From assembly GCA_046262295.1 (NCBI GenBank), contig JBHENC010000015.1:16700-80699 (forward strand): 64,000 nt of DNA. Reading direction: 5' to 3'. This document shows positions 1-64,000 of this stretch, piece after piece. The notes under the pieces are model-generated. The model was given only the letters and a program-made list of their open reading frames with translations, had not been told where the DNA came from and searched no databases. How positions within the stretch are numbered: position 1 is the first letter of the stretch; every line of letters starts with the position of its first letter. This DNA comes from Pyrinomonadaceae bacterium (GTDB lineage Bacteria; Acidobacteriota; Blastocatellia; Pyrinomonadales; Pyrinomonadaceae). The position numbers were made by a program, and so were the translations under genes.

Positions 1-323
1 TTCTCCGGCTTTCGGCTGATGCGCACGCCTGCGCTAAAAGTCGGTTGCGCATTGGGCGCGCTTACGACAATCGTGTACGTGCCTGTGTAAGGCAGCGCGG
101 CGTAAACATACTTGCCGCTTTTATCTGTCTTTGTTTTGTATTCGCCTTTGATATCCGTGCGATAGAACACCACGACGGCGTCTTTGACGGGCACTGTCGT
201 GCCGTCGGCCTGCGTCAACATCACTTTGCCGCTCGCCTGTTGAATCTGCGCTGACGCAGCCGCGACGCTCATCAAGCTAAACAGCGCGATGGTTGCGACG
301 CGAGCCAAAAGATTGATACGCAT
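1..323 (-). CDS. Secreted protein, N-terminal part only (carboxypeptidase-regulatory-like beta-sandwich suspected); runs off the left edge
   Basis: Absent from the ORF track because it is open at the window edge. Manual minus-strand translation from ATG 323..321 gives MRINLLARVATIALFSLMSVAAASAQIQQASGKVMLTQADGTTVPVKDAVVVFYRTDIKGEYKTKTDKSGKYVYAALPYTGTYTIVVSAPNAQ... It has a signal-peptide-like start, a GGAG upstream, and no in-frame stop down to position 1. Confidence 0.5.
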   Translation of the reverse strand, partial: MRINLLARVATIALFSLMSVAAASAQIQQASGKVMLTQADGTTVPVKDAVVVFYRTDIKGEYKTKTDKSGKYVYAALPYTGTYTIVVSAPNAQPTFSAGVRISRKPE

Positions 324-450
324 CTTAATCGTCTCCTTGTAAATTAAAGTTGTTTTAATGCTTTGATCCGGCAACTTCCCGCGCAAGTATGATGCGCGAC
401 GGACTTCGCCGGTTGTTACTTTGCCTTATCAAATGTCGGCAACGAAGCGT

Positions 451-1143
451 TCAAGCGTAAGCGATTGGATCGGTCACGTCCGCTTCGCTAAAACCGCGCA
501 GCCTGAGCGCGCATGAATCGCACACGCCGCACGCTCTCTCCGTTGCTTGGTAGCAAGACCATGTGAGTATAAGCGGCGCGTCAAGCTCCAGACCGCGTCG
601 AATAATCTCGGCCTTGCTAAGCGCAATCACAGGCGTTGAAATCCGAATCTGTGTCTCCGGTTTAGTGCCGACTTCGATGGCCTTTTGAAATGCCGCGTAA
701 AATTCCGGGCGACAATCCGGGTAGCCGGATGAATCCTCCGCCACCGCTCCGATATAGATTCTATGTGCTTTTAACACTTCCGCCCAACTGGTGGCAATCG
801 CCAGCAAATGCGCGTTGCGAAAAGGCACGTAACTCGTCGGCACGACGCGCGACGAAAGATCGGCGTCGGCGACAGCGATACTGTGATCGGTTAACGAAGA
901 ACCGCCGATGCGCGCCAGATGTTCTATCGAAACAGCCAGCCGGTGGCGCACTTTGTAGTAATCCGCCAGCTCTTCAAAAGCACGCCGCTCCCGCGCCTGC
1001 GTGCGCTGCCCGTAGGAGACGTGCAGAAAAGCCAGTTCTTCATTCTCCTGCCCGGCAATCGCCGCCGTGACACAGGAATCCATACCGCCCGAAACAAGAC
1101 AGACTGCTTCAGTTTTGAGTTTTGAGTTTTGAGTCTTCAGCAT
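451..1143 (-). CDS. queC: 7-cyano-7-deazaguanine synthase QueC
   Basis: 230 aa with a PP-loop (VCLVSGGMDSCV) and a C-terminal Cys cluster (CGVCDSCALR). It lies next to queE. The first 11 codons (MLKTQNSKLKT) are encoded by a heptamer repeat. Confidence 0.9.
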   Translation of the reverse strand: MLKTQNSKLKTEAVCLVSGGMDSCVTAAIAGQENEELAFLHVSYGQRTQARERRAFEELADYYKVRHRLAVSIEHLARIGGSSLTDHSIAVADADLSSRVVPTSYVPFRNAHLLAIATSWAEVLKAHRIYIGAVAEDSSGYPDCRPEFYAAFQKAIEVGTKPETQIRISTPVIALSKAEIIRRGLELDAPLILTWSCYQATERACGVCDSCALRLRGFSEADVTDPIAYA

Positions 1144-1216
1144 AGAGACGCGACTTTTCTGCTGGAGACCGGCGCGGCCTTCATGCTGAAAACTGAAAAC
1201 CGAAAACTCAAAACCG
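1110..1216. repeat. Two 34-nt inverted arms made of tandem heptamers, separated by 39 nt; the left arm contains the queC start codon
   Basis: Arm 1110..1143 is cagttttgagttttgagttttgagtcttcagcat. Arm 1183..1216 is atgctgaaaactgaaaaccgaaaactcaaaaccg. On the minus-strand transcript I count 32 of 34 positions paired, including 3 G-U pairs. Confidence 0.8.
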
Positions 1217-1251
1217 CCTTCCCCCTCATCGTGCGATTTCCTTCGTTTGAC

Positions 1252-1908
1252 TTAAACGCCGCGCGCGTCCGCGCCCCAAATCTGTTTGTGCATCTGCAAC
1301 TGCATACGCACGTTCAATCCGCTCGCGCTGATCCAGTCGGCCAAGTCCTGCAACTCAAGCGCGCCCCACACGGGCGAGACGAGCACCGCACGGGCGCGAT
1401 TCTCCAGATCGTAGCGCGCCACCACTTCGCGCGTGTAGTCCCAATCCTCGCGGCTCGCCACCACAAATTTAATCTCATCTTTTTCGGTGCGCAGGCGTTC
1501 GAGGTTAGGCCAGTGATTGCGCGCCGCTTCGCCCGATGCAGGGCATTTCACGTCCAGTATAATGCTGGCGCGTTCGTCAACTTGTTCGGTCGAAACGTAG
1601 CCGCCGGTTTCAATCAATACTTCATAGCCTTCGTCGCACAAACGCTCGATGAGCGGAAAGGCTTCGCGTTGCGCGAGCGGTTCGCCGCCCGTTACTTCGA
1701 CGAGTTTGCAGCCGTAGGCGCGCACCTCTTTTATCACGGCATCAATCGTCATCCGCTCGCCGCCCGTGAACGTGTAGGCGCTATCGCACCACACGCAGCG
1801 CATCGGGCAGCCGGTCAGCCGCACGAACGAGCAAGGCCGCCCGGCGTGCGTGGACTCGCCTTGAATCGAACGAAAAATCTCTGTCACGCGCAGCATTGTT
1901 GTTGACAT
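1252..1908 (-). CDS. queE: 7-carboxy-7-deazaguanine synthase QueE (radical SAM)
   Basis: 218 aa with the SIQGEST motif and a Cys cluster (GCPMRCVWCDS). It sits directly upstream of queC on the same strand. Confidence 0.9.
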   Translation of the reverse strand: MSTTMLRVTEIFRSIQGESTHAGRPCSFVRLTGCPMRCVWCDSAYTFTGGERMTIDAVIKEVRAYGCKLVEVTGGEPLAQREAFPLIERLCDEGYEVLIETGGYVSTEQVDERASIILDVKCPASGEAARNHWPNLERLRTEKDEIKFVVASREDWDYTREVVARYDLENRARAVLVSPVWGALELQDLADWISASGLNVRMQLQMHKQIWGADARGV

Positions 1909-2051
1909 CGAAAAAGAATTTAGGAGAGAAATTAATTTAACGCTGACAAATTTGCGTTAAATTTAGCGCACGCAAACACCGGCTGTCAAAGCGCCCCCGT
2001 GCCGTTTCGCTTGATGTAGACGCGCTATCAAAGATAAAAATTGCGTGGTTC

Positions 2052-3041
2052 GTGATAGCATCACAACCGTCGGCGATCAGCCGTTCGCCCGCGAAAACTT
2101 CTGTGAGTCAAGCACCGGCACAAATTGATGAACTCGCCCTTGAAGGCGCGCGGCGATTGATCGCGCGGGCAACTGATTCACGCGCGCTCAGTGCCGTCGT
2201 GCTCGCGCCCGGAATCCGCGCAACACTGCAAAAATATCTGCTATGCGACGTGCCGTTAGCTTCATCGTCAGAGATAGCGCAATTCTGCGATGCGCTGCAC
2301 GCGGATGATGTGTGCTTAATCGCCGCCTGCGAGCGGGGCGACGAAACGGCGTGGCGCGAGTTGATGGAGAAGTATCAAGCGATGGTGCGCGGCGTGGCAC
2401 GCAGCGTGTGCGTGAGCGAAGACAAGGCAGAAGATTTGCAGCAATCCATCTGGGCTGAACTGCACGGGTTGCGCCTGCGTCAAGACGGAAAGCCTGCGGG
2501 CAAGATCGGTTATTATTCCGGTCGCGGCTCGCTCGGCGGCTGGTTGCAGGCCGTTGTCCGCCAACTGGCAATTGACGCGCACCGCCGGGATGCAAAACTC
2601 GTGCAGACGGAAACCGACACCGACTTCGATTATTATACGAACGACGCGCGCGACAACGGAAAAGAGCAAGCACGAAATATCTCGCCCGCGCAGTCCGATC
2701 CCGAACAGGATTTTGCCGAACGCGAGAGCGCGGAGAAACTCGAAAAGGCGCTTGCGTTCGTCGTCCGCGAACTCGCGGCGGAAGACCGTTTGCTCGTCAA
2801 ACTTTACTACTTCGACGGGCTTTCGTTGCGCGAAGCGGGCGCAATCCTCTGTGTCCATGAAGCGACCGCGAGCCGTCGTCTAACCCGCCTGCATAAAGAG
2901 GTGCGAACGCGCGTCGAGGCCGTCTTGATGAAAGATCACGGCTGGACACGGGCTGAAACGGCGCGCTGGATGGCTGAAGTATCAGCGGGGCTGGAAACAA
3001 ATTTGGAGGCGCTGCTGGTGGACGAAAAGGTTTCCCGATGA
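2052..3041 (+). CDS. Sigma-70 family (ECF-like) RNA polymerase sigma factor with an N-terminal extension of about 90 aa
   Basis: 329 aa with a GTG start. Region 2-like WRELMEKYQAMVRGVA and region 4 HTH LSLREAGAILCVHEATASRRLTRLHKEV. An anti-sigma gene follows. Confidence 0.8.
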   Translation: MIASQPSAISRSPAKTSVSQAPAQIDELALEGARRLIARATDSRALSAVVLAPGIRATLQKYLLCDVPLASSSEIAQFCDALHADDVCLIAACERGDETAWRELMEKYQAMVRGVARSVCVSEDKAEDLQQSIWAELHGLRLRQDGKPAGKIGYYSGRGSLGGWLQAVVRQLAIDAHRRDAKLVQTETDTDFDYYTNDARDNGKEQARNISPAQSDPEQDFAERESAEKLEKALAFVVRELAAEDRLLVKLYYFDGLSLREAGAILCVHEATASRRLTRLHKEVRTRVEAVLMKDHGWTRAETARWMAEVSAGLETNLEALLVDEKVSR

Positions 3042-3183
3042 AGCGAGACTTTGCGCCGGAAGGCAGCGCACGCTGTCGGAAAGCTGCCGCGAAAACCCGA
3101 CGCGCCGATAATTATCGCAAGCAAAGCGGCTCTCCTGCGTTCTTTAAGTGTTTGCGCCGCGTGGCGCGATGCGAGTGCGTTTG

Positions 3184-4536
3184 ATGAAACAAGATTCCGA
3201 TAACATGATTGATTTTCTGCTGCGCCGCCACGCGCAGAAGAATCTCGTTGTGCCTACTGCACACAGTGCGGAGACGCCAATCGAAGCGGGCACGCGCATT
3301 CAATCTACAAGTAATAATGCAATACATTTGGACGCAGACGAGTTAGCGTCCTTTGCGGAGAACGCCGTGCCCGCCAACACACGCGCGCGTTACATCACGC
3401 ATCTCGCGGATTGCGATGCCTGCCGCAGTATTTTAATAAGCCTTGCGCAAACGAACGCGGACGCTCATCAAACTGCGATGCAGTCTTCCACGCAAAGTCA
3501 TTCCGTGCGCGCGAGTTGGCGTGAAACGTTCGCCGCCTTTTGGTCTGCGCGGAACCTGCGTTTTGCCGCGCCCGCCTTCGCCGTTCTTGCCGTCGCCATC
3601 ATTATCGCGCTCATCGCAGGCGTTGCCATGCGCCGCCATCGCAACGAAGAAATTCTCGTCGCATCGAACCATGAAGAACAGACGCGCATAGACCCAATCG
3701 CCGCGCCTGGCGAAACGCAGACGCCATCTACTGAAAACATTACTGCCGCAGAAAAGTCAGCCAACCAATCGCCCGCATCCAGAACTTCCGGCAACACGGC
3801 GATACAACCGAACGGCTCTACCGCACCGGTCAAGCAAGCGGGGGATGCGGGAACATCCGGCGCAGGCATGACTGCACGCTCAGACGCCATCGCGCAAGAT
3901 AAAGCTGGAACAAAAAGTATTCCCGATCCTACCGCACTCGCGCGCGACGAACGGCAGGCAGCAGCAGCCGATGATGATGCGATCAGAATCGTGCCGCAGA
4001 ATTCTTTCCCCTCCGTTGCCTCCGCACCGTCGCCTTCAGCCGCGCAGAGCACTACCGCGAGCGAGTCGGCAAATGTTCCCGGAGTCGCCGCCGGAGTCGT
4101 CGCCGCCGTTAATAATGCAGCTTCGAGTAAAAAAATGAATACCCGGATATCGAGCAACGATGCTGCGGGCGTCGCTGCATCGTCTGCCGCGAAGCCGGAG
4201 CAATCCCAAGCCTCCGTCGCTCGCCGCAGAGCTACGCGCGCACCGACGGAAACAGACGCAGCGCCTCCTCCTCCAAGTCCGCGCGGTGCGGTGGCCGATA
4301 ATGCCGCTAAAGCACCGGAGGTGCGCCGCGTGAGCGGGCGGGAGTTTCGTAAACAGGGCGGCGTGTGGGTAGATACCGCGTATGCTTCGCCACCGCAGAC
4401 GTTGACGAGCGTCGCGCGCGGCTCCGAACAATATCGCGCACTTGTCGCCGACGAACCGGCCATCAGAAAAATCGCAGACCAACTCGGCGGCGAAATCATC
4501 GTCGTCTGGAAACGCCGCGCTTATCGGATACGTTGA
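3184..4536 (+). CDS. Anti-sigma factor (zf-HC2 type), single-pass membrane protein
   Basis: Contains HLADCDACRSIL, one TM segment (FAAPAFAVLAVAIIIALIAGVAM) and a long Ala/Ser/Pro-rich region. The start is ambiguous among GTG 3148, ATG 3169 and ATG 3184. I chose 3184 because of its TGATG junction with the upstream small ORF. Confidence 0.6.
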   Translation: MKQDSDNMIDFLLRRHAQKNLVVPTAHSAETPIEAGTRIQSTSNNAIHLDADELASFAENAVPANTRARYITHLADCDACRSILISLAQTNADAHQTAMQSSTQSHSVRASWRETFAAFWSARNLRFAAPAFAVLAVAIIIALIAGVAMRRHRNEEILVASNHEEQTRIDPIAAPGETQTPSTENITAAEKSANQSPASRTSGNTAIQPNGSTAPVKQAGDAGTSGAGMTARSDAIAQDKAGTKSIPDPTALARDERQAAAADDDAIRIVPQNSFPSVASAPSPSAAQSTTASESANVPGVAAGVVAAVNNAASSKKMNTRISSNDAAGVAASSAAKPEQSQASVARRRATRAPTETDAAPPPPSPRGAVADNAAKAPEVRRVSGREFRKQGGVWVDTAYASPPQTLTSVARGSEQYRALVADEPAIRKIADQLGGEIIVVWKRRAYRIR

Positions 4537-4622
4537 GCGGTTCGCGCGCCAGCGTCGTATACTCGCGCGGCTTTCGGTCACTTTATCGCCCGACTCTAAT
4601 CTCGATTCTAAAAGGATTGCCG

Positions 4623-6194
4623 ATGATATTTCGCAGCCCGTTCGACTCCGTAGAGATTCCTGATATCGCGCTGACACCTTTCGTGCTGCAAAGAGCCGCG
4701 CAACACGCGGATAAGCCCGCGCTCGTCGAAGGATTAACCGGGCGAACGATTACTTACGGGGAATTGAGCAGGCAGGCAGGCACGGCGGCGACAAATCTGG
4801 CGCGGCGCGGTTTGCGAAAAGGCGATGTCGCGGGCATTTACAGCCCGAACACGCCGGAATATGCCAGCGCGTTTCACGCGCTTGCGCTGGCGGGCGCGGT
4901 GACGACGACGATCAATCCGGCTTACACCCTTGATGAAGTCGCGCATCAATTAAAAGACGCGGGCGCGAAATATCTCTTCGCGGCGGAATCGCTATGGGAT
5001 AAAGCGTATGAAGCGGCGCGCTGTAGTGGCGGCGTCCGCGAACTCTTTGTCTTCGGCGAAGCAAAAGACACTACTTCTTTCGCTGATTTGTTGAGCGGAG
5101 ATGCGCCGCCGCCATGCGTTGAAATAAACCCGCATGAAGACCTCGCCGCGCTGCCGTATTCGAGCGGCACGACGGGACTCGCAAAGGGCGTGATGCTCAC
5201 ACATCGCAACATGGTGGCGAGCATCATTCAAGGCGAAACCGTCGGCCACACGACGGCGAACGATGTCTTGATCTGTTTCCTGCCGCTGTTTCATATTTAC
5301 GGCCTCAACGTAGTGCTGAACCTGGGGTTGCGTACGGGCGCGACCATCGTCACGTTGCCGCGTTTTCAACTCGAAGAATTTTTACAGGTGATGCAGGATT
5401 ACGGTGTCACGTTCGCGCATCTCGTGCCGCCCGTCGTGCTCGCGTTGGCGAAGAATCCGATTGTGGACAACTATGATCTTTCAAAATTGAAGACGATTTT
5501 TTGTGGCGCAGCGCCGCTTGGTGAAGAGCTTACGCGCACGTGCGAAATGCGGCTCGGTTGTGTCATACGGCAGGGCTACGGTATGACGGAGACGAGTCCG
5601 ATTATCACCATAAGCCCCGACGATGCCGCGCAGATTACGCAAGGCTCCGTCGGCTGGTGCGCGCCCGCGACGGAATGCAAAATCGTGGACGTTGAAACGA
5701 ACGCGGAGCTTTCATTCAAGGAAAGGGGAGAGCTTTGCGTGCGCGGGCCACAGGTAATGAAGGGCTATCTAAATCAGCCTGACGCGACCGCGCACACGAT
5801 TGACGAAGACGGCTGGCTGCACACGGGCGACATCGCATATGTTGACGAGGACAACTCTTTCTACATCGTGGATCGGCTCAAGGAGTTGATTAAGTACAAA
5901 GGCTTTCAGGTTGCGCCCGCCGAGTTGGAAGCGTTGCTGCTGGCGCATCCGTGTGTGGCGGATGCGGCGGTGATTCCGAGTCCAGACGAAGAGGCGGGCG
6001 AAGTTCCGAAAGCCTTCATTGTGCTGAAAGAAGAAGTGAGCGCGGAAGCGTTGATGGAGTTTGTCGCCGCTCGCGCCGCGCCCCACAAGAAAATCCGCAA
6101 GCTTGAATTTGTCGAGCAGATTCCGAAATCCGCATCCGGCAAAATCCTGCGCCGCGTGCTCGTCGCACGCGAACGCGCGACGCCTGCGACGTGA
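4623..6194 (+). CDS. AMP-dependent acyl-CoA / 4-coumarate-CoA ligase family protein
   Basis: AMP-binding motifs LPYSSGTTGLAKGV and GYGMTET, plus C-terminal PKSASGKILRR. The track ORF starts at 4365 and overlaps the anti-sigma gene. MIFRSPFDSVEIPD at 4623 is the plausible start. Confidence 0.85.
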   Translation: MIFRSPFDSVEIPDIALTPFVLQRAAQHADKPALVEGLTGRTITYGELSRQAGTAATNLARRGLRKGDVAGIYSPNTPEYASAFHALALAGAVTTTINPAYTLDEVAHQLKDAGAKYLFAAESLWDKAYEAARCSGGVRELFVFGEAKDTTSFADLLSGDAPPPCVEINPHEDLAALPYSSGTTGLAKGVMLTHRNMVASIIQGETVGHTTANDVLICFLPLFHIYGLNVVLNLGLRTGATIVTLPRFQLEEFLQVMQDYGVTFAHLVPPVVLALAKNPIVDNYDLSKLKTIFCGAAPLGEELTRTCEMRLGCVIRQGYGMTETSPIITISPDDAAQITQGSVGWCAPATECKIVDVETNAELSFKERGELCVRGPQVMKGYLNQPDATAHTIDEDGWLHTGDIAYVDEDNSFYIVDRLKELIKYKGFQVAPAELEALLLAHPCVADAAVIPSPDEEAGEVPKAFIVLKEEVSAEALMEFVAARAAPHKKIRKLEFVEQIPKSASGKILRRVLVARERATPAT

Positions 6195-6300
6195 GCGTGT
6201 TGCCTGCGCGGTTCGCTTCGCGTTACAGTCATTGCACAGCACTCGATAAAGCAATACGCAACTAAAGATCGTCTTAACAGCACACAGGGAGATTGTTTCA

Positions 6301-7770
6301 GTGAATAGAAAACTTTTCGCCGCTCGCCCATTCGTGATAACTCTTGCCGCGCTCTTCGCGTTGTTCGCCGCGTCGCTGCCCGTAAGCGCGAACGCGCAAG
6401 GTCGAGGCGGAAATCGAAATAGAACGGAGCGGCACGGGCGTCGGGCGACGGCGCGTGATGCTTCATCCGGCGCGCGTATGGACGCTGAAATCGCGCGCAT
6501 CGTTTCCGAGATAAACGCGCGCAACATAGAGCGCACGATCCGCACGCTCGTTTCCTTCGGCTCGCGCAACACGCTTTCGGCGCAGGACGATCCGAAGCGC
6601 GGCATCGGCGCGGCGCGTGATTGGCTTTACGCGGAATTCTCGAAAGCGGCGCAATTATCCGGTGGGCGCATGACAGTTGAAAAGCAGTCGTATCTGCAAG
6701 AAGCGCAGCCGCCGCCGCGCGGTCGTGTGCCGCAACCGACGACGGTCACGAACATCGTCGCCACGCTCAAAGGAACGCAGCCCGAATCGGCAAGCCGCGT
6801 CTATGTCGTGAGCGGCCATTATGATTCGATGTGCGCTGATCCGAAGGATGCCGTGTGCGATTCGCCGGGCGCGAACGATGATGCGTCGGGTGTGGCGGCG
6901 GTGCTCGAGATGGCGCGCGTAATGGCAAAACGAAATTTCGACGCGACGATTATCTTCATGGCGGTCGCGGGCGAAGAGCAGGGATTGCTCGGCTCAACTT
7001 ATTTCGCGGAGCAGGCCAAACAAAACAAGATGGACATTCAGGCGATGTTCACCAACGACATTATCGGCAACAGCACGGGCGGCAACGGCGTCCATGACCC
7101 GAACACGATTCGCGTCTTTTCGGAAGGCGTGCCGTCGAGCGAAACGCCCGAAGAAGCGACCACGCGGCGCGGCACGGGTGGCGAAAACGATTCCGCCTCG
7201 CGCCAGCTCGCGCGCTTCATCAAGGAGACCACCGAACGCTATGTGCCGACGATGAATGCGATGCTCGTTTACCGGCGCGACCGTTACCTGCGCGGCGGCG
7301 ACCATATCCCGTTTCTCGAACGCGGCTTTCCGGCAGTACGCTTCTGCGAACCGAACGAGAATTATCAACACCAGCATCAGAACGTCCGCGTCGAGAACGG
7401 GATTCAATACGGCGATCTGCCGCAGTTCGTTGATTTCAACTACACGGCGAAAGTCGCGCGCGTCAACGCCGCAAATTTAGCCGCGCTCGCGCTCGCTCCC
7501 ACTGCGCCGAAAGCCGTCAGCATCATCACGAAGAATCTGACCAACGACACGGAGTTGCGATGGACGGCGAACACCGAACAAGACCTCGCCGGTTACGAAA
7601 TCGTCTGGCGCGATACCACTTCTCCCCTCTGGACGAACTCTCGCTTTATCGGCAACGCGACGACCTACACCGCACGCGGAATGTCCAAAGACAACTACTT
7701 CTTCGGCGTCCGCGCCGTAGATAAACAGGGACACCGCAGCCCCGCCAGCTTCCCGCGCCCCGTGCGGTAG
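6301..7770 (+). CDS. Secreted M28 family metallopeptidase with a C-terminal FN3-like domain
   Basis: GTG start with a signal peptide (LFALFAASLPVSANAQ). M28 motifs GHYDS, NDDASGVAAVLEMAR and GEEQGLLGS. Confidence 0.8.
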   Translation: MNRKLFAARPFVITLAALFALFAASLPVSANAQGRGGNRNRTERHGRRATARDASSGARMDAEIARIVSEINARNIERTIRTLVSFGSRNTLSAQDDPKRGIGAARDWLYAEFSKAAQLSGGRMTVEKQSYLQEAQPPPRGRVPQPTTVTNIVATLKGTQPESASRVYVVSGHYDSMCADPKDAVCDSPGANDDASGVAAVLEMARVMAKRNFDATIIFMAVAGEEQGLLGSTYFAEQAKQNKMDIQAMFTNDIIGNSTGGNGVHDPNTIRVFSEGVPSSETPEEATTRRGTGGENDSASRQLARFIKETTERYVPTMNAMLVYRRDRYLRGGDHIPFLERGFPAVRFCEPNENYQHQHQNVRVENGIQYGDLPQFVDFNYTAKVARVNAANLAALALAPTAPKAVSIITKNLTNDTELRWTANTEQDLAGYEIVWRDTTSPLWTNSRFIGNATTYTARGMSKDNYFFGVRAVDKQGHRSPASFPRPVR

Positions 7771-7778
7771 AAGAACTT

Positions 7779-7785
7779 GTTAGAT
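7779..7785 (+). mobile_element. Lone integron-type core site GTTAGAT (GTTRRRY) at the left boundary of the cassette array
   Basis: The heptamer is identical to the R' box of the attC at 8955..8961. It lies 9 nt after the M28 stop codon, where base composition drops visibly. Confidence 0.45.
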
Positions 7786-8318
7786 GGCTTCTTGGCGCAT
7801 ATGCATATTATCAAGTAGCGGAGGTGACGATTTGGCGCATACAGACCGGCCCAGCGAATCAGATCAAACTCGCCTAGATTATTGGAGTGAGCTTATGAAA
7901 TACATGAAGGGGCGCAAAAGCTTCATAAGGTTTAATGAGCCTAGTTCCAAGCTCCACCAGCTTAGAGCGAAAGCAGAAACCTTCGGCAGTGACAAGTTTA
8001 TTTTAGTCGCATTGGCAAACCTACGACCGTCGCGCATAGGAGTCGGAGTAGAAATCTCAGGCCCGGAAGAATATTACGCTGCTTTAGCGAAGGATAAATT
8101 TAGCATTGATAGTGAGATTGGCCACATGCTGGGTGACAAACAAACCGTTGAATGGGATTCAAAAACGAAAGTTAGAGATATGTGGCTGTATTGGAGTGCT
8201 GATTTCCACAAGCGTCAACAGTGGCCGGAACAACATTAAATGGTTAAGTGATAGGCTTGAGGCTTTCCAAAGAGTCCTAGAGCAAAGAATCTCTGAGTTG
8301 CTCCGCGCTTCATCTTAA
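7784..8318 (+). pseudogene. Cassette ORF, DUF4268-like protein, split by a 1-nt frame disruption near 8230-8240
   Basis: Track ORF 7784..8239 ends ...RQQWPEQH*. The sequence continues in another frame as IKWLSDRLEAFQRVLEQRISEL to 8318 (tail of track ORF 8106..8318). The region is AT-richer than its flanks. Confidence 0.5.
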
Positions 8319-8331
8319 ATCGAAACGCGCC

Positions 8332-8433
8332 ATCTAACAACTGCATGCACCCGACCGCGAATATCGTTGCCTTCATCCGCGAGGCTTGGCCGTAATCACG
8401 TCTCGTCGCGGCGGGTGATGCCGGGCGTTAAGC
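8332..8433 (+). mobile_element. Integron attC recombination site 1 (102 bp)
   Basis: R'' is ATCTAAC (fits RYYYAAC) at 8332..8338. R' is GTTAAGC (fits GTTRRRY) at 8427..8433. The inner arms GCAT(G)CACCCG(A)CCGCG and CGCGGCGGGTGATGC are complementary except for two unpaired bases in the 5' arm. Confidence 0.7.
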
Positions 8434-8480
8434 CGCTTACGTAGTCAATCGTTCCTTCACAGGAGGCATGATCAACCGTC

Positions 8481-8846
8481 ATGGAGGTGTTCTGGGCTGT
8501 TATCGTTTCCGTGATCCTGATCTTAATTATTTACGGGATCATTAACTCTAAAATCCAGAAGCGCAAGCCGGTTTCTATTTCTCTCGGCAACATTAAGCTC
8601 AAGAAGATTGACGAAGTATTTGACCCGGCGAAGCGTTATCATGTAGTCATAAACTCCGGCACGAAATTCGAGAACGTCAAGATAATCGGATTCGCTGAGG
8701 CTGTCGGAGGCCCTGATTACGAAGTCGTGTGGTCATCGCGCCGGTGGCTAATCTTGGAGGGAGTGGACGGGACCATGATGTTCGTCAGCCCGTACAGAGT
8801 TATGTGGATGAAAGAGGCGGCGGAAGGAGTTACGGCAGGCAAGTGA
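8481..8846 (+). CDS. Cassette ORF, hypothetical N-terminally membrane-anchored protein (121 aa)
   Basis: The ORF lies between the two attC sites on the same strand as them. It has one TM segment (FWAVIVSVILILIIYGII). I recognise no family. Confidence 0.55.
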   Translation: MEVFWAVIVSVILILIIYGIINSKIQKRKPVSISLGNIKLKKIDEVFDPAKRYHVVINSGTKFENVKIIGFAEAVGGPDYEVVWSSRRWLILEGVDGTMMFVSPYRVMWMKEAAEGVTAGK

Positions 8847-8873
8847 GGCGGCGGGGGTTGTCCGGTGGGCGTG

Positions 8874-8961
8874 GCCTAACAACGGCATCCAGCGGATGCG
8901 CAAATAAGCTTGAATCTCAAATTCAATCGTCCGTGCGCGCCGCTGATGCCGGGCGTTAGAT
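8874..8961 (+). mobile_element. Integron attC recombination site 2 (88 bp)
   Basis: R'' is GCCTAAC at 8874..8880 and R' is GTTAGAT at 8955..8961. The inner arms GGCATC(C)AGCGG(AT)GCGCA and GTGCGCGCCGCTGATGCC are complementary with unpaired bases in the 5' arm. It shares the tail GATGCCGGGCGTTA with attC 1. Confidence 0.7.
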
Positions 8962-9060
8962 TCCTTATCCTTGTAAGAAGCCTGGAATTTGACGTTGCCG
9001 CTTTATAAATCATAAAGATAATGTCCCGGTAGAATGTTTCCCGGAAGGTTTTGAAGAGTT

Positions 9061-9210
9061 AGCTCCGTTAGGAGCGGGATGTTTATAGAATCAAAGCACA
9101 CCGTTGGCGAAAGCTCCGTAGGAGCGGTATGTGCGGGAAATGTCGCTCCTAACGGAGCTAAGAAGAACTGACCGCGTCGTTAACTATAAACATTCCGTCC
9201 CTACGGGACT
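9061..9210. repeat. Block of four REP/BIME-like hairpin units, two in each orientation
   Basis: Units lie at 9061..9090 and 9112..9137 (minus orientation) and at 9138..9159 and 9182..9210 (plus orientation). Each has a 5-bp stem-loop (GCTCC-N3-4-GGAGC or GTCCC-TAC-GGGAC). Units 1 and 4 carry a TATAAACAT box. Confidence 0.55.
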
Positions 9211-9415
9211 TCTTCTATCAGCTTCCCAACACGGCCTCCTTACGTTCAAGTTAAATATCCTTCATTCGTCACATCTCGATTCCGGCGCTCATTATCCGGC
9301 AAACTTTTCAACCTTTCCGCTCTCCGCCGCGTCTAAAAGTCATAGGTGAAGGCTAAACGGCTCGTTTGACTGGCCTTCGCTTCTCGCAGACTTTTAATAA
9401 ACATCTATTGAAACG

Positions 9416-11551
9416 GTGGCTAACATGAACACTTCCAACAAACGTGCCCGTCAATCGCTAAATGAAAGAGTTCGACGCGCGACGGCGTTGCTGGCGCTGC
9501 TGGCTTTAGCTTTCAATATGTTCGGCGGGGCGCTCGCGGCTTACGCGCAGAATGTGCGTGGTACGTCGCGTTTGAGCGATGACCGGCGCGTGCTGCACGT
9601 GCTCAATCGTCTGGGATTCGGGGCGCGTCCCGGCGATGTGGAGCGTGTGCGGGCAATGGGCGTTGACCGTTATATAGAGCAGCAGCTTCACCCGGAACAG
9701 ATTGCGGACGCGGCGGCGGAAGCGAAGCTGGGTAATCTGCCGACGCTGAAGATGACGATTGCGGAACTGTATGCGAAGTATCCGCAGCCGGGGCAGCTTC
9801 TGCGCAGGCTGCAACGGCAGGGCGAACTGCCCGCAGACCTCGCTGCGTTGCGCCCGAAGAACGGTAATGCTAAAGGGAACGCGATGCCTGTCGCCGGTGC
9901 AAACGCCGCCAGCCCTGACAACGCGAAAGAGATGAGCGCGCCGAATAATACGGCGATGCCGTCGAACATTGATGCGGCGCAGAATTTCGACAAGAAGGAA
10001 TACCGCGAGGCATTGCGCGATTACTACGCCAAGAATAATTTGCAGAACCCGCAACGCATCGTCGGGGAATTGCAGGCCGCGCGAATCCTGCGCGCCGTTT
10101 ACAGCGAACGGCAATTACAGGAATCGCTCGTTGATTTCTGGACGAACCACTTCAATGTCTTCGCGGGCAAAGGACTCGACCGCTGGTTTCTGACCTCGTA
10201 TGACCGCGACACGATTCGCCCACACGCTCTCGGCAAGTTTCAAGACTTGCTGCTCGCCACCGCGCAAAGCCCCGCGATGCTTTTCTATCTAGACAATTTT
10301 CAAAGCGTCAGCCCCAACGCCCCGCAAGGCGGATTAGGACGTGGCGCTTTGATGAACAATCAACGCGCGCCCGATCAGACGCGCGGCGGACTCTTCGTCG
10401 GCGACGGGCGATTAAGACGCCGCGCGATGCCGCAAAATGCCGCGCCGCAAACAACGATGCCCGACGGCAGCATGATGCCGCAACAGCCACAGCAACCGGC
10501 GCGCCCGCCGCAACCGCAGCGCGCCAAGCGCGGCATTAATGAAAACTACGCGCGCGAGTTGATGGAACTGCACACGCTCGGCGTTGACGGCGGCTACACG
10601 CAAAAAGATGTACAGGAAGTCGCGCGCTGCTTCACCGGATGGACGCTTTACAATCCGCGCGCCTTCTTCGGCGATAGCGACAACACAGGCAAGTTCTACT
10701 TTAATCCACGCCTGCATGACGACGGCGAAAAGATGGTGCTCGGCCACAGGATTCCGGCGGGCGGCGGCATCAAAGACGGCATGATGGTGCTGGACATTCT
10801 TGCGCATCATTCTTCGACCGCGAAATTTATTGCGACGAAGCTCTGCCGCAACTTCGTGGCAGACAATCCTACGCCCGCTTTAGTCGCGCGCGTCGCCGCC
10901 GCCTTCACAAAGAGCGACGGCGACATACGCGAAACACTGCGCGCCGTCTTCACGTCCCTGGAATTCAATGCGCCGGAAGTGTACCGCGCGAAGATCAAGA
11001 CGCCGTTCGAGGTAGCCGTCAGCGCGATTCGTGCGCTTGGAGCAGACACGGATGCGCGCCCTGCTCTGCATCAATGGATTGCGAAGATGGGACAGCCGCT
11101 TTACGGTTATCAAACGCCGAACGGCTACCCGGATGTCGCCGAAGCGTGGGTCAACACAGGCTCTTTGCTGGAGCGTTTGAATTTCGCGCTCGCGCTCGCC
11201 GGTAATCGCATTCCCGGCACGCGCGTCAATCTTGCGCGCATCGCGGGCGAAGGCGCGTTGAGCGGCGGCACGTTGGACAGCACCCGCGTTGTGGATCAAT
11301 TCGTGAAACTGATTTTGCAGGGCGATGTTTCGCCGCGAACCAGAACGACGCTGATGAAGCAGTTGAGTGAACAATCCGCCGCGCCCGTCGTCGCAAAGCA
11401 AACGGATGAACCGTCGCAGACCGTTGCGACAGAAATTAACATTCGCGCCGCACGCCGCGAACAGGAAACACGCGGCGCAACCGTCGGCAATCCCGAAGTC
11501 GCCAAGATCGCCGCGCTGATTCTCGGCTCACCGGAATTTCAAAGGCAATAA
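9416..11551 (+). CDS. DUF1800 family protein
   Basis: 711 aa with an N-terminal signal/anchor. The LNRLGFGARPGDVERV...YIEQQLHPE signature is typical of DUF1800, and its usual DUF1501 partner follows. The start could instead be ATG 9425. Confidence 0.85.
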   Translation: MANMNTSNKRARQSLNERVRRATALLALLALAFNMFGGALAAYAQNVRGTSRLSDDRRVLHVLNRLGFGARPGDVERVRAMGVDRYIEQQLHPEQIADAAAEAKLGNLPTLKMTIAELYAKYPQPGQLLRRLQRQGELPADLAALRPKNGNAKGNAMPVAGANAASPDNAKEMSAPNNTAMPSNIDAAQNFDKKEYREALRDYYAKNNLQNPQRIVGELQAARILRAVYSERQLQESLVDFWTNHFNVFAGKGLDRWFLTSYDRDTIRPHALGKFQDLLLATAQSPAMLFYLDNFQSVSPNAPQGGLGRGALMNNQRAPDQTRGGLFVGDGRLRRRAMPQNAAPQTTMPDGSMMPQQPQQPARPPQPQRAKRGINENYARELMELHTLGVDGGYTQKDVQEVARCFTGWTLYNPRAFFGDSDNTGKFYFNPRLHDDGEKMVLGHRIPAGGGIKDGMMVLDILAHHSSTAKFIATKLCRNFVADNPTPALVARVAAAFTKSDGDIRETLRAVFTSLEFNAPEVYRAKIKTPFEVAVSAIRALGADTDARPALHQWIAKMGQPLYGYQTPNGYPDVAEAWVNTGSLLERLNFALALAGNRIPGTRVNLARIAGEGALSGGTLDSTRVVDQFVKLILQGDVSPRTRTTLMKQLSEQSAAPVVAKQTDEPSQTVATEINIRAARREQETRGATVGNPEVAKIAALILGSPEFQRQ

Positions 11552-11612
11552 CGAAACGCAAACTTGCGTATGACCAAGCCGCTTCTTTATCGAAGCGAGA
11601 GGCACTTAAACG

Positions 11613-12887
11613 ATGAGCATTAATCGTAGATTCTTTCTGAAATCCGGTGGCATCGCGCTCGCCAGCATCGGCGTGATGAACAGCGCGCCCTCTTTTTTGC
11701 AGCGCACCGTGCTGGCGCAAAACGCTAACCGCATCGCGGGCAGCCGCCGCAAAACTTTAATTGCGATCTTTCAGCGCGGCGCGATGGACGGCCTTAACGT
11801 GGTCGTGCCGCACGGCGAAAGAAACTATTACGGATCGCGCCCGACCATTGCGATTGCGAAGCCGCAAGCGGGCAATGAAGAGGCTGCGATTGATCTTGAC
11901 GGTTTCTTCGGTCTGCATCCCGCGCTCGCGGGCTTTAAGCCTTTGTGGGACGCGAAGCGGCTGGCGATTGTCCACGCGGCGGGTTCGCCCGATACGACGC
12001 GCTCGCACTTCGACGCGCAGGACTACATGGAATCCGCCACGCCCGGCCTTAAAGCGACGGAAGACGGCTGGCTCAATCGCTACTTGCAGACGAAGATTGA
12101 TCCCCACGCTTCGCCGTTTCGCGCCATCGCGTTGGCGCAGAATTTGCCGCGTTCTTTGCAGGGCAAAGCAAGCGCGCTCGCCGTCTCCGATCTGGCGGAC
12201 TTTACGATTCGCGCGGGCGCGTCTTCGGCAATCGTGCAGGGCGGCTTCGAGTCTATGTACGATCAAAGCGTCAAAGACGTATTGCAGGGCACGGGGCATG
12301 AGACGTTCGAGGCGGTCAATTATCTGAAGCGCGTTAATCCGTCGCAGTACAGGCCGGAGCGCGGCGCACAATATCCGCGCGGGCGTTTCGGCGAGTCCTT
12401 GTTGCAGATTGCGCAGCTCATCAAGGCGGGCGTCGGCCTCGAAGTCGCCTTCACGGACACCGGCGGCTGGGACACGCATCTCAATCAAGGCGGCGCGCGA
12501 GGTTCGCTTGCCAATCGCCTTCAGGAATTGAGCGCAGGCATCACGGCGCTCGTCACGGATTTAGGCGAGCGGATGGACGATGTGTTGATTTTAACGATGT
12601 CGGAGTTTGGCCGCACGGTGAAGGAGAACGGCACGCGCGGCACGGATCACGGCCATGCCAACGCGATGTTCGTCATCGGTAACCACGTGCGCGGCGGCAA
12701 AGTTCACGGCCAGTGGCCGGGACTCAAAAACGATCAACTCTACGAAGGCCGCGATCTCGCCTTAACCACAGACTTCCGCGACGTGTTCAGCGAAGTCGTC
12801 CAGCGGCAACTCGGCAATGCAAATTTGAAAGAGATTTTTCCCGGCTATCCGATAAGCCCCGCCAAATTTCGCGGCGTGCTCGGTTAA
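11613..12887 (+). CDS. DUF1501 family protein (Tat-exported, sulfatase-like fold)
   Basis: Twin-arginine leader MSINRRFFLKSGGIALAS and a GGWDTH motif. Paired with DUF1800. Confidence 0.85.
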   Translation: MSINRRFFLKSGGIALASIGVMNSAPSFLQRTVLAQNANRIAGSRRKTLIAIFQRGAMDGLNVVVPHGERNYYGSRPTIAIAKPQAGNEEAAIDLDGFFGLHPALAGFKPLWDAKRLAIVHAAGSPDTTRSHFDAQDYMESATPGLKATEDGWLNRYLQTKIDPHASPFRAIALAQNLPRSLQGKASALAVSDLADFTIRAGASSAIVQGGFESMYDQSVKDVLQGTGHETFEAVNYLKRVNPSQYRPERGAQYPRGRFGESLLQIAQLIKAGVGLEVAFTDTGGWDTHLNQGGARGSLANRLQELSAGITALVTDLGERMDDVLILTMSEFGRTVKENGTRGTDHGHANAMFVIGNHVRGGKVHGQWPGLKNDQLYEGRDLALTTDFRDVFSEVVQRQLGNANLKEIFPGYPISPAKFRGVLG

Positions 12888-12907
12888 GAATTATTGTTAG
12901 CGTAAAG

Positions 12908-12947
12908 AAACAGGCGATGCTCACGGATTCGAGAGCATCGCCTGTTT
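12908..12947 (+). terminator. 15-bp perfect stem hairpin after the DUF1501 gene
   Basis: aaacaggcgatgctc (12908..12922) pairs with gagcatcgcctgttt (12933..12947) around a 10-nt loop. The trailing T tract is weak (gcctttcgg). Confidence 0.5.
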
Positions 12948-12974
12948 GCCTTTCGGTTCGTGTAGAATCGCGCG

Positions 12975-13283
12975 ATGGTTTTGGAGATTGTCTATTCGAT
13001 CAATGATGTTCCGATCCGCCTGACTGATGAACGGTGGGATAAGATCGTTGACAGCCATCCGTATATGACCGCTCGCTACGAGCAAATGCTTGATACGATG
13101 GAAGACCCGGAGTATATTTTTCAGGGACACGGCGGCACGCTGGTGGCCGTCAAGGTGCTTGGCAAAAAGAGCTTCCTTAATGTCATGTACCGGGAGATTG
13201 GCGACGCCGACGGATTTATCATCACGGCCTTTATCACTACGAAGCTCGATAAGAAGCGCGCGATATGGCGAAGAGACTCTTGA
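12975..13283 (+). CDS. Small protein, possible toxin-type partner of the downstream DUF2283-like gene
   Basis: 102 aa. It overlaps the next ORF by 19 nt and is AT-richer than its surroundings. I cannot name the family. Confidence 0.45.
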   Translation: MVLEIVYSINDVPIRLTDERWDKIVDSHPYMTARYEQMLDTMEDPEYIFQGHGGTLVAVKVLGKKSFLNVMYREIGDADGFIITAFITTKLDKKRAIWRRDS

Positions 13284-13519
13284 AAGAGACACCCGAAGAG
13301 GAATTGCTGCGGCTCGCAGGCGGGCGCGTGGTGTTGCCGCCGGGAGACCTGCTGCTAAAATATCAGTCCGACGTTGATATGCTGGCCGTCATACTCGACC
13401 CTGCGACGCCTTCGACTCATAGCGAAGACGATCAACGGCGCGGCCTCATCTTCAACTTTGCGGGCAAAAAACTCGTTTCTATCGAAGTGCTAGACCTCTA
13501 TGGCACTTTCGTTAGCTAG
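13265..13519 (+). CDS. DUF2283-like small protein
   Basis: 84 aa. The pattern LLLKYQSDVDMLAVIL...GLIFNFAGKKLVSIEVLDL resembles the DUF2283 layout (Y-D-x-x-D-x-L-x-I ... G-x-I-V-G-I-E-I-L). Confidence 0.5.
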   Translation: MAKRLLKETPEEELLRLAGGRVVLPPGDLLLKYQSDVDMLAVILDPATPSTHSEDDQRRGLIFNFAGKKLVSIEVLDLYGTFVS

Positions 13520-13562
13520 AAAACCTTTAACAATAAAAGTCTTTTTTGTCGCCGGTTTGTCG

Positions 13563-14179
13563 TCACAGCTTTTGTCCGCCCAGATGACTGATGAATAAGA
13601 GCAGCGCGGCGGCGATGACGGAGACGATGACGGCGAGCGTGAAGGCTTCGTTGTCATGTCCGGCTTGGACGGCGTTGTAGATGGCGACGGAGGCCGTTTG
13701 CGTTCTGCCGGGAATGTTTCCGGCGATCATAATGGTGACGCCGAAATCACCTAAGGCGCGCGCGAAGGCGAGCGCCGTTGCCGCCAGCACGCCCTGCCGC
13801 GATAAAGGAAACGTGACGCGGAAAAATGTTCTTCGTTCATTGAGGCCGAGCGTGCGTGCGGCGGCTTCGAGTTCGCCGTCAACGCTCTCGAAGGCGGCGC
13901 GCAAACTTTTCGTCACAAGCGGCAGCGCATGAAGCGTCGCGGCGATAATCGCGGCGGTCACCGTGAAGGCCAGGCGTATGCCGAATTGTCGTAGAGAAAC
14001 GCGCCGAAGAAAGAGCGCGTGCCGAGCGGCACGAGCAGGTAATAGCCCAAGACCGTCGGCGGCAACACAAGCGGCAGCGTGATGATCGCGTCCAGCAGAT
14101 TGCGTCCCGGAAAGCGGCGTCGCGCCAGCAACCACGCGAGGCTCGATCCGACGACGAGCGCGATGATCGCCGTCGCCAC
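13563..14179 (-). pseudogene. modB: Molybdate ABC transporter permease ModB, frame-disrupted and orphan
   Basis: The N-terminal 73 aa (track ORF 13958..14179: ...[21 protein letters not shown]) and the C-terminal part (track ORF 13563..14195 from [24 protein letters not shown]... to ...ARALGDFGVTIMIAGNIPG) are in different frames. The switch is near 13985-13995. No modA or modC is adjacent. Confidence 0.65.
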
Positions 14180-14291
14180 AATGAACGACAGCCATATCGG
14201 AAATTAATCAATCTCGCCGCCGCTCATCGCAACGTGCGCAAACGATGAATGCCGTTAAGGAAAGAGACGTGCGTCAAGATGTTCCTTGAAT

Positions 14292-14489
14292 TCATTCGGT
14301 GTTGAAATTCTTTTCGTTCTTGATCTCTTCGTTGCCCGGCCTTTCGACTCCGGGAAGCGTGATGTCATCTTCCAATGCTTCGGCGGTGCGCGTCGCACGG
14401 GCGGCTTCGTTCTCGTTGCGAAACATCTGTTGCTGATCGTCATCGAAACTCGCCGCCGGTTCTTCGTCTCTTTCCTTATCTTTGTTCAT
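14292..14489 (-). CDS. Small acidic hypothetical protein (65 aa)
   Basis: MNKDKERDEEPAASFDDDQQQMF... is preceded by a strong GGGGAG ribosome-binding site. No family recognised. Confidence 0.4.
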   Translation of the reverse strand: MNKDKERDEEPAASFDDDQQQMFRNENEAARATRTAEALEDDITLPGVERPGNEEIKNEKNFNTE

Positions 14490-14573
14490 CGTATCTCCCC
14501 TTACCAATTTTATTCGTTTGAACTAACGCATCTGCAATTGCCCCTCTATACATCTTTCCGCGTGCCGTAAATT

Positions 14574-15281
14574 TTAATCGGGCAGAAGCTCGCAGCAGTA
14601 ATGATCGTCGCGGAATGCGACTTTGCCGCGCCTGAACTTTAGCTCATGCTCGAAGATAATGCCGTCGTAGACGAAGGTGTGAAACTCTCCACGTTCGCCG
14701 CACGGGTCAATGTTCGGGGGAAGTCTTTCGAGAAAATCCGCGTCGAACATTTTACCGGCAAACGATTCGTCCAGCATCTTTGCATTAACCGAGACGACGA
14801 CGGCCTTGAACCCGAGCTTAATAAAATCTGCGGCGAACTTCAAAGTATCACGTCCCCACACCGGATATATGCCGCGCATTCTGTGCCGCGCCAGAAACTG
14901 CTCACGGTACGCTCTGATGTCTTCGAGAAATAGATCGCCGTAGACGATTTGTTCGATGCCTTCTTCGTCGCGGAACGGCGCGAGTGCTTTTATCATCGTG
15001 CTCTCGTATTCGGCGTTTGTCGCCTTCGGAGCGATGAAGACTTTACGCAGCGGAAGATTGATGCTTGCGGCCTGCGCTTCGATCAACTCGCGCCGCACAT
15101 TGTGAATGCCGACGCGCCCGCCATCATCGGCGTCGCGCGTGAATGTCGTCAGCAAGGCAATGACGCGCGCCTGCTCCGCGCGCTGAATTTCGTAGAGCGC
15201 CATCGCGCTATCTTTTCCACCGCTCCATGAAACTAAAACCGTCTCCACCCGCGCCCGTCCTTTGTTTAATTGAACACGCAT
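14574..15281 (-). CDS. MJ0570/Dph6-related ATP pyrophosphatase (adenine nucleotide alpha-hydrolase)
   Basis: PP-loop VLVSWSGGKDSAMAL and C-terminal GERGEFHTFVYDG. The start was trimmed to MRVQLNK at 15281, because the track ORF extends to 15497 and overlaps birA. Confidence 0.75.
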   Translation of the reverse strand: MRVQLNKGRARVETVLVSWSGGKDSAMALYEIQRAEQARVIALLTTFTRDADDGGRVGIHNVRRELIEAQAASINLPLRKVFIAPKATNAEYESTMIKALAPFRDEEGIEQIVYGDLFLEDIRAYREQFLARHRMRGIYPVWGRDTLKFAADFIKLGFKAVVVSVNAKMLDESFAGKMFDADFLERLPPNIDPCGERGEFHTFVYDGIIFEHELKFRRGKVAFRDDHYCCELLPD

Positions 15282-15410
15282 TATTCCCCAGCTTCGCCGG
15301 AAAACGAAGCGTGAAACAGGTTTCGCCGTTGCCGCCCTTTTGACGCGCGCGTTGAGCCGCCCTAGAATGTTCCGGTTGTCAACAAAAAAAGGATTCCGCG
15401 TCGTTAGCGA

Positions 15411-16172
15411 ATGAGCCGCCAAGAGCTTCGCCCCATCATTCAGCGTTTCGATTCGCTGCCTTCGACAAACACGGAAGCGGCGCGGCAGGCGGCGCACGGT
15501 GTGCCCGAAGGTTTATGCGTCGTCGCGCGCGAGCAGACGGCGGGACGCGGCAGACGGCAGCGCGCGTGGATTTCGCCCGCCGGAACGGGACTCTATTTCA
15601 GTATCGTGCTGCGCCCGCAACTTGAAACACGCGTGTGGCCGCTGCTCACGCTGATGGCGGCGCTCGCCGTCCACGATGCGTTGAAAGAAGCGTGCGCGCT
15701 CGTCACGGACATTAAGTGGCCGAACGATATTATGGTAGGCGAGCGCAAACTGTGCGGCATTCTCGCGGAGACGTTTGAAGGCGGCACAACGCGCGCCTGC
15801 ATCGTCGGCATCGGCATCAATCTGCGCGAGAAATCTTTTCCGCCGGATTTACATGAAGTTGCCGCTTCGGTCGAAGCCGTGACGGGACGTGCCCCCGATG
15901 AAGAAGGTGTGCTGCAATCTTTAGTGCGCCGCCTGATAGATCGCTACGCGCGGCTGCATACGCCAAACGGCGCGCGGGAGTTGATAGACGAATGGATGGC
16001 GCGTTCTTCGTATGCCGTGAACAAATCGGTGCGCGTGACGATTGCTTCTGAAACTTTTGAAGGCACGACGCGCGGGCTGGAAACGGACGGCGCGTTGCGT
16101 GTTGAAACACGCGACGGGGAAACGAAGATCGTGCGCGCCGGAGATGTCGCGGCGGTGCGGCGTATGACGTGA
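15411..16172 (+). CDS. birA: Biotin-[acetyl-CoA-carboxylase] ligase (group I, no HTH)
   Basis: 253 aa with QTAGRGRRQRAWISP, GLYFSIVLRP and KWPNDI motifs. Confidence 0.85.
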   Translation: MSRQELRPIIQRFDSLPSTNTEAARQAAHGVPEGLCVVAREQTAGRGRRQRAWISPAGTGLYFSIVLRPQLETRVWPLLTLMAALAVHDALKEACALVTDIKWPNDIMVGERKLCGILAETFEGGTTRACIVGIGINLREKSFPPDLHEVAASVEAVTGRAPDEEGVLQSLVRRLIDRYARLHTPNGARELIDEWMARSSYAVNKSVRVTIASETFEGTTRGLETDGALRVETRDGETKIVRAGDVAAVRRMT

Positions 16173-16285
16173 ATGAAAGAAACGAAGGCGAGAGGGTGAA
16201 GATTCGAAACGAAATTTGGATCGTAAGAGTCGCTGATAAAGATTCCGCTCCGAACTCTTTTCAATTCTTCATTGCAACTTAATTT

Positions 16286-17071
16286 ATGCTGCTGGTTATT
16301 GACGCCGGTAATACGAACGTAAAACTTGGCCTGTATCAGGGCGAAGAGCTTATCCATCAATGGCGGATGGCGACCGAGCCTTCTTGCACGATTGAAGAAT
16401 ACGGCGCGCGTTTGCGCAATCTTTTGTCGCTCGCCGGAATAAAAATCGAAGTGGTTGAAGCAATTGTCATCGCGTGCGTCGTGCTGCCGCTCAATCGGAC
16501 TTTGCGGCGCGTGGCTGAAGATTATTTCAATGTGTCACCGATTTTCGTTGATTACAGAACCGACACGGGGCTTGAGATTCTCTACGATTCGCCGCCGGAC
16601 GTCGGAGCCGACCGGATCGTTAACGCTTTTGCCGCGCGCGAGAAATACGGCGCACCGTGCCTCGTCGTTGACTTCGGCACGGCGACGAAGTTTGAAGCCG
16701 TCAACGAACGCGGGCAATATCAGGGCGGCGTGATTGCGCCGGGCTTGGAGATTTCCATCAACGCGCTGTTCGAGCGTGCGCCGCGCCTTCCGCGCACAGA
16801 GCTTAAACGCCCGCCGTCTGTCATCGGCACGTCAACCGCCGGTGCGCTGCAATCAGGTTTTTACTACGGTCATGCGAGTCTCGTTGACGGCATCATTAAA
16901 CGTATGCTTGATGAGTTGGGAGCAAAAGGGCGCGTGGTGGCGACGGGCGGGTTGGCGAGTTTGATCGCAGACGGTTCGGAGTTGATCGAAATCGTTGACG
17001 ATACTTTGACGCTCGAAGGTCTGCGTTTGATTTACGAGCGTATGATGCAAGCGAAAACAATCCTGCCGTAG
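16286..17071 (+). CDS. coaX: Type III pantothenate kinase
   Basis: 261 aa with MLLVIDAGNTNVKLGLY and VDFGTATKF. The birA-coaX adjacency is common. Confidence 0.9.
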   Translation: MLLVIDAGNTNVKLGLYQGEELIHQWRMATEPSCTIEEYGARLRNLLSLAGIKIEVVEAIVIACVVLPLNRTLRRVAEDYFNVSPIFVDYRTDTGLEILYDSPPDVGADRIVNAFAAREKYGAPCLVVDFGTATKFEAVNERGQYQGGVIAPGLEISINALFERAPRLPRTELKRPPSVIGTSTAGALQSGFYYGHASLVDGIIKRMLDELGAKGRVVATGGLASLIADGSELIEIVDDTLTLEGLRLIYERMMQAKTILP

Positions 17072-17113
17072 GGAAAATAAATTTCAGGGCGAACGGAAAG
17101 CCGGATCGGCGGC

Positions 17114-17923
17114 GTGTATTCAATGGCAATCAATGACGGACAAGCGGGTGCGGCAAGCGAAGTTCTTTCTTCGACGAATCGCGCGCGCCTGAACTATTTC
17201 GATTATTTTACGGAGATAGAGGAAACTTTTGTGCGGCGGCGCGGCAGGCATTTGCTACTTAGCCCGATTGATTGGGCGTTGATGCAAAGTTGGAAAGAGA
17301 TCGGCGTGCCGCTGCACGTCGCGCTTCGCGGCATCGAACACGCCTTCGATTCTTACGAAGCGAAGCCGCGAGCGCGCAGCGTCAAGACGCTTCTTTACTG
17401 TCAGGAAGAAGTCGAAGCGCAGTTTGCCGAATGGCGCGAATCGCAACTCGGCGCAGCGACGCCCGCCGCAAACGACGAGGCCGCTGAAAAGACGGACGGG
17501 GAAGCGCGATTGCCGTTTCCGCGTCAAACGATTCTGGAGCATCTGGCACACGCGCGTGTGTCGCTGTCGGAAATCCGTGCGGAGCGAACGCAGAAGAAGC
17601 GTGCGGATGAGTTCTGCGAAACGCTGGCGCGCGTTGCCGTGCGGCTTGAAGAGTTGGAAAAGGATTTTGCGCGTGCGGCAAGCCCCGATGCGGAGAAGCT
17701 CGAAGCTTCGCTCACAAGTCTCGAAGCACTGCTCGACGCATCGTTGCGCGTGAGCCTTGCCAAAGAAGAGTTGGCGGCGGCGCAGGCCGAAACGAAAGCG
17801 CAGTTGCAGCCGTATCGCAGCCGCATGGAAGCGGCGACTTACGCGCAGACCTTCGATAATCTGTTGCTAAAACGTCTGCGCGAACAGCACGGCGTGCCGC
17901 GCCTCAGCCTGTTTTATCTTTAA
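17114..17923 (+). CDS. Hypothetical protein (269 aa, helical, Glu/Ala-rich C-terminal half)
   Basis: The ORF fills the gap between coaX and the methyltransferase gene on the same strand. No family recognised. Confidence 0.55.
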   Translation: MYSMAINDGQAGAASEVLSSTNRARLNYFDYFTEIEETFVRRRGRHLLLSPIDWALMQSWKEIGVPLHVALRGIEHAFDSYEAKPRARSVKTLLYCQEEVEAQFAEWRESQLGAATPAANDEAAEKTDGEARLPFPRQTILEHLAHARVSLSEIRAERTQKKRADEFCETLARVAVRLEELEKDFARAASPDAEKLEASLTSLEALLDASLRVSLAKEELAAAQAETKAQLQPYRSRMEAATYAQTFDNLLLKRLREQHGVPRLSLFYL

Positions 17924-17947
17924 CGACTTTCAATCTGGACGTATGCG

Positions 17948-19207
17948 ATGAAAAAGCGCAAGCGAGTGCGCCGTGATGCGCCGCCGCACGCCGTGAAGGA
18001 TTCGACGGGCGGCGCGGAAATAGAAGTCGTAATCGAGCGCATTGTGCCGGGCGGCATGGGACTCGCGCACGCTGCAGGGCGCACGATCTTCGTTGCGTTG
18101 GCTGCGCCGGGCGATCGCGTTCGGGTGCGCATCGAAAAGACGCGCGGCAATGTCGCGTTCGCTTCGATTGTAAAAGTGATAGCGGCTTCACCCGTGCGAA
18201 TCGAACCGCCGTGCCCGTATTTCGGGCGATGCGGCGGTTGCGATTTTCAGCAGTTGAATTACGAGGCGCAGCTCGCGGCGAAAGTCGCCATCATACAGGA
18301 CTGTTTGCGGCGCATCGCGCGTCTCGAAACTCCTCTGGAGATTCCAATAATCGCGTCGCCGTCGGCGTGGCGCTATCGCTCACGCGCGCAGTGGCAACAC
18401 GATGGGCGCGAAAAAACGCTCGGCTATTTCACGCGCGGCTCGCATCGAGTGTGTGACGTAATCGAATGCCCGGTAATTGTGCCCGCGTTGCAGCGGACGT
18501 TGACGGATTTGCGCGCGGCTCTAAGCAATGATTCTTTGCCGGAAGGTGTTGAAGAGTTTCAGGCGGTCGCGGGTGATGCGGGCGTTTCGCTTGTTCCACA
18601 CGTGAGCGCTTCAGCGGCGGAGACGGAAGTGAGCTTTACGATTGCAGGCTTTCACTATCACTTCGACGCGGCGGGCTTTTTTCAAATCAATCATCAACTG
18701 CTCGCGCCGCTAGTCGAGGCCGCTATCGCTAATGCAAAAGGCGCGACAGCGATTGATTTATACTGCGGCGCGGGACTTTTCACCTTGCCGCTGGCAAGAC
18801 GATTCGAGCGCGTCGTCGGCGTCGAAGCAAACGAGACGGCGGTTGCTTATGCACAGCGCAATGTGCAGGAAGCAGCACTCGCAAATGCGCGCGTCGAATG
18901 CGCGAAGGTCGGCGAATGGTTAAAGCGCAACGCCGAAAAGTATGCGCCCGTTGATCTGGTGTTGCTCAATCCGCCGCGCGCGGGCGTCGAAGACGTTGAC
19001 GCGCTAAACGGTATTCTCTCTTTGCAGCCGCAACGCATCAGATATGTCTCCTGCGATCCGGCGACGCTGGCGCGTGACCTGCGCGGATTAATCAGCAGCG
19101 GATACAGCCTTGACTCCGTTGCCGCATTTGATATGTTTCCGCAGACGCACCATGTAGAAATCATCGCGCAGCTCTCTTCGCCCGCGCGATTGGTAAGAAT
19201 TAGATAA
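17948..19207 (+). CDS. TRAM-domain 23S rRNA (uracil-C5)-methyltransferase, RlmD/RumA family
   Basis: TRAM-like N-terminus, an Fe-S Cys cluster (CPYFGRCGGCDFQQL), a SAM motif (DLYCGAGLF) and C-terminal YVSCDPATLARD. Confidence 0.85.
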   Translation: MKKRKRVRRDAPPHAVKDSTGGAEIEVVIERIVPGGMGLAHAAGRTIFVALAAPGDRVRVRIEKTRGNVAFASIVKVIAASPVRIEPPCPYFGRCGGCDFQQLNYEAQLAAKVAIIQDCLRRIARLETPLEIPIIASPSAWRYRSRAQWQHDGREKTLGYFTRGSHRVCDVIECPVIVPALQRTLTDLRAALSNDSLPEGVEEFQAVAGDAGVSLVPHVSASAAETEVSFTIAGFHYHFDAAGFFQINHQLLAPLVEAAIANAKGATAIDLYCGAGLFTLPLARRFERVVGVEANETAVAYAQRNVQEAALANARVECAKVGEWLKRNAEKYAPVDLVLLNPPRAGVEDVDALNGILSLQPQRIRYVSCDPATLARDLRGLISSGYSLDSVAAFDMFPQTHHVEIIAQLSSPARLVRIR

Positions 19208-19277
19208 CTTCTTCACCGTAGCGAAAGCTTTACGCGCTCGCCGCGCGGTCGCTGACGCAATAGACCTCTTTAGATTT

Positions 19278-22043
19278 ATGCGCGCGGTTCCTCACAAAGA
19301 TTCCTGCTTTCACTATCCTTTAATGGTTCTGGCGTGGGCGCTGGCGTGCGGCATCTTCGCGGCAACTTTTATTGGTGCGCAGCACTTGATGATTTGTCTG
19401 GCGTGCGGCGTTCTGTCCGGCGCGCTCGCTTTGCTGTGTCTCGCGCGATTTGATGAAAGAGCCGTTTCCGTAATTCTCGTGCTCGCTTTCTTTGGCGCAG
19501 GCATGACGCTCGAGCTTGCCGGGCAGGGAAGCCTGAAGGCTTTCAATCGTGTTGCGCGATTGTATGAACAGGGCATCATCGCTTCCGGCGATCCGGTGGA
19601 AGTGACAGGCGTGGTTGAGCAAGCGCCGGAGCCTGCGGCCGATGTCTTTTACATGACGTTGCGCATTGAAAGCTTAAGAGCGAAAGAAACGGAGCGGGCT
19701 GTGCGCGGCCGCGTGTGGCTGGTTGCTCCGGTGAGCGACGGCGGGACGCGCGCCGCTTATGAATCGCTGGAGTTGCGTTACGGTGCGCGTTTGCGTGTGC
19801 TGACGAGGCTTCGCCGCGAAGAGAGTTTTCGTAATCCGGGCGTTGCTTCGTCAATCGAGTACTTGGATCGGCGCGGCTTCGATGCGCAAGGGTTGATTAA
19901 AAGTCCTTTGCTGATCGAGCGGCTGGATGACGAGCGTGTGTTCTGGCCGCTGGCGCGTGTATATGAATGGCGGCAGCGTCTTCTCGCAGAGATCGGTGAC
20001 GAGTTTTCGACGGAAACGGCGGGCGTATTGCAGGCGGCGCTGCTGGGTGATCGCTATCTGATTACGCGCGGTGCGGCGGAGCGGTTTCGTGCGGGCGGCA
20101 CTTTTCACGTGCTGGTCATCAGCGGGCTGCATATCAGTTTTATAGGTTTCGTCGCGCTGTGGATCGCAAGACGTTTGACGAAGCGGCGCGCGTGGCAGTT
20201 TGCGGCGACGGTGACTTTTCTGTGGGCGTATGCGCTGGGTGTCGGCGCGGGCGCGTCCGTTGTGCGTGCGGCGCTGATGTTCACAACGCTGTTACTTGCG
20301 CCGGTGCTGCATCGCCGCGCGCAGACCTTCAACACGCTCGGCGGGGCGTGTCTCGCGCTGCTCGTCTGGCGTCCGGCAGACCTCTTCGATCCGTCTTTTC
20401 AGTTAACATTTCTTTCGGTGCTCTCCATCGCGGCGATTGCGTGGCCGCTCATTGAAAAGCTGCGTGCGGTCGGCGCGTGGCGTCCGTCGCGCGAGACGCC
20501 GTATCCGCCCGTGTGTCCGCGCTGGTTCCGTGTGATGGGCGAAACGCTATACTGGAGCGAGCGGGGCTGGCGGCGGGAGATGGAGCGCGCGATTTTTCGC
20601 TGCAAGCTTTTCAAGACGCCGCTGGCGATGCGTTTAGAGTGGTGGCGTATGCAGCGTTGTTTACGGTACGCCGTCGGCGCGGTGATAGTTTCGGCGAGCG
20701 TGCAGATTGGAATGCTGCCGTTTCTGGTGATTTACTTTCACAGAATCTCTTTCGCTTCGCTTGTCTTAAACATCTTCGTCGCTGCGATGATGGCCGCCGA
20801 ATCTTTAATCGCGCTCGTGACATTGTTCGTCACGCAAGCGAGCACACAGGCCGCCGCGCCGCTCGCCGCCCTTGTCGAAAAATTGAACTGGTTGATGATT
20901 CACAGCGTAGACCCGTTCGCAAACGCGCGTGTGGCCTTCGTGCGAGTGCCCGAATATACGGGGCGGGCGGCGATTATTTACGGAGTCTATTACGTGCCGC
21001 TCGGCTTGCTGGTTTTCGCGCTCGCGCGCTGGAATCCGCTGCGCCGCGATGAATCGAAAGATCAAGCAAACGATCAAACGAAGCGGCGCGCGGTGCAGTT
21101 TCTCGAGCCGACGCGCGTCGCCGCCGTTGTGTTTGTCGTGACGCTCTGCTTAATCGTTGCGCACCCTTTGAGCGCAAGGCGGCCTGACGGAAAGTTGCGC
21201 ATTGATTTTCTGGACGTAGGGCAGGGCGACGCGGCGCTTGTGACGATGCCGGACGGCACAACCCTTTTAATTGACGCTGGCGGAAGGCCGCGCATTCAGG
21301 TACGGAAAGCCGCTGACGCCGACGACGAAGAATTTATGGACGAAGCTTTCGAGCGTGATACGCGCAGTATCGGCGAAGCCGTCGTCGCGGAATATTTGTG
21401 GTGGCGTGGCCTTGATCGCGTTGATTATATTCTGGCGACGCACGCCGACGCCGATCATATCAACGGCTTCAACGACATCGCGCGCAACTTCAAAGTGGGC
21501 GTTGCGATAGTCGCCCGCGCGCCTGCGGCCAACGCCGAATACGCGCGCTTCGCTTCGTCTATGCGGGAGAACGGCGTGCCCGTCCGACTGATAGGACGCG
21601 GCGATGTACTGCATTTCGGTAAAGTGACAGCGGACGTACTGTGGCCTGTCTACGACGCGAGCATGGACGCGCCTTCGCGCAATAACGATTCGATTGTGTT
21701 GCGCCTGCGCTTCGGCAGCAAAACTTTTTTGTTAACGGGCGACATGGAGAAAGAGGCCGAAGACGCTTTGCTTGCCGCGCGCGACGATCTTCATTGCGAT
21801 GTCGTCAAGGTGGCGCATCACGGCAGTAAAACTTCGTCCACGCAGGAGTTCGTCGCGGCGACCCGTCCCGCGCTCTCCGTCGTCTCCGTCGGCCTCAATT
21901 CGCCGTTCAATCATCCGAATCGGGATGTCGTAGAGAGGTGGCGCGCAAGCAACGCGCAAGTTCTGACGACGGGAAAAAGCGGCACGATCACCGTGAGCAC
22001 AAACGGTCAAAGCCTCGACATCGAAACTTTCGTCAAACGCTGA
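19278..22043 (+). CDS. comEC: DNA internalization competence protein ComEC/Rec2 with a metallo-beta-lactamase domain
   Basis: 921 aa and multi-pass. Contains FLDVGQGDA, HADADHING and KVAHHGSKTS motifs. Confidence 0.85.
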   Translation: MRAVPHKDSCFHYPLMVLAWALACGIFAATFIGAQHLMICLACGVLSGALALLCLARFDERAVSVILVLAFFGAGMTLELAGQGSLKAFNRVARLYEQGIIASGDPVEVTGVVEQAPEPAADVFYMTLRIESLRAKETERAVRGRVWLVAPVSDGGTRAAYESLELRYGARLRVLTRLRREESFRNPGVASSIEYLDRRGFDAQGLIKSPLLIERLDDERVFWPLARVYEWRQRLLAEIGDEFSTETAGVLQAALLGDRYLITRGAAERFRAGGTFHVLVISGLHISFIGFVALWIARRLTKRRAWQFAATVTFLWAYALGVGAGASVVRAALMFTTLLLAPVLHRRAQTFNTLGGACLALLVWRPADLFDPSFQLTFLSVLSIAAIAWPLIEKLRAVGAWRPSRETPYPPVCPRWFRVMGETLYWSERGWRREMERAIFRCKLFKTPLAMRLEWWRMQRCLRYAVGAVIVSASVQIGMLPFLVIYFHRISFASLVLNIFVAAMMAAESLIALVTLFVTQASTQAAAPLAALVEKLNWLMIHSVDPFANARVAFVRVPEYTGRAAIIYGVYYVPLGLLVFALARWNPLRRDESKDQANDQTKRRAVQFLEPTRVAAVVFVVTLCLIVAHPLSARRPDGKLRIDFLDVGQGDAALVTMPDGTTLLIDAGGRPRIQVRKAADADDEEFMDEAFERDTRSIGEAVVAEYLWWRGLDRVDYILATHADADHINGFNDIARNFKVGVAIVARAPAANAEYARFASSMRENGVPVRLIGRGDVLHFGKVTADVLWPVYDASMDAPSRNNDSIVLRLRFGSKTFLLTGDMEKEAEDALLAARDDLHCDVVKVAHHGSKTSSTQEFVAATRPALSVVSVGLNSPFNHPNRDVVERWRASNAQVLTTGKSGTITVSTNGQSLDIETFVKR

Positions 22044-22312
22044 TGTCCCGCACGACATGGTATTTACCGCATACCGTTTTGTCTTAGACGCAAGCGTGTG
22101 CCACTCTGTCTGTGGCGACGGGCAGGCGCGCATCTGTTCGGATACTTTCAGCTCTTTGCACAGCGGCGAAACCGTGCGACTCTTGCGGATAGAGTGGAAA
22201 CAGGCAATTGATTGTCCGGCAATGATTGCGGCCGGGTATGGCGTTCGCGCGCCCGGCTCGTCCGCCGCGCGAGCAACCGTAATGTGATAAGTGTAGAGCA
22301 CCGGGAGCGTAG

Positions 22313-23296
22313 ATGACTCGCACGCAGAAACAAACAAATCGCCTGCTGGCGCTGCTTCTTTTATTCGCTGCGGCGGCCTCGTTTTCTATGGTCGCGGGTC
22401 AGGAGAAAAGCGCGTCCGATGAAGTCATTGAGATTAATTCCGAGCTGGTGGTGATTGATGCGCAGGTAATAGACAAAAAGACGCGGCAGCCCGTCGTAGA
22501 TTTCAAGCGCGATGATTTTGAACTCTACGAAAACGGCGTCCGGCAGAACATTACGCATTTCAGCCGCGACAAGTTGCCGCTTTCAATCGTCTTGATGCTT
22601 GATGTAAGCGGAAGTACGCGAAGAGTTGTCGAGCAGGTCGGCGCGGGAGCCGTCAATGCTCTGCGGCATTTGAAGCCTGAAGATGAAGTGGCTGTGATGG
22701 CCTTCGCCGATGCCGTGACGCTCGTGCAGGATTTCTCCACAGACCGGCAGCTCATCTCTAGTAAAATCAAAGAAGCTGCGGGAACAAACTACGTCGGCTA
22801 TGGCAATGCAAACATACGCGATGTTATTTCACCGGCCATCGAACAGATGCGTGAATCAGCGAACCCTCTTGGACGTCGCGTAATTATCATCATTACCGAC
22901 AACGTCGTGCCGCCGCCTTCCGATAAAAGCGGCGAAGCTTTTCGTGAAGCTCTGGCATCGGGAAGCACGGTCTGTGGATTGATCGTGCGCGACAGCGTTG
23001 CCAAACTCTTCAACACACTACGGATATTCAAGGGCGGCATCAATTCATACGTTTCCGAAACCGGCGGCGAAATGATCACTGCGGAGCGCGCCGAGATCGA
23101 AACGAAATTTACACAGTTAATCGAACATTTACGGACGCGTTATAGCTTCGGCTACCGGCCTGCGAACGCCAGCACCGTTGAAACATTTCGCCGGATAGAT
23201 TTGAAAATCGCGCCTGCGGCGGCGCACAAAAGAAAGTTAGCGATTCAACTCAAAAAAGGTTACTACGCGCGTGCACGCAGTGTAAAACGAACCTGA
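22313..23296 (+). CDS. VWA domain protein (VWFA-related acidobacterial type)
   Basis: Signal peptide, a MIDAS-like LDVSGST motif, and the overall architecture of the TIGR03436-type family as I recall it. Confidence 0.75.
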   Translation: MTRTQKQTNRLLALLLLFAAAASFSMVAGQEKSASDEVIEINSELVVIDAQVIDKKTRQPVVDFKRDDFELYENGVRQNITHFSRDKLPLSIVLMLDVSGSTRRVVEQVGAGAVNALRHLKPEDEVAVMAFADAVTLVQDFSTDRQLISSKIKEAAGTNYVGYGNANIRDVISPAIEQMRESANPLGRRVIIIITDNVVPPPSDKSGEAFREALASGSTVCGLIVRDSVAKLFNTLRIFKGGINSYVSETGGEMITAERAEIETKFTQLIEHLRTRYSFGYRPANASTVETFRRIDLKIAPAAAHKRKLAIQLKKGYYARARSVKRT

Positions 23297-23574
23297 ACAC
23301 GCTCTGCTGCATTCGCTGTGGAGTATCCGTCGCGTGCGAGAATCATCCGGCCTTCCGCGCCCGGCACAAAATCGGTGAACGCGACGCGCCACGCTAAATG
23401 TCCCGCCCTGCGCGAAGCTACAGGTCTCCGTCTTTCTCCGGCACGGATTGTCCTTCGGCGCTTAAAATAAAAGCGGCAAAGGCACGCGCCGAATCCTGCG
23501 GCGATGATTGTCCGGAAAATCCCCTGCGAAGGACATCGGACTATGCTTTGAAGCGAAGCCCATCGAAACTTTTC

Positions 23575-23904
23575 TCAATCAACTGTGATGTATTTACGCA
23601 GCATGATAAACCGCCGCTCGCTGATGCCGCGCACGGCGATCAAATGCTCGGCTCTGCGAAAGCGTCCGAACTGTTCGCGGTGCTCAATGATGCGCGCGGC
23701 GAGTCCCGTGCCGATTCCCGGCAACTTCTCTAAAACTTCGGGCGATGCCGTGTTGACGTTAATGCGGGCAATGATTTCGTTTTGACGAGCATCCGCTTCC
23801 GTCGTGGCTTGCCGGTTGGCGTCAACGGGCGTGTGTCGCGCCATTTTGACGCAGGACGAGGCTGGAAGCGATAGTAAGAGAAAGGCGAACGCGGCACAGC
23901 GCAC
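23575..23904 (-). CDS. comEA: ComEA-type helix-hairpin-helix DNA-binding protein
   Basis: C-terminus is INVNTASPEVLEKLPGIGTGLAARIIEHREQFGRF...LIAVRGISERRF. The start is uncertain. I chose GTG 23904 because it gives a signal-like RCAAFAFLLLSLPASSC; the track ORF runs to 24135. Confidence 0.7.
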   Translation of the reverse strand: MRCAAFAFLLLSLPASSCVKMARHTPVDANRQATTEADARQNEIIARINVNTASPEVLEKLPGIGTGLAARIIEHREQFGRFRRAEHLIAVRGISERRFIMLRKYITVD

Positions 23905-24040
23905 GTATCTTCCAACGTAGCTTTGACTCTGGAACGCAAAATGCTGTAAGCGAACAGGTTGCAGGATGTGCCGCGCGCGTGTGCAAAATGCTAGAAGTCT
24001 AAACATTTCAGGAACTTGTAACACTTCAAAGGCCGTTTTC

Positions 24041-24078
24041 CACAGACTTTTCCACAGTTGCCTGTGGAAAAGTCTGTG
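24041..24078. other. Perfect 17-bp inverted repeat with a 4-nt loop, carrying three copies of TTTCCACAG
   Basis: cacagacttttccacag (24041..24057), loop ttgc, ctgtggaaaagtctgtg (24062..24078). A third direct copy ttttccacag is at 24036..24045. No T tract follows on either strand. Confidence 0.8.
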
Positions 24079-24172
24079 CCCTTCGCCGGAGCTTTCGTGC
24101 GCCTTCGGTGAGTCTTTTGTGCCGCTCTTTGGCAACGCCGCCGCACTTGTGTTTAGTCCGATTTCGCTGGCC

Positions 24173-24964
24173 TTACCTTAAATCGTCGCGCGTTGAGCGG
24201 AGCGGCGTGTCGGCAAGTAAGTCCGGGCGTGCCGGACGGGTTAAGTCTTCATTCATCGCTAATTGGTTGGCGGCTTGTGCCATTGTCTGGCCGCTTTGAT
24301 ACCAAGACTCTGTGATTTTTGCTGCGACATCGCGCCCGCCCAGTCCGAAGGCCAGCCCGACGGCCAGCGCAATGCTGCCAACAAGTCCGATGAACAACGT
24401 GTTGACAACGACTGCCGCGATGCCCAGCTGGTTGATGGCGGCGATGATCGCAAAGCCGAGCACCGCATAGCGTGTGAGCGTGGCTAACAGGTTTGGATTG
24501 CCCACGCCCATCTCCGACACAGACCCGCGTACTACTCCTGCGAGAAACTTCGCAATCAGCGCGCCGACCACGATGATGACCAGCGCCACGACAATATTCG
24601 GGATGAAGAGAACGATGCTGTTGATAATCGCGGTGATTTGCGGCATCCCCAAAATGTTGGCTGCTGCCTGAATGAAGATCAGGCGGATAAACCACTTAAT
24701 CAGTTCGGCGATTATCTTCGAGATCGTCCAACTGGTGCCGGTGCGTACAATAAAGTCGCTAATGCCGGAGTGATGCACGGCGCGCTCCAGCCCAACGGCT
24801 CTCAAACCCTTCTCGATTAAGCGTGCGAGAATACCCGAGATGATCCACCCGATGATAAGGACGATAATCGCTCCTAACAGGGATGGCAGGAAACTCATAA
24901 AGCTGTTGATGGCATTGGTGAATGACAGCCATAGTGTATCGCTGGTGGTTCGTACTTGAATCAT
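24173..24964 (-). CDS. Conserved-TM-helix repeat membrane protein (MscS-related N-terminal type)
   Basis: 263 aa with repeated hydrophobic helices containing the LGxxxxxAL(V)IIVVG-type pattern. Confidence 0.65.
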   Translation of the reverse strand: MIQVRTTSDTLWLSFTNAINSFMSFLPSLLGAIIVLIIGWIISGILARLIEKGLRAVGLERAVHHSGISDFIVRTGTSWTISKIIAELIKWFIRLIFIQAAANILGMPQITAIINSIVLFIPNIVVALVIIVVGALIAKFLAGVVRGSVSEMGVGNPNLLATLTRYAVLGFAIIAAINQLGIAAVVVNTLFIGLVGSIALAVGLAFGLGGRDVAAKITESWYQSGQTMAQAANQLAMNEDLTRPARPDLLADTPLRSTRDDLR

Positions 24965-25124
24965 TTGGAACTCCTTTGTCAGGCGAAAGGTGGGACAGCC
25001 GGTTGCATGGTTTCAAACTCCGCCGCCTGTTACGCACAAGAATCCCTGTGCAGGAAAGAATGAAACCAGAGGCACAAAAGTAAAAACTAAATATCGTGTT
25101 AGCCGAAAACCAGCGCCGCTTCAG

Positions 25125-27845
25125 TTATGCCATTTCTTCGCTTTCATGCGGCGCGTTCCAATCATTAACAAGTTCATAGGAGCGGCCGAGGATGGCGCGC
25201 GGGCGTGCTCCGTCGGCCTGTCCGATCAAGCCTTCGCGTTCCATCATGTCGAGAATCGCGGCGGCGCGCCCGTAGCCGATGCGCAAGCGGCGTTGCAGCA
25301 CGGAGGTCGAAGCGCGTTTCATCTCGACGCAAATCTTCAATGCTTCCTCGAAAAGCTCGTCGCGTTCGCCGCCCATGCCGTTTGCACCTTCCGCTTCGTC
25401 AACGGATTGCGTGATGCTTTCGTCGTAGACGGGATCGCCCTGCGCTTTGACGTGGGCGACGATTTTGCCGATCTCCGTTTCGTCAACATATGCGCCGTGA
25501 ACGCGCACAAGCCGCGACGTGCCGGGCGGTAGAAACAACATATCGCCGCGACCTAAGAGTTGTTCCGCGCCGTTCGCGTCAATAATCGTGCGCGAGTCAA
25601 CTTTAGAGGAAACGCGGAAGGAGATGCGCGAAGGAAAGTTAGCTTTGATGAGGCCGGTGATAACGTCAACCGACGGGCGTTGTGTGGCAAGCACTAGATG
25701 GATGCCGACGGCGCGTGCCATCTGCGCGAGGCGCGTGATTGATTCTTCGACTTCATGGCCGGAGACCATCATCAGATCGGCCAACTCGTCAATGATGATA
25801 ACGATGTACGGCAAGGTCTTATGCGGCTCGCCTGAATCGTCAAAATCCTTGACGAGATTGCGGCGCATCACTTCCGTGTTGAAGCCGTCAATGTTGCGCA
25901 CGCTCCATCCGGCTAATTCTTTGTAGCGGCGTTCCATCTCCGAGACCGCCCACTTGAGCGCGATTGAGGCGCGCTTCGGGTCTGTGATAATCGGCGTCGC
26001 TAAGTGAGGTATGTCCGCGTAGAGACCAAGTTCAAGACGCTTCGGATCAACCATAATGAATTTGACTTCATCGGGTTGCGCTTTGTAGAGAATCGAAACG
26101 ATCAGGGAATTAACGCCGACAGATTTGCCCGCCCCAGTTGCGCCCGCGATTAACAGATGCGGCATCCGCGCAAGGTCTGCGACGTAGTTCAAGCCGTCAA
26201 TGGTTTTGCCGAGCGCGATAGTTAGCTTCGATGTTGATTCACGAAACTGGCGCGATTCCAACACTTCGCGCAGATGAATCGTATCGCGCTGTGGGTTCGG
26301 CACTTCGATGCCGACGTGCGCTTTGCCCGGCACGCGGTCAATGCGTATGGAATCGGCTTTGAGCGCGAGGCAGAGATCGTCAACAAGCCCCGTGACGCGC
26401 GAGTATTTAACGCCGGGATCGGGCTTGAATTCATAAGTCGTGACGACGGGGCCGGGACAAATGTATTCAATCTTGCCTGTGACATTGAACTCTTTGCATT
26501 TTTCGGCGACGCGCACGGCGAGCTGGCGCAACTCTTCGTCGGCCTGTTCGCTATGCGGCGGCGGGGCGTTGAGAAAGTCCGAAGTCGGCAATGCGTAGTC
26601 AATAATGGGTGCGGCGATGTTTGCCGCGCGGCGCGGCTTTTCGAGCGCGGCGGTGCGGGGCGTGTCCGGTTGTGCGGCGTCTGTCGGTTCGAGACGAACG
26701 ACGGCGGCAGATTCGACCATCGCCTCAATCGCCGCGACCTCTTTAACTTTAGGATCAACGGACGTGCGAGCGGCGGCGGCGTTGCTGCGTTTCGTCGTTC
26801 TTTCGGAGGCGGATGTTTGATCGTCATCCATCTCGTGTAATTCTTTTGTTGCGGCGATAGAAGAAGCGAGTGCGGTATCCGGCAACGCTACATCGCTCCG
26901 GTCGTCGAAAGGATTTCCGGCCGGCAGCATTGAATTTACGGCGGCGGAATTTTGCGCGGCACGCTTAATCGCCGTCGCCGCAGAAGACTCGTTTAATTGG
27001 TGTACGGTATTTGATTGCGGCGCTATGGAAGTCTCGCGCATAAACTCCGCAACACGTTCGGTGCCGCTCATATTCCGCGACGTCTGCACGGGAAGAGAGG
27101 CCTCGAGGCCGCTGTTTATAAGATAAGCCGCTTCGCGTTCGGCGCGTGCGGCGCGCCGCTCTGCCGCGCGCATTTCAGCCTGCTCATGCCTGCGCGCGCG
27201 CCACTCTTGGAAGCGTCGCGGCAGTGCGTTCAGAAATCCGAATCGCGTGGCAGAGCCGTCAAGCAATTGTTCGTAAAAGCGCGTGAACGAGAAATTGGTG
27301 GCGAGCAGCACTCCCGTTGCCGCCAGCGCGACGAGCAGCACGCTCGCTCCGATGGTATTCAATCCGCTGGCGAGAGAGCGCGCGATGATCGTTCCCGTGA
27401 GACCGCCGGGCGCAAAACTTCCATCAAAAAGCGGATGCACATTGGAGAGCGAAAGCAGCGCGGCACAGGCCAGCACGAGCAACACGAGGCCGACGATGCG
27501 CGATAGCGGAGCGTGTATGCGTCTGGTGCGAAAACGCCGCCACGCCGACGCCAGAAGCAGCAGCGGCAGCAACCATGCCGCCAACCCGAACGCCTGATAA
27601 AGAGCTGCGGCGACGTTCGCGCCGATTGCTCCGACGAAATTATTGCGCGTCGTCGCGGCCTGCCCGCCGACGTTCCAAGACGCATCATTCGCGTCGTAAG
27701 ACGCGAGACACAGCGCAAAGAGCGCGCTTAATGCGAGCAACGCAATGGCGATGATCTCATTGCGCCGCGTGTTGCGAGGAGCGGCTGCCGTTTGCGCACG
27801 CGCTTCCTGTTGTGTTACCGCCATAAGCTCTCCGAATGGAAGCAT
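25125..27845 (-). CDS. ftsK: DNA translocase FtsK
   Basis: 906 aa with N-terminal TM helices, Walker A (GATGAGKS) and a gamma-domain winged helix (SVLQRRLRIGYGRAAAILDMME). Confidence 0.9.
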   Translation of the reverse strand: MLPFGELMAVTQQEARAQTAAAPRNTRRNEIIAIALLALSALFALCLASYDANDASWNVGGQAATTRNNFVGAIGANVAAALYQAFGLAAWLLPLLLLASAWRRFRTRRIHAPLSRIVGLVLLVLACAALLSLSNVHPLFDGSFAPGGLTGTIIARSLASGLNTIGASVLLVALAATGVLLATNFSFTRFYEQLLDGSATRFGFLNALPRRFQEWRARRHEQAEMRAAERRAARAEREAAYLINSGLEASLPVQTSRNMSGTERVAEFMRETSIAPQSNTVHQLNESSAATAIKRAAQNSAAVNSMLPAGNPFDDRSDVALPDTALASSIAATKELHEMDDDQTSASERTTKRSNAAAARTSVDPKVKEVAAIEAMVESAAVVRLEPTDAAQPDTPRTAALEKPRRAANIAAPIIDYALPTSDFLNAPPPHSEQADEELRQLAVRVAEKCKEFNVTGKIEYICPGPVVTTYEFKPDPGVKYSRVTGLVDDLCLALKADSIRIDRVPGKAHVGIEVPNPQRDTIHLREVLESRQFRESTSKLTIALGKTIDGLNYVADLARMPHLLIAGATGAGKSVGVNSLIVSILYKAQPDEVKFIMVDPKRLELGLYADIPHLATPIITDPKRASIALKWAVSEMERRYKELAGWSVRNIDGFNTEVMRRNLVKDFDDSGEPHKTLPYIVIIIDELADLMMVSGHEVEESITRLAQMARAVGIHLVLATQRPSVDVITGLIKANFPSRISFRVSSKVDSRTIIDANGAEQLLGRGDMLFLPPGTSRLVRVHGAYVDETEIGKIVAHVKAQGDPVYDESITQSVDEAEGANGMGGERDELFEEALKICVEMKRASTSVLQRRLRIGYGRAAAILDMMEREGLIGQADGARPRAILGRSYELVNDWNAPHESEEMA

Positions 27846-27903
27846 TCAATTAAAGCATCATTAGAATTAATGCCTTCTACGCGGTATGGTTTGTCTGAGC
27901 CAC

Positions 27904-28251
27904 TCACCTTCGACTCGAAACAATTAACCCATGTAACGCCATTCCAGCTACTGACAACGAGAGAACTGCGATTAACGTAATTACCACATGGTTTGGATTC
28001 GCCTCCCGTCCGAATAGTAGCAGAGCAAGTGAAGTAACAAAGACAATCACTCCCGAGACCAACATATCTTTACCATGAATGCGATTCACTTCATGCCAAA
28101 TTTTCAAATCGGAAAATGTCTTTTGAGTGCGGAAGCCATAAAGCGGATTAGGCGGCACTTTTCCCGAGATCAAAGGAAAGCTTAAACCGATGAGCAAAAG
28201 ACCAATCAACGCGAAGAGAATCATAATTCCAATAATCACGTTCATACGCAC
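27904..28251 (-). CDS. SdpI/YhfL family membrane protein
   Basis: 115 aa with PNPLYGFRTQKTFSDLKIWHEVNR. Its DNA is visibly AT-richer than the flanking ftsK and prfB genes. Confidence 0.6.
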   Translation of the reverse strand: MRMNVIIGIMILFALIGLLLIGLSFPLISGKVPPNPLYGFRTQKTFSDLKIWHEVNRIHGKDMLVSGVIVFVTSLALLLFGREANPNHVVITLIAVLSLSVAGMALHGLIVSSRR

Positions 28252-28305
28252 CCTTCCTAATCAACGGGGAGTGTATCTCAAATGAACAGCGCCCAACTAC
28301 TGTTT

Positions 28306-29416
28306 TTACGCTGCACGCCGCGAAAGTAAATAAGCTTTGATGAAGTCGTCCAAATCACCGGCGAGCACTGCGTCAACGTCGCCGCGTTCGAGTTTGGTGC
28401 GCGCGTCTTTGACGAGACGATAGGGTGCGAGCACATAGTTGCGTATCTGCGAGCCGAAGGAGATGTCGGCTTTGTTGGCTTCGAGTTCGGCGGTTTCGGC
28501 GTGCCGCTTTTCGAGTTCGAGTTCGTAAAGGCGCGAGCGCAGAACCTGCATCGCAACGGCGCGGTTCTGATGCTGCGACCTTTGGTTCTGGCATTGAACG
28601 ACGATGTTTGTCGGCAAGTGTGTGATGCGCACGGCGGAATCCGTCGTGTTGATATGCTGGCCGCCCGCGCCCGTCGCGCGGTATGTATCAACGCGCAGGT
28701 CTTTGTCCAATATCTCCACTTCGATGTCTTCGTCTATTTCCGGGTAAACGAAGAGCGAGGCGAAAGATGTGTGACGCCGCGACGCCTGATCGAAGGGCGA
28801 GATGCGCACGAGGCGATGCACGCCCGCTTCCGCCGCCAGCAAGCCGTAAGCATATTCGCCTTCAACTCTGAACGTCGCGCTCTTTATGCCCGCTTCATCG
28901 CCGGGTTGATAATCAATCAACTCCGCTTTGAAGCCGCGCGTCTCCGCCCACTTCAAATACATACGCAGCAGCATCTCCGCCCAGTCCTGCGATTCCGTGC
29001 CGCCCGCGCCCGGATGAACCGTGCAGATGGCGTTACGCAGATCGTTTTCGCCCGCGAGCAGCATCTCCGTTTCGGCAACACCGATGTCGTGTTCCAATCT
29101 TTTGATAAGGGCGCGCAATTCCTTCAAAGAATCTTCGTCTTCTTCGGCAAACTCAAAGAGCACGCCCGCGTCGTCAATCGCTTTTTCAAACTCTTCCTGA
29201 CGCGAGATAATTCGTTCGAGGCGGCTGCGCTGCTGTAAAAGTTTTTGCGCCGTCTCCTGATCGTTCCAGAAATCGGGCGCGGCGGCCTGCGCTTCGCTGT
29301 TGCTTAACTCCGTGCGCTTCGCCGCAACATCAAAGAAACCTCCCGACCTGCCCGACGCGCGTGCGCAAGTCTTCGTAAGCTGCGCGCAACTCCTGTGTCG
29401 TTAAAGTCTCAATCAT
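28306..29416 (-). CDS. prfB: Peptide chain release factor 2, with a programmed +1 frameshift
   Basis: Frame 0 reads MIETLTTQELRAAYEDLRTRVGQVGRFL then TGA (29332..29330). The +1 frame continues DVAAKRTELSNSEAQ...LFEFAEEDEDS and joins track ORF 28306..29163. The SPF (RISPFD) and GGQ motifs are present. The shift site is GGGAGG TTT CTT TGA T. Confidence 0.92.
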
Positions 29417-29470
29417 TAAATTAACCTCTCTATGTAAACATTCGTCGAATCGTTTGTAGAATTTAGCGTG

Positions 29471-31291
29471 TTAGCCGATACGTTTTCGTCGCCACGCGGT
29501 CAGCCATAATATTAAGCTAATCGCGGCGCACGCGGCGGCAAAGAGATCGCCGTGCCGTGTATAAAATGTTTGCGCGCCGTCGCTGCGATGAATTGCCCAC
29601 GTTCGCGCGTCGGGTTGAAAACTAGCGGTCGCATCTTTGACCGCGCCGTGTTCCGTGATGTACGCCGTCGTGCCTGTGTTGGTGACACGCAGCACGGGGC
29701 GATTATTTTCAACGGCGCGAAAAACGGCGTTCGCTAAGTGCTGCCGGATTACGGGTGTCGGCCCCAGATAGCCGTCGTTTGAAATGTTAATGAGCACGTC
29801 CGCGCCGTTCAACGCAAAGTGTCTCGCAATACTTGGAAACGCCGACTCGAAACAGATAAAGACTCCACTGCGAACATCGTTGCCAAGCGGCATCAACGGA
29901 TACTCCACACCCGGCGTAAAATCTCCGACCATCGCCGGAATCATATTCACGCCCGGCAACCAGCGCGGCAACGGCACATACTCGCCAAACGGCAACAACC
30001 GAATCTTATCATACTGCGCAATGAGCCGACCTTCTTGGTTCACCAGCACCGCCGCATTATACGCGCCATTTGCCGGAGCAGGCTCAAGCGAATTAAAGAG
30101 CACCGAAGCATGATTGCGACGCGCAAAATCCGCGACAAACTCACGAAACTCCGTGTCCCGCGTATACTGAAAATTCATCGGCGACTCAGGCCAGACGACG
30201 ACGCGCGGAATGTCTAGAGCTTTGCGTGGAACAACATCGCCCTGTGGTTCATCTCGTCTACCATTAGGATTTTTTGACTCTATTGTGCGTAAATTCTTTT
30301 CGGCGTCCTGTGTTTCATCATCCCACCACCGCAATGCGCTCTCACTCAAAGAGCGATGCCGCTCGATTAGCCTTTGCGATTCTATTAGCGATTCTATTCG
30401 CTCCATCGGTACATTCGGTTGTATAGCAAATACGACAGCGTCACGCTTTACGTCTGATGATGGCGCTAAGGATGTATTCCATAGATAAGGCAGGAGAGCG
30501 AGTATCATTACGAAGGCCACACTAAATATTACCAAGAGCGAAACGCGCACATCTTTTCGTAGCCATGTATATGCTATAGCAACGTTCACGGTCACAATCA
30601 AAAATCCAACCGCATATACGCCGCCCCAGCGCGCCACTTGTATCAAGAAGGGTTGATACGCCTGCGAGTAGCCGACGGCGTTCCAGAGTTGGCCGGTCAC
30701 GCCGAGACGCGCCCACTCGAATGTCGTCCACAGAAAGGGCGCGGCGAACAGCGCGCTCTCTCCCCATCGCCGGATCATGCGCGCGAGTGCAGCGCAGCAG
30801 AGGGCAGGGAAGAGGCCGACGATCAACGTGATGGGCAGCAGTAGAAAATAGGCGATGGGCGCGGGGATGCCGCCGTAACGAATCGGCGAGTAGGTGAGCC
30901 AGTAGCATGAGCCGTAAAAATAGAATGTGCCTGCGAGCCAGCCGAGCAGGAAACTGCTTTTCGTTTGCGGCCTGCGCGTGATGGCGGCGAAGAGCGGAAC
31001 GAACGCGAGCCACGCCAGCGGCCAGAGATTGAAATCAGGAAAGGCCAGCACTAGCAGCAACACCGTGAACACGGCCAATCCTGTTTCGGAAAGCGTCGGC
31101 AGATTTGCCGCAACCCCGGCATATATGCGCCCGCGTCCCGCACGTTGTCTTTCGCCGGGCACTACTTCACGCGCCGTCGTCACATTATGCATGAAAGAAA
31201 TATTATCAAATTGGCGGATGGGCGCGCGACTTGGTAAACCCTTTTGACTGAAATAGTTTATTTTGAGGGATGATTCGACAGAAAGCGTCAC
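29471..31291 (-). CDS. lnt: Apolipoprotein N-acyltransferase Lnt
   Basis: Multi-TM N-terminal domain plus a CN-hydrolase domain (VVWPES, GVFICFESAF). The start is uncertain (31291, or the internal MHNVTT). Confidence 0.8.
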   Translation of the reverse strand: MTLSVESSLKINYFSQKGLPSRAPIRQFDNISFMHNVTTAREVVPGERQRAGRGRIYAGVAANLPTLSETGLAVFTVLLLVLAFPDFNLWPLAWLAFVPLFAAITRRPQTKSSFLLGWLAGTFYFYGSCYWLTYSPIRYGGIPAPIAYFLLLPITLIVGLFPALCCAALARMIRRWGESALFAAPFLWTTFEWARLGVTGQLWNAVGYSQAYQPFLIQVARWGGVYAVGFLIVTVNVAIAYTWLRKDVRVSLLVIFSVAFVMILALLPYLWNTSLAPSSDVKRDAVVFAIQPNVPMERIESLIESQRLIERHRSLSESALRWWDDETQDAEKNLRTIESKNPNGRRDEPQGDVVPRKALDIPRVVVWPESPMNFQYTRDTEFREFVADFARRNHASVLFNSLEPAPANGAYNAAVLVNQEGRLIAQYDKIRLLPFGEYVPLPRWLPGVNMIPAMVGDFTPGVEYPLMPLGNDVRSGVFICFESAFPSIARHFALNGADVLINISNDGYLGPTPVIRQHLANAVFRAVENNRPVLRVTNTGTTAYITEHGAVKDATASFQPDARTWAIHRSDGAQTFYTRHGDLFAAACAAISLILWLTAWRRKRIG

Positions 31292-31440
31292 CGCTGGAGT
31301 GACAAATTTCGTCTCCCGACCTTTTCATGACGTGCGCTTCTTTTCTCCAAAGATGGGAAGGCGTTTTAACGAGACGGAGGATTGAGGCGCGAGGAATCGA
31401 AAAAAAGCCGGTACAATAAAAAAGTCCCGTAAAAGAGGGC

Positions 31441-31466
31441 GAACCCGGCCATTTCTGACCGGGTTC
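31441..31466 (-). terminator. Hairpin with a T-rich trail on the minus strand
   Basis: gaacccgg (31441..31448) pairs with ccgggttc (31459..31466). On the minus strand it is followed by a T-rich sequence (...cttttac...acttttttatt...ggcttttttt). Confidence 0.4.
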
Positions 31467-31672
31467 TCGTTTCGGAAAGTTTAACTGAAGAATGCGCGGC
31501 GGGCGGTTGGCAAAAGCGGCAGGCTTTCGCTCAGAGAAGTGATGGCGGCGGGGTCACGTTTCATCCGTGCTGGCCGATAATGTATACAGCACTTCGCGTG
31601 CCACAGAAATAATTTTCTGGAAGTGGGCGTCGGTTAGTGATGAAGGAAATCGCCGTGTGGCGCGCCGAGAGG

Positions 31673-31909
31673 TTACGGAAACATGGGAGACGCGGCGGCG
31701 GGCGACGCATTTTCCGGTGGCTTCGGGAGGTTTGATTTCATCGTTACACGTCCGACCCAGAGACCTATCGCAAAGAATATGGCGGCGATGATGAGCGCGC
31801 CCAGAAGCAGCACGGCGGGGCGGCGTTCGTCGCGGCTAAACTCCGCAAAGGCAGAGTGGCGCGTTGCCGGGTCAGTTCGTGCTTTCTGTTTTTGCGTCTC
31901 CGTTGACAT
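31673..31909 (-). CDS. Hypothetical single-pass membrane protein
   Basis: MSTETQKQKARTD... with TM segment AVLLLGALIIAAIFFAIGLWVG. It lies on the same strand immediately after the NfeD-like gene. Confidence 0.4.
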   Translation of the reverse strand: MSTETQKQKARTDPATRHSAFAEFSRDERRPAVLLLGALIIAAIFFAIGLWVGRVTMKSNLPKPPENASPAAASPMFP

Positions 31910-31987
31910 AGCTACGGGAAAAGTTTTGAATCCGCCGAACGCTTGTGGCGAACGCCGGGAGAATGACGCCTGCGATGGACACAAGGT

Positions 31988-32314
31988 TTAATCCACCCAC
32001 TCGACTTCGAGCAGATGCCCGCTCGTCCCAACAATGCGAACACGTTTGCCGCGTTCGGCAATCAAGCCTTGACTTATACTATGATGTGAAAGCCGCGCCC
32101 GCCACAGCTCGCCGCGCGCCAGCACCGCGCCTTCCGGCGATAAGGCTTCTTCGACCAGCGCAATTGTTCCCATCAACTCAATCTCGCCCGTCGCCGCCTT
32201 TTTATGGCGCGATGCGAAGACCGCCACCGTAACCGCGAACAGGATGATAACTACGATGAGAGCGATGCACGGCAGCAGAGCATTGAAAGCAACCGGCATG
32301 GTCAAGAGAAACAC
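31988..32314 (-). CDS. NfeD-like membrane protein (C-terminal OB fold)
   Basis: 108 aa with an N-terminal TM segment followed by GAVLARGELWRARL...GKRVRIVGTSGHLLEVE. Confidence 0.65.
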   Translation of the reverse strand: MFLLTMPVAFNALLPCIALIVVIILFAVTVAVFASRHKKAATGEIELMGTIALVEEALSPEGAVLARGELWRARLSHHSISQGLIAERGKRVRIVGTSGHLLEVEWVD

Positions 32315-32483
32315 ACAGGCGTTTGATATATGCGCTCCCGTCTTTGACGAAACGCGCGCAGTTTAGCATGAAGCGGTGCTCGCACAATCGGCAAACCGAA
32401 TTTGCTGCGGGGATGAAACTTCAAACGGGCGGCGCGACTGAATCCGTTGGCTGTGCGCCGCGCTTGAAGCAATCGTTGAAATG

Positions 32484-34241
32484 CTATTTGCCGCCGGTCT
32501 CCACCTGACGTTGCAGCGCGATGGCGTCTTGATTGGCGGCGTCAATTTGCACCGCATTACGCGCATAGCTGACGGCTTGCGCGCGGTCGCCGCGTTCAAG
32601 AAAGATGCGTCCCAGAAGAATGTGCGCGTCAATCATCTTCGCGTCCCAGAAAATGGCTGTTTTAAGCGCGCTGATGGCCGCTTCCGGGTCGCCGTGCCGC
32701 CCGTTGATGCGTCCTATCAAAAGATACGCTTCGGCATTCATCGGCTCGACTGTGACGACGCGGCGCAGTTCCGCGAGTGCTTCGTCGTCGCGTCCCGCCG
32801 TGTAAAATTCGCGCGCTTTCGCCAGCAAATCCTGCGTGTTGGCGACGCTTGCTTCGACGGGCTTTTGCTTGTTCAAATCCAACAGATCGCTGCGATTAAA
32901 GGCTTGGCGTAGCCGAAGCGGAACCATCATTGCCGTCTGCGACTTTTGCCAGTCCGTCTGCCACTTGGCGTAGAGCGCAAGATAGCGGCGCGCTTGATCG
33001 TCGGCAGCGGCGGCGGCTTCTTTGCTGCCGGTTCGTTCCAGCGACTTAGCATAGAGAAAATAGGCTTGCCCGTCGCGCGGGTCAGCCGTGATAACGGGAC
33101 GCAGTTGCGCGGCTGCCTCCGCCGCTTTGCCGTTAAGGAAAAGAGCGTAAGCGTAATTAAAGCGCACGGTCGGATCGTCGGGCGCGGATTCGGAAGCGCG
33201 CGAGAGAAAAGTTAAGCCCTGTTGTAACAGGCGCGATTGGTCGGCAGGTTTTTTCGCTTCGCGCGCGGCTTGCACGGCAAGCGCCCCGGCGTTGTTCCAG
33301 ACCGCCGTCAAAGGCAGATCGGCGGAGAGCGGCACGATAGCTTCGAGCGCGCGCTCCAGATTATTCAAACGCCAGTAACTAAGGCTCGCGTAAAAGGCCG
33401 CTTCCGCATAATGCGGGTCTTTCTTTTGCAGCTTGGAGAAAAACTCTGCGGCCTGCGACCAGTTGCTCTGCGCGAAATAGAAGCGGCCAAGCTCAAAGGC
33501 GGCCTGCGCATAAGTCGCGCCCGGATTGGCTTCGGCGTAAAAGCGCGCCGCGTTCTTCAGATAGTTGGCGCGCGTTTCGGAACGCTCGTCAAGCTGTGCG
33601 CCTTTGACGTAAGCCTCGAAAGCTTTCTGCGGAACTTTCGTCGCCTGCTGCACGAATTGATTTTGCGAAAACGGCAAAGCCTTGTCGCGTTGATAAAGTA
33701 CCTGATAAGCGAGCCGTCCCTGCATCGTCTGCAAGGTAGTGAGCGCGCCGCCGAAATCATACTCGCGCGTCGCCCATCTTCCATCCGGCATCACTTCGCC
33801 CATCAAACGACCTTCGTTGACTTTGATAACGCGCGCCGTACCCTGCAAAGATGCGAGCGCGCCGTTCTGCGGCGGTTCGACATTATATGTGCCGAGAATA
33901 ATCATCGTCGCGTGAGCTTCGCGCGCGAGCTTAATCGCGGTGGCGCGCGAGGGCAGCGTCGTTAAAGGAATCCGCACGCGCTGGTACGCGATTTCGCGTT
34001 CGTCGCTGGAGACGACCGAGAGGCCGGGCAGATTCAGCAAATCCGAGAGCGAATCCGCAAAACTTTCGCCTACCCAGTTATATTCCGGGCGGTTCGATCT
34101 GTTCTCAAACGGCAAGACCATCACCACGTCGGCGGATGTTTGTGCCTGCGCTCGCACAGAACTTGCGGGCGCAAATAAGAGAAGCGCGGCGAGCGAAAGA
34201 AGAATTGCGTTTAATCGAAGAATAAAGCCTTTGATAATCAT
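32484..34241 (-). CDS. Secreted TPR-repeat protein
   Basis: 585 aa with a signal peptide, then an N-terminal VMVLPFENRSNRPEYNWVGESFADSL module followed by multiple TPR-like repeats. Confidence 0.75.
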   Translation of the reverse strand: MIIKGFILRLNAILLSLAALLLFAPASSVRAQAQTSADVVMVLPFENRSNRPEYNWVGESFADSLSDLLNLPGLSVVSSDEREIAYQRVRIPLTTLPSRATAIKLAREAHATMIILGTYNVEPPQNGALASLQGTARVIKVNEGRLMGEVMPDGRWATREYDFGGALTTLQTMQGRLAYQVLYQRDKALPFSQNQFVQQATKVPQKAFEAYVKGAQLDERSETRANYLKNAARFYAEANPGATYAQAAFELGRFYFAQSNWSQAAEFFSKLQKKDPHYAEAAFYASLSYWRLNNLERALEAIVPLSADLPLTAVWNNAGALAVQAAREAKKPADQSRLLQQGLTFLSRASESAPDDPTVRFNYAYALFLNGKAAEAAAQLRPVITADPRDGQAYFLYAKSLERTGSKEAAAAADDQARRYLALYAKWQTDWQKSQTAMMVPLRLRQAFNRSDLLDLNKQKPVEASVANTQDLLAKAREFYTAGRDDEALAELRRVVTVEPMNAEAYLLIGRINGRHGDPEAAISALKTAIFWDAKMIDAHILLGRIFLERGDRAQAVSYARNAVQIDAANQDAIALQRQVETGGK

Positions 34242-34271
34242 TATGTAAAATTCCCTTTGAAAGCAGCAGCG

Positions 34272-34339
34272 AAAAAGCTGCGCGGCGCTCTTTCTGTGTG
34301 TCGTGCTAAATACGCACGGCGAGCGGCGGCAGCTTTTTT
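34272..34339 (-). terminator. Long imperfect hairpin flanked by A5/T6 runs, downstream of tRNA-Glu
   Basis: aaaaagctgcgcggcgctc pairs with gagcggcggcagctttttt. On the minus strand the stem is followed by TTTTT. It ends 30 nt before the TPR gene ATG at 34241. Confidence 0.5.
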
Positions 34340-34381
34340 ATCTCGCGCAAACGAGCGTTGAAAATCTCTGGCTGTAATTAG

Positions 34382-34457
<76 letters not shown>

Positions 34458-34653
34458 GTGTTGCGGTCGTTGCTTGCATCAAAGCGAAGCAAAGTACCGT
34501 ACATCAAAGCCTTGTGTCAACCGCCGGTAAATCTCGCGCGCCGCCGCGCACTTCGTCTTTGATGCCGCCGTGTGCGCGTGCGGTTGTCGAAAAAGCGCCC
34601 GCCCGCGCCGAAAAAGTTCTATAATCGGAACAAAAACAAAGGAGACGCCGGAA

Positions 34654-34902
34654 ATGGCTAGAGGATGGGAAAGCAAAGCGGTCGCCGATCAAATGGAGCA
34701 ACAGCAGGAGCGCGCGTTATTGAAGGCCACGCCGCACGAAACCTCCCCCGCCGTCCGCGCCCGCCACGAACGCCTCGAAACCCTGCGCCTCTCGCGCACC
34801 CGCACCCTCACCCAACTCGAACGCGCCACCCGCCACGCCCACCGCGAAATGCTCACCCGCACTTTGCGTGCTCTCGAAGCGGAGATTGAAGATTTAAGCT
34901 AA
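34654..34902 (+). CDS. Small conserved-looking protein starting MARGWESK (82 aa, helical, Arg/Glu-rich)
   Basis: AAGGAGA ribosome-binding site before ATG 34654. The track ORF begins earlier (34570) with an implausible Cys/Arg-rich extension. Confidence 0.55.
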   Translation: MARGWESKAVADQMEQQQERALLKATPHETSPAVRARHERLETLRLSRTRTLTQLERATRHAHREMLTRTLRALEAEIEDLS

Positions 34903-34964
34903 GCCTTGCCCTAAAATTATTTGTTCGGGAACAACTCTGTATGATGAGTGTCTAAAGCTAAAGG

Positions 34965-35525
34965 ATGATTCTTATGCGACGAGTAATAATGTGGCTTCTT
35001 ATTGCGCTATGCACTTTCACGCTCGGTATGGGAGCAACTTTGCTTTGGATTGAGTCTCGTCGTCCGGTTGTTCAAAGCTTAGGTGCTCCGCCTTGCATTC
35101 GCCCGCCTTTCTACGAAAGCATCTCAACACCTTGTGTTGGCACTGATTTCTCTGCTCTAGCAGATATACCTAATCCCAGCTTTTGTGAACTGGTAAATAA
35201 TGCTGATTTCTATAATGGCAAGATCGTCCGTGTAAGTGCAAGATATGGCGGGAATATACATGGCGTTCAACTCTTTAACACAAGCTGTTCCCGTAGAGAT
35301 ACGCAAACCTATGTATTCTTCCATCCGGCAATGGCTGAAGATATGTTACAAGATTTCAATCGTGTAAGAGGAGCAGGTTCGCTTAATTGGTGGATACCAC
35401 TCGACATAACTGTGATTGGGAAATTCAATAAGGTCACTCCGTCGGAAAGCAGCGATGCTATCGTGGCTATCGCTCCGCTTCAGTTTGAAATAATGCGTAT
35501 TGAAAAAGTCTCCAAGGTAGATTAA
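34965..35525 (+). CDS. Hypothetical membrane-anchored protein (186 aa)
   Basis: N-terminal TM segment (IMWLLIALCTFTLGMGATLLWI). Markedly AT-richer than neighbouring genes. No family recognised. Confidence 0.5.
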   Translation: MILMRRVIMWLLIALCTFTLGMGATLLWIESRRPVVQSLGAPPCIRPPFYESISTPCVGTDFSALADIPNPSFCELVNNADFYNGKIVRVSARYGGNIHGVQLFNTSCSRRDTQTYVFFHPAMAEDMLQDFNRVRGAGSLNWWIPLDITVIGKFNKVTPSESSDAIVAIAPLQFEIMRIEKVSKVD

Positions 35526-35576
35526 ATAACCCTGCTCTTAAATAACAATGTTCGGAGCTATAGTTTTGTTACGTCG

Positions 35577-35921
35577 TCACTCAGCGCAAAATCCTGAAGC
35601 GGCATCTGTTTTCATTCCAGCGAGCAAGCCTTCCATGTGTTGGCGGGCTTTCCATGCGCCGGTGCGTGTGGCGGAGGCGACGCCGTTTGTCCATGCGCGG
35701 CGGGCTTCGTCCGTGTGGCCTGCGTTTGCGAGCGCCGTGCCGAGCATCTGGTAGGCGGCGGTGTAGTCCGGGTTGATGCGTATGACGTTGCGGAGAGATT
35801 CGACGGCATCATTCCAGCGTTCGAGTTTGGTGTATTCGGTGGCGAGGCCGTAGTGTATGAGCGCATCGTCGGGTTGATCGCGCGCCATCGTTTCAAAGAC
35901 TTCGATTCTGGATTGTGCCAT
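35577..35921 (-). CDS. Small TPR-repeat protein
   Basis: 114 aa with TPR-like helices (ALIHYGLATEYTKLERWNDAVESLRNVIRINPDYTAAYQMLGTALANAG). Confidence 0.6.
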   Translation of the reverse strand: MAQSRIEVFETMARDQPDDALIHYGLATEYTKLERWNDAVESLRNVIRINPDYTAAYQMLGTALANAGHTDEARRAWTNGVASATRTGAWKARQHMEGLLAGMKTDAASGFCAE

Positions 35922-35994
35922 TTCTTCAAAAACCTTTCATGTGTCGTGACGCTTGCCGGTAAAATGCCGGATACTTCAATTATCTATTCGCATC

Positions 35995-36791
35995 TTAAAA
36001 CAAAAGTTCGCCGCGCATGACGGTCACGGCTTGCCCGCCTAAGTGTACGCGATCCGCTTCGACGCGGACGCGAACCGTGCCGCCGCGTGCGCTTAGTTGG
36101 CGAGCCGTAAATGTGTCTTTGCCGAGACGTTCTTGCCAGAACGGGCCGAGGCAGCAGTGCGCGGAGCCGGTCACGGGGTCTTCGTCAATGCCCGATCCGG
36201 GCGCGAAGAAACGCGAAACGAAATCAAACTCGCCGCCGTCCGCGCGACTCGTGACGATACGCCGCGCACGGGAAGTTTTCCGAGCAGCGAAAAGTTCGGT
36301 TGCAGCGCCGCGACACGCGCTTCGCTCTCGACTTCGACAATATAATCGAATTGATTTTTGCCGACATATAGGGACGTCGCTTCGATGCCTAAAGCTTCCA
36401 GCAAACTGGCGGGCGTGTCAGTTGCTTGCGCGCGCTTGGCGGGGAAATCGAGTTCGATCCATTCGCCGCTGCGCGTCGCCGTGAGCAATCCGCTCAAGGT
36501 GTGAAAGCGCGCCTGCGTGTTGGGCGGCAAGTGTCCGGCTTCCCACAACACGTGCGCGCTGGCGAGCGTCGCGTGGCCGCAGAGTTCGACTTCGATTGAT
36601 GGCGTGAACCAGCGCAGGCTGTAACCGTCTATTTGCTGTTGCAGAAAGGCCGTCTCCGATAAATTCATTTCGCGCGCCACCGCCTGCATCCATTCATCGT
36701 CGCGCGCTTCGGGCAGAAGGCAGACGGCCGCCGGATTGCCGCCGAAAGGCCTGTCCGTAAAGGCGTCAACCTGCGTGATGATTAGTCTCAA
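35995..36791 (-). pseudogene. PhzF-family isomerase, single-base frame disruption near 36255-36265
   Basis: Track ORF 36171..36791 is PhzF-like up to ...LLGKLPVRG and then becomes nonsense. Shifting the frame by one base restores VTSRADGGEFDFVSRFFAPGSGIDEDPVTGSAHCCLGPFWQERLGKDTFTARQLSARGGTVRVRVEADRVHLGGQAVTVMRGELLF, with the stop at 35995. TTG start with an AAGGAG ribosome-binding site. Confidence 0.75.
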
Positions 36792-36836
36792 TATGCTTCT
36801 CCTTAACTCCTTACGAAAAGTTCGAGTGAAGAGGTT

Positions 36837-37193
36837 TTACGAATTCCAGAAAGCATTAGTAATGATGCGCTTCGCTTCGTCGCCGCTCAGATCGCCATTG
36901 ATTATTTTGCGGGCAATCGTGTCCTCGTAATTTGCCGCACCCGCCGTTGTGCGAAGCGCAGCCTGCTCGGGCGTGATGCCGTAAGCTTCGAGCCTCGCGG
37001 CGTCCGTCGCGCTACGGCATCCGGCGCGCAGCCAATCGTTAATCTCTTCTTCGTCTTCAAAGCCCGCCGCAATCCATTGCCGTGCTGCCGCTTCAATTGT
37101 ATTTCCGTTCAGCGCCGCTGCGCCGTGAAGACTCAAAACTTCGCCGATGCGTCGAAGCGTCATCCCGGCCTCATCATCGCCCTCGTTTGTCAT
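36837..37193 (-). CDS. Hypothetical acidic helical protein (118 aa)
   Basis: ORF with an internal repeat-like pattern (RQWIAAGF / NDWLRAGC / ARLEAYGI). No family recognised. Confidence 0.4.
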   Translation of the reverse strand: MTNEGDDEAGMTLRRIGEVLSLHGAAALNGNTIEAAARQWIAAGFEDEEEINDWLRAGCRSATDAARLEAYGITPEQAALRTTAGAANYEDTIARKIINGDLSGDEAKRIITNAFWNS

Positions 37194-37214
37194 ACGCCAT
37201 CCTCATTTGCCGAC

Positions 37215-37223
37215 ATGATATAA
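37215..37223 (+). promoter_or_regulatory. Extended -10 promoter candidate (TGaTATAAT) upstream of the MOSC gene
   Basis: tgatataat lies 76 nt upstream of ATG 37299. No convincing -35 element was seen. Confidence 0.3.
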
Positions 37224-37298
37224 TGATTTTACCTTATCGAAATTAATAGTTCACCACGCGCCGCTAATCTATTCGACGCGCGACATCTTTTTGATTTA

Positions 37299-37778
37299 AT
37301 GACACGCAACGGTACTGAAGGCCGCATCTTTCAATTGAACTGTTCGCAGGGCGGCGTGCCGAAGCTCCCTGTCATCGAAGCTCTCTTAACGCCGACAGGT
37401 CTCGTTTGCGACAGGCAAGAGCATACGCGCTTTCACGGCGGGGTGCAGCGCGCCCTGTGTTTGTATGCCATCGAATTAATACGCGAGTTGCAGGCGGAAG
37501 GCCATCCGATTGCACCGGGCACGACGGGCGAGAACGTCACCATCGAGCACCTTGATTGGAGTTTGTTGAAGCCCGGAAGCCGTCTCGCGTTAGGCACAGA
37601 AGTGTTAATCGAAATCAGCAGCTACACAGTGCCTTGCAAACAGATCGCCGCATCATTCACAGGCGGCGCATTCAATCGCATCGCGCAGACGAAGCATCCC
37701 GGCAACGCGAGGCTTTACGCGCGTGTGCTTCGCACAGGAGTCTTGCGCGCGGGCGAAGTCGTGCGCGTGCTTGATTAG
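37299..37778 (+). CDS. MOSC domain protein
   Basis: 159 aa with FHGGVQRALCLY, GENVTI and PCKQIA motifs typical of the MOSC beta-barrel. Confidence 0.75.
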   Translation: MTRNGTEGRIFQLNCSQGGVPKLPVIEALLTPTGLVCDRQEHTRFHGGVQRALCLYAIELIRELQAEGHPIAPGTTGENVTIEHLDWSLLKPGSRLALGTEVLIEISSYTVPCKQIAASFTGGAFNRIAQTKHPGNARLYARVLRTGVLRAGEVVRVLD

Positions 37779-37889
37779 CGCGCCTGTTACAAACATGAGT
37801 TCCACGTGATACCGTGCGGTAATCGAATGCGCCGTATCGTGAATTGAGTATGATTCTGCTAAAATTGAACGACGCGAAAAGGAGATAAT

Positions 37890-38168
37890 ATGAAGGCTAT
37901 CTGGCACGGCGAGGTGATCGCCGAAAGCGACCAAACCATTATCGTCGAAGGCAACCACTATTTTCCGCAAGACTCCGTCAAACGCGAATTCTTGCACGAA
38001 AGCGCGACGCATTCGACGTGTCCCTGGAAAGGCTTGGCGAGTTATTACGATGTGATAGTCAACGGCGAAACGAACAAAGACGCCGCGTGGTTTTATCCCG
38101 CGCCGAAAAAGGCCGCGCAGAATATCGCCGACCATGTGGCCTTCTGGAAGGGCGTTACCGTCGAGTGA
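37890..38168 (+). CDS. DUF427 domain protein
   Basis: 92 aa with VEGNHYFP...TCPWKGLASYYDV...AAWFYP, and an AAGGAG ribosome-binding site. Confidence 0.8.
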   Translation: MKAIWHGEVIAESDQTIIVEGNHYFPQDSVKREFLHESATHSTCPWKGLASYYDVIVNGETNKDAAWFYPAPKKAAQNIADHVAFWKGVTVE

Positions 38169-38305
38169 TTTCGACGAATAATTTTAACGGGGGTGACGGC
38201 CCGGAAGATAATTCTAAGCAGTCATTATCGCGCATGGATTTTTAATCGCGGCATTGCCGGGAATTGAAACTCCGGCGCAATGATTTACGAAACAGGAAGA
38301 GGATC

Positions 38306-38698
38306 GTGGCAACTAAGACTTACGCGGAGGATGTCGCAAAACTCGCCCGCGAGAACGGAAATTTCCGGCAGGTGTTGTTCACCACAGAACGCACGCAGCT
38401 TGTGCTGATGAGCATCGCGGCGGGCGAAGAGATCGGCGAAGAAATTCACGACGGCATAGATCAGGTGCTCGCATTTGTCGGCGGGGAAGGCGAAGCGATT
38501 CTGGATAATTCCAGCCAGCCCGTGCGCGCGGGCAGCGTCGTCGTTGTGCCCGCCGGAACGCGCCACAACTTTGTTACCAAAGGCGATGCTCCGCTCAAGC
38601 TTTATACCGTCTACACGCCGCCGGAACACTCGGATGGCACGGTGCATAAAACAAAACAGGAAGCCGACGAATACGAAGAAGCGCACCATCAGCATTAA
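38306..38698 (+). CDS. Cupin domain protein
   Basis: GTG start after AGGAAGAGG. Cupin motifs GEEIGEEIHDGIDQV and VVVPAGTRHNF. Confidence 0.7.
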   Translation: MATKTYAEDVAKLARENGNFRQVLFTTERTQLVLMSIAAGEEIGEEIHDGIDQVLAFVGGEGEAILDNSSQPVRAGSVVVVPAGTRHNFVTKGDAPLKLYTVYTPPEHSDGTVHKTKQEADEYEEAHHQH

Positions 38699-38777
38699 TC
38701 GAACGCCGGTTGATGCGCGGCACGGCATCGTAAAAAGCGTGCCCGCAAGTTTTTATCTTTAAGAAGGGCGGCGGATC

Positions 38778-39398
38778 ATGAACGCAAACAGTCTCTACAC
38801 CTCGCGCAAGGCCGGTTTACTTCTGGCAGTTGTTAGTTTGTTCGTGGCCGCCGCGCTCGCGCCCGGTGTTACTGCCGAACGGCGGCCACAAGCACAGACT
38901 CGTAGTGAAAAGACAGCGCGCAACGCAAACCCTGCGCGGCAAAAAAATGCCATGCTTCAGCCGAATCCGAACCTCTCGCCCGAACAGGTGATAACAATCG
39001 TTCTCGAAGCCTTGCAGCATAACGATCAGCCCGCGCCCGACAGCGGCATCGCCACCGCCTTTCGCTTCGCTTCGCCCGGCAATCATGCGGCGACGGGGCC
39101 GCTCGATAGATTCATTCTGCTCGTCAAGAATCCGCTCTATAAACCCTTGCTTAATTATAAAAGTGTCGAGCGCGGCACGGTCAGGATCGCCGATGATGTC
39201 GCGCGCCAGCGCGTCACGCTCGTTGCCGCAAACGGCCTGCGGGCGGTCTATCTTTTCACGCTCTCGAAGCAAACGGATAATCCTTACAAAAATTGCTGGA
39301 TGACCGACGGCGTCGAGCGGCTGGTCGGAGACCGGGACGACGACAGTCAGCAGGTGGCAAAGTCGAACGGAAATCTGCACGCCAATAATCGCGCGTGA
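38778..39398 (+). CDS. Secreted DUF4864-like protein
   Basis: Signal peptide, then VLEALQHNDQP...AFRFASPGN...FILLVKNPLYKPLLNYKS. Confidence 0.55.
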   Translation: MNANSLYTSRKAGLLLAVVSLFVAAALAPGVTAERRPQAQTRSEKTARNANPARQKNAMLQPNPNLSPEQVITIVLEALQHNDQPAPDSGIATAFRFASPGNHAATGPLDRFILLVKNPLYKPLLNYKSVERGTVRIADDVARQRVTLVAANGLRAVYLFTLSKQTDNPYKNCWMTDGVERLVGDRDDDSQQVAKSNGNLHANNRA

Positions 39399-39476
39399 GT
39401 ATTGCGCCTATCTACTCACACCAGCGTGCGTTAAGCACGAGGCTATCGCAAACAGTCACTCGCAAATTTCGCCTTG

Positions 39477-39914
39477 TTACTTCCGAACACGCGCGGAGGT
39501 TTCGGAAATAAATTTCTGAAGCCGCGCGCGTATCTCATCACGCACGCGGCGAAAGACTGCGAGGCGCGCCGCTTCATCGCCTTCGGCTGCCGCCGGATCG
39601 TCGAAGCTCCAGTGCACGCGCTTCGTCTTTCCGGGAAACACCGGGCATCTTTCGTTCGCGTTGTCGCAGACCGTCATCACGTAAGCGAATTCTTCGCCCG
39701 CAAACTCGTCAACAGACTTCGAGCGATGCGTTGAAATATCTATGCCGATCTCGCGCATCGCTTCGATGGCGAGCGGGCGCACGCTGCCCGGTTCGACGCC
39801 CGCGCTGAAGACTTCAAACGCCGCGCCGCCGTCCTGCCGCAAAAGCCCTTCGGCCATCTGGCTGCGCGCGGAATTCCCCGTGCAAAGAATCAACACACGC
39901 ATTTTCTCGCTCAT
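39477..39914 (-). CDS. arsC: Arsenate reductase, LMW-PTP (thioredoxin-coupled) type
   Basis: MRVLILCTGNSARSQMAEG P-loop and downstream Cys residues. A 4-nt overlap with the upstream aquaporin gene. Confidence 0.85.
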   Translation of the reverse strand: MSEKMRVLILCTGNSARSQMAEGLLRQDGGAAFEVFSAGVEPGSVRPLAIEAMREIGIDISTHRSKSVDEFAGEEFAYVMTVCDNANERCPVFPGKTKRVHWSFDDPAAAEGDEAARLAVFRRVRDEIRARLQKFISETSARVRK

Positions 39915-40624
39915 CTTTGCGCCTCTCCTTTGTTATGCGGAATGATGACGTTTGGTGCGTCTTTCACAATTGCGGGCACGAGCCAGCGAAAAAGCAGCGT
40001 CGCGGCGAACGCGCCGAGAAGCTGTGCGATGACGAAGCCCGGAACATCAACGGGGCGTATGCCCGCGAAAGTATCGCTTAAAGAACGCGCAAGCGTGACG
40101 GCTGGATTGGCGAAAGAAGTTGACGCCGTGAACCAGTAGGCTGACGTGATATAGGCTGCGACAGCGAACGGCACGGCCTGCGAACGCAAACGCGCGCAAC
40201 CCCAGACAACAGTGAGCAGGCCGAACGTCGCCACGAATTCGCTGAAGAGTTGCGCGCCGCCGCGTCGCGCGTGTTGCGAGACAAAGAATAAAGGCAGCTC
40301 GAACATCGTGTGCGCCGCGCCGACGCCGACAATCGCACCGACAATCTGCGCCGCAATATACGCCGGAACGTCGCGCCATTCGATGCCGCCCTGCGAAGCG
40401 TCGGCGAGCGTGACCGCCGGATTAAAATGCGCGCCGGAGATCGTTCCGAAAGTTAAGATCAGCGCGATTAATACCGCGCCGGTGGCGATGGTGTTGGCAA
40501 GCAGCGCGACGGCGATATTACCACCGGCGAGACGCTCGCCCATGATGCCGGAGCCGACGACTGCCGCCAGCAACATCGCCGTGCCTACCGCTTCCGCCGA
40601 GACGCGGCGCGAAAGTGTTGTCAT
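39911..40624 (-). CDS. MIP/aquaglyceroporin family channel in an ars context (AqpS-like)
   Basis: 237 aa with two NPA boxes (HFNPAVT and FANPAVT). Confidence 0.85.
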   Translation of the reverse strand: MTTLSRRVSAEAVGTAMLLAAVVGSGIMGERLAGGNIAVALLANTIATGAVLIALILTFGTISGAHFNPAVTLADASQGGIEWRDVPAYIAAQIVGAIVGVGAAHTMFELPLFFVSQHARRGGAQLFSEFVATFGLLTVVWGCARLRSQAVPFAVAAYITSAYWFTASTSFANPAVTLARSLSDTFAGIRPVDVPGFVIAQLLGAFAATLLFRWLVPAIVKDAPNVIIPHNKGEAQR

Positions 40625-40642
40625 GCTCTTAATCTTTCGTCG

Positions 40643-41251
40643 TTAGCACCAGCGCACCACCAGCGATTCATCAGCCTTATCGGTGGATACATCGCAGACG
40701 TTGACGGGCTTACTTAACCCGGAATCAATTTGCGTATCGGGAGGCGCGCAGCACCATGAAGCTTCGATGGTAGGCGGCGCTGATGCGCGTTGAATGCCTG
40801 TCAGCGGTGCGGGCGCGCAGCACATGGCGGCTTCCGCGTTTGCGGCTTCTGGCAGATTGTCTTGCAGCACGACGAACACTTCCCACTCGTTGCCGTCCGG
40901 GTCTCTCACCCAGGTTTTATCCTGAGTGGCATAGCAGCAATCGGTCTGCATCTCGTCGCGCGTGAAGAGACCCGCTGCCGCCCATTTCTCGCGCGTGGCA
41001 AGCACGTCGGCGGTTGATGCGACCTGGATTCCGAGATGCGAAAGCGCCCCGCGTTCCGCGAATTGACGCTCGTTAAGCGTTAAGTTGAGCGGGGGATTTT
41101 GCACGTCGAACTTTGCATAGCCGGTGCGAACTTTGCTCGGTTCAAGTCCCAGCATCTTCCTGTAAAACTTTATACTCGCTTCGACGTTTCGCACGTTAAG
41201 CGCAAGGTGCGCCTTCAGTGCCTGCACCTGTTGACCTGTTTCTAATGACAT
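40643..41251 (-). CDS. arsI: ArsI/CadI-type glyoxalase-fold metalloenzyme (organoarsenical C-As lyase candidate) with a Cys-rich tail
   Basis: VOC fold (LALNVRNVEASIKFY) with the vicinal pair in TDCCYATQDKTWVRDPDGNEWEVFVV, as in ArsI. The tail has MCCAP, WCCAP and a terminal RWC. Confidence 0.75.
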   Translation of the reverse strand: MSLETGQQVQALKAHLALNVRNVEASIKFYRKMLGLEPSKVRTGYAKFDVQNPPLNLTLNERQFAERGALSHLGIQVASTADVLATREKWAAAGLFTRDEMQTDCCYATQDKTWVRDPDGNEWEVFVVLQDNLPEAANAEAAMCCAPAPLTGIQRASAPPTIEASWCCAPPDTQIDSGLSKPVNVCDVSTDKADESLVVRWC

Positions 41252-41278
41252 TATACGTCTCCTTATGTCTGATGATAT

Positions 41279-41294
41279 ATTCGCTTATGCGAAT
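41279..41294. promoter_or_regulatory. Palindrome ATTCGC-TTAT-GCGAAT in the arsI/arsR divergent intergenic region (operator candidate)
   Basis: Perfect 6-4-6 inverted repeat, 27 nt upstream of the arsI start and 65 nt upstream of the arsR start. Confidence 0.35.
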
Positions 41295-41358
41295 GTGAGG
41301 AGATAATAAACGGAATGAACGTATGTGTCAAGGCATATTTGAGAGTATGCTAAAATAA

Positions 41359-41760
41359 ATGCTTATGAAGATGACGAAGAGTTTCGATTTCGAGGTGTTG
41401 TTTCGCGCGTTGGCCGACCGGACGCGGTTGCGTTTGCTTAGCTTGATGGGCGACGACGAAGTTTGCGTATGTTTCTTCGTCGAAGTGTTGCGGACGAATC
41501 AGCCGAAGATTTCGCGCCATCTGGCGTATCTGCGCAAGGCCGGAATCGTCGAGACGCGCAGGGAAGGCAAATGGATGCACTATCGCGTGGTTGCGCCGCC
41601 GGACGCACGCGCGGCCAAAGTATTTGCGGAAGTGCGCGCGTGGCTGGCGGAAGACAAAGAGATGCAGCGCGACCGCGAGCGTTTGATAAAGGTGTGCTGC
41701 TCGCCGCACGCGCCCGTTCAATTGCAAAGCGCGCCACGCCCGCCAAGCCTCTCGACTTAA
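41359..41760 (+). CDS. arsR: ArsR/SmtB family metalloregulator
   Basis: ALADRTRLRLLSLM, the metal site EVCVCFF, and HTH ISRHLAYLRKAGIV. Confidence 0.85.
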   Translation: MLMKMTKSFDFEVLFRALADRTRLRLLSLMGDDEVCVCFFVEVLRTNQPKISRHLAYLRKAGIVETRREGKWMHYRVVAPPDARAAKVFAEVRAWLAEDKEMQRDRERLIKVCCSPHAPVQLQSAPRPPSLST

Positions 41761-41801
41761 TCTGGACGGCAGTCGAATAAATATGAGCTTTCGTCAAAGT
41801 T

Positions 41802-42452
41802 ATGAATCAGCCGATTACACAGGTGGGAACGATTGATCGTGCAGGGCTTGCGACAGAGCGCGGCCGCAGGCTCGAATATCTCACCATCGCGTACAACAGT
41901 TGCGAAGGATTAATCGGAATCATTGCGGGATTCTTGGCGGGCAGTATCGCGCTCGTCGGGTTCGGCTTCGATAGTGTGATCGAGGTGGCATCGGGCGCGA
42001 TTCTGCTGTGGCGTTTGCGCGCAGAAATGAATGCCGCGCGCCGCGAGCGAGTCGAAGCGCAAAGTTTACAACTCGTCGGCATTTGTTTCCTGCTGCTTGC
42101 TGCGTACGTCGGTTACGATTCGATTACTTCGTTAATCATGCGCGAATATCCGCAAAGAAGTGTGACAGGAATCGCGCTTGCCATTGCTTCGCTTGTCGTG
42201 ATGCCTTTGCTGGCGCGTGCGAAACGAAAAGTCGCACGCGATATTCAAAGCGCAGCGATGGCGGCGGACGCCAGACAGACCGATCTATGCGCGTGGCTTT
42301 CGGCGATTCTGCTCGGCGGATTGCTTCTTAACGCGCTCTTCGGTTGGTGGTGGGCGGACGCGGTGGCGGCGCTCTTGATGACGCCCATTATCGCCAGAGA
42401 AGGGATACAGGCGCTGCGCGGCAAGACTTGTTGCGGCGCAACCTGTTGTTAG
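41802..42452 (+). CDS. Cation-efflux (CDF-like) membrane-domain protein with a C-terminal CCGATCC
   Basis: 216 aa with about 5-6 TM segments. Contains IAGFLAGSIALVGFGFDSVIE and RQTDLCAWLS, typical of cation diffusion facilitator transmembrane domains. No cytoplasmic CTD. Confidence 0.65.
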   Translation: MNQPITQVGTIDRAGLATERGRRLEYLTIAYNSCEGLIGIIAGFLAGSIALVGFGFDSVIEVASGAILLWRLRAEMNAARRERVEAQSLQLVGICFLLLAAYVGYDSITSLIMREYPQRSVTGIALAIASLVVMPLLARAKRKVARDIQSAAMAADARQTDLCAWLSAILLGGLLLNALFGWWWADAVAALLMTPIIAREGIQALRGKTCCGATCC

Positions 42453-42713
42453 AATTCCGCCGCACTTTATACACAAACGATTTCCTACGGACTTCCTACA
42501 GCCGCGTGTGAAAATCTTTGTTGCCGATTGCCATTCTCGGTGGTACTCTCTGCGCCGGTAAATCGCTTCGGGGTCGCGTTGGCCGAAATATGAACAACGC
42601 GACGGAGCCGCAAAACTCGTCGTATCGTTGCCGCTGGTCGTGATTCCTCGCCGGACACCTTCGCTGTCGAAGTAGCATTCTGTCGTACCGCTAACATTTG
42701 AAGGAAAAGATTT

Positions 42714-43187
42714 ATGCGCATTGCGATTGGCGCGGATCACGGGGGCTTTCCGCTCAACGAGCAGATCATCGTTGAGCTGAAACGCACCGGCCATGAGGTG
42801 CTCGACTTCGGCACTCATGACGGTGCGAAGCCGGACGATTATCCCGACTACGCGCGGCTCGTCGGCGAAAGCTTGCAGAGTGGCGAGGCCGAGCGCGGCA
42901 TCTTGATTTGCGGCAGCGGCGTCGGCATCTGTGTCGCCGCCAATAAGCTGCGCGGCGTTCGCGCCTGTTTGTGCCACGACACGTATTCGGCGCATCAGGG
43001 CGTCGAGCACGACCACCTCAACGCGCTGTGTCTGGGAGCGCGCATCGTCGGCGTGGAATTGGCGTTTGAACTGGTGCGCGCGTTTTTGTCGGTAAGTTTC
43101 ACGGGCGAAGATCGTCACGTGCGCCGACTGCAAAAAGTCGCGGAGCTGGAAGAGCATTTTACGGCGGGCGAAGTTAAAGCTAAATAG
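42714..43187 (+). CDS. rpiB: Ribose-5-phosphate isomerase B
   Basis: MRIAIGADHGGF..., GILICGSGVGICVAANK. Confidence 0.9.
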   Translation: MRIAIGADHGGFPLNEQIIVELKRTGHEVLDFGTHDGAKPDDYPDYARLVGESLQSGEAERGILICGSGVGICVAANKLRGVRACLCHDTYSAHQGVEHDHLNALCLGARIVGVELAFELVRAFLSVSFTGEDRHVRRLQKVAELEEHFTAGEVKAK

Positions 43188-43250
43188 CCCAATCGCAAAT
43201 GCGATGCGAATAATTGGATTTCAAACACGAAGTTTGATTGGTGAGCAGAG

Positions 43251-44501
43251 TTGATTAGCGAAGCGCACACCGCCACTCAAACGACAAGCAACGAACCGTC
43301 CGGCGATCATCGCGCGGCGTTGCTCGCAGGATTCTTAGGCTGGACGCTGGACGCCTTCGATTTTTTTCTGGTGGTCTTTTGCTTGACGGCGATTGCCAAA
43401 GAGTTCAACAAGACCGATGCGGAGATTGCTCTTTCGATTACCTTGACGCTGGCGTTTCGTCCCGTCGGCGCATTCATCTTCGGTTTGCTGGCTGACCGTT
43501 ACGGGCGTAGGCTGCCGTTGATGATTGATCTGGTCTTTTACTCGGCGGTCGAAGTGCTCTCCGGTTTCGCGCCTAACTACGCGACGTTTCTGGTGTTGCG
43601 TGCGCTCTTTGGCATAGGAATGGGCGGCGAGTGGGGCGTCGGCGCGTCGCTTGCAATGGAGAAAGTGCCGCCACGTCTTCGCGGCGTGCTCTCGGGCTTG
43701 TTGCAGGAAGGTTATGCGGCGGGCTATCTGCTCGCAGCAGTTTGTTACTTCTTCGTCTTTCCGCGTTACGGCTGGCGTCCGCTCTTTTATATCGGCGGGT
43801 TGCCCGCGCTGCTGGTGCTCTTCATACGTTTCGGCGTGAAGGAATCGGAAGTGTGGGAGCGGACGAAGCATAGCAGTTGGGGCGAGTTGGGACGCGGTCT
43901 CGTGTCGCACTGGAAGCTCTTTTTATATCTGACGCTGCTGATGACGATGATGAACTTTGCTTCGCACGGCACGCAGGATATGTACCCGACGTTTTTGCAG
44001 CGCGATTGGGGATTCAGTCCGCAGAAGCGCGCCGTGTTGACGGCCTTTTCGATGGTCGGCGCGATTGCGGGCGGCCTCGTCTTCGGATGGCTTTCTGATC
44101 GTTGGGGACGCCGCCGCGCGATGGTCACAGCGTTTGGCTGCGCGATTCTGGTGATTCCGTTGTGGGCGTTTGCGCCGACGCTGACGCTGTTGGTTGCGGG
44201 CGCGTTCCTGTTGCAGTTTATGGTGCAGGGCGCGTGGGGCGTGATTCCCGCGCATATCACGGAGTTGTCGCCCGATTCGGTGCGCGGATTTTTGCCGGGC
44301 TTCGCTTATCAATGCGGCGTGTTGCTGGCGGGTTCGGTCGCCTACGTCGAGGCGGTGTTTGCAGCGCGGACAAGCTATGCAAAATCAATGGCGCTCGTGG
44401 CGTTGCTGGTCTTTTCAATCGCGGCGATTGTGGCGTGGATGGGGCGCGAACGGCGCGGTATCGTATTCGGCGAAAGTCGAGTACAGGAATTGGCAGAGTG
44501 A
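43251..44501 (+). CDS. MFS transporter
   Basis: 416 aa, 12-TM pattern, with the GLLADRYGRR loop motif. Confidence 0.8.
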   Translation: MISEAHTATQTTSNEPSGDHRAALLAGFLGWTLDAFDFFLVVFCLTAIAKEFNKTDAEIALSITLTLAFRPVGAFIFGLLADRYGRRLPLMIDLVFYSAVEVLSGFAPNYATFLVLRALFGIGMGGEWGVGASLAMEKVPPRLRGVLSGLLQEGYAAGYLLAAVCYFFVFPRYGWRPLFYIGGLPALLVLFIRFGVKESEVWERTKHSSWGELGRGLVSHWKLFLYLTLLMTMMNFASHGTQDMYPTFLQRDWGFSPQKRAVLTAFSMVGAIAGGLVFGWLSDRWGRRRAMVTAFGCAILVIPLWAFAPTLTLLVAGAFLLQFMVQGAWGVIPAHITELSPDSVRGFLPGFAYQCGVLLAGSVAYVEAVFAARTSYAKSMALVALLVFSIAAIVAWMGRERRGIVFGESRVQELAE

Positions 44502-44548
44502 TTAAACAAGGGGAAACGTCTTTATTTCAAAGTGAGGAGTCAAAGAAT

Positions 44549-46018
44549 ATGTCTACGACAGAAACGGCCGCGAAACCGGCACAGTTTGGCATGATCGGCC
44601 TCGCCGTGATGGGCGAGAACCTCGCCTTGAACGTCGCGGATCACGGATTTCCCGTCGCCGTCTGGAACTACGAAACGGAATGGGTGGATCGCTTCGTCAA
44701 CAAGCACAGCGCGACGCATCAATTCACGGGCACGAAGAGTCTGGAAGAGTTTACGCGCGCCCTCGAAAGACCGCGCAAGATCATGATGATGATTAAAGCG
44801 GGCACGCCCGTTGACCAGACAATCGAAAGCCTTAAGCCGCTTTTAGAAGAGGGCGACATTATAATTGACGGCGGCAACTCTTGGTTCAAAGACACGCAAC
44901 GACGCGAGGCCGCTTTGAGTCCGACGGGACTAAACTTTTTCGGCTCCGGCGTTTCCGGCGGCGAAGAGGGCGCGCGGCATGGGCCTTCTCTGATGCCCGG
45001 CGGCGCACAGGCCGCTTACGAACACGTTCGTCCGATCTTTGAAGCGATTGCGGCGAAGACGGATTCCGGCGCGTGCGTCGCTTACGTCGGGCCGGACGGT
45101 GCAGGCCACTTCGTCAAGATGGTGCATAACGGCATCGAGTACGGCGATATGCAGTTAATCGCCGAAGCCTACGATATTTTGCGCAACTGCGTCGGGATGG
45201 AAGCGGCGGAACTCGCAGACATCTTCGCGGATTGGAACAGGGGTGTGCTCGAATCGTTTTTGATCGAAATTACGTCGCAGATTTTCACTGTGAAGGATAA
45301 CGAGACGGGCAAGCCGCTGGTTGATGAAGTGCTGGACAAAGCCGGGCAAAAGGGAACCGGAAAATGGACGGCGCAGGTCGGACTCGATCTGGGCGTATCC
45401 ATCCCGACGATTGCCGCCGCGATTGATGCGCGCGTTCTTTCTTCAATGAAGGATGAACGTGTGAGGGCGAGCAAGAAGTTGAAGGGGCCGAAGACGAAAC
45501 GCTTTCGCGGCGAACGCGGCAAACTCATCAAAGCCGTGCATGATGCCCTGTATGCGTCGAAGATTTGCTCTTACGCGCAAGGCATGAGATTGATTCAGAC
45601 AGGCTCGCAGGAGTTTAACTGGAATATCAATCTGAAGGAGATGGCGCGCATCTGGAAAGGCGGCTGCATTATCCGCGCGCGTTTTCTCGACACGATCATG
45701 CAGGCTTATGAGCGGCAGCCCGAACTGCCCAACCTTCTGCTTGACGAAGAGTTTGCCGCGCACATTAAAGACGCGCAGGCCGCATGGCGTTATGCCGTGA
45801 CGACGGCGCAGGGACTCGGCATCGCGCTTCCGGCGATGTCCGCCTCGCTCGCTTACTTCGACGCTTACCGCGCCGCGCAACTACCGCAGAACTTGACGCA
45901 GGCGCAACGCGACTTCTTCGGCTCGCACACTTACGAACGCTCCGACAAACCTGCCAACAGCGGCTTTGTTCACACGGATTGGGCGCATCTGGTCGCGGAA
46001 GCGAAAACAGATAAGTAA
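44549..46018 (+). CDS. gnd: 6-phosphogluconate dehydrogenase (decarboxylating)
   Basis: FGMIGLAVMGENLALN Rossmann start and GHFVKMVHNGIEYGDMQLI. The track ORF begins at 44102 inside the MFS gene. ATG 44549 follows a GAGGAG site. Confidence 0.9.
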   Translation: MSTTETAAKPAQFGMIGLAVMGENLALNVADHGFPVAVWNYETEWVDRFVNKHSATHQFTGTKSLEEFTRALERPRKIMMMIKAGTPVDQTIESLKPLLEEGDIIIDGGNSWFKDTQRREAALSPTGLNFFGSGVSGGEEGARHGPSLMPGGAQAAYEHVRPIFEAIAAKTDSGACVAYVGPDGAGHFVKMVHNGIEYGDMQLIAEAYDILRNCVGMEAAELADIFADWNRGVLESFLIEITSQIFTVKDNETGKPLVDEVLDKAGQKGTGKWTAQVGLDLGVSIPTIAAAIDARVLSSMKDERVRASKKLKGPKTKRFRGERGKLIKAVHDALYASKICSYAQGMRLIQTGSQEFNWNINLKEMARIWKGGCIIRARFLDTIMQAYERQPELPNLLLDEEFAAHIKDAQAAWRYAVTTAQGLGIALPAMSASLAYFDAYRAAQLPQNLTQAQRDFFGSHTYERSDKPANSGFVHTDWAHLVAEAKTDK

Positions 46019-46066
46019 CACAAACAAAGCGTCTGCCCGAAAGAGCACAAAGGGAAATATTTAATC

Positions 46067-46124
46067 TAAACCGGCACGATTAGAACGTATGCTTTGGCAA
46101 TTACATTCTAATCGTGCCGGTTTA
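46067..46124. terminator. Perfect 19-bp inverted repeat with a 20-nt loop between the convergent gnd and response-regulator genes
   Basis: taaaccggcacgattagaa (46067..46085) pairs with ttctaatcgtgccggttta (46106..46124). There is no clean U tract. Confidence 0.45.
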
Positions 46125-46297
46125 ACTATAAGTACGATTCGGTAGAGCATCGGCAGGCTTTGTTAAAGCATCCGCGCGCCGACGCATGATGTAGTTATGG
46201 CTATTAAGGCTTATTGGTGACGATTAGCGCGTGCGCCTTGCCGTATAAAACATACAGGCAGCCGCATAGCGTTTGGTGAGCAGAATTTAAGACAACT

Positions 46298-46684
46298 TTA
46301 AGAGCTTACGCCCCTTTTGTATCTTTCAAAGGATGCGCGCTCCAGCATTTCCTGTATGGCCGGTTCATCAAAGGGCTTCGTCGTAAAGAGATGAACGACG
46401 CCGGTGCTGACCTCGTTGATAACGTGCCCGATCATTAGTTCGCCCGTCAACATAATACGAAAGCTCTGCGGGTAAGCGGCGGCCACTTCGCGCAAGAATT
46501 CCATGCCTTCCATCTCCGGCATATGTTGATCGCTGATGATGATGTCGGCGGGGCGTTCGGCGAGTTGCGCACGGGCTTCAGCGTGCGTCGAAGCGATACG
46601 CACATCGTAATTGCCAGAGAACATATCCCGGAAAACAGTCAAACAGGCGGTGTCGTCGTCGAGATAAAGTATAGAGGGTTTCAT
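46298..46684 (-). CDS. Single-domain response regulator (CheY-like)
   Basis: 128 aa with ILYLDDD and IIISDQHMPEMEG. Confidence 0.8.
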   Translation of the reverse strand: MKPSILYLDDDTACLTVFRDMFSGNYDVRIASTHAEARAQLAERPADIIISDQHMPEMEGMEFLREVAAAYPQSFRIMLTGELMIGHVINEVSTGVVHLFTTKPFDEPAIQEMLERASFERYKRGVSS

Positions 46685-46719
46685 CAGAGGTTGCTTTCTT
46701 CGTGATGAGGTGAACTATT

Positions 46720-48474
46720 TTAACAAAGCATGGCGAGACGGTGTTCGATGGCGACCGCCGCACGTTCGTAAATTCTTCCCAAGCCTGCGCGATCAATCCC
46801 TAATACCGCGAGCCGGTCAGCGCCGAGCGCGTCGAGTGCCGCCATTTTTTGCGACACGTCAGTTTGCGCGATAGCGTTAGCGACGTGCAGCAGCAAGGCC
46901 ACCGGATCATTGATACGCATCGGGTCATGGTGCGTTTGCACTGCTGCCGCCAACTCGCGCGGCATCCCGCAGGCTTCGAGTATCCACTGCCCGATCTGCG
47001 CGTGGTCTACGCCGAAGGCGACTACTTCACGCTCCGTGTGTTCGTCATCCGCGACGCTTTCGATGTTCATCATCTCCGCCGGAAACAGCGATAACAGCAG
47101 CATCTCTCCGAGATTATGAAGCAGCCCGAGCGTATACGCCTGATCGCCGTCAATAAAATTCGTTTCTTCGGCGAGCAGGCGCGCGGCTTCGGCGGTGCGT
47201 AAGGAATGCTCACACACGGGACGCAGGCTTGCGTCTTCGTGTCCGGCATTTTGTTGCATGATGGCGCGCAGCCGCGTTTCGCCAAGCTGCGCGCAGGCAA
47301 CTTCGACGCTGGCGATTGAGTGCTCGCTTGTTTCTCCGGCATTGGCTTCAAACAAAGCGTAGGCGGCGAGCACCGGTTCAATCTTCACTTCGCGCCACAG
47401 CTCTTCAAAGGAGAGGGCGCTCGCTTCAATCATCCTTGAGGTGGGCAGCAGCGGCGTGCCGCAAAAAATCTGTGCGATGCTCTGGCGAATCTGCGCGAGC
47501 GTGTCGAGGCGACAGAAGGCGCGCACCACATCGAGGTCAAACTGTGTGCCTGCAGCGTCTTCTAATTGCGCGACGGCCGCTTCATGATTAAGGGCGTTGC
47601 GAAACGGGCGCGGGCTGGTCATCGCGTCGTAAGCGTCGGCCACCAGAATGATGCGCGCGACAAGCGGAATCTGCCCGCCCTGTAAGCCGTCCGGGTAGCC
47701 CGTGCCGTCAAAGCGTTCATGATGATGGCGCACCGCATCGGCCACTTCCGACATCTCTGGAATCCCGGCGAGCATCCGCGCGCCGCGTTCCGAATGAAGC
47801 TCGACGATGGCGCGTTCTTCCGGCGTTAGCAGGCCGGGTTTCAAGAGAAGATGGTCAGGCGTGCCGATCTTGCCAATGTCGTGCAACAGCGCGGCGAGAG
47901 AGATTTGTTCGAGCCGTTCTTCGTCCAGTTGCATCTTGCGCCCGATGGCTGTCGCATAGCCGCTGACGCGCCGCGAATGCCCGTACATATGTTCGTCTTT
48001 CGCTTCGAGCGCGTCGGAGATGGCGCGCACAAAACCGCGCGTCATCTCTTGCAGGCGCGTCGTTAGCCGCGCATTGCTAAGTGACAGTTCGTGAAGTCTG
48101 CGCTGAATATCATAGTGCTCGATGGCGCGGCTCACAGTCTGCTGCAAATCCTCGTTGCTCCAGGGCTTCGTGACGTACTTGTAGACCTGTCCGCAGTTAA
48201 TCGCGTCAACGAGCGCGCCGACATCCGTGTAACCTGTGAGAATCATGCGCACCATATGCGGGCGAAAGGCGGCAGCGCGCTCCAAAAGCTCCGTGCCGGT
48301 CATGCCGGGCATACGCTGATCCGTAATGAGCAGCGCGACCTCGTATTGTTCGAGCAAGCGCAACGCTTCATCGCCGGAAGCGGCGGTAATAACTTGATAT
48401 TCGTGTCGGAAGAGTCTTTCGAGCAGGCGCAGGTTGGCCGGTTCGTCATCTACAACCATGATTTTGTGAGACAT
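46720..48474 (-). CDS. Response regulator with HD-GYP and HDOD domains
   Basis: REC domain (IMVVDDEP, LLITDQRMPGMTG), HD-GYP domain (LLHDIGK ... HHHERFDGTGYPDGL), and a C-terminal HDOD-like region (GLLHNLGEMLL). Start taken at MSHKIMVVDD. Confidence 0.8.
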   Translation of the reverse strand: MSHKIMVVDDEPANLRLLERLFRHEYQVITAASGDEALRLLEQYEVALLITDQRMPGMTGTELLERAAAFRPHMVRMILTGYTDVGALVDAINCGQVYKYVTKPWSNEDLQQTVSRAIEHYDIQRRLHELSLSNARLTTRLQEMTRGFVRAISDALEAKDEHMYGHSRRVSGYATAIGRKMQLDEERLEQISLAALLHDIGKIGTPDHLLLKPGLLTPEERAIVELHSERGARMLAGIPEMSEVADAVRHHHERFDGTGYPDGLQGGQIPLVARIILVADAYDAMTSPRPFRNALNHEAAVAQLEDAAGTQFDLDVVRAFCRLDTLAQIRQSIAQIFCGTPLLPTSRMIEASALSFEELWREVKIEPVLAAYALFEANAGETSEHSIASVEVACAQLGETRLRAIMQQNAGHEDASLRPVCEHSLRTAEAARLLAEETNFIDGDQAYTLGLLHNLGEMLLLSLFPAEMMNIESVADDEHTEREVVAFGVDHAQIGQWILEACGMPRELAAAVQTHHDPMRINDPVALLLHVANAIAQTDVSQKMAALDALGADRLAVLGIDRAGLGRIYERAAVAIEHRLAMLC

Positions 48475-48582
48475 TTTATGAGTGCCCTCTGTGCGCAATA
48501 ACTGTTTTTAGTGTACCAGATTCGGCGCGATAAATTAAAGCCTTTGAATCGTTATGCCTGTTTCAGTCCGGTGGCTTCAAAG

Positions 48583-49908
48583 TCATGCCGTGCTGCTTTT
48601 GGCGTTGACGGGCAGCACGATGGTGAAGGTCGCACCTTCGCCCGGCGGACTCTTGACGCTGATTGTGCCGCCCTGTCGCTCGATAATGCTATGAGAAATA
48701 GAGAGGCCGAGACCCGTGCCTTCGCCGACGGGTTTGGTCGTAAAAAAAGGATCGAAAATTTTACTTAAATTTTCCGCCAAAATGCCCGCGCCCGAATCGC
48801 TGATCGTGATTGAAACGTGCTCGTTCTCCGAAGCGGTTGTGACGCGCACGCGCCCGTCACAACCGGCGGCTTGGGCGGCGTTGACGAGCAGGTTCATCAA
48901 AACCTGATTGAGTTGTCCGGCATAACAGGCGATGGGCGGCAACTCGCCGTAGTGTCGTTCAATCACGGTGCGGTCTGCGCCGTAATACTGCGAAAGCAAT
49001 CGAAGGGTCGAATCAATGCTTTCGTGTACGTCAACCATCTTGAACTCGGCTTCGTCAAGGCGCGAAAAGAGGCGTAGATTCTGCACCACGTCGCGTATGC
49101 GTTCGGCTCCGTTGTGGCAATCGGCGACGATGGAGAGAAGATCGGCGAGTGAGTTTTCGTAATCAATCTCGCTTTTGATGCGACTGATTTCAGGAGCCAG
49201 CGACGCGGGCAGCGGCACTTGTTCATAAACTCGCAGGAGGCGCTCGAAGCCCGCCGCGCAGTCGCGCAAAATCTCCATATTGCCGTAAATAAATCCGGCG
49301 GGATTGTTCAATTCATGGGCGACGCCAGCCGCGAGTTGGCCGAGCGAGGCCATCTTTTCGCTGTGAACCATCTGCGCCTGCAAGCGTTCGAGCGCGGCCT
49401 TGCGTTGCGCAAGTTCCGCGTTGCGCCGCTCAAGCGCCTTTTTGTAAAGGCGTCCGTCGCGCAACAGCCTGCGCCGCTCCAGCGCGCGTTCGACGCAGAG
49501 TTCGAGCACGTCCAGATCGCAGGGCTTCAGCAGGTAATCGTAAGCTCCGAGCCGCACGGCATCCAGCACACGCTGGGTGCGGTCAACGCCCGACGCCATC
49601 ACAAACGCGGTGTCCGGGAAACGCTGCGTGACTTCGCGCAGCAACTCGACGCCGCTGCGTCCCGGCATCAGCATATCCGAGATGACCAGCGCAAACGGCT
49701 CTTGACTCAAATACGTCAGCGCCTCATCCACGTTGGTGGCCGTCGCGCACGAGTAGCGTTCGTTAAGACACTGCTCGAAAAGTGAGCGTATCGGTTCTTC
49801 ATCATCTACGATCAGAATGCGGCGGTCGCTCTCTTCCAGAAATTCCGGTTCGGGAGGCAGCGTGGTGGCGGTGAAGAATGTTTCGTTAAGAACGGGCATG
49901 GTCTGCAT
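48583..49908 (-). CDS. Hybrid histidine kinase with an N-terminal receiver and no TM or sensor domain
   Basis: REC domain (ILIVDDEEP, LVISDMLMPGRSG), H-box (HSEKMASLGQLAAGVAHELNNP) and HATPase (GTGLGLSISHSIIERQGG). The start is uncertain (49908 or 49899). Confidence 0.8.
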   Translation of the reverse strand: MQTMPVLNETFFTATTLPPEPEFLEESDRRILIVDDEEPIRSLFEQCLNERYSCATATNVDEALTYLSQEPFALVISDMLMPGRSGVELLREVTQRFPDTAFVMASGVDRTQRVLDAVRLGAYDYLLKPCDLDVLELCVERALERRRLLRDGRLYKKALERRNAELAQRKAALERLQAQMVHSEKMASLGQLAAGVAHELNNPAGFIYGNMEILRDCAAGFERLLRVYEQVPLPASLAPEISRIKSEIDYENSLADLLSIVADCHNGAERIRDVVQNLRLFSRLDEAEFKMVDVHESIDSTLRLLSQYYGADRTVIERHYGELPPIACYAGQLNQVLMNLLVNAAQAAGCDGRVRVTTASENEHVSITISDSGAGILAENLSKIFDPFFTTKPVGEGTGLGLSISHSIIERQGGTISVKSPPGEGATFTIVLPVNAKSSTA

Positions 49909-50079
49909 CTCTTCAGGTCGGGAAAAAGCGCCGCACGCGAAGCGCACACAACAGGCGCACTGCCGCACGTTGCAAGGAGTTCGGGTGTGGCATTACGGAA
50001 CATGGCTGAGGCGCAAGGCCTATGCAAATGTTCCGTATAGCTTTAGTAAACGCTGTTATTTACAGCATTCAGGATTGTA

Positions 50080-50096
50080 AGCACGCTGTGTGCCGG
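50080..50096 (-). promoter_or_regulatory. Sigma54-type -24/-12 promoter candidate (CGGCAC-N7-TGCT) between the activator and kinase genes
   Basis: The minus strand reads CCGGCACACAGCGTGCTT. GG and GC have the same spacing as in TGGCAC-N5-TTGCW. It lies about 50 nt after the activator stop and about 170 nt before the kinase start. Confidence 0.4.
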
Positions 50097-50145
50097 AAAT
50101 TTGAAAGGTCGTAGATGATGGGTTTAAGCCGGGCGTCGAACGGAC

Positions 50146-51573
50146 TTAGGTAAGAGGGTCGGCAATCGCTGTTGCGGCGGTTTTTTCATTGAGGCCATGC
50201 CGCACAATCATCCGCTGAAGCGTTTTGCGATCAATGCCGAGCAGCCGCGCCGCCGCCTGTTTGTTGCCGCCCGTATGAGCGAGCACGCGCGCCACATAGC
50301 GTCCTTCTATCTCCGCGAGCGGCAGCCATTCGTTCGGTTGCGGCGTGCCGTGAGGCGTTGTGTCCGGCATCGAGTATGTTTGAGCGGATGCCGATCTGAA
50401 ACTTCGTATGCGTTCGGGGAGATGCTCGGGCTGAATCGTGCGGTCGCAGAGCGCGATGGCACGAACGACGGCGTTTTCCAGTTCGCGTATGTTGCCGGGC
50501 CAATCGTAGTTTTCAAGCAACCGCAGCGCGTCGGCGGAAAAGTTGGATTCGATCTTATTGGCGCGCCTGACGCGCTGCGCAAAATGTTTGGCGAGTGGTC
50601 GTATATCTTCGCGCCGCTCGCGCAACGCGGGCAAGTGAATCGTCACGGCATTCAGGCGGTAAAGCAAATCCTGACGAAAGCCGCCTTCGCGCACTTCTCG
50701 TTCGGCGTCACGGTTGGTGGCGGCGATGACGCGCACATCCAACTTCAAAGTCTGATTCGACCCGACGCGGCGAATCTCTCCGTCCTGCAAAGTACGCAAT
50801 ACTTTTACTTGAAACGCGGGTGTCGTTTCCGTTATTTCGTCCAAAAAGATAGTGCCGCCGTCGGCCTCTTCCCAGAGGCCGCGACGATCAATCGTCGCGC
50901 CCGTGAAAGCGCCGCGCACGTGCCCGAACAACTCCGATTCGATTAGTTCGGCGGGCAGCGCCCCGCAGTTGACGGCAACGAAGGCTTTGTCGGCGCGCTG
51001 GCTGCGCAAGTGAATGGCGCGCGCGACGATCTCTTTGCCGGTTCCAGATTCGCCTGCGACGAGTACGGGCAGATTGGTGGCTGCGACGCGCCCGACGATT
51101 TTCATCGCCTCGACAAATGCGCCGCTGCGTCCGATGAGGTCAATGTCGGATTTATAAACGGGTGCTTCTTTACCCGAGGCGCGGCGGCGCGTAGGGTTCT
51201 CGTTGCGGCGGCGCACGGCCTGCGCAAGCGTCAGCACTTCATCAACGCTGAAGGGTTTGAGCAGGTAATCGTAAGCGCCGAAAGCCAACGCATCGAGCGC
51301 GCCGACAGCCGAGCCATGACCCGTCATTAACACGATGCGCGCTTCCGGTTGCTCTTCGGTGAAGCGTCGCAGCACCGCGAAACCGTCTTCGCCGCCCAAC
51401 ATCACATCGCAGAAGACGAGCGACCAAGGAGCGGCGGCACGCAGCATCGCAAACGCTTGCTCGGCAGTCGCCGCTTCGCTAACGTCCCATCCGTCCGTGC
51501 GCAAAACTTCCGCGACAAAGCCGCGCACCTGCGACTCGTCGTCAATGACCAACGCTCTACCATTCAAGGCCAT
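50146..51573 (-). CDS. Sigma54-dependent response regulator (NtrC family)
   Basis: REC domain, AAA+ domain (GESGTGKE, GAFTGA, ESELFGH) and a Fis-type HTH (NKQAAARLLGIDRKTLQRMI). Confidence 0.9.
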   Translation of the reverse strand: MALNGRALVIDDESQVRGFVAEVLRTDGWDVSEAATAEQAFAMLRAAAPWSLVFCDVMLGGEDGFAVLRRFTEEQPEARIVLMTGHGSAVGALDALAFGAYDYLLKPFSVDEVLTLAQAVRRRNENPTRRRASGKEAPVYKSDIDLIGRSGAFVEAMKIVGRVAATNLPVLVAGESGTGKEIVARAIHLRSQRADKAFVAVNCGALPAELIESELFGHVRGAFTGATIDRRGLWEEADGGTIFLDEITETTPAFQVKVLRTLQDGEIRRVGSNQTLKLDVRVIAATNRDAEREVREGGFRQDLLYRLNAVTIHLPALRERREDIRPLAKHFAQRVRRANKIESNFSADALRLLENYDWPGNIRELENAVVRAIALCDRTIQPEHLPERIRSFRSASAQTYSMPDTTPHGTPQPNEWLPLAEIEGRYVARVLAHTGGNKQAAARLLGIDRKTLQRMIVRHGLNEKTAATAIADPLT

Positions 51574-51612
51574 ATCAGATTAACGTACTGACCGCCGAAG
51601 CGAATAGTGTGG

Positions 51613-51646
51613 AAAAAAAGAGCCGGTCAATCATCTGACCGGCTCT
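51613..51646 (-). terminator. Rho-independent terminator after tRNA-Lys
   Basis: 11-bp perfect stem: agagccggtca (51619..51629) pairs with tgaccggctct (51636..51646). On the minus strand it is followed by seven U residues. Confidence 0.75.
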
Positions 51647-51669
51647 TTACTCTTCTTTCGGAGATTTTA

Positions 51670-51742
51670 TGAGCCGAGTAGGGATCGAACCTACGACCCG
51701 CAGATTAAGAGTCTGCTGCTCTACCAACTGAGCTATCGGCCC
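51670..51742 (-). tRNA. tRNA-Lys (anticodon CUU), CCA not encoded
   Basis: Reverse complement is GGGCCGATAGCTCAGTTGGTAGAGCAGCAGACTCTTAATCTGCGGGTCGTAGGTTCGATCCCTACTCGGCTCA. The cloverleaf folds, with anticodon loop CTCTTAA. Confidence 0.93.
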
Positions 51743-52176
51743 ATAACGAAAAATCTAACCGCTATCCGCGTTGCTGTCAAGTAAACCACTTGATCGCCGT
51801 TCATTACGAGTGCTTCTCGGGCGGAGCCGCCTTCAATCCGTTGAATGTCCGCGACACGTAAATTGAATATTAAACCGGACGCGCCCGTGCGAGAACCGGA
51901 ATCGGTGCGGCGCAATTGTTCCACGCCTTCAGTAGGTTCAGGCATCTTTGAAAAGAGTTGGATGGCGGTTTTCTATGTATTGACCGAAAGTCTGGAGTGC
52001 TGTACGATGGCGCGCGTTGTAACCTGCCCGGCGGTTGCTCAAATGCTCGTTAAATAGCTTCATTCGCAAGCGACGGCGCGTTGGAGAAACCTAGGTTAGA
52101 CGCTCCGTTCGCCTCGCCTAAATTATCGTCGTATTCTTCGGTTTCTGCGCTCTGCAAGGGCGCGATTCTCTGACGG

Positions 52177-54291
52177 TTGCAAACAATCATGCCCCCCATC
52201 AACACCAAATCTATTATTTCGCAAGCCCTACGCAAATGGTACGCGGCGCTCGCGGTTGCGCTCGTCCTCGTCGTCTGGGGACTTCTCGCGCTGGCGATGC
52301 TTCCGTCGAAGGATTCCGCCGGATCATACGCCACACGCCCCTATGGTTTAACTACCGGTTTGGAAAACTACGCGCTCGACCAGCTCTTTCAATTGCGCGA
52401 CGCGCTGCACCCGGATCAGCGCCAACGCGGGCTGAATGAGCCGATTACGATCATCGGTATTGACGAAAAATCCATTAAAGATTCCAACATACGGCTTCAG
52501 AAATGGCCGCGCAACTGGTATGCGCACTTGATTGACCGTGCCAGCACAGGCGGCGCGGGCGTCATCGGCGTTGACGCTTTTTTAAGCGAAGCGGGCGGCC
52601 TCTCCGCCGATGACAAGGCCTTCGATACACAACTCGCCGAAACAATTAGCAACGCGGGCAACGTGGTGCTCGCCTCGAAGCTTGAAGCGGGTGGCTATCA
52701 AGAGATCGCTCCGCTGCCGATGTTTACCGAAGGCGCATACGCGACAGGGTTCGCCGATATGATCGTTGACAGCGACGGCTTTGTGCGCAGTTCGCAGTTG
52801 GTCAAGTACATCGGCGAAACCAAGCAAACGGAGTTTAGCTTTGCCGTGCGGCTTGCCGAAGGATACAGCGCCGCGATGGGAAAAGAAGATCAGGTGTTGA
52901 AACCGACGCCTGACACGAAGGGCTTCATGTTCGGAGATCGCGTGTTGCAATTGCGCACGGACACGGCGCTACAGCTCGATTTTCGCGGGCGCTCGCCTGC
53001 TTTTCGCTATGTTGCGGCAGGCGATATTTTGTGCGCGGCGGGCGACATTCCATGCGAGACCAAACCGAACCTCCCGGATGATTTATTTCGTGACCGGATA
53101 GTTTTAATCGGCGCAAGCAATATTGACGCGCCCGATCTGTTCGCCACGCCCTTTTACGAACCGTCAATTCTGGCGCGCACCTTCGATTGGCAGTTGCCGC
53201 TCGTGCCGTCGCGTATGCCCGGCGTGGAGATTCACGCGAATTCTATCGGAACTATTCTCTTCGGCAGTTCGCCCGCCCGCCCGCGTTATCTATGGCAAAC
53301 GCTCTCGCTTATTGTGCCGCTCGTGCTGGTGGCGTTGGCAGTCTTTTTGCTACGCGCTTTCTGGGGTTTATCAGCCGTCATTGCCGCCGCCGTCGGCTCG
53401 CTCATCGTCGCATCATGGGCGTTCAACGCGCACGGATTGATTCTGCCTTTAGCGGACGCATGGCTCGGCATGGTCGTGCTCGCTCCGCTGGGACTCAGTA
53501 TGCGTTACGCGCGCGAGCGTGCGTTGCGCGATGAAAAGGAAGCGGAACGCGCGCAGATTATGGACATCTTTGCGCGCTGCGTTTCGCCGGAAGTGGCCGA
53601 TACTTTATGGGAGCGGCGCGAGCGGTCTATCTTCGAGGGCGAGCGCCGCGTCGTCACCATTATCTTCACGGACATACGCAGCTTCACGACGCTCTCCGAG
53701 AAACAGTCCTCAGAGGTCGTCGTTAAGTGGCTCAACGATTACTTCGGGCGCATGGCCGTGATTATTAAAGAGCACTGCGGACACATCAATAAATTCATCG
53801 GCGACGGCCTGATGATTGTCTTCGGCGCGCCCATCGCCCGCGGCGATGAGGAAGAAGCGCGCGCGGCTGTCGCCTGCGGACTGGAGATGTTGGAAGCTGT
53901 CGAGCGCATGACCGCCGAATGGCAAGCGCAGGATGCGGCGCTGCCGGAATCGGAACGTCGCCCCGTCGTCAAAATCGGCGTCGGCATTCATTCAGGCATC
54001 GCTACCTGCGGCGTCGTCGGAGCCGAACAAAGGCTTGAGTACACGGTGATCGGCGATACCGTAAATTTGTCTGCGCGGCTTGAGTCGGAAACAAAATCGT
54101 TCGGCGTGCCGATTTTGATTTCAGATGCGACGGCGAACTTAATCGGCGACAAATACCAAACGCGCGCGCTCGGCGAAGTGAAAGTGAAAGGCAAAACTTC
54201 GGCGACGAAGGTTTTTACGGTCGAGACAAACGCACCTGCCGCTGTCGCCGAAGCTTCTGCCGAAACAGTTTCGCTCGCGGCATCCCACTAA
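52177..54291 (+). CDS. CHASE2 sensor domain - class III adenylate/guanylate cyclase
   Basis: 704 aa. It has an N-terminal TM segment, a large extracytoplasmic region, a TM cluster, and then the cyclase domain (VTIIFTDIRSFTTLSE, KFIGDGLMIVFGAP, EYTVIGDTVNLSARLES). Confidence 0.85.
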   Translation: MQTIMPPINTKSIISQALRKWYAALAVALVLVVWGLLALAMLPSKDSAGSYATRPYGLTTGLENYALDQLFQLRDALHPDQRQRGLNEPITIIGIDEKSIKDSNIRLQKWPRNWYAHLIDRASTGGAGVIGVDAFLSEAGGLSADDKAFDTQLAETISNAGNVVLASKLEAGGYQEIAPLPMFTEGAYATGFADMIVDSDGFVRSSQLVKYIGETKQTEFSFAVRLAEGYSAAMGKEDQVLKPTPDTKGFMFGDRVLQLRTDTALQLDFRGRSPAFRYVAAGDILCAAGDIPCETKPNLPDDLFRDRIVLIGASNIDAPDLFATPFYEPSILARTFDWQLPLVPSRMPGVEIHANSIGTILFGSSPARPRYLWQTLSLIVPLVLVALAVFLLRAFWGLSAVIAAAVGSLIVASWAFNAHGLILPLADAWLGMVVLAPLGLSMRYARERALRDEKEAERAQIMDIFARCVSPEVADTLWERRERSIFEGERRVVTIIFTDIRSFTTLSEKQSSEVVVKWLNDYFGRMAVIIKEHCGHINKFIGDGLMIVFGAPIARGDEEEARAAVACGLEMLEAVERMTAEWQAQDAALPESERRPVVKIGVGIHSGIATCGVVGAEQRLEYTVIGDTVNLSARLESETKSFGVPILISDATANLIGDKYQTRALGEVKVKGKTSATKVFTVETNAPAAVAEASAETVSLAASH

Positions 54292-54407
54292 ATTTTGCGA
54301 TGAGCTTTGCTTAAAGAGGCGCAACGAGCGTTTCGCGGTTTGCTCATGGTAACGATAACTTGGAAACAATACTCTCCCGATAAAAGAAGTTAAGGAGATG
54401 ACATACA

Positions 54408-55223
54408 TTGATGTTGCATTTGTCAGGTTTAACTAATTTGTGGCGTGGGGCACGCGCGATCAAGATCGTTTGTGCCTTGCTTCTGTGCGCCGTGTGTTTG
54501 ACGGTTGTGGCCGGTATGACAGCGCGGGCGCAAGGGGCGGCAGCAACAGGGCAGGGAAATCAAGCGGCCGCACCGCGCCGCCCGCTGCCGAAGCCTGCCG
54601 GAGGCGCGCGTGGTTTTGAACAGTACGGCGGCGAGCGCGATGCGTCGAGCCGTTTAGTCGCCTCGGGCGCAACGCGCAGCGGCGCTCCCGCGAGCCTCAA
54701 GGCTATCGCACCGATGGAAGGACTCGCCTACGATGCGCGTCCTTTCTTCAAGTGGACGGCCATCAGCGGCGCGAAGACTTACCGCTTCGTGTTGCGCGAG
54801 GCAAATAATCCTTCCGCACCGATTGTTTACCAGACGGACTCGGCGACGCCGCAGCTTCTTTATCCGGCGAATGCCCCGACGCTCGCGCCCGGCAAACTCT
54901 ACACGTGGCGCGTTTCGACCGCCGGTACGCTTGAAAGAAAAGTCGGATCGCCGGTGACGTTCTTTATTCTCGCGGGCGAAGATGCGATGGAAGTCCGGCG
55001 CGCGCTGGAGAAAGCGAATCTCGTTGCGCCGAAGAGCACGGCCGAACACATTAGTCAGGCGCAAATCTTCGAGCAATACGGCATCTGGTATGACGCGCTA
55101 CGTGATGCGAGCGAAGCCGTCAACGCTAATCCGCAGGACACGGCGGCCAAAGCCTATTACGATTCCTTGGTCGCGCGCCTTAGTGAAGCGGAGAAGGCGA
55201 AACAGGAAAACGACGGACAGTAA
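54408..55223 (+). CDS. Secreted protein with a DUF928-like core and a helical C-terminus
   Basis: Signal peptide. PFFKWTAISGAKTYRFVLRE...LYPANAPTLAPGKLYTWRVS matches the P-x-F-x-W...Y-x-F-x-L...Y-x-W-x-V pattern I associate with DUF928. Confidence 0.45.
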   Translation: MMLHLSGLTNLWRGARAIKIVCALLLCAVCLTVVAGMTARAQGAAATGQGNQAAAPRRPLPKPAGGARGFEQYGGERDASSRLVASGATRSGAPASLKAIAPMEGLAYDARPFFKWTAISGAKTYRFVLREANNPSAPIVYQTDSATPQLLYPANAPTLAPGKLYTWRVSTAGTLERKVGSPVTFFILAGEDAMEVRRALEKANLVAPKSTAEHISQAQIFEQYGIWYDALRDASEAVNANPQDTAAKAYYDSLVARLSEAEKAKQENDGQ

Positions 55224-55306
55224 ATAATCGCAGAGGATTTTCCGTCCCCGGACTGGTAGGCCGTAAGCCTTCGTTTTGTCGGAATACCGATGTGTGAGGC
55301 CGATTA

Positions 55307-56731
55307 TTACAGGCCGAAGAAGCGTTTGATAGAGTTGAGCAGTCCGGCAGTCTCTTCGGCAGTTTCCTGCACGCTCTTTGAATTTGCGGCAAGGTGAGTG
55401 CGCCGTTCAGCGACGATCTCGCCAAGCGAATTGACAAGCTGTGGATTCGTGTCGAACAAAAGCTTCAACGCTTCGTGGCCGACTTCCAGCACTTCCGTTT
55501 CGTCTGCGGCGACGATGTTGGCGGTGCGCGGTTCGCCCGTCAATAATGCCATCTCGCCGAAAAAGTCGCCTTCGTCAAGCTGTGCGACGGTGAGCGGCGT
55601 TCCGTTATCGCTGATGCGGACTTCGACGCGCCCGCGATGCACGACGAACATGGACGAGCCTTCATCGCCCGCGTGGATGACGGTTTCGCCCGGCGCGTAG
55701 ACGTGGCTGGCGACGGCGCAGGCGAGCTTGCCGATCTCCTCCGGCGAGAGCGGCGAGAAGATGTCTACGGCTTTTAGCCGCTCGATGACTTCGTCGCCGT
55801 CCTTCGCCGCACCGTCCTTCGCCTCCCGCGTTAGATTGACGGTCAGCGTCGGCGAAGCAAACTGTAGTCTGGCGCGCTGGAAGGCATACCACACGCGCTG
55901 CCTGATGAGCGCATCCGTATCGTTGTAGCGCGCGAAATCGTCTAGCCAGTATTTGATCTCATACTCGACTTCGCTGCCCGCAAGGTTCTTGATGCGGACA
56001 ATGGGCGTCAGCTTTTGCGAAACGTTTTCCGTCTTGCGCACGGCTTCGCGCACAACTTTAATCGTCGTAACGGGCGAATCCGTATACGGGGCGCTGAATG
56101 AGACGGTTCGCGCGTTCAGATTAGTGCGCGGGCAGACTTCGATGGATTCCTTGGCGATGTTGCTGTTGCTGACAAGGACGATGTGGTTGGTGAAAGTTCT
56201 GATCTTGACGGCGCGCCACGTAATGCTTTCGACGACGCCCGTCCACTTGCCGACCATAATGACATCGCCGACCAGAAATGGATTGTCGGCATGAAGCGAG
56301 ACGCCCGCGAAAAGATTGCCGAGCGTATCTTGCAGCGCCAGACCGAGAATCACGCCGAAGATTGCGGAAGTCGTAAAGAGCGCGCCGAGTTGAATTGTCG
56401 GATAGAAAGTTTGGACGATCAGGGCGAAGAGCGCCACATACGCGATGATTGAAAAAATATTGCGGATCAGATTCGGCGCTTCATAGCCTTTGCGAAGGCG
56501 AAAAAAGAAGCTGAAGATGATTTCGTTGGCTAAGCGCACAAACACGAACGCGAGCGCAACGAAGGCCAGCGCCTCGGCCGCGTTTATGGTTTTCCCGTAT
56601 AAGCCGGTAGATGCCGGATATTTCGCGTAAAATGTTGGCGCTAAAGCGTAAAGCGCAGTAACCGCGAGTCCGGCCAGCAGGCTGGCGATGATCGGGAAAG
56701 TTAAGCGGCGTTTGAATTGAAGGAGATTCAC
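55307..56731 (-). CDS. MscS-family mechanosensitive channel with a C-terminal cyclic-nucleotide-binding domain
   Basis: 474 aa with an MscS core (GDVIMVGKWTGVVESITWRAVKIRT) and a cNMP domain (FFGEMALLTGEPRTANIVA). Confidence 0.85.
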   Translation of the reverse strand: MNLLQFKRRLTFPIIASLLAGLAVTALYALAPTFYAKYPASTGLYGKTINAAEALAFVALAFVFVRLANEIIFSFFFRLRKGYEAPNLIRNIFSIIAYVALFALIVQTFYPTIQLGALFTTSAIFGVILGLALQDTLGNLFAGVSLHADNPFLVGDVIMVGKWTGVVESITWRAVKIRTFTNHIVLVSNSNIAKESIEVCPRTNLNARTVSFSAPYTDSPVTTIKVVREAVRKTENVSQKLTPIVRIKNLAGSEVEYEIKYWLDDFARYNDTDALIRQRVWYAFQRARLQFASPTLTVNLTREAKDGAAKDGDEVIERLKAVDIFSPLSPEEIGKLACAVASHVYAPGETVIHAGDEGSSMFVVHRGRVEVRISDNGTPLTVAQLDEGDFFGEMALLTGEPRTANIVAADETEVLEVGHEALKLLFDTNPQLVNSLGEIVAERRTHLAANSKSVQETAEETAGLLNSIKRFFGL

Positions 56732-57031
56732 AGCAGCAATCTCGCGCGAAAAAAGAAGAACGCGCCACAGGGTAGTTACAGGATGGAAGAACGTCGCGGC
56801 GATTGTCCGGCCGCATTATGCGCGAGGGTTATACCTATGATCAAGACTTCTATTATAAACACGCTTCGCCCGCGCGTGAACCTTTGGGACGCTCGCCGTG
56901 CAAACACTTTTATCGCTGCGCCGCTTTGCGCCGACACCAGCCAGCAACTAGAATCAAAATCTTTTCGTCGCGCGTGCTCGAAAACTTTGCTCTTGATCTT
57001 ACACTAAGAGAGGTCAACAAAAGTATCCCCC

Positions 57032-57808
57032 GTGAAAATCCAACTCTTACCCAGCACCTTTGACATGAAAGGCTGCGCCACGCCGGAACAGCGGCTGACC
57101 TCTTTCGTGATTGACAACTCGGTCGTCATAGACGCCGGAAGCATTGCGATGGCGCTCAACGACGAGCAGCGCAACAACATACGCGATATTATCATCTCTC
57201 ACCCGCATATTGACCACGTCGCCTGTTTGCCGATCTTCATTGACGATCTTTTTGCGAGTCTGGAAGAGCCTGTGCGTGTTCACGCCACGCAGGAAGTGAT
57301 CGAACTGCTGGAGCGCGATATCTTCAACTGGACGGTCTATCCGCGTTTTTCGCAATTAAAGAATGATCGCTGCAATGTGATGGAGTATGTGCCGTTTCGC
57401 GTCGGCGAAGAGTTTCAGGTAAAGCACCTGCGCATCACCGCCGCCAACGTCAATCATTTTGTGCCGTGCGTCGGTCTGGTAGTTTCAGATGCTAAAGCGA
57501 CGGTGGCATTTACATCCGACACGGCGGAGACCGAAGGCTTCTGGGAAACCGTCAACAGCGTTGCGCCGCTCGATGCGCTCTTTATCGAAGCCTCATTCCC
57601 GAACGAATTCGAGAAACTCGCCGCCGCCTCCGGCCATCTGACTCCGCTCACGCTCAGCCGCGAACTCCTTAAACTTATGAGCGTGCCGCCCGATATTCTC
57701 GTCGTACATCTCAAGCCGAGTTACCGCGACCGAGTAATAAGCGAACTCGAAGCCCTCAAGATCAAGGGGTTGAGCGTGATGATGCCGGGGCAGATTTATG
57801 AATGGTAG
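57032..57808 (+). CDS. Class II 3',5'-cyclic-nucleotide phosphodiesterase-like metallo-beta-lactamase-fold protein
   Basis: 258 aa with a GTG start. Has the HPHIDH metal motif and an N-terminal LTSFVIDNSVVIDAGS. The context is the cyclase and the cNMP-gated channel. Confidence 0.65.
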   Translation: MKIQLLPSTFDMKGCATPEQRLTSFVIDNSVVIDAGSIAMALNDEQRNNIRDIIISHPHIDHVACLPIFIDDLFASLEEPVRVHATQEVIELLERDIFNWTVYPRFSQLKNDRCNVMEYVPFRVGEEFQVKHLRITAANVNHFVPCVGLVVSDAKATVAFTSDTAETEGFWETVNSVAPLDALFIEASFPNEFEKLAAASGHLTPLTLSRELLKLMSVPPDILVVHLKPSYRDRVISELEALKIKGLSVMMPGQIYEW

Positions 57809-57853
57809 GCGGACAACTTGATCGTCCGAAGATAGCCTGACGCTAATATCGAA

Positions 57854-57897
57854 GGCGGGTAGTTGCATCAAGATTTAATGCAACTACCCGCCTTTTT
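57854..57897 (+). terminator. Rho-independent terminator
   Basis: ggcgggtagttgcat (57854..57868) pairs with atgcaactacccgcc (57878..57892), followed by ttttt. It lies between the convergent phosphodiesterase and cytochrome genes. Confidence 0.75.
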
Positions 57898-57913
57898 ACT
57901 TACTCTTAACGGT

Positions 57914-60900
57914 TTACTTTTCCCCGTCGCGGCGGCGCGACCGGCGGCGACTTCTTCGCCAGCCGACGGCACAGGCGAATAGCCCGAGTCCGCCGATTAT
58001 CGCGGTGGTCTTCATGCGATGTTGCGGAGCCGAAAGACTCAATGAAATCGCTTTGAGTTTCTCGGCGGGCGAGCTGATTGCCTTGATCGTCGCGCTCTTT
58101 GTCGTGGTGCGTGGCGCGTTCGGCGGATCGTCGGAGACTGTGAACAGCTCGCCGCCGAGCAGATACATACGCTGCATCTCTTCGAGCGTAAATGGACGCG
58201 CACCACGACGGCCAAAGACGGCGGTTTGATTGCCGCTTTCATCAACGGCGCGGTCGCGGTCGAGTCCCTTGGAGATATAGAGCGCCTCGCCTTTGGTTTT
58301 GAAGGTTGAAATCAAACGAGGCTCGGGGCGCGGGCTAAATCCTGCATAGGTCGCCATCGTTTCGGGCGAGGTGATTTGCAGAATGCGCAGACCGTTTTTG
58401 CCGTCGGCAACATAAGCGAAGGCGCTCGCGTTGGTCATCGCAATCTTAACGTCGTGCGCATCCGTGATTTTGCCGTCGGCATCAAACATCTGATCGAGGC
58501 GTGGCTTCTCCGGGCGCTCCACGTTGATAATCGCCACGCCTTCTTTGCCGTTGGCGACGTAAGCGTAGGTGCGCGCGACGTAGACGCTGAGTGCTTCCTT
58601 GAGCGGCACGCCCGCGCCTTCGACGAGGCGTGCGCGTTCGGGCTTGGTGATGTCAACCACCTTCAAGCCTTCTTCGTCAACGACGAAACCGTAGCGGAAT
58701 TGCACGGCGAAGGCACGCGGATTCTTGAGCGCGGGCGCAGTAATCTGCGAAACGGTCTTCGGTTCGAGCGGGTTGTTGATGTCAACGACGAAGAGTCCCT
58801 TTTCGGTGGTGATGTAGGCGTGCGTGCCCGCGATGGTGATGTTGTTTGCGCCTTCGAGCGCGCCGCCGGGATTGAACGCGCCGTTTGGATGCTTCGCCGG
58901 ATCGAGCGCGCGTTTCAGGTAGTTGTTCAAAGGATCGCCGTCGAGCAGCGTCGCGGCGTTGACGAGAATCAAGCCTTCGTATTTGTCAACGACATACAGG
59001 AAAGCGTAGAGCAGGTGAATCGGCTGCTCTTCATTGATGGGGTTGTGCGTGCGTGCCGGATCAACGCCGAGCGTCGTGGGCGCAGCGACGGCCGTTGCAT
59101 ACTTCGTCTTTACGTAGAATTTCTGGCCGAAGCGTGAAACGGGTGCGGTGGTGATGCGCTCACTAAATCCCTTATGATCTATCTGCGCGACATCGTAGAT
59201 GCGCAAGCCGCCTTCGCCTGCCGCGACGTAAGCGTATTCGCCGCGCAGTTGGACTTGCAGCGCGCGCGGATTGCCGACGTGCTCGAAAGCGGTCTTCAAT
59301 TCGCGCCCTTCTCGTTCAAACTTCGCGTAGCTGTCGGGATAAGCGACTTTGTGAAGCGTGCTGCCGATCACGGCCTGCGGTTCGGTGCGTTCCGTGACGG
59401 GCACGACTTCGAGCGCATCGTCGGCGGCGATATAAATATAGCGCCCCATGAAGTTGACGAAGTTTGTGCCCTGCAACATTAGTTGCGCCATCCATGCGTT
59501 GTTATCGTTGTTCTTCGAGACGTGGCAATCCGTGCAGCCCTTCGTCTCGGTCGCGCGAACGGTGTGCGGAACGTGCGTATTGAATGCCTGCCCGCTGTAA
59601 CCTTCGGAAGAGATGGTCTGCTGCTGCGAATAAATCCACTCGCGGTTTTGATTCTGCGAACTGACGAGAATTGCCGATGACGAACGCACCGGCGCAATGC
59701 GGTGGCCGGTCACCGTGCCGTCGCGCCCGAGCATAAAGACATCGTCGCGCAGCACTTGGAAATTATAGGTCGTGAAGTTGCGCGAATTATCGCCTTCGTT
59801 GTGGCGATTCGGCATCTTGCGGTTGGCCTGCATCGAAAGATGGCAGCCGAAACAGCTGGTCATCCAAGACGAGTGGCAGGCGTAACAGGTCATATCGCTG
59901 TCTTTGTGCGCGAGTTCCTTTTCGTCCTTCGGCACATCGCCCCATGTTTGATTGTCCGTGCGAATGGTTTTCGCGTAAGCGGATTTCTGGTTGTAGTCTG
60001 GATTGTCCGTGCCGTCCGGGTTCTTCGGCGTGACGGAGTCAATCGTTTGCTTGACTCTCCACCACATACCGGGTTCGACGACGGAGTTCTGGACGATCTG
60101 GCCTTCCTTTATCTGCACTTCCTTTTTCGTCGTGGGATCAATCTTCGTCAGGGGGCCGCGCTGGAAGATGGAGATGTGTTTGCCTTTGGCATCGAGCGCG
60201 TAATAGGTGTCAATCTCGTCGCCGCTCGCCTGTCGTTTGGTTAAATCGCGCCCGGCAGTGCGGTTAATGATCTTGCCGTTGAAGAGTCCCTGTCCGGCGG
60301 CGGGGCCACTGGTCATCAGCGTCGCGCGTTTTTGAATTGTGCCGTGACAATCAATGCAGCCGATTTCAATGGCGGCGCGCGGTTCGTTGTAGAGATTGCC
60401 GTTGCCGTGCGTGTCCTGACTGAAGTGGCAATCGGCGCAGTGCATTCCTTTCTCAAGGTGTATGTCCTTGAGATGAACGGGCATTCCGTCTTTAATTGAC
60501 TCGTTCTTTAACTCGTGGTTGTCCGAATCGCGGAAGGCGGCGGCTTCGCGCATCGTCTTGCCGTCGGGTTGCGGCATGACCTTGCCTTTGGCGTCAAGAA
60601 ATTCGCCGTTTCTATTTCTTTTGAAGACGGTGCGGAAAAGCCAGCCGTGACCGTGAAAGTCTGCGAGCTGCGTGCGCTTTAGTTGATCGTTGAATTCGGG
60701 CGTGCCGGTCTTGGCTAAGAAATCCCTGTCAGACCATTTGCCGCGAAGGCTCGACGCTTCCGGGTTATGGTTGAGCTTGTACTGTTCCTCATCCTGCGAC
60801 GGCGTGTGCTGCTTGTCCAGATACATTTTGTCGCCGTCTGTTTCGTTGTCCCACCACGTCATGCCGTAGTAGGTGGCGACCATATTTGTGCCGGGATGCA

Positions 60901-62152
60901 TATGGCAGACCATGCACTGCGAAGACGGAATGCGGCTCGTGAAAGTATGTTTGATCGGGTGTCCCGGTTCATCGCGCGGGATGCTTTGGTCGGCGGATTT
61001 GGTTGTGCCTTCGTTGCCGATGTCCGCGTAGATGGATGAATGCACGGGGCTACGATCATTGGCGTAAACGGTATGGCAGGCCGTGCAGCCGGAGGAACGG
61101 TAATCGCCCGGCCAATCATTCGTGCCCAGAAAGCTGAGCAGCGGATCGAGGAGGCGCGTTTTTTGCAGGCCGAGATAGACGGGGTCTGTGCGTTGCAGCG
61201 TGCCGAGTCCGCGGGGGCTTAAACCTTTGTCGGGCTTGCCGGGGTCTTCGTCTCTGTCAGGCAAACCGACTTCGAGCCGCCGCCGTCCGCCGCGTTCAAA
61301 GACGCGCAGCACATTGCCGGGCTGCGAAATCTCCCAGCGCGGAAGCGGTTGCAGAAAAGTGAGTATCCCTTTGAACTTCGTTTCCTGCGCGGTCGGATGC
61401 GGCAGCCGCCAGAGTTCCTGCGGCGCGCCGTCTTCCGAATAGCTTTCGCCGAAGCGCGTGTCTTTCAACGGATAACCACCGTTATTATAAAGCGCCGCGC
61501 CCCACAGCATCGCGCCGTGTACGTGCATACTCGATGCGACGTGCTCGGATTCTTTGGAGTGGCAACCGCCGCAGGTCTGGCGCGCCACGCGCATATCGCC
61601 CGGATTTACAAAGCGAACAAATTCATAACTCTCTCGGAGAATATCCGCGTTGGTGTTTTCCGGGTTGGAGCTTGTCGCTTTGCCGTTGCGTTGCCAACGC
61701 TCCGGGAAGCGTGGCTTAACGTGCGAATCTTCGGCGGTCGTCCCAAACGGATTGCCGCCATGACAGGCCGTGCAACTGAGTCCGATTCCGTCTTTGCCCT
61801 GCGCATCAATCTTCGCTTTGCCTTCTTGTCCCTGCGGCACGTGCATCGGTTCGATGTCTTTGTGACAGACGACGCAGCCCTCGACTTTGGGCGAGTTGTC
61901 ATCCGTCGCTTTCGCCGGGGCGGTGGCCGCCGTTGCGGTCGCTGTGCCGGACGCTGGCGCAGGTTTGGCGGACGGCGTCTGCGCATCGTCGGTTGACGCG
62001 GTTTCGCGTGAAGCGGTCGCGCCGCCTTTCGCTTTGACGATTGTGCCGGACGAGCGTGCGCCGATTAAGACGACGCTGAGCGCCAGCGCGATGACGGCGA
62101 GAAGCGAAACGATCTTGATGCGATTGATGGTGCTGATACGGTGCGGGTGCAT
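57914..62152 (-). CDS. Decaheme c-type cytochrome fused to an LVIVD-repeat beta-propeller, with a C-terminal TM anchor and a poly-Arg tail
   Basis: 1412 aa from [28 protein letters not shown], with a GAGGAAG ribosome-binding site. There are ten CxxCH motifs (CVVCH, CTACH, CGGCH, CTACH, CMVCH, CADCH, CIDCH, CYACH, CFGCH, CTDCH) at about 59522..61876. There are six LVIVD-like repeats ([93 protein letters not shown]) at about 58364..59257. The tail reads [25 protein letters not shown]. Confidence 0.85.
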
Positions 62153-62175
62153 AAAAAGCTTCCTCAAGAGAGGGT

Positions 62176-64000
62176 TTAGAATGTGAATCTGACTTGGGCG
62201 AAAAGGGAATAGAGCGGCTTGCGCGGATTGATGATGCTCGGCGCGCAATAGTCTATGACGTTTGCGGGACAGTTGCGCCCCTCGTCCGTAAAGATGTCGC
62301 GGAAGCCGCGTCCGGGCACGAGCGTCGCCGCGCCGAAAGTCAGCGTGACGTTGTTGATGAGCAGCGGGCGATAAGCGAGGCCGACGCTGTAATCAAAGCC
62401 TATGTCTTTGCGCACGCGCGGCTGAAAGAGTACGTACTTGAGAGATTCCGTTTTGTCGAAGCGCATATAGTTGGCGTTGATGATTACTTTGGCGCGCTGC
62501 GTTAAGTCTATATCAAGGCCAGCGTTGTAAATGTAGATACCCGGATTGACGAAGTTCGCCTGTCCCTGCGTTTTACTGCTGCGCAAGGAAGGTATAATGC
62601 TGTTCGGCTGAACAAGGCCGACGCCGGTTTGCACGAGCCGTATGCCCTGACGATTCCAGAAAGAGAATTGCCCGCCGATGAAATTCGGATCATCGAAGAT
62701 GGCATCGAATCCGGTGGCCTTGCCGTCGGTCGGGTTCTTGTCGCCGGAAGCGTAAAAGAAGGATGTGCGGAAGCGCAAAAAGTCTTTGTCGAGCGACGCT
62801 TCGACCGCGCCCATTTCCGCCCGGATGTGCGTGGGACGCCCGGCAATCGGGTTGCGGGTATCGCGTCCGAGGGCAACATAAAAAGAGTTCGTCAGATTGA
62901 TGCGCCCGACGTGACCATCACCGCTGAAGCCCAGGTAGCCGACGTTGACCGTATGCGGACGCACATCGCCGATCTGCGCGGGGCGCACGAGAAAACCGTT
63001 ACGGTCGAATTCGATGCCGCCCCGGTCGTTGTTGAAATGAAAACTTAGCTGCGCGGTATAGCCTTTTGTCAGAAAGTCTTGACGAAAGATATTGGCGATG
63101 TAGACATTCTGGCGGCGGCGGTCGAAACGATTGAGGCCGCTGTTGGTGTCTTTTTCGAGTTGCGCGAAATAGGCGGCGTTAAATTGATATTGGTTATTAG
63201 CGAAGCCGCCGAAGATGCGCGCGCCCAAGTTGTTATCTGAATAAATGAAGCCGCGAAAGTCCGACACGAAGGGCTGAATACCCGCGCGCACGGAGATAAA
63301 ATCGAAGTTGGCATTGGTGTCTTCGATCTTGGCTTCGGCGAAGGCTTCTTCGAGAGAGAATTGCGTATCGCTGCGATTATTGCCGCGCCGGACGTCAACA
63401 TTAATGTTTCCGGTTTCGCGCGTGCGTATGTAGTTCGGCACGCTGAATGTCGGAGAAATCTTGATCGCCCAGTTGCGTGGCTTGAAACTCGTGTCGCCGC
63501 TAAACATCTCGAAAGTGAATTGCAGTATGTTATTGGCCGCGAGTTGTTCGGGGCGACCGAAGAATTCGGAACTCACGGGCAGCGCGCTGTTCTGGCCTGA
63601 CGGAGTCGGCAGTCGCCGCTGCTCTATGCTTTCTGTCGCGGTGGCCGACAGAATCACAAAAACGCTGTTGCCGAAGAATGGATAATCGCCCTTCAGTTTG
63701 TTTTGATTATAAGGGTCTAACCAGTGTCCTTTTTTGAAAGGGACGTCGCGCCCGCGCGCGCCTTTGTCGCCGTAGCGGTCGTATTCCGGGAAGCCTATGC
63801 GCCAGCGGTCGCGGACGGCGCGGCGGTTTGGCGCAATCTGCGGTTCGGACGGCACGGTAACGCCCCCGGCATAACCGAGCGGCGCATCCGGCGTTTCAGG
63901 ATTGGCGGGAAGCAAACTTGTAGAAGTGGCAGCGGCGGCCGGAAGGCGGGCGGTTTCGCTGGTCTTCGGCATGACGCCGCTTTCTTTCGCGTCAGACTTT
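62176..64000 (-). CDS. Putative outer-membrane beta-barrel protein; 5' end lies beyond the window
   Basis: More than 600 aa and rich in alternating aromatic/polar strands. It ends ...[11 protein letters not shown] (aromatic C-terminal residue typical of OMPs). The reading frame stays open upstream of the listed Met to position 64000. It stops 23 nt before the cytochrome gene. Confidence 0.55.

Follow-up and report, generated by a model that had tools for sequence, protein, structure and literature searches.

The right edge of a 64-kb stretch of a metagenome-assembled Pyrinomonadaceae (Acidobacteriota) genome, hereafter the window, carries a gene for a presumed outer-membrane beta-barrel adjoining one for a decaheme cytochrome with a fused LVIVD propeller. 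A preliminary description presented the pair as a porin-cytochrome module with the layout of MtrAB/PioAB electron conduits, raising the question of whether the two products belong to that class, and, if they do not, what they might do together.

Two adjoining genes at the right edge of the window

Both open reading frames are encoded on the minus strand. The barrel gene ends in a TAA stop codon at 62176-62178, the cytochrome gene begins with ATG at 62152, and the 23 nt between stop and start read ACCCTCTCTTGAGGAAGCTTTTT, confirming the strand and spacing reported earlier. The features of the locus are as follows.

62176..64000, minus strand: barrel gene, 3' 1.8 kb (last 607 codons and stop), comprising linker, pre-barrel segment and beta-barrel region up to VRFTF
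62153..62175, minus strand: 23-nt spacer, with a GAGGAAG Shine-Dalgarno-like run 8 nt ahead of the cytochrome ATG
57914..62152, minus strand: decaheme cytochrome-LVIVD propeller, whole gene (1412 aa and stop; 100% identical to P0001)
62045..62152, minus strand: signal region, residues 1-36 (basic n-region, about 20 hydrophobic residues, conserved GARSS(A/G))
61889..62044, minus strand: N-terminal linker, residues 37-88 (Ala/Thr/Pro-rich, low complexity, variable among homologues)
59453..61888, minus strand: heme domain, residues 89-900 (ten heme-binding motifs, C93 to C873)
58124..59452, minus strand: LVIVD propeller, residues 901-1343 (Pfam LVIVD; closes with an invariant 24-letter motif)
58010..58123, minus strand: C-terminal linker, residues 1344-1381 (low complexity, variable)
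57917..58009, minus strand: C-terminal tail, residues 1382-1412 (Gly-rich hydrophobic helix, then Arg-rich tail)

The ATG at 63972 is an internal Met of the barrel gene, whose frame stays open to 64000, and only the 5' end of this gene runs past the window edge. The upstream context was read from the relatives L001 and L002, where the neighbouring gene on that side is divergent; its product is a secreted HbpS-like protein, itself often conserved. The operon therefore consists of two genes and, contrary to what had been supposed, does not extend upstream of the barrel gene. A scan for a promoter or terminator 3' of the cytochrome gene found none, and neither a quinol-oxidising partner nor any other inner-membrane one is encoded in the cassette.

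A decaheme domain of low heme density

The cytochrome has the length and the ten CxxCH motifs first ascribed to it (residues 93, 127, 194, 356, 413, 572, 599, 756, 767 and 873). These motifs account for 20 of its 21 Cys residues, far from a chance distribution, and all ten sites are kept in every homologue of the 34-, 120- and 15-sequence alignments; the third is CX2CH in the window protein and CX4CH in many homologues. The ten motifs, together with an N-terminal signal sequence, identify the protein as a multiheme c-type cytochrome. To judge from its sequence, the region comprising residues 1-36 would act as a Sec signal peptide or possibly as an uncleaved signal anchor; distant homologues carry ordinary signals that are cleavable in appearance. 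The protein has no lipobox. Twelve near-invariant His residues outside the motifs, and three Met residues, are possible distal ligands within the heme domain, enough for ten six-coordinate hemes, and neither CxxCK nor any other open-site heme motif was found. An SH3-like beta insertion lies near residues 620-700, and about a quarter of all residues are near-invariant across classes. With a mass of ~150 kDa and 0.7 hemes per 100 aa, the protein combines low heme density with an enzyme-like size.

Comparisons with Pfam, NCBIfam, the PDB and Foldseek identified no characterised enzyme that matches the cytochrome over its whole length, and its NCBIfam matches include no DmsE/MtrA model. Those to ExtM/ExtN/ExtO reached only ~21-52 bits against cut-offs of 200-800 and reflect generic heme-motif similarity, and a PDB-search match to cytochrome c7 was noise. 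The octaheme nitrite reductase/NrfA family was likewise rejected: its marginal likeness is confined to two short di-heme stretches, hemes 1-2 and 6-7 (18 bits, E 0.0035), and its CxxCK motif is absent. The Foldseek search with the whole cytochrome model was dominated by propeller matches.

The propeller and the C-terminal tail

The propeller matches Pfam LVIVD (PF08309) well above the cut-off (68.5 versus 20.2 bits, E 2.9e-19). Six LVIVD blades had been counted at first; the strand pattern of the AF2 model, in which pLDDT is mostly 80-97, gives seven or eight four-stranded blades. Foldseek matched 7-8-bladed propellers, including those of cd1 nitrite reductase and PorZ, and there is a weak match to choice-of-anchor B, a surface-protein family. 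The propeller contains only two invariant His residues and no Cys, and no metal or cofactor site was recognised in it.

The C-terminal helix and Arg tail are present in Blastocatellia and in the lineage with c3 fusions described below, and absent from Terriglobia-type homologues. The membrane anchor proposed earlier for this region is borne out as far as the hydrophobic helix and Arg-rich end are concerned; by sequence, the tail could also be sorting-signal-like, as it shows the three-part layout of processed sorting signals. No conserved signature motif, PEP or other, precedes the helix. Models of the PEP-, IPTL-, MYXO- and PVV-CTERM signals all scored below cut-off and GlyGly-CTERM was sub-threshold; the LPXTG cut-off of 15.9 bits was passed marginally by two tails (16.1 and 16.8 bits), through the helix-plus-basic part only. 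In this lineage, a hydrophobic helix followed by a positively charged tail suggests that the cytochrome is tethered on the periplasmic side.

An outer-membrane barrel outside the MtrB/PioB family

The full barrel product, represented by the 100% identical P0121, has at least 723 aa and consists of a signal peptide, a CarboxypepD_reg domain, a flexible Lys/Thr/Pro-rich linker and a beta-rich region of ~560 aa, the first two being encoded past 64000. The domain assignment (PF13620) is clear in P0121, at 45.8 bits against a gathering score of 32.3, and the domain is most likely periplasmic. A very conserved pre-barrel segment includes ...DPYNQ..LKGDYP.

Several lines of evidence indicate that the upstream protein is an outer-membrane beta-barrel, as its strand periodicity and terminal ...VRFTF had suggested, rather than a soluble protein. 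Signal peptides are present in homologues, which end in Phe or Tyr, and an AF2 model built from a 33-sequence alignment shows long antiparallel strands, residues 217-533 lying at pLDDT 60-79 (mean pLDDT 48.7). With this low-confidence model, Foldseek returned AlgE as the best match (E 1.4e-4, TM 0.26/0.38), followed by OmpF and OmpC. Among 69 members of the barrel family, five match Alginate_exp weakly (best 3.9e-5) and ten weakly match the DESULF_POR1 porin; neither the window protein nor P0121 matches Alginate_exp (PF13372) at the gathering score. Single-sequence and profile searches of the PDB gave noise only, and a home-made period-2 amphipathicity count yielded no usable strand number. 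As overall confidence in the model is low, it does not fix the strand number or the lumen size; the AlgE fold has 18 strands, and the window barrel, of the AlgE or general-porin kind, probably has ~18-20. MtrB_PioB was matched neither by the window protein nor by any of the 69 family members, and P0121 contains no CxxCH of the kind expected for a Cyc2-type heme-in-barrel protein.

The gene pair is inherited as a unit

If the two products work together, their genes should co-occur in relatives, and we found no exception: the order barrel-then-cytochrome is kept in all of about 137 testable loci, down to 45-55% identity. A locus was counted as testable when it had enough flanking DNA, which for metagenome loci meant more than ~450 bp downstream. 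All 71 testable genome loci have the barrel gene immediately upstream in the same orientation, and every such metagenome locus has the same arrangement at 45-55% identity. Some loci hold insertions between the two genes, for example toxin-antitoxin pairs. Relatives of the cytochrome occur in no fewer than 589 species genomes, and a threshold of E<=1e-20 gives at least 7103 matching protein clusters, the named matches coming from Pyrinomonadaceae, Blastocatellia and Terriglobales.

Three barrel-family proteins, P0246, P0260 and P0341, have the N-terminal domain swapped for a tetraheme c3 domain (four motifs), and the operon at one locus of this lineage, L090, goes on to encode three further small multiheme cytochromes.

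A possible envelope redox cassette

We tentatively interpret the two genes, at somewhat under an even chance, as an envelope redox cassette of two co-inherited genes, distributed across the phylum Acidobacteriota, which pairs an outer-membrane channel with a periplasm-side decaheme-propeller oxidoreductase. [quoted passage not shown] The barrel would provide the outer-membrane passage and a docking site for the cytochrome, and the Sec-exported decaheme-propeller protein would stay on the periplasmic side, tethered there in Blastocatellia by the long linker and the C-terminal helix. It could trade electrons with a small redox-active solute let in by the barrel, for example a metal ion or a quinone-like shuttle, or instead, in the variant lineages, with the barrel-attached heme domains, and it would hand electrons to periplasmic carriers or take them from these. 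Counting against this interpretation are the low confidence of the barrel model, the lack of an inner-membrane partner in the cassette and of a recognised cofactor site in the propeller, the weak likeness of the propeller to choice-of-anchor B, the Terriglobia homologues without the anchor and the sorting-signal layout of the tail. The lifestyle of the hosts counts against it as well, many of the Acidobacteriota that carry the cassette being described as aerobic soil heterotrophs.

The tail and the choice-of-anchor B match also speak for a rather unlikely alternative, a surface-exposed system for extracellular electron transfer, Mtr-like in logic. Here the decaheme-propeller protein would be exported to the cell surface, with the C-terminal helix and Arg tail as a cleaved sorting signal; the propeller would bind minerals, humic matter or partner proteins, and electrons would cross the outer membrane through the barrel, its interior occupied by a heme domain or by a portion of the cytochrome. 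The generic CTERM/LPXTG layout with its sub-threshold matches would fit such a role, as would the resemblance of the c3-barrel fusions to the Cyc2 layout, in which a cytochrome is fused to a porin. Clusters of porin, NHL-propeller and cytochrome genes in Acidobacteriota have been read as machinery of this type (10.64898/2026.05.27.727921), and LVIVD repeats are reportedly tied to cell surfaces, according to a remark quoted in 10.1101/2022.05.06.490989. However, the signature motif expected ahead of the helix is absent, the cytochrome lacks a lipobox, the window barrel lacks a heme motif, neither MtrB/PioB nor MtrA/DmsE family signals were detected, and the heme density is far under that of known outer-surface cytochromes.

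The enzyme-like size and low heme density of the cytochrome would also suit a periplasmic enzyme that acts on a defined substrate in solution, for example a nitrogen, sulfur or peroxide species, and takes no part in extracellular electron transfer. The propeller would then provide the active site, an arrangement known from cytochrome cd1 nitrite reductase and hydrazine synthase; the hemes would only supply electrons, and the barrel would be a substrate-specific porin, which agrees with the nature of AlgE-like barrels as solute channels. We nevertheless consider this improbable: the place of cd1 nitrite reductase among the best Foldseek propeller matches reflects generic propeller similarity, and the marginal likeness of hemes 1-2 and 6-7 to octaheme nitrite reductase and NrfA is set against the absence of CxxCK or another open-site motif, and the propeller has no Cys, just a pair of invariant His and nothing recognisable as a metal or cofactor site. 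Barrel-tethered tetraheme c3 domains would, moreover, be hard to explain if the barrel merely passed a substrate. That the genes are linked with no shared mechanism, the barrel being a general uptake channel or structural outer-membrane protein and the cytochrome an electron store or stress protectant that is simply co-regulated with it, is very improbable. In its favour, insertions such as toxin-antitoxin pairs are tolerated at some loci; yet order and adjacency are without exception in ~137 loci over deep divergence, and members of the barrel family are fused to cytochrome domains.

Significance

A more far-reaching version of the envelope redox cassette is possible, although we regard it as doubtful: an independent, phylum-wide route for electrons across the outer membrane, in which the decaheme-propeller protein docks under or onto an AlgE-like barrel and the c3-fused variants are multiheme, Cyc2-like porin-cytochromes. 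If true, much of the Acidobacteriota, including presumed aerobic soil heterotrophs, would possess a hitherto overlooked ability to exchange electrons with iron, manganese or humic matter. The phylum is among the most abundant in soil, and its respiratory flexibility is poorly understood. Should the cassette connect the inside of the cell with redox substrates outside it, the redox cycling of iron, manganese and organic matter in soil would have to be assigned to organisms differently, and a barrel-plus-cytochrome design with no sequence relationship to Mtr, Pio or Pcc would join those already known. The c3-barrel fusions offer a natural experiment on the part of the barrel in electron transfer. 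Strongly conserved and very widespread as the cassette is, its cytochrome is yet labelled 'hypothetical protein' in every source.

Comparison with known systems

As in MtrCAB, PioAB and MtoAB of Shewanella, Rhodopseudomonas and Sideroxydans, a barrel gene adjoins the gene of a decaheme c-type cytochrome with which it is co-inherited, the two proteins are exported, and they are presumed to serve electron transfer through the envelope. The MtrAB/PioAB analogy first proposed for the locus is nevertheless not supported beyond these shared features. Barrels of the MtrB/PioB family have about 26-28 strands, whereas the window barrel lies outside that family and appears to be of AlgE or porin size. 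MtrA, at ~330 aa and ~3 hemes per 100 aa, fits inside its barrel; the window cytochrome, at 1412 aa and 0.7, has a fused propeller and no MtrA/DmsE signal, and the cassette lacks the outer lipoprotein cytochrome of MtrCAB. Given ~150 kDa and the low heme density, the cytochrome is unlikely to be a wire threaded through such a barrel, and a position inside it, spanning the outer membrane, is judged unlikely from size alone.

Cyc2 iron oxidases also combine a small-to-medium barrel with heme, and the three variants carry an N-terminal cytochrome domain on the same barrel family. In contrast to Cyc2, however, the window barrel is heme-free and bears a CarboxypepD_reg domain, the variants have four hemes of c3 type rather than one, and a separate decaheme-propeller partner is always encoded next to the barrel. 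The alginate exporter AlgE and the trimeric porins OmpF/OmpC are the top structural matches of the barrel and, with Desulfovibrio DESULF_POR1, form a group to which similarity at the level of family HMMs is weak; the window protein falls below every family threshold, adds to the barrel an N-terminal domain as well as a pre-barrel segment of high conservation, and lies in no polysaccharide-export context. In cd1 nitrite reductase, hydrazine synthase and quinohemoprotein dehydrogenases, an exported c-type heme domain is likewise covalently joined to a beta-propeller, but these enzymes have one or two hemes and a known propeller cofactor (d1 heme, PQQ), as opposed to ten hemes and no recognisable cofactor site here, and there is no sequence similarity past the fold.

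Ten hemes fused to an LVIVD propeller had been thought foreign to known conduits, and our searches of a collection of papers agree, returning no description of a multiheme-LVIVD fusion or of this cytochrome family; no characterised family covers either protein from end to end. Close parallels in composition are two gene clusters: 'EET1', a porin-NHL propeller-cytochrome cluster likewise found in Acidobacteriota (Fiorito et al. 2026 preprint, 10.64898/2026.05.27.727921), and Uet of the Tenderiales, which includes NHL proteins (10.1101/2022.05.06.490989). Each brings a multiheme cytochrome together with a beta-propeller and a barrel of the outer membrane and, like the cassette described here, is predicted from genomes only. 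They differ in having three separate genes, an NHL/DUF5128 rather than an LVIVD propeller, a porin described as MtrB-like and compact, heme-dense cytochromes, whereas here the propeller is fused to the cytochrome. The best reading of the pair is a fresh version of the porin-cytochrome theme, outside MtrAB/PioAB.

Organization and conservation of the gene pair

Sequence analysis placed two minus-strand ORFs, here called the cassette, at the right edge of the window:

57914-62152, minus strand: decaheme-propeller cytochrome gene (ATG start, product of 1412 aa)
62176 to beyond 64000, minus strand: barrel gene

The TAA of the barrel ORF lies 23 nt from the ATG of the cytochrome gene, which is itself preceded, 8 nt away, by a GAGGAAG run; the tight linkage reported in the preliminary description is thus confirmed. 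The barrel ORF is truncated by the window edge, the ATG at 63972 being internal and the frame open through base 64000. Each product has a counterpart with 100% identity on an 88-kb contig of a Pyrinomonadaceae (Acidobacteriota) MAG. The suggestion that the operon extends beyond the window did not hold. In two related loci, L001 (83% identical, with the same downstream neighbours) and L002, the next gene upstream is divergent, so the operon ends at the barrel gene.

With each species represented by one genome, a scan detected a cytochrome relative in at least 589 genomes; the best 80 are, without exception, MAGs of Blastocatellia, Pyrinomonadaceae or 'Chloracidobacterium'. In each of the 71 loci whose upstream DNA was long enough, the barrel gene immediately precedes the cytochrome gene on the same strand. 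When a metagenome scan was seeded with a distant barrel homologue, 80 further loci were recovered, and in every one with more than ~450 bp of downstream sequence the barrel is followed by a decaheme-propeller gene (45-55% identity). The two genes therefore co-occur in relatives, a check that the preliminary description had proposed. By profile search the cytochrome family reaches Terriglobales/Acidobacteriia, with at least 7103 clusters at E<=1e-20, among which every named entry is a 'hypothetical protein'; an exhaustive search for the barrel family gave 1669 representatives (50% clusters), 449 of them at E<=1e-30. The cassette is real, widespread and uncharacterised.

Insertions separate the two genes in some genomes, indicating that the pair tolerates transcriptional splitting:

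L015:5384-6019, insertion between barrel and cytochrome genes
L075:5103-5729, the same
L027:4693-5782, the same
L067:3880-4593, the same

Judged by sequence appearance, the inserts in L015 and L075 are a VapBC-like antitoxin plus PIN-toxin pair; those in L027 and L067 hold other ORFs, one transposase-like among them.

The divergent gene upstream of the barrel encodes a secreted protein of ~720 aa with HbpS-like (PF03928, heme-binding/degrading) domains. It adjoins the cassette in ~52 of 82 loci, with lower identity in distant lineages, and the module may include it as a third component. The window's counterpart would lie beyond 64000; examples from related loci are:

L001:5048-7234, minus strand: HbpS-like secreted protein
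L002:5207-7363, minus strand: HbpS-like secreted protein
L080:1174-3378, minus strand: HbpS-like secreted protein

The HbpS-like gene is downstream instead in L012, L035 and L069. In L002 (655-3830), genes for System II cytochrome c maturation (ResB, CcsA-type Cytochrom_C_asm) lie ~4 kb from the cassette on its upstream side. On its other side, the window cassette adjoins a cyclic-nucleotide signalling cluster (52177-57808), whose genes are also neighbours of the cassette in L001 but not in L002:

52177-54291, plus strand: CHASE2-adenylate/guanylate cyclase
54408-55223, plus strand: DUF928 protein
55307-56731, minus strand: MscS-like channel with cNMP-binding domain
57032-57808, plus strand: metallo-beta-lactamase-fold class-II phosphodiesterase-like protein
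51670-51742, minus strand: tRNA gene, outside the cluster
34385-34457, minus strand: tRNA gene, outside the cluster

The remainder of the window has an ordinary chromosomal housekeeping look (FtsK, ComEC, Lnt, 6-phosphogluconate dehydrogenase, two-component regulators).

The upstream protein as a probable outer-membrane barrel

P0121, the database protein 100% identical to the window barrel product, is annotated at 723 aa, and its relatives span ~700-763 aa. From N to C terminus, the relatives comprise a signal peptide, a CarboxypepD_reg domain, a Lys/Thr/Pro-rich linker, a very conserved segment (14 residues not shown, then ...DPYNQ..LKGDYP) and a ~560-aa region ending in an aromatic residue. 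The public start of P0121, MGVVRDAAG, lacks a signal peptide, whereas every relative carries one ~35-40 residues ahead of that point; translation probably begins earlier than annotated, so that the protein is called too short.

The barrel region of the window protein had no match in Pfam, NCBIfam or PDB sequences. AF2, working from an alignment of little depth, produced a model of low confidence (mean pLDDT 48.7) in which 14 long antiparallel strands span residues 217-533 (pLDDT 60-79). All significant Foldseek matches to this low-confidence model were outer-membrane barrels, AlgE ranking first (E 1.4e-4, TM 0.26/0.38), followed by OmpF, OmpC and OmpK36. Among 69 diverse family members, 5 matched Pfam Alginate_exp weakly, 10 matched the NCBIfam Desulfovibrio trimeric porin model weakly, and none matched MtrB_PioB. 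The strands, the Foldseek ranking and the weak family matches uphold the earlier assignment as a beta-barrel, and the protein is very probably an AlgE- or porin-like barrel of the outer membrane, strand number aside.

Architecture of the decaheme-propeller cytochrome

Of the 21 cysteines in the 1412-aa cytochrome, 20 belong to ten CxxCH motifs spread over residues 93-877; the number of motifs agrees with the original count, and all ten heme sites are kept across homologue alignments. Heme site 3 (residue C194, in the heme domain at window 59453-61888) reads CGGCH (CX2CH) in the window protein. The consensus of 120 close homologues has CG..ECH (CX4CH) at this site, as do most homologues of the Terriglobia type; on these alignments, the position is conserved and the motif there variable and non-canonical. 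Outside the motifs, twelve His and three Met are near-invariant, enough to provide each of the ten hemes with a sixth ligand. No CxxCK motif was found in the protein.

The expected LVIVD repeats were recovered by Pfam (68.5 bits, cut-off 20.2), along with weak c3/c7 signals; NCBIfam gave only far-sub-threshold matches (ExtM, 51.6 bits against a cut-off of 800; choice-of-anchor B, 25 against 100). An AF2 model covering residues 86-1285 (pLDDT 65, pTM 0.67) contains a confident propeller with seven blades and space for an eighth beyond the modelled part, rather than the six blades first counted. In the same model the heme domain is patchy. Some 338 residues are near-invariant across classes, and the most conserved heme-domain segments, ~270-354 and ~761-899, are those modelled with least confidence and without secondary structure; these segments could wrap the hemes as loops, or fold solely with hemes or a partner. 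Foldseek returned just generic 7-8-bladed propellers (PorZ, WD40 proteins, cd1 nitrite reductase), and a PDB profile search yielded nothing beyond marginal similarity, confined to local di-heme stretches, to octaheme nitrite reductase (E 0.0035, 18 bits) and NrfA. Accordingly, no characterised enzyme matches the cytochrome from end to end.

Localization and possible mode of action

The N terminus consists of a basic stretch, ~20 hydrophobic residues, a conserved GARSS(A/G) motif and a low-complexity linker; at the C terminus, a further variable linker precedes a Gly-rich hydrophobic helix, and the chain ends in an Arg-rich tail. The C-terminal membrane anchor proposed in the preliminary description corresponds to this helix and tail, which are found in Blastocatellia and the c3-fusion lineage described below. 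Homologues of the Terriglobia type lack the helix and begin with an ordinary signal peptide. The tail may alternatively be a processed surface-sorting signal. Homologue tails carry no conserved motif ahead of the helix, CTERM/LPXTG sorting models matched only below threshold and only on the helix-plus-basic part, and the cytochrome has no lipobox. The simplest reading of the sequences is a cytochrome on the periplasm side, tethered in some lineages.

We tentatively favour, for a function, substrate and location that we infer, an arrangement in which an outer-membrane channel or docking barrel would work with a periplasm-side decaheme-propeller oxidoreductase. The cytochrome, at ~150 kDa and 0.7 hemes per 100 aa, is probably too large and too heme-poor to run as a wire inside an AlgE-sized barrel. 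A surface-exposed, Mtr-like system would share the pairing of barrel and multiheme protein and could make use of a sorted tail; it is unlikely. The generic propeller and porin matches would also suit a propeller-centred enzyme for a soluble substrate, served by a substrate porin, which we consider improbable. In barrel-family variants P0246, P0260 and P0341, from one lineage (loci L083-L097 and L151), a c3-type domain with four CxxCH replaces the CarboxypepD_reg domain, and the decaheme-propeller gene still follows. In L090 (7974-17088) that gene is followed by a 165-aa tetraheme c3 and two c7/MtrC-domain-like multihemes of ~320 aa. These fusions and extra cytochromes tie the barrel family itself to electron transfer. 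Mere co-regulation of barrel and cytochrome, although the pair can be split, is highly improbable, since the c3-fused variants argue against the barrel as an unrelated neighbour.

Comparison with known systems

A literature search found no published description of LVIVD and a multiheme cytochrome in one protein. In Tenderiales, the Uet cluster pairs NHL proteins with an undecaheme cytochrome (10.1101/2022.05.06.490989). The Acidobacteriota 'EET1' cluster, described in a 2026 preprint (10.64898/2026.05.27.727921) and itself predicted only, joins a cytochrome with a porin of the MtrB-like type and, encoded separately, an NHL/DUF5128 propeller termed a 'scaffold'; its ingredients are analogous to those of the cassette, but they belong to different families and lie in separate genes. 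The likeness to MtrAB/PioAB drawn in the preliminary description survives in general outline, with a barrel paired to a multiheme protein, but fails in membership, the barrel not being of the MtrB/PioB family, and probably in mechanism, given the size and heme content of the cytochrome. The cassette is a variation on the porin-cytochrome theme, outside the Mtr/Pio family.
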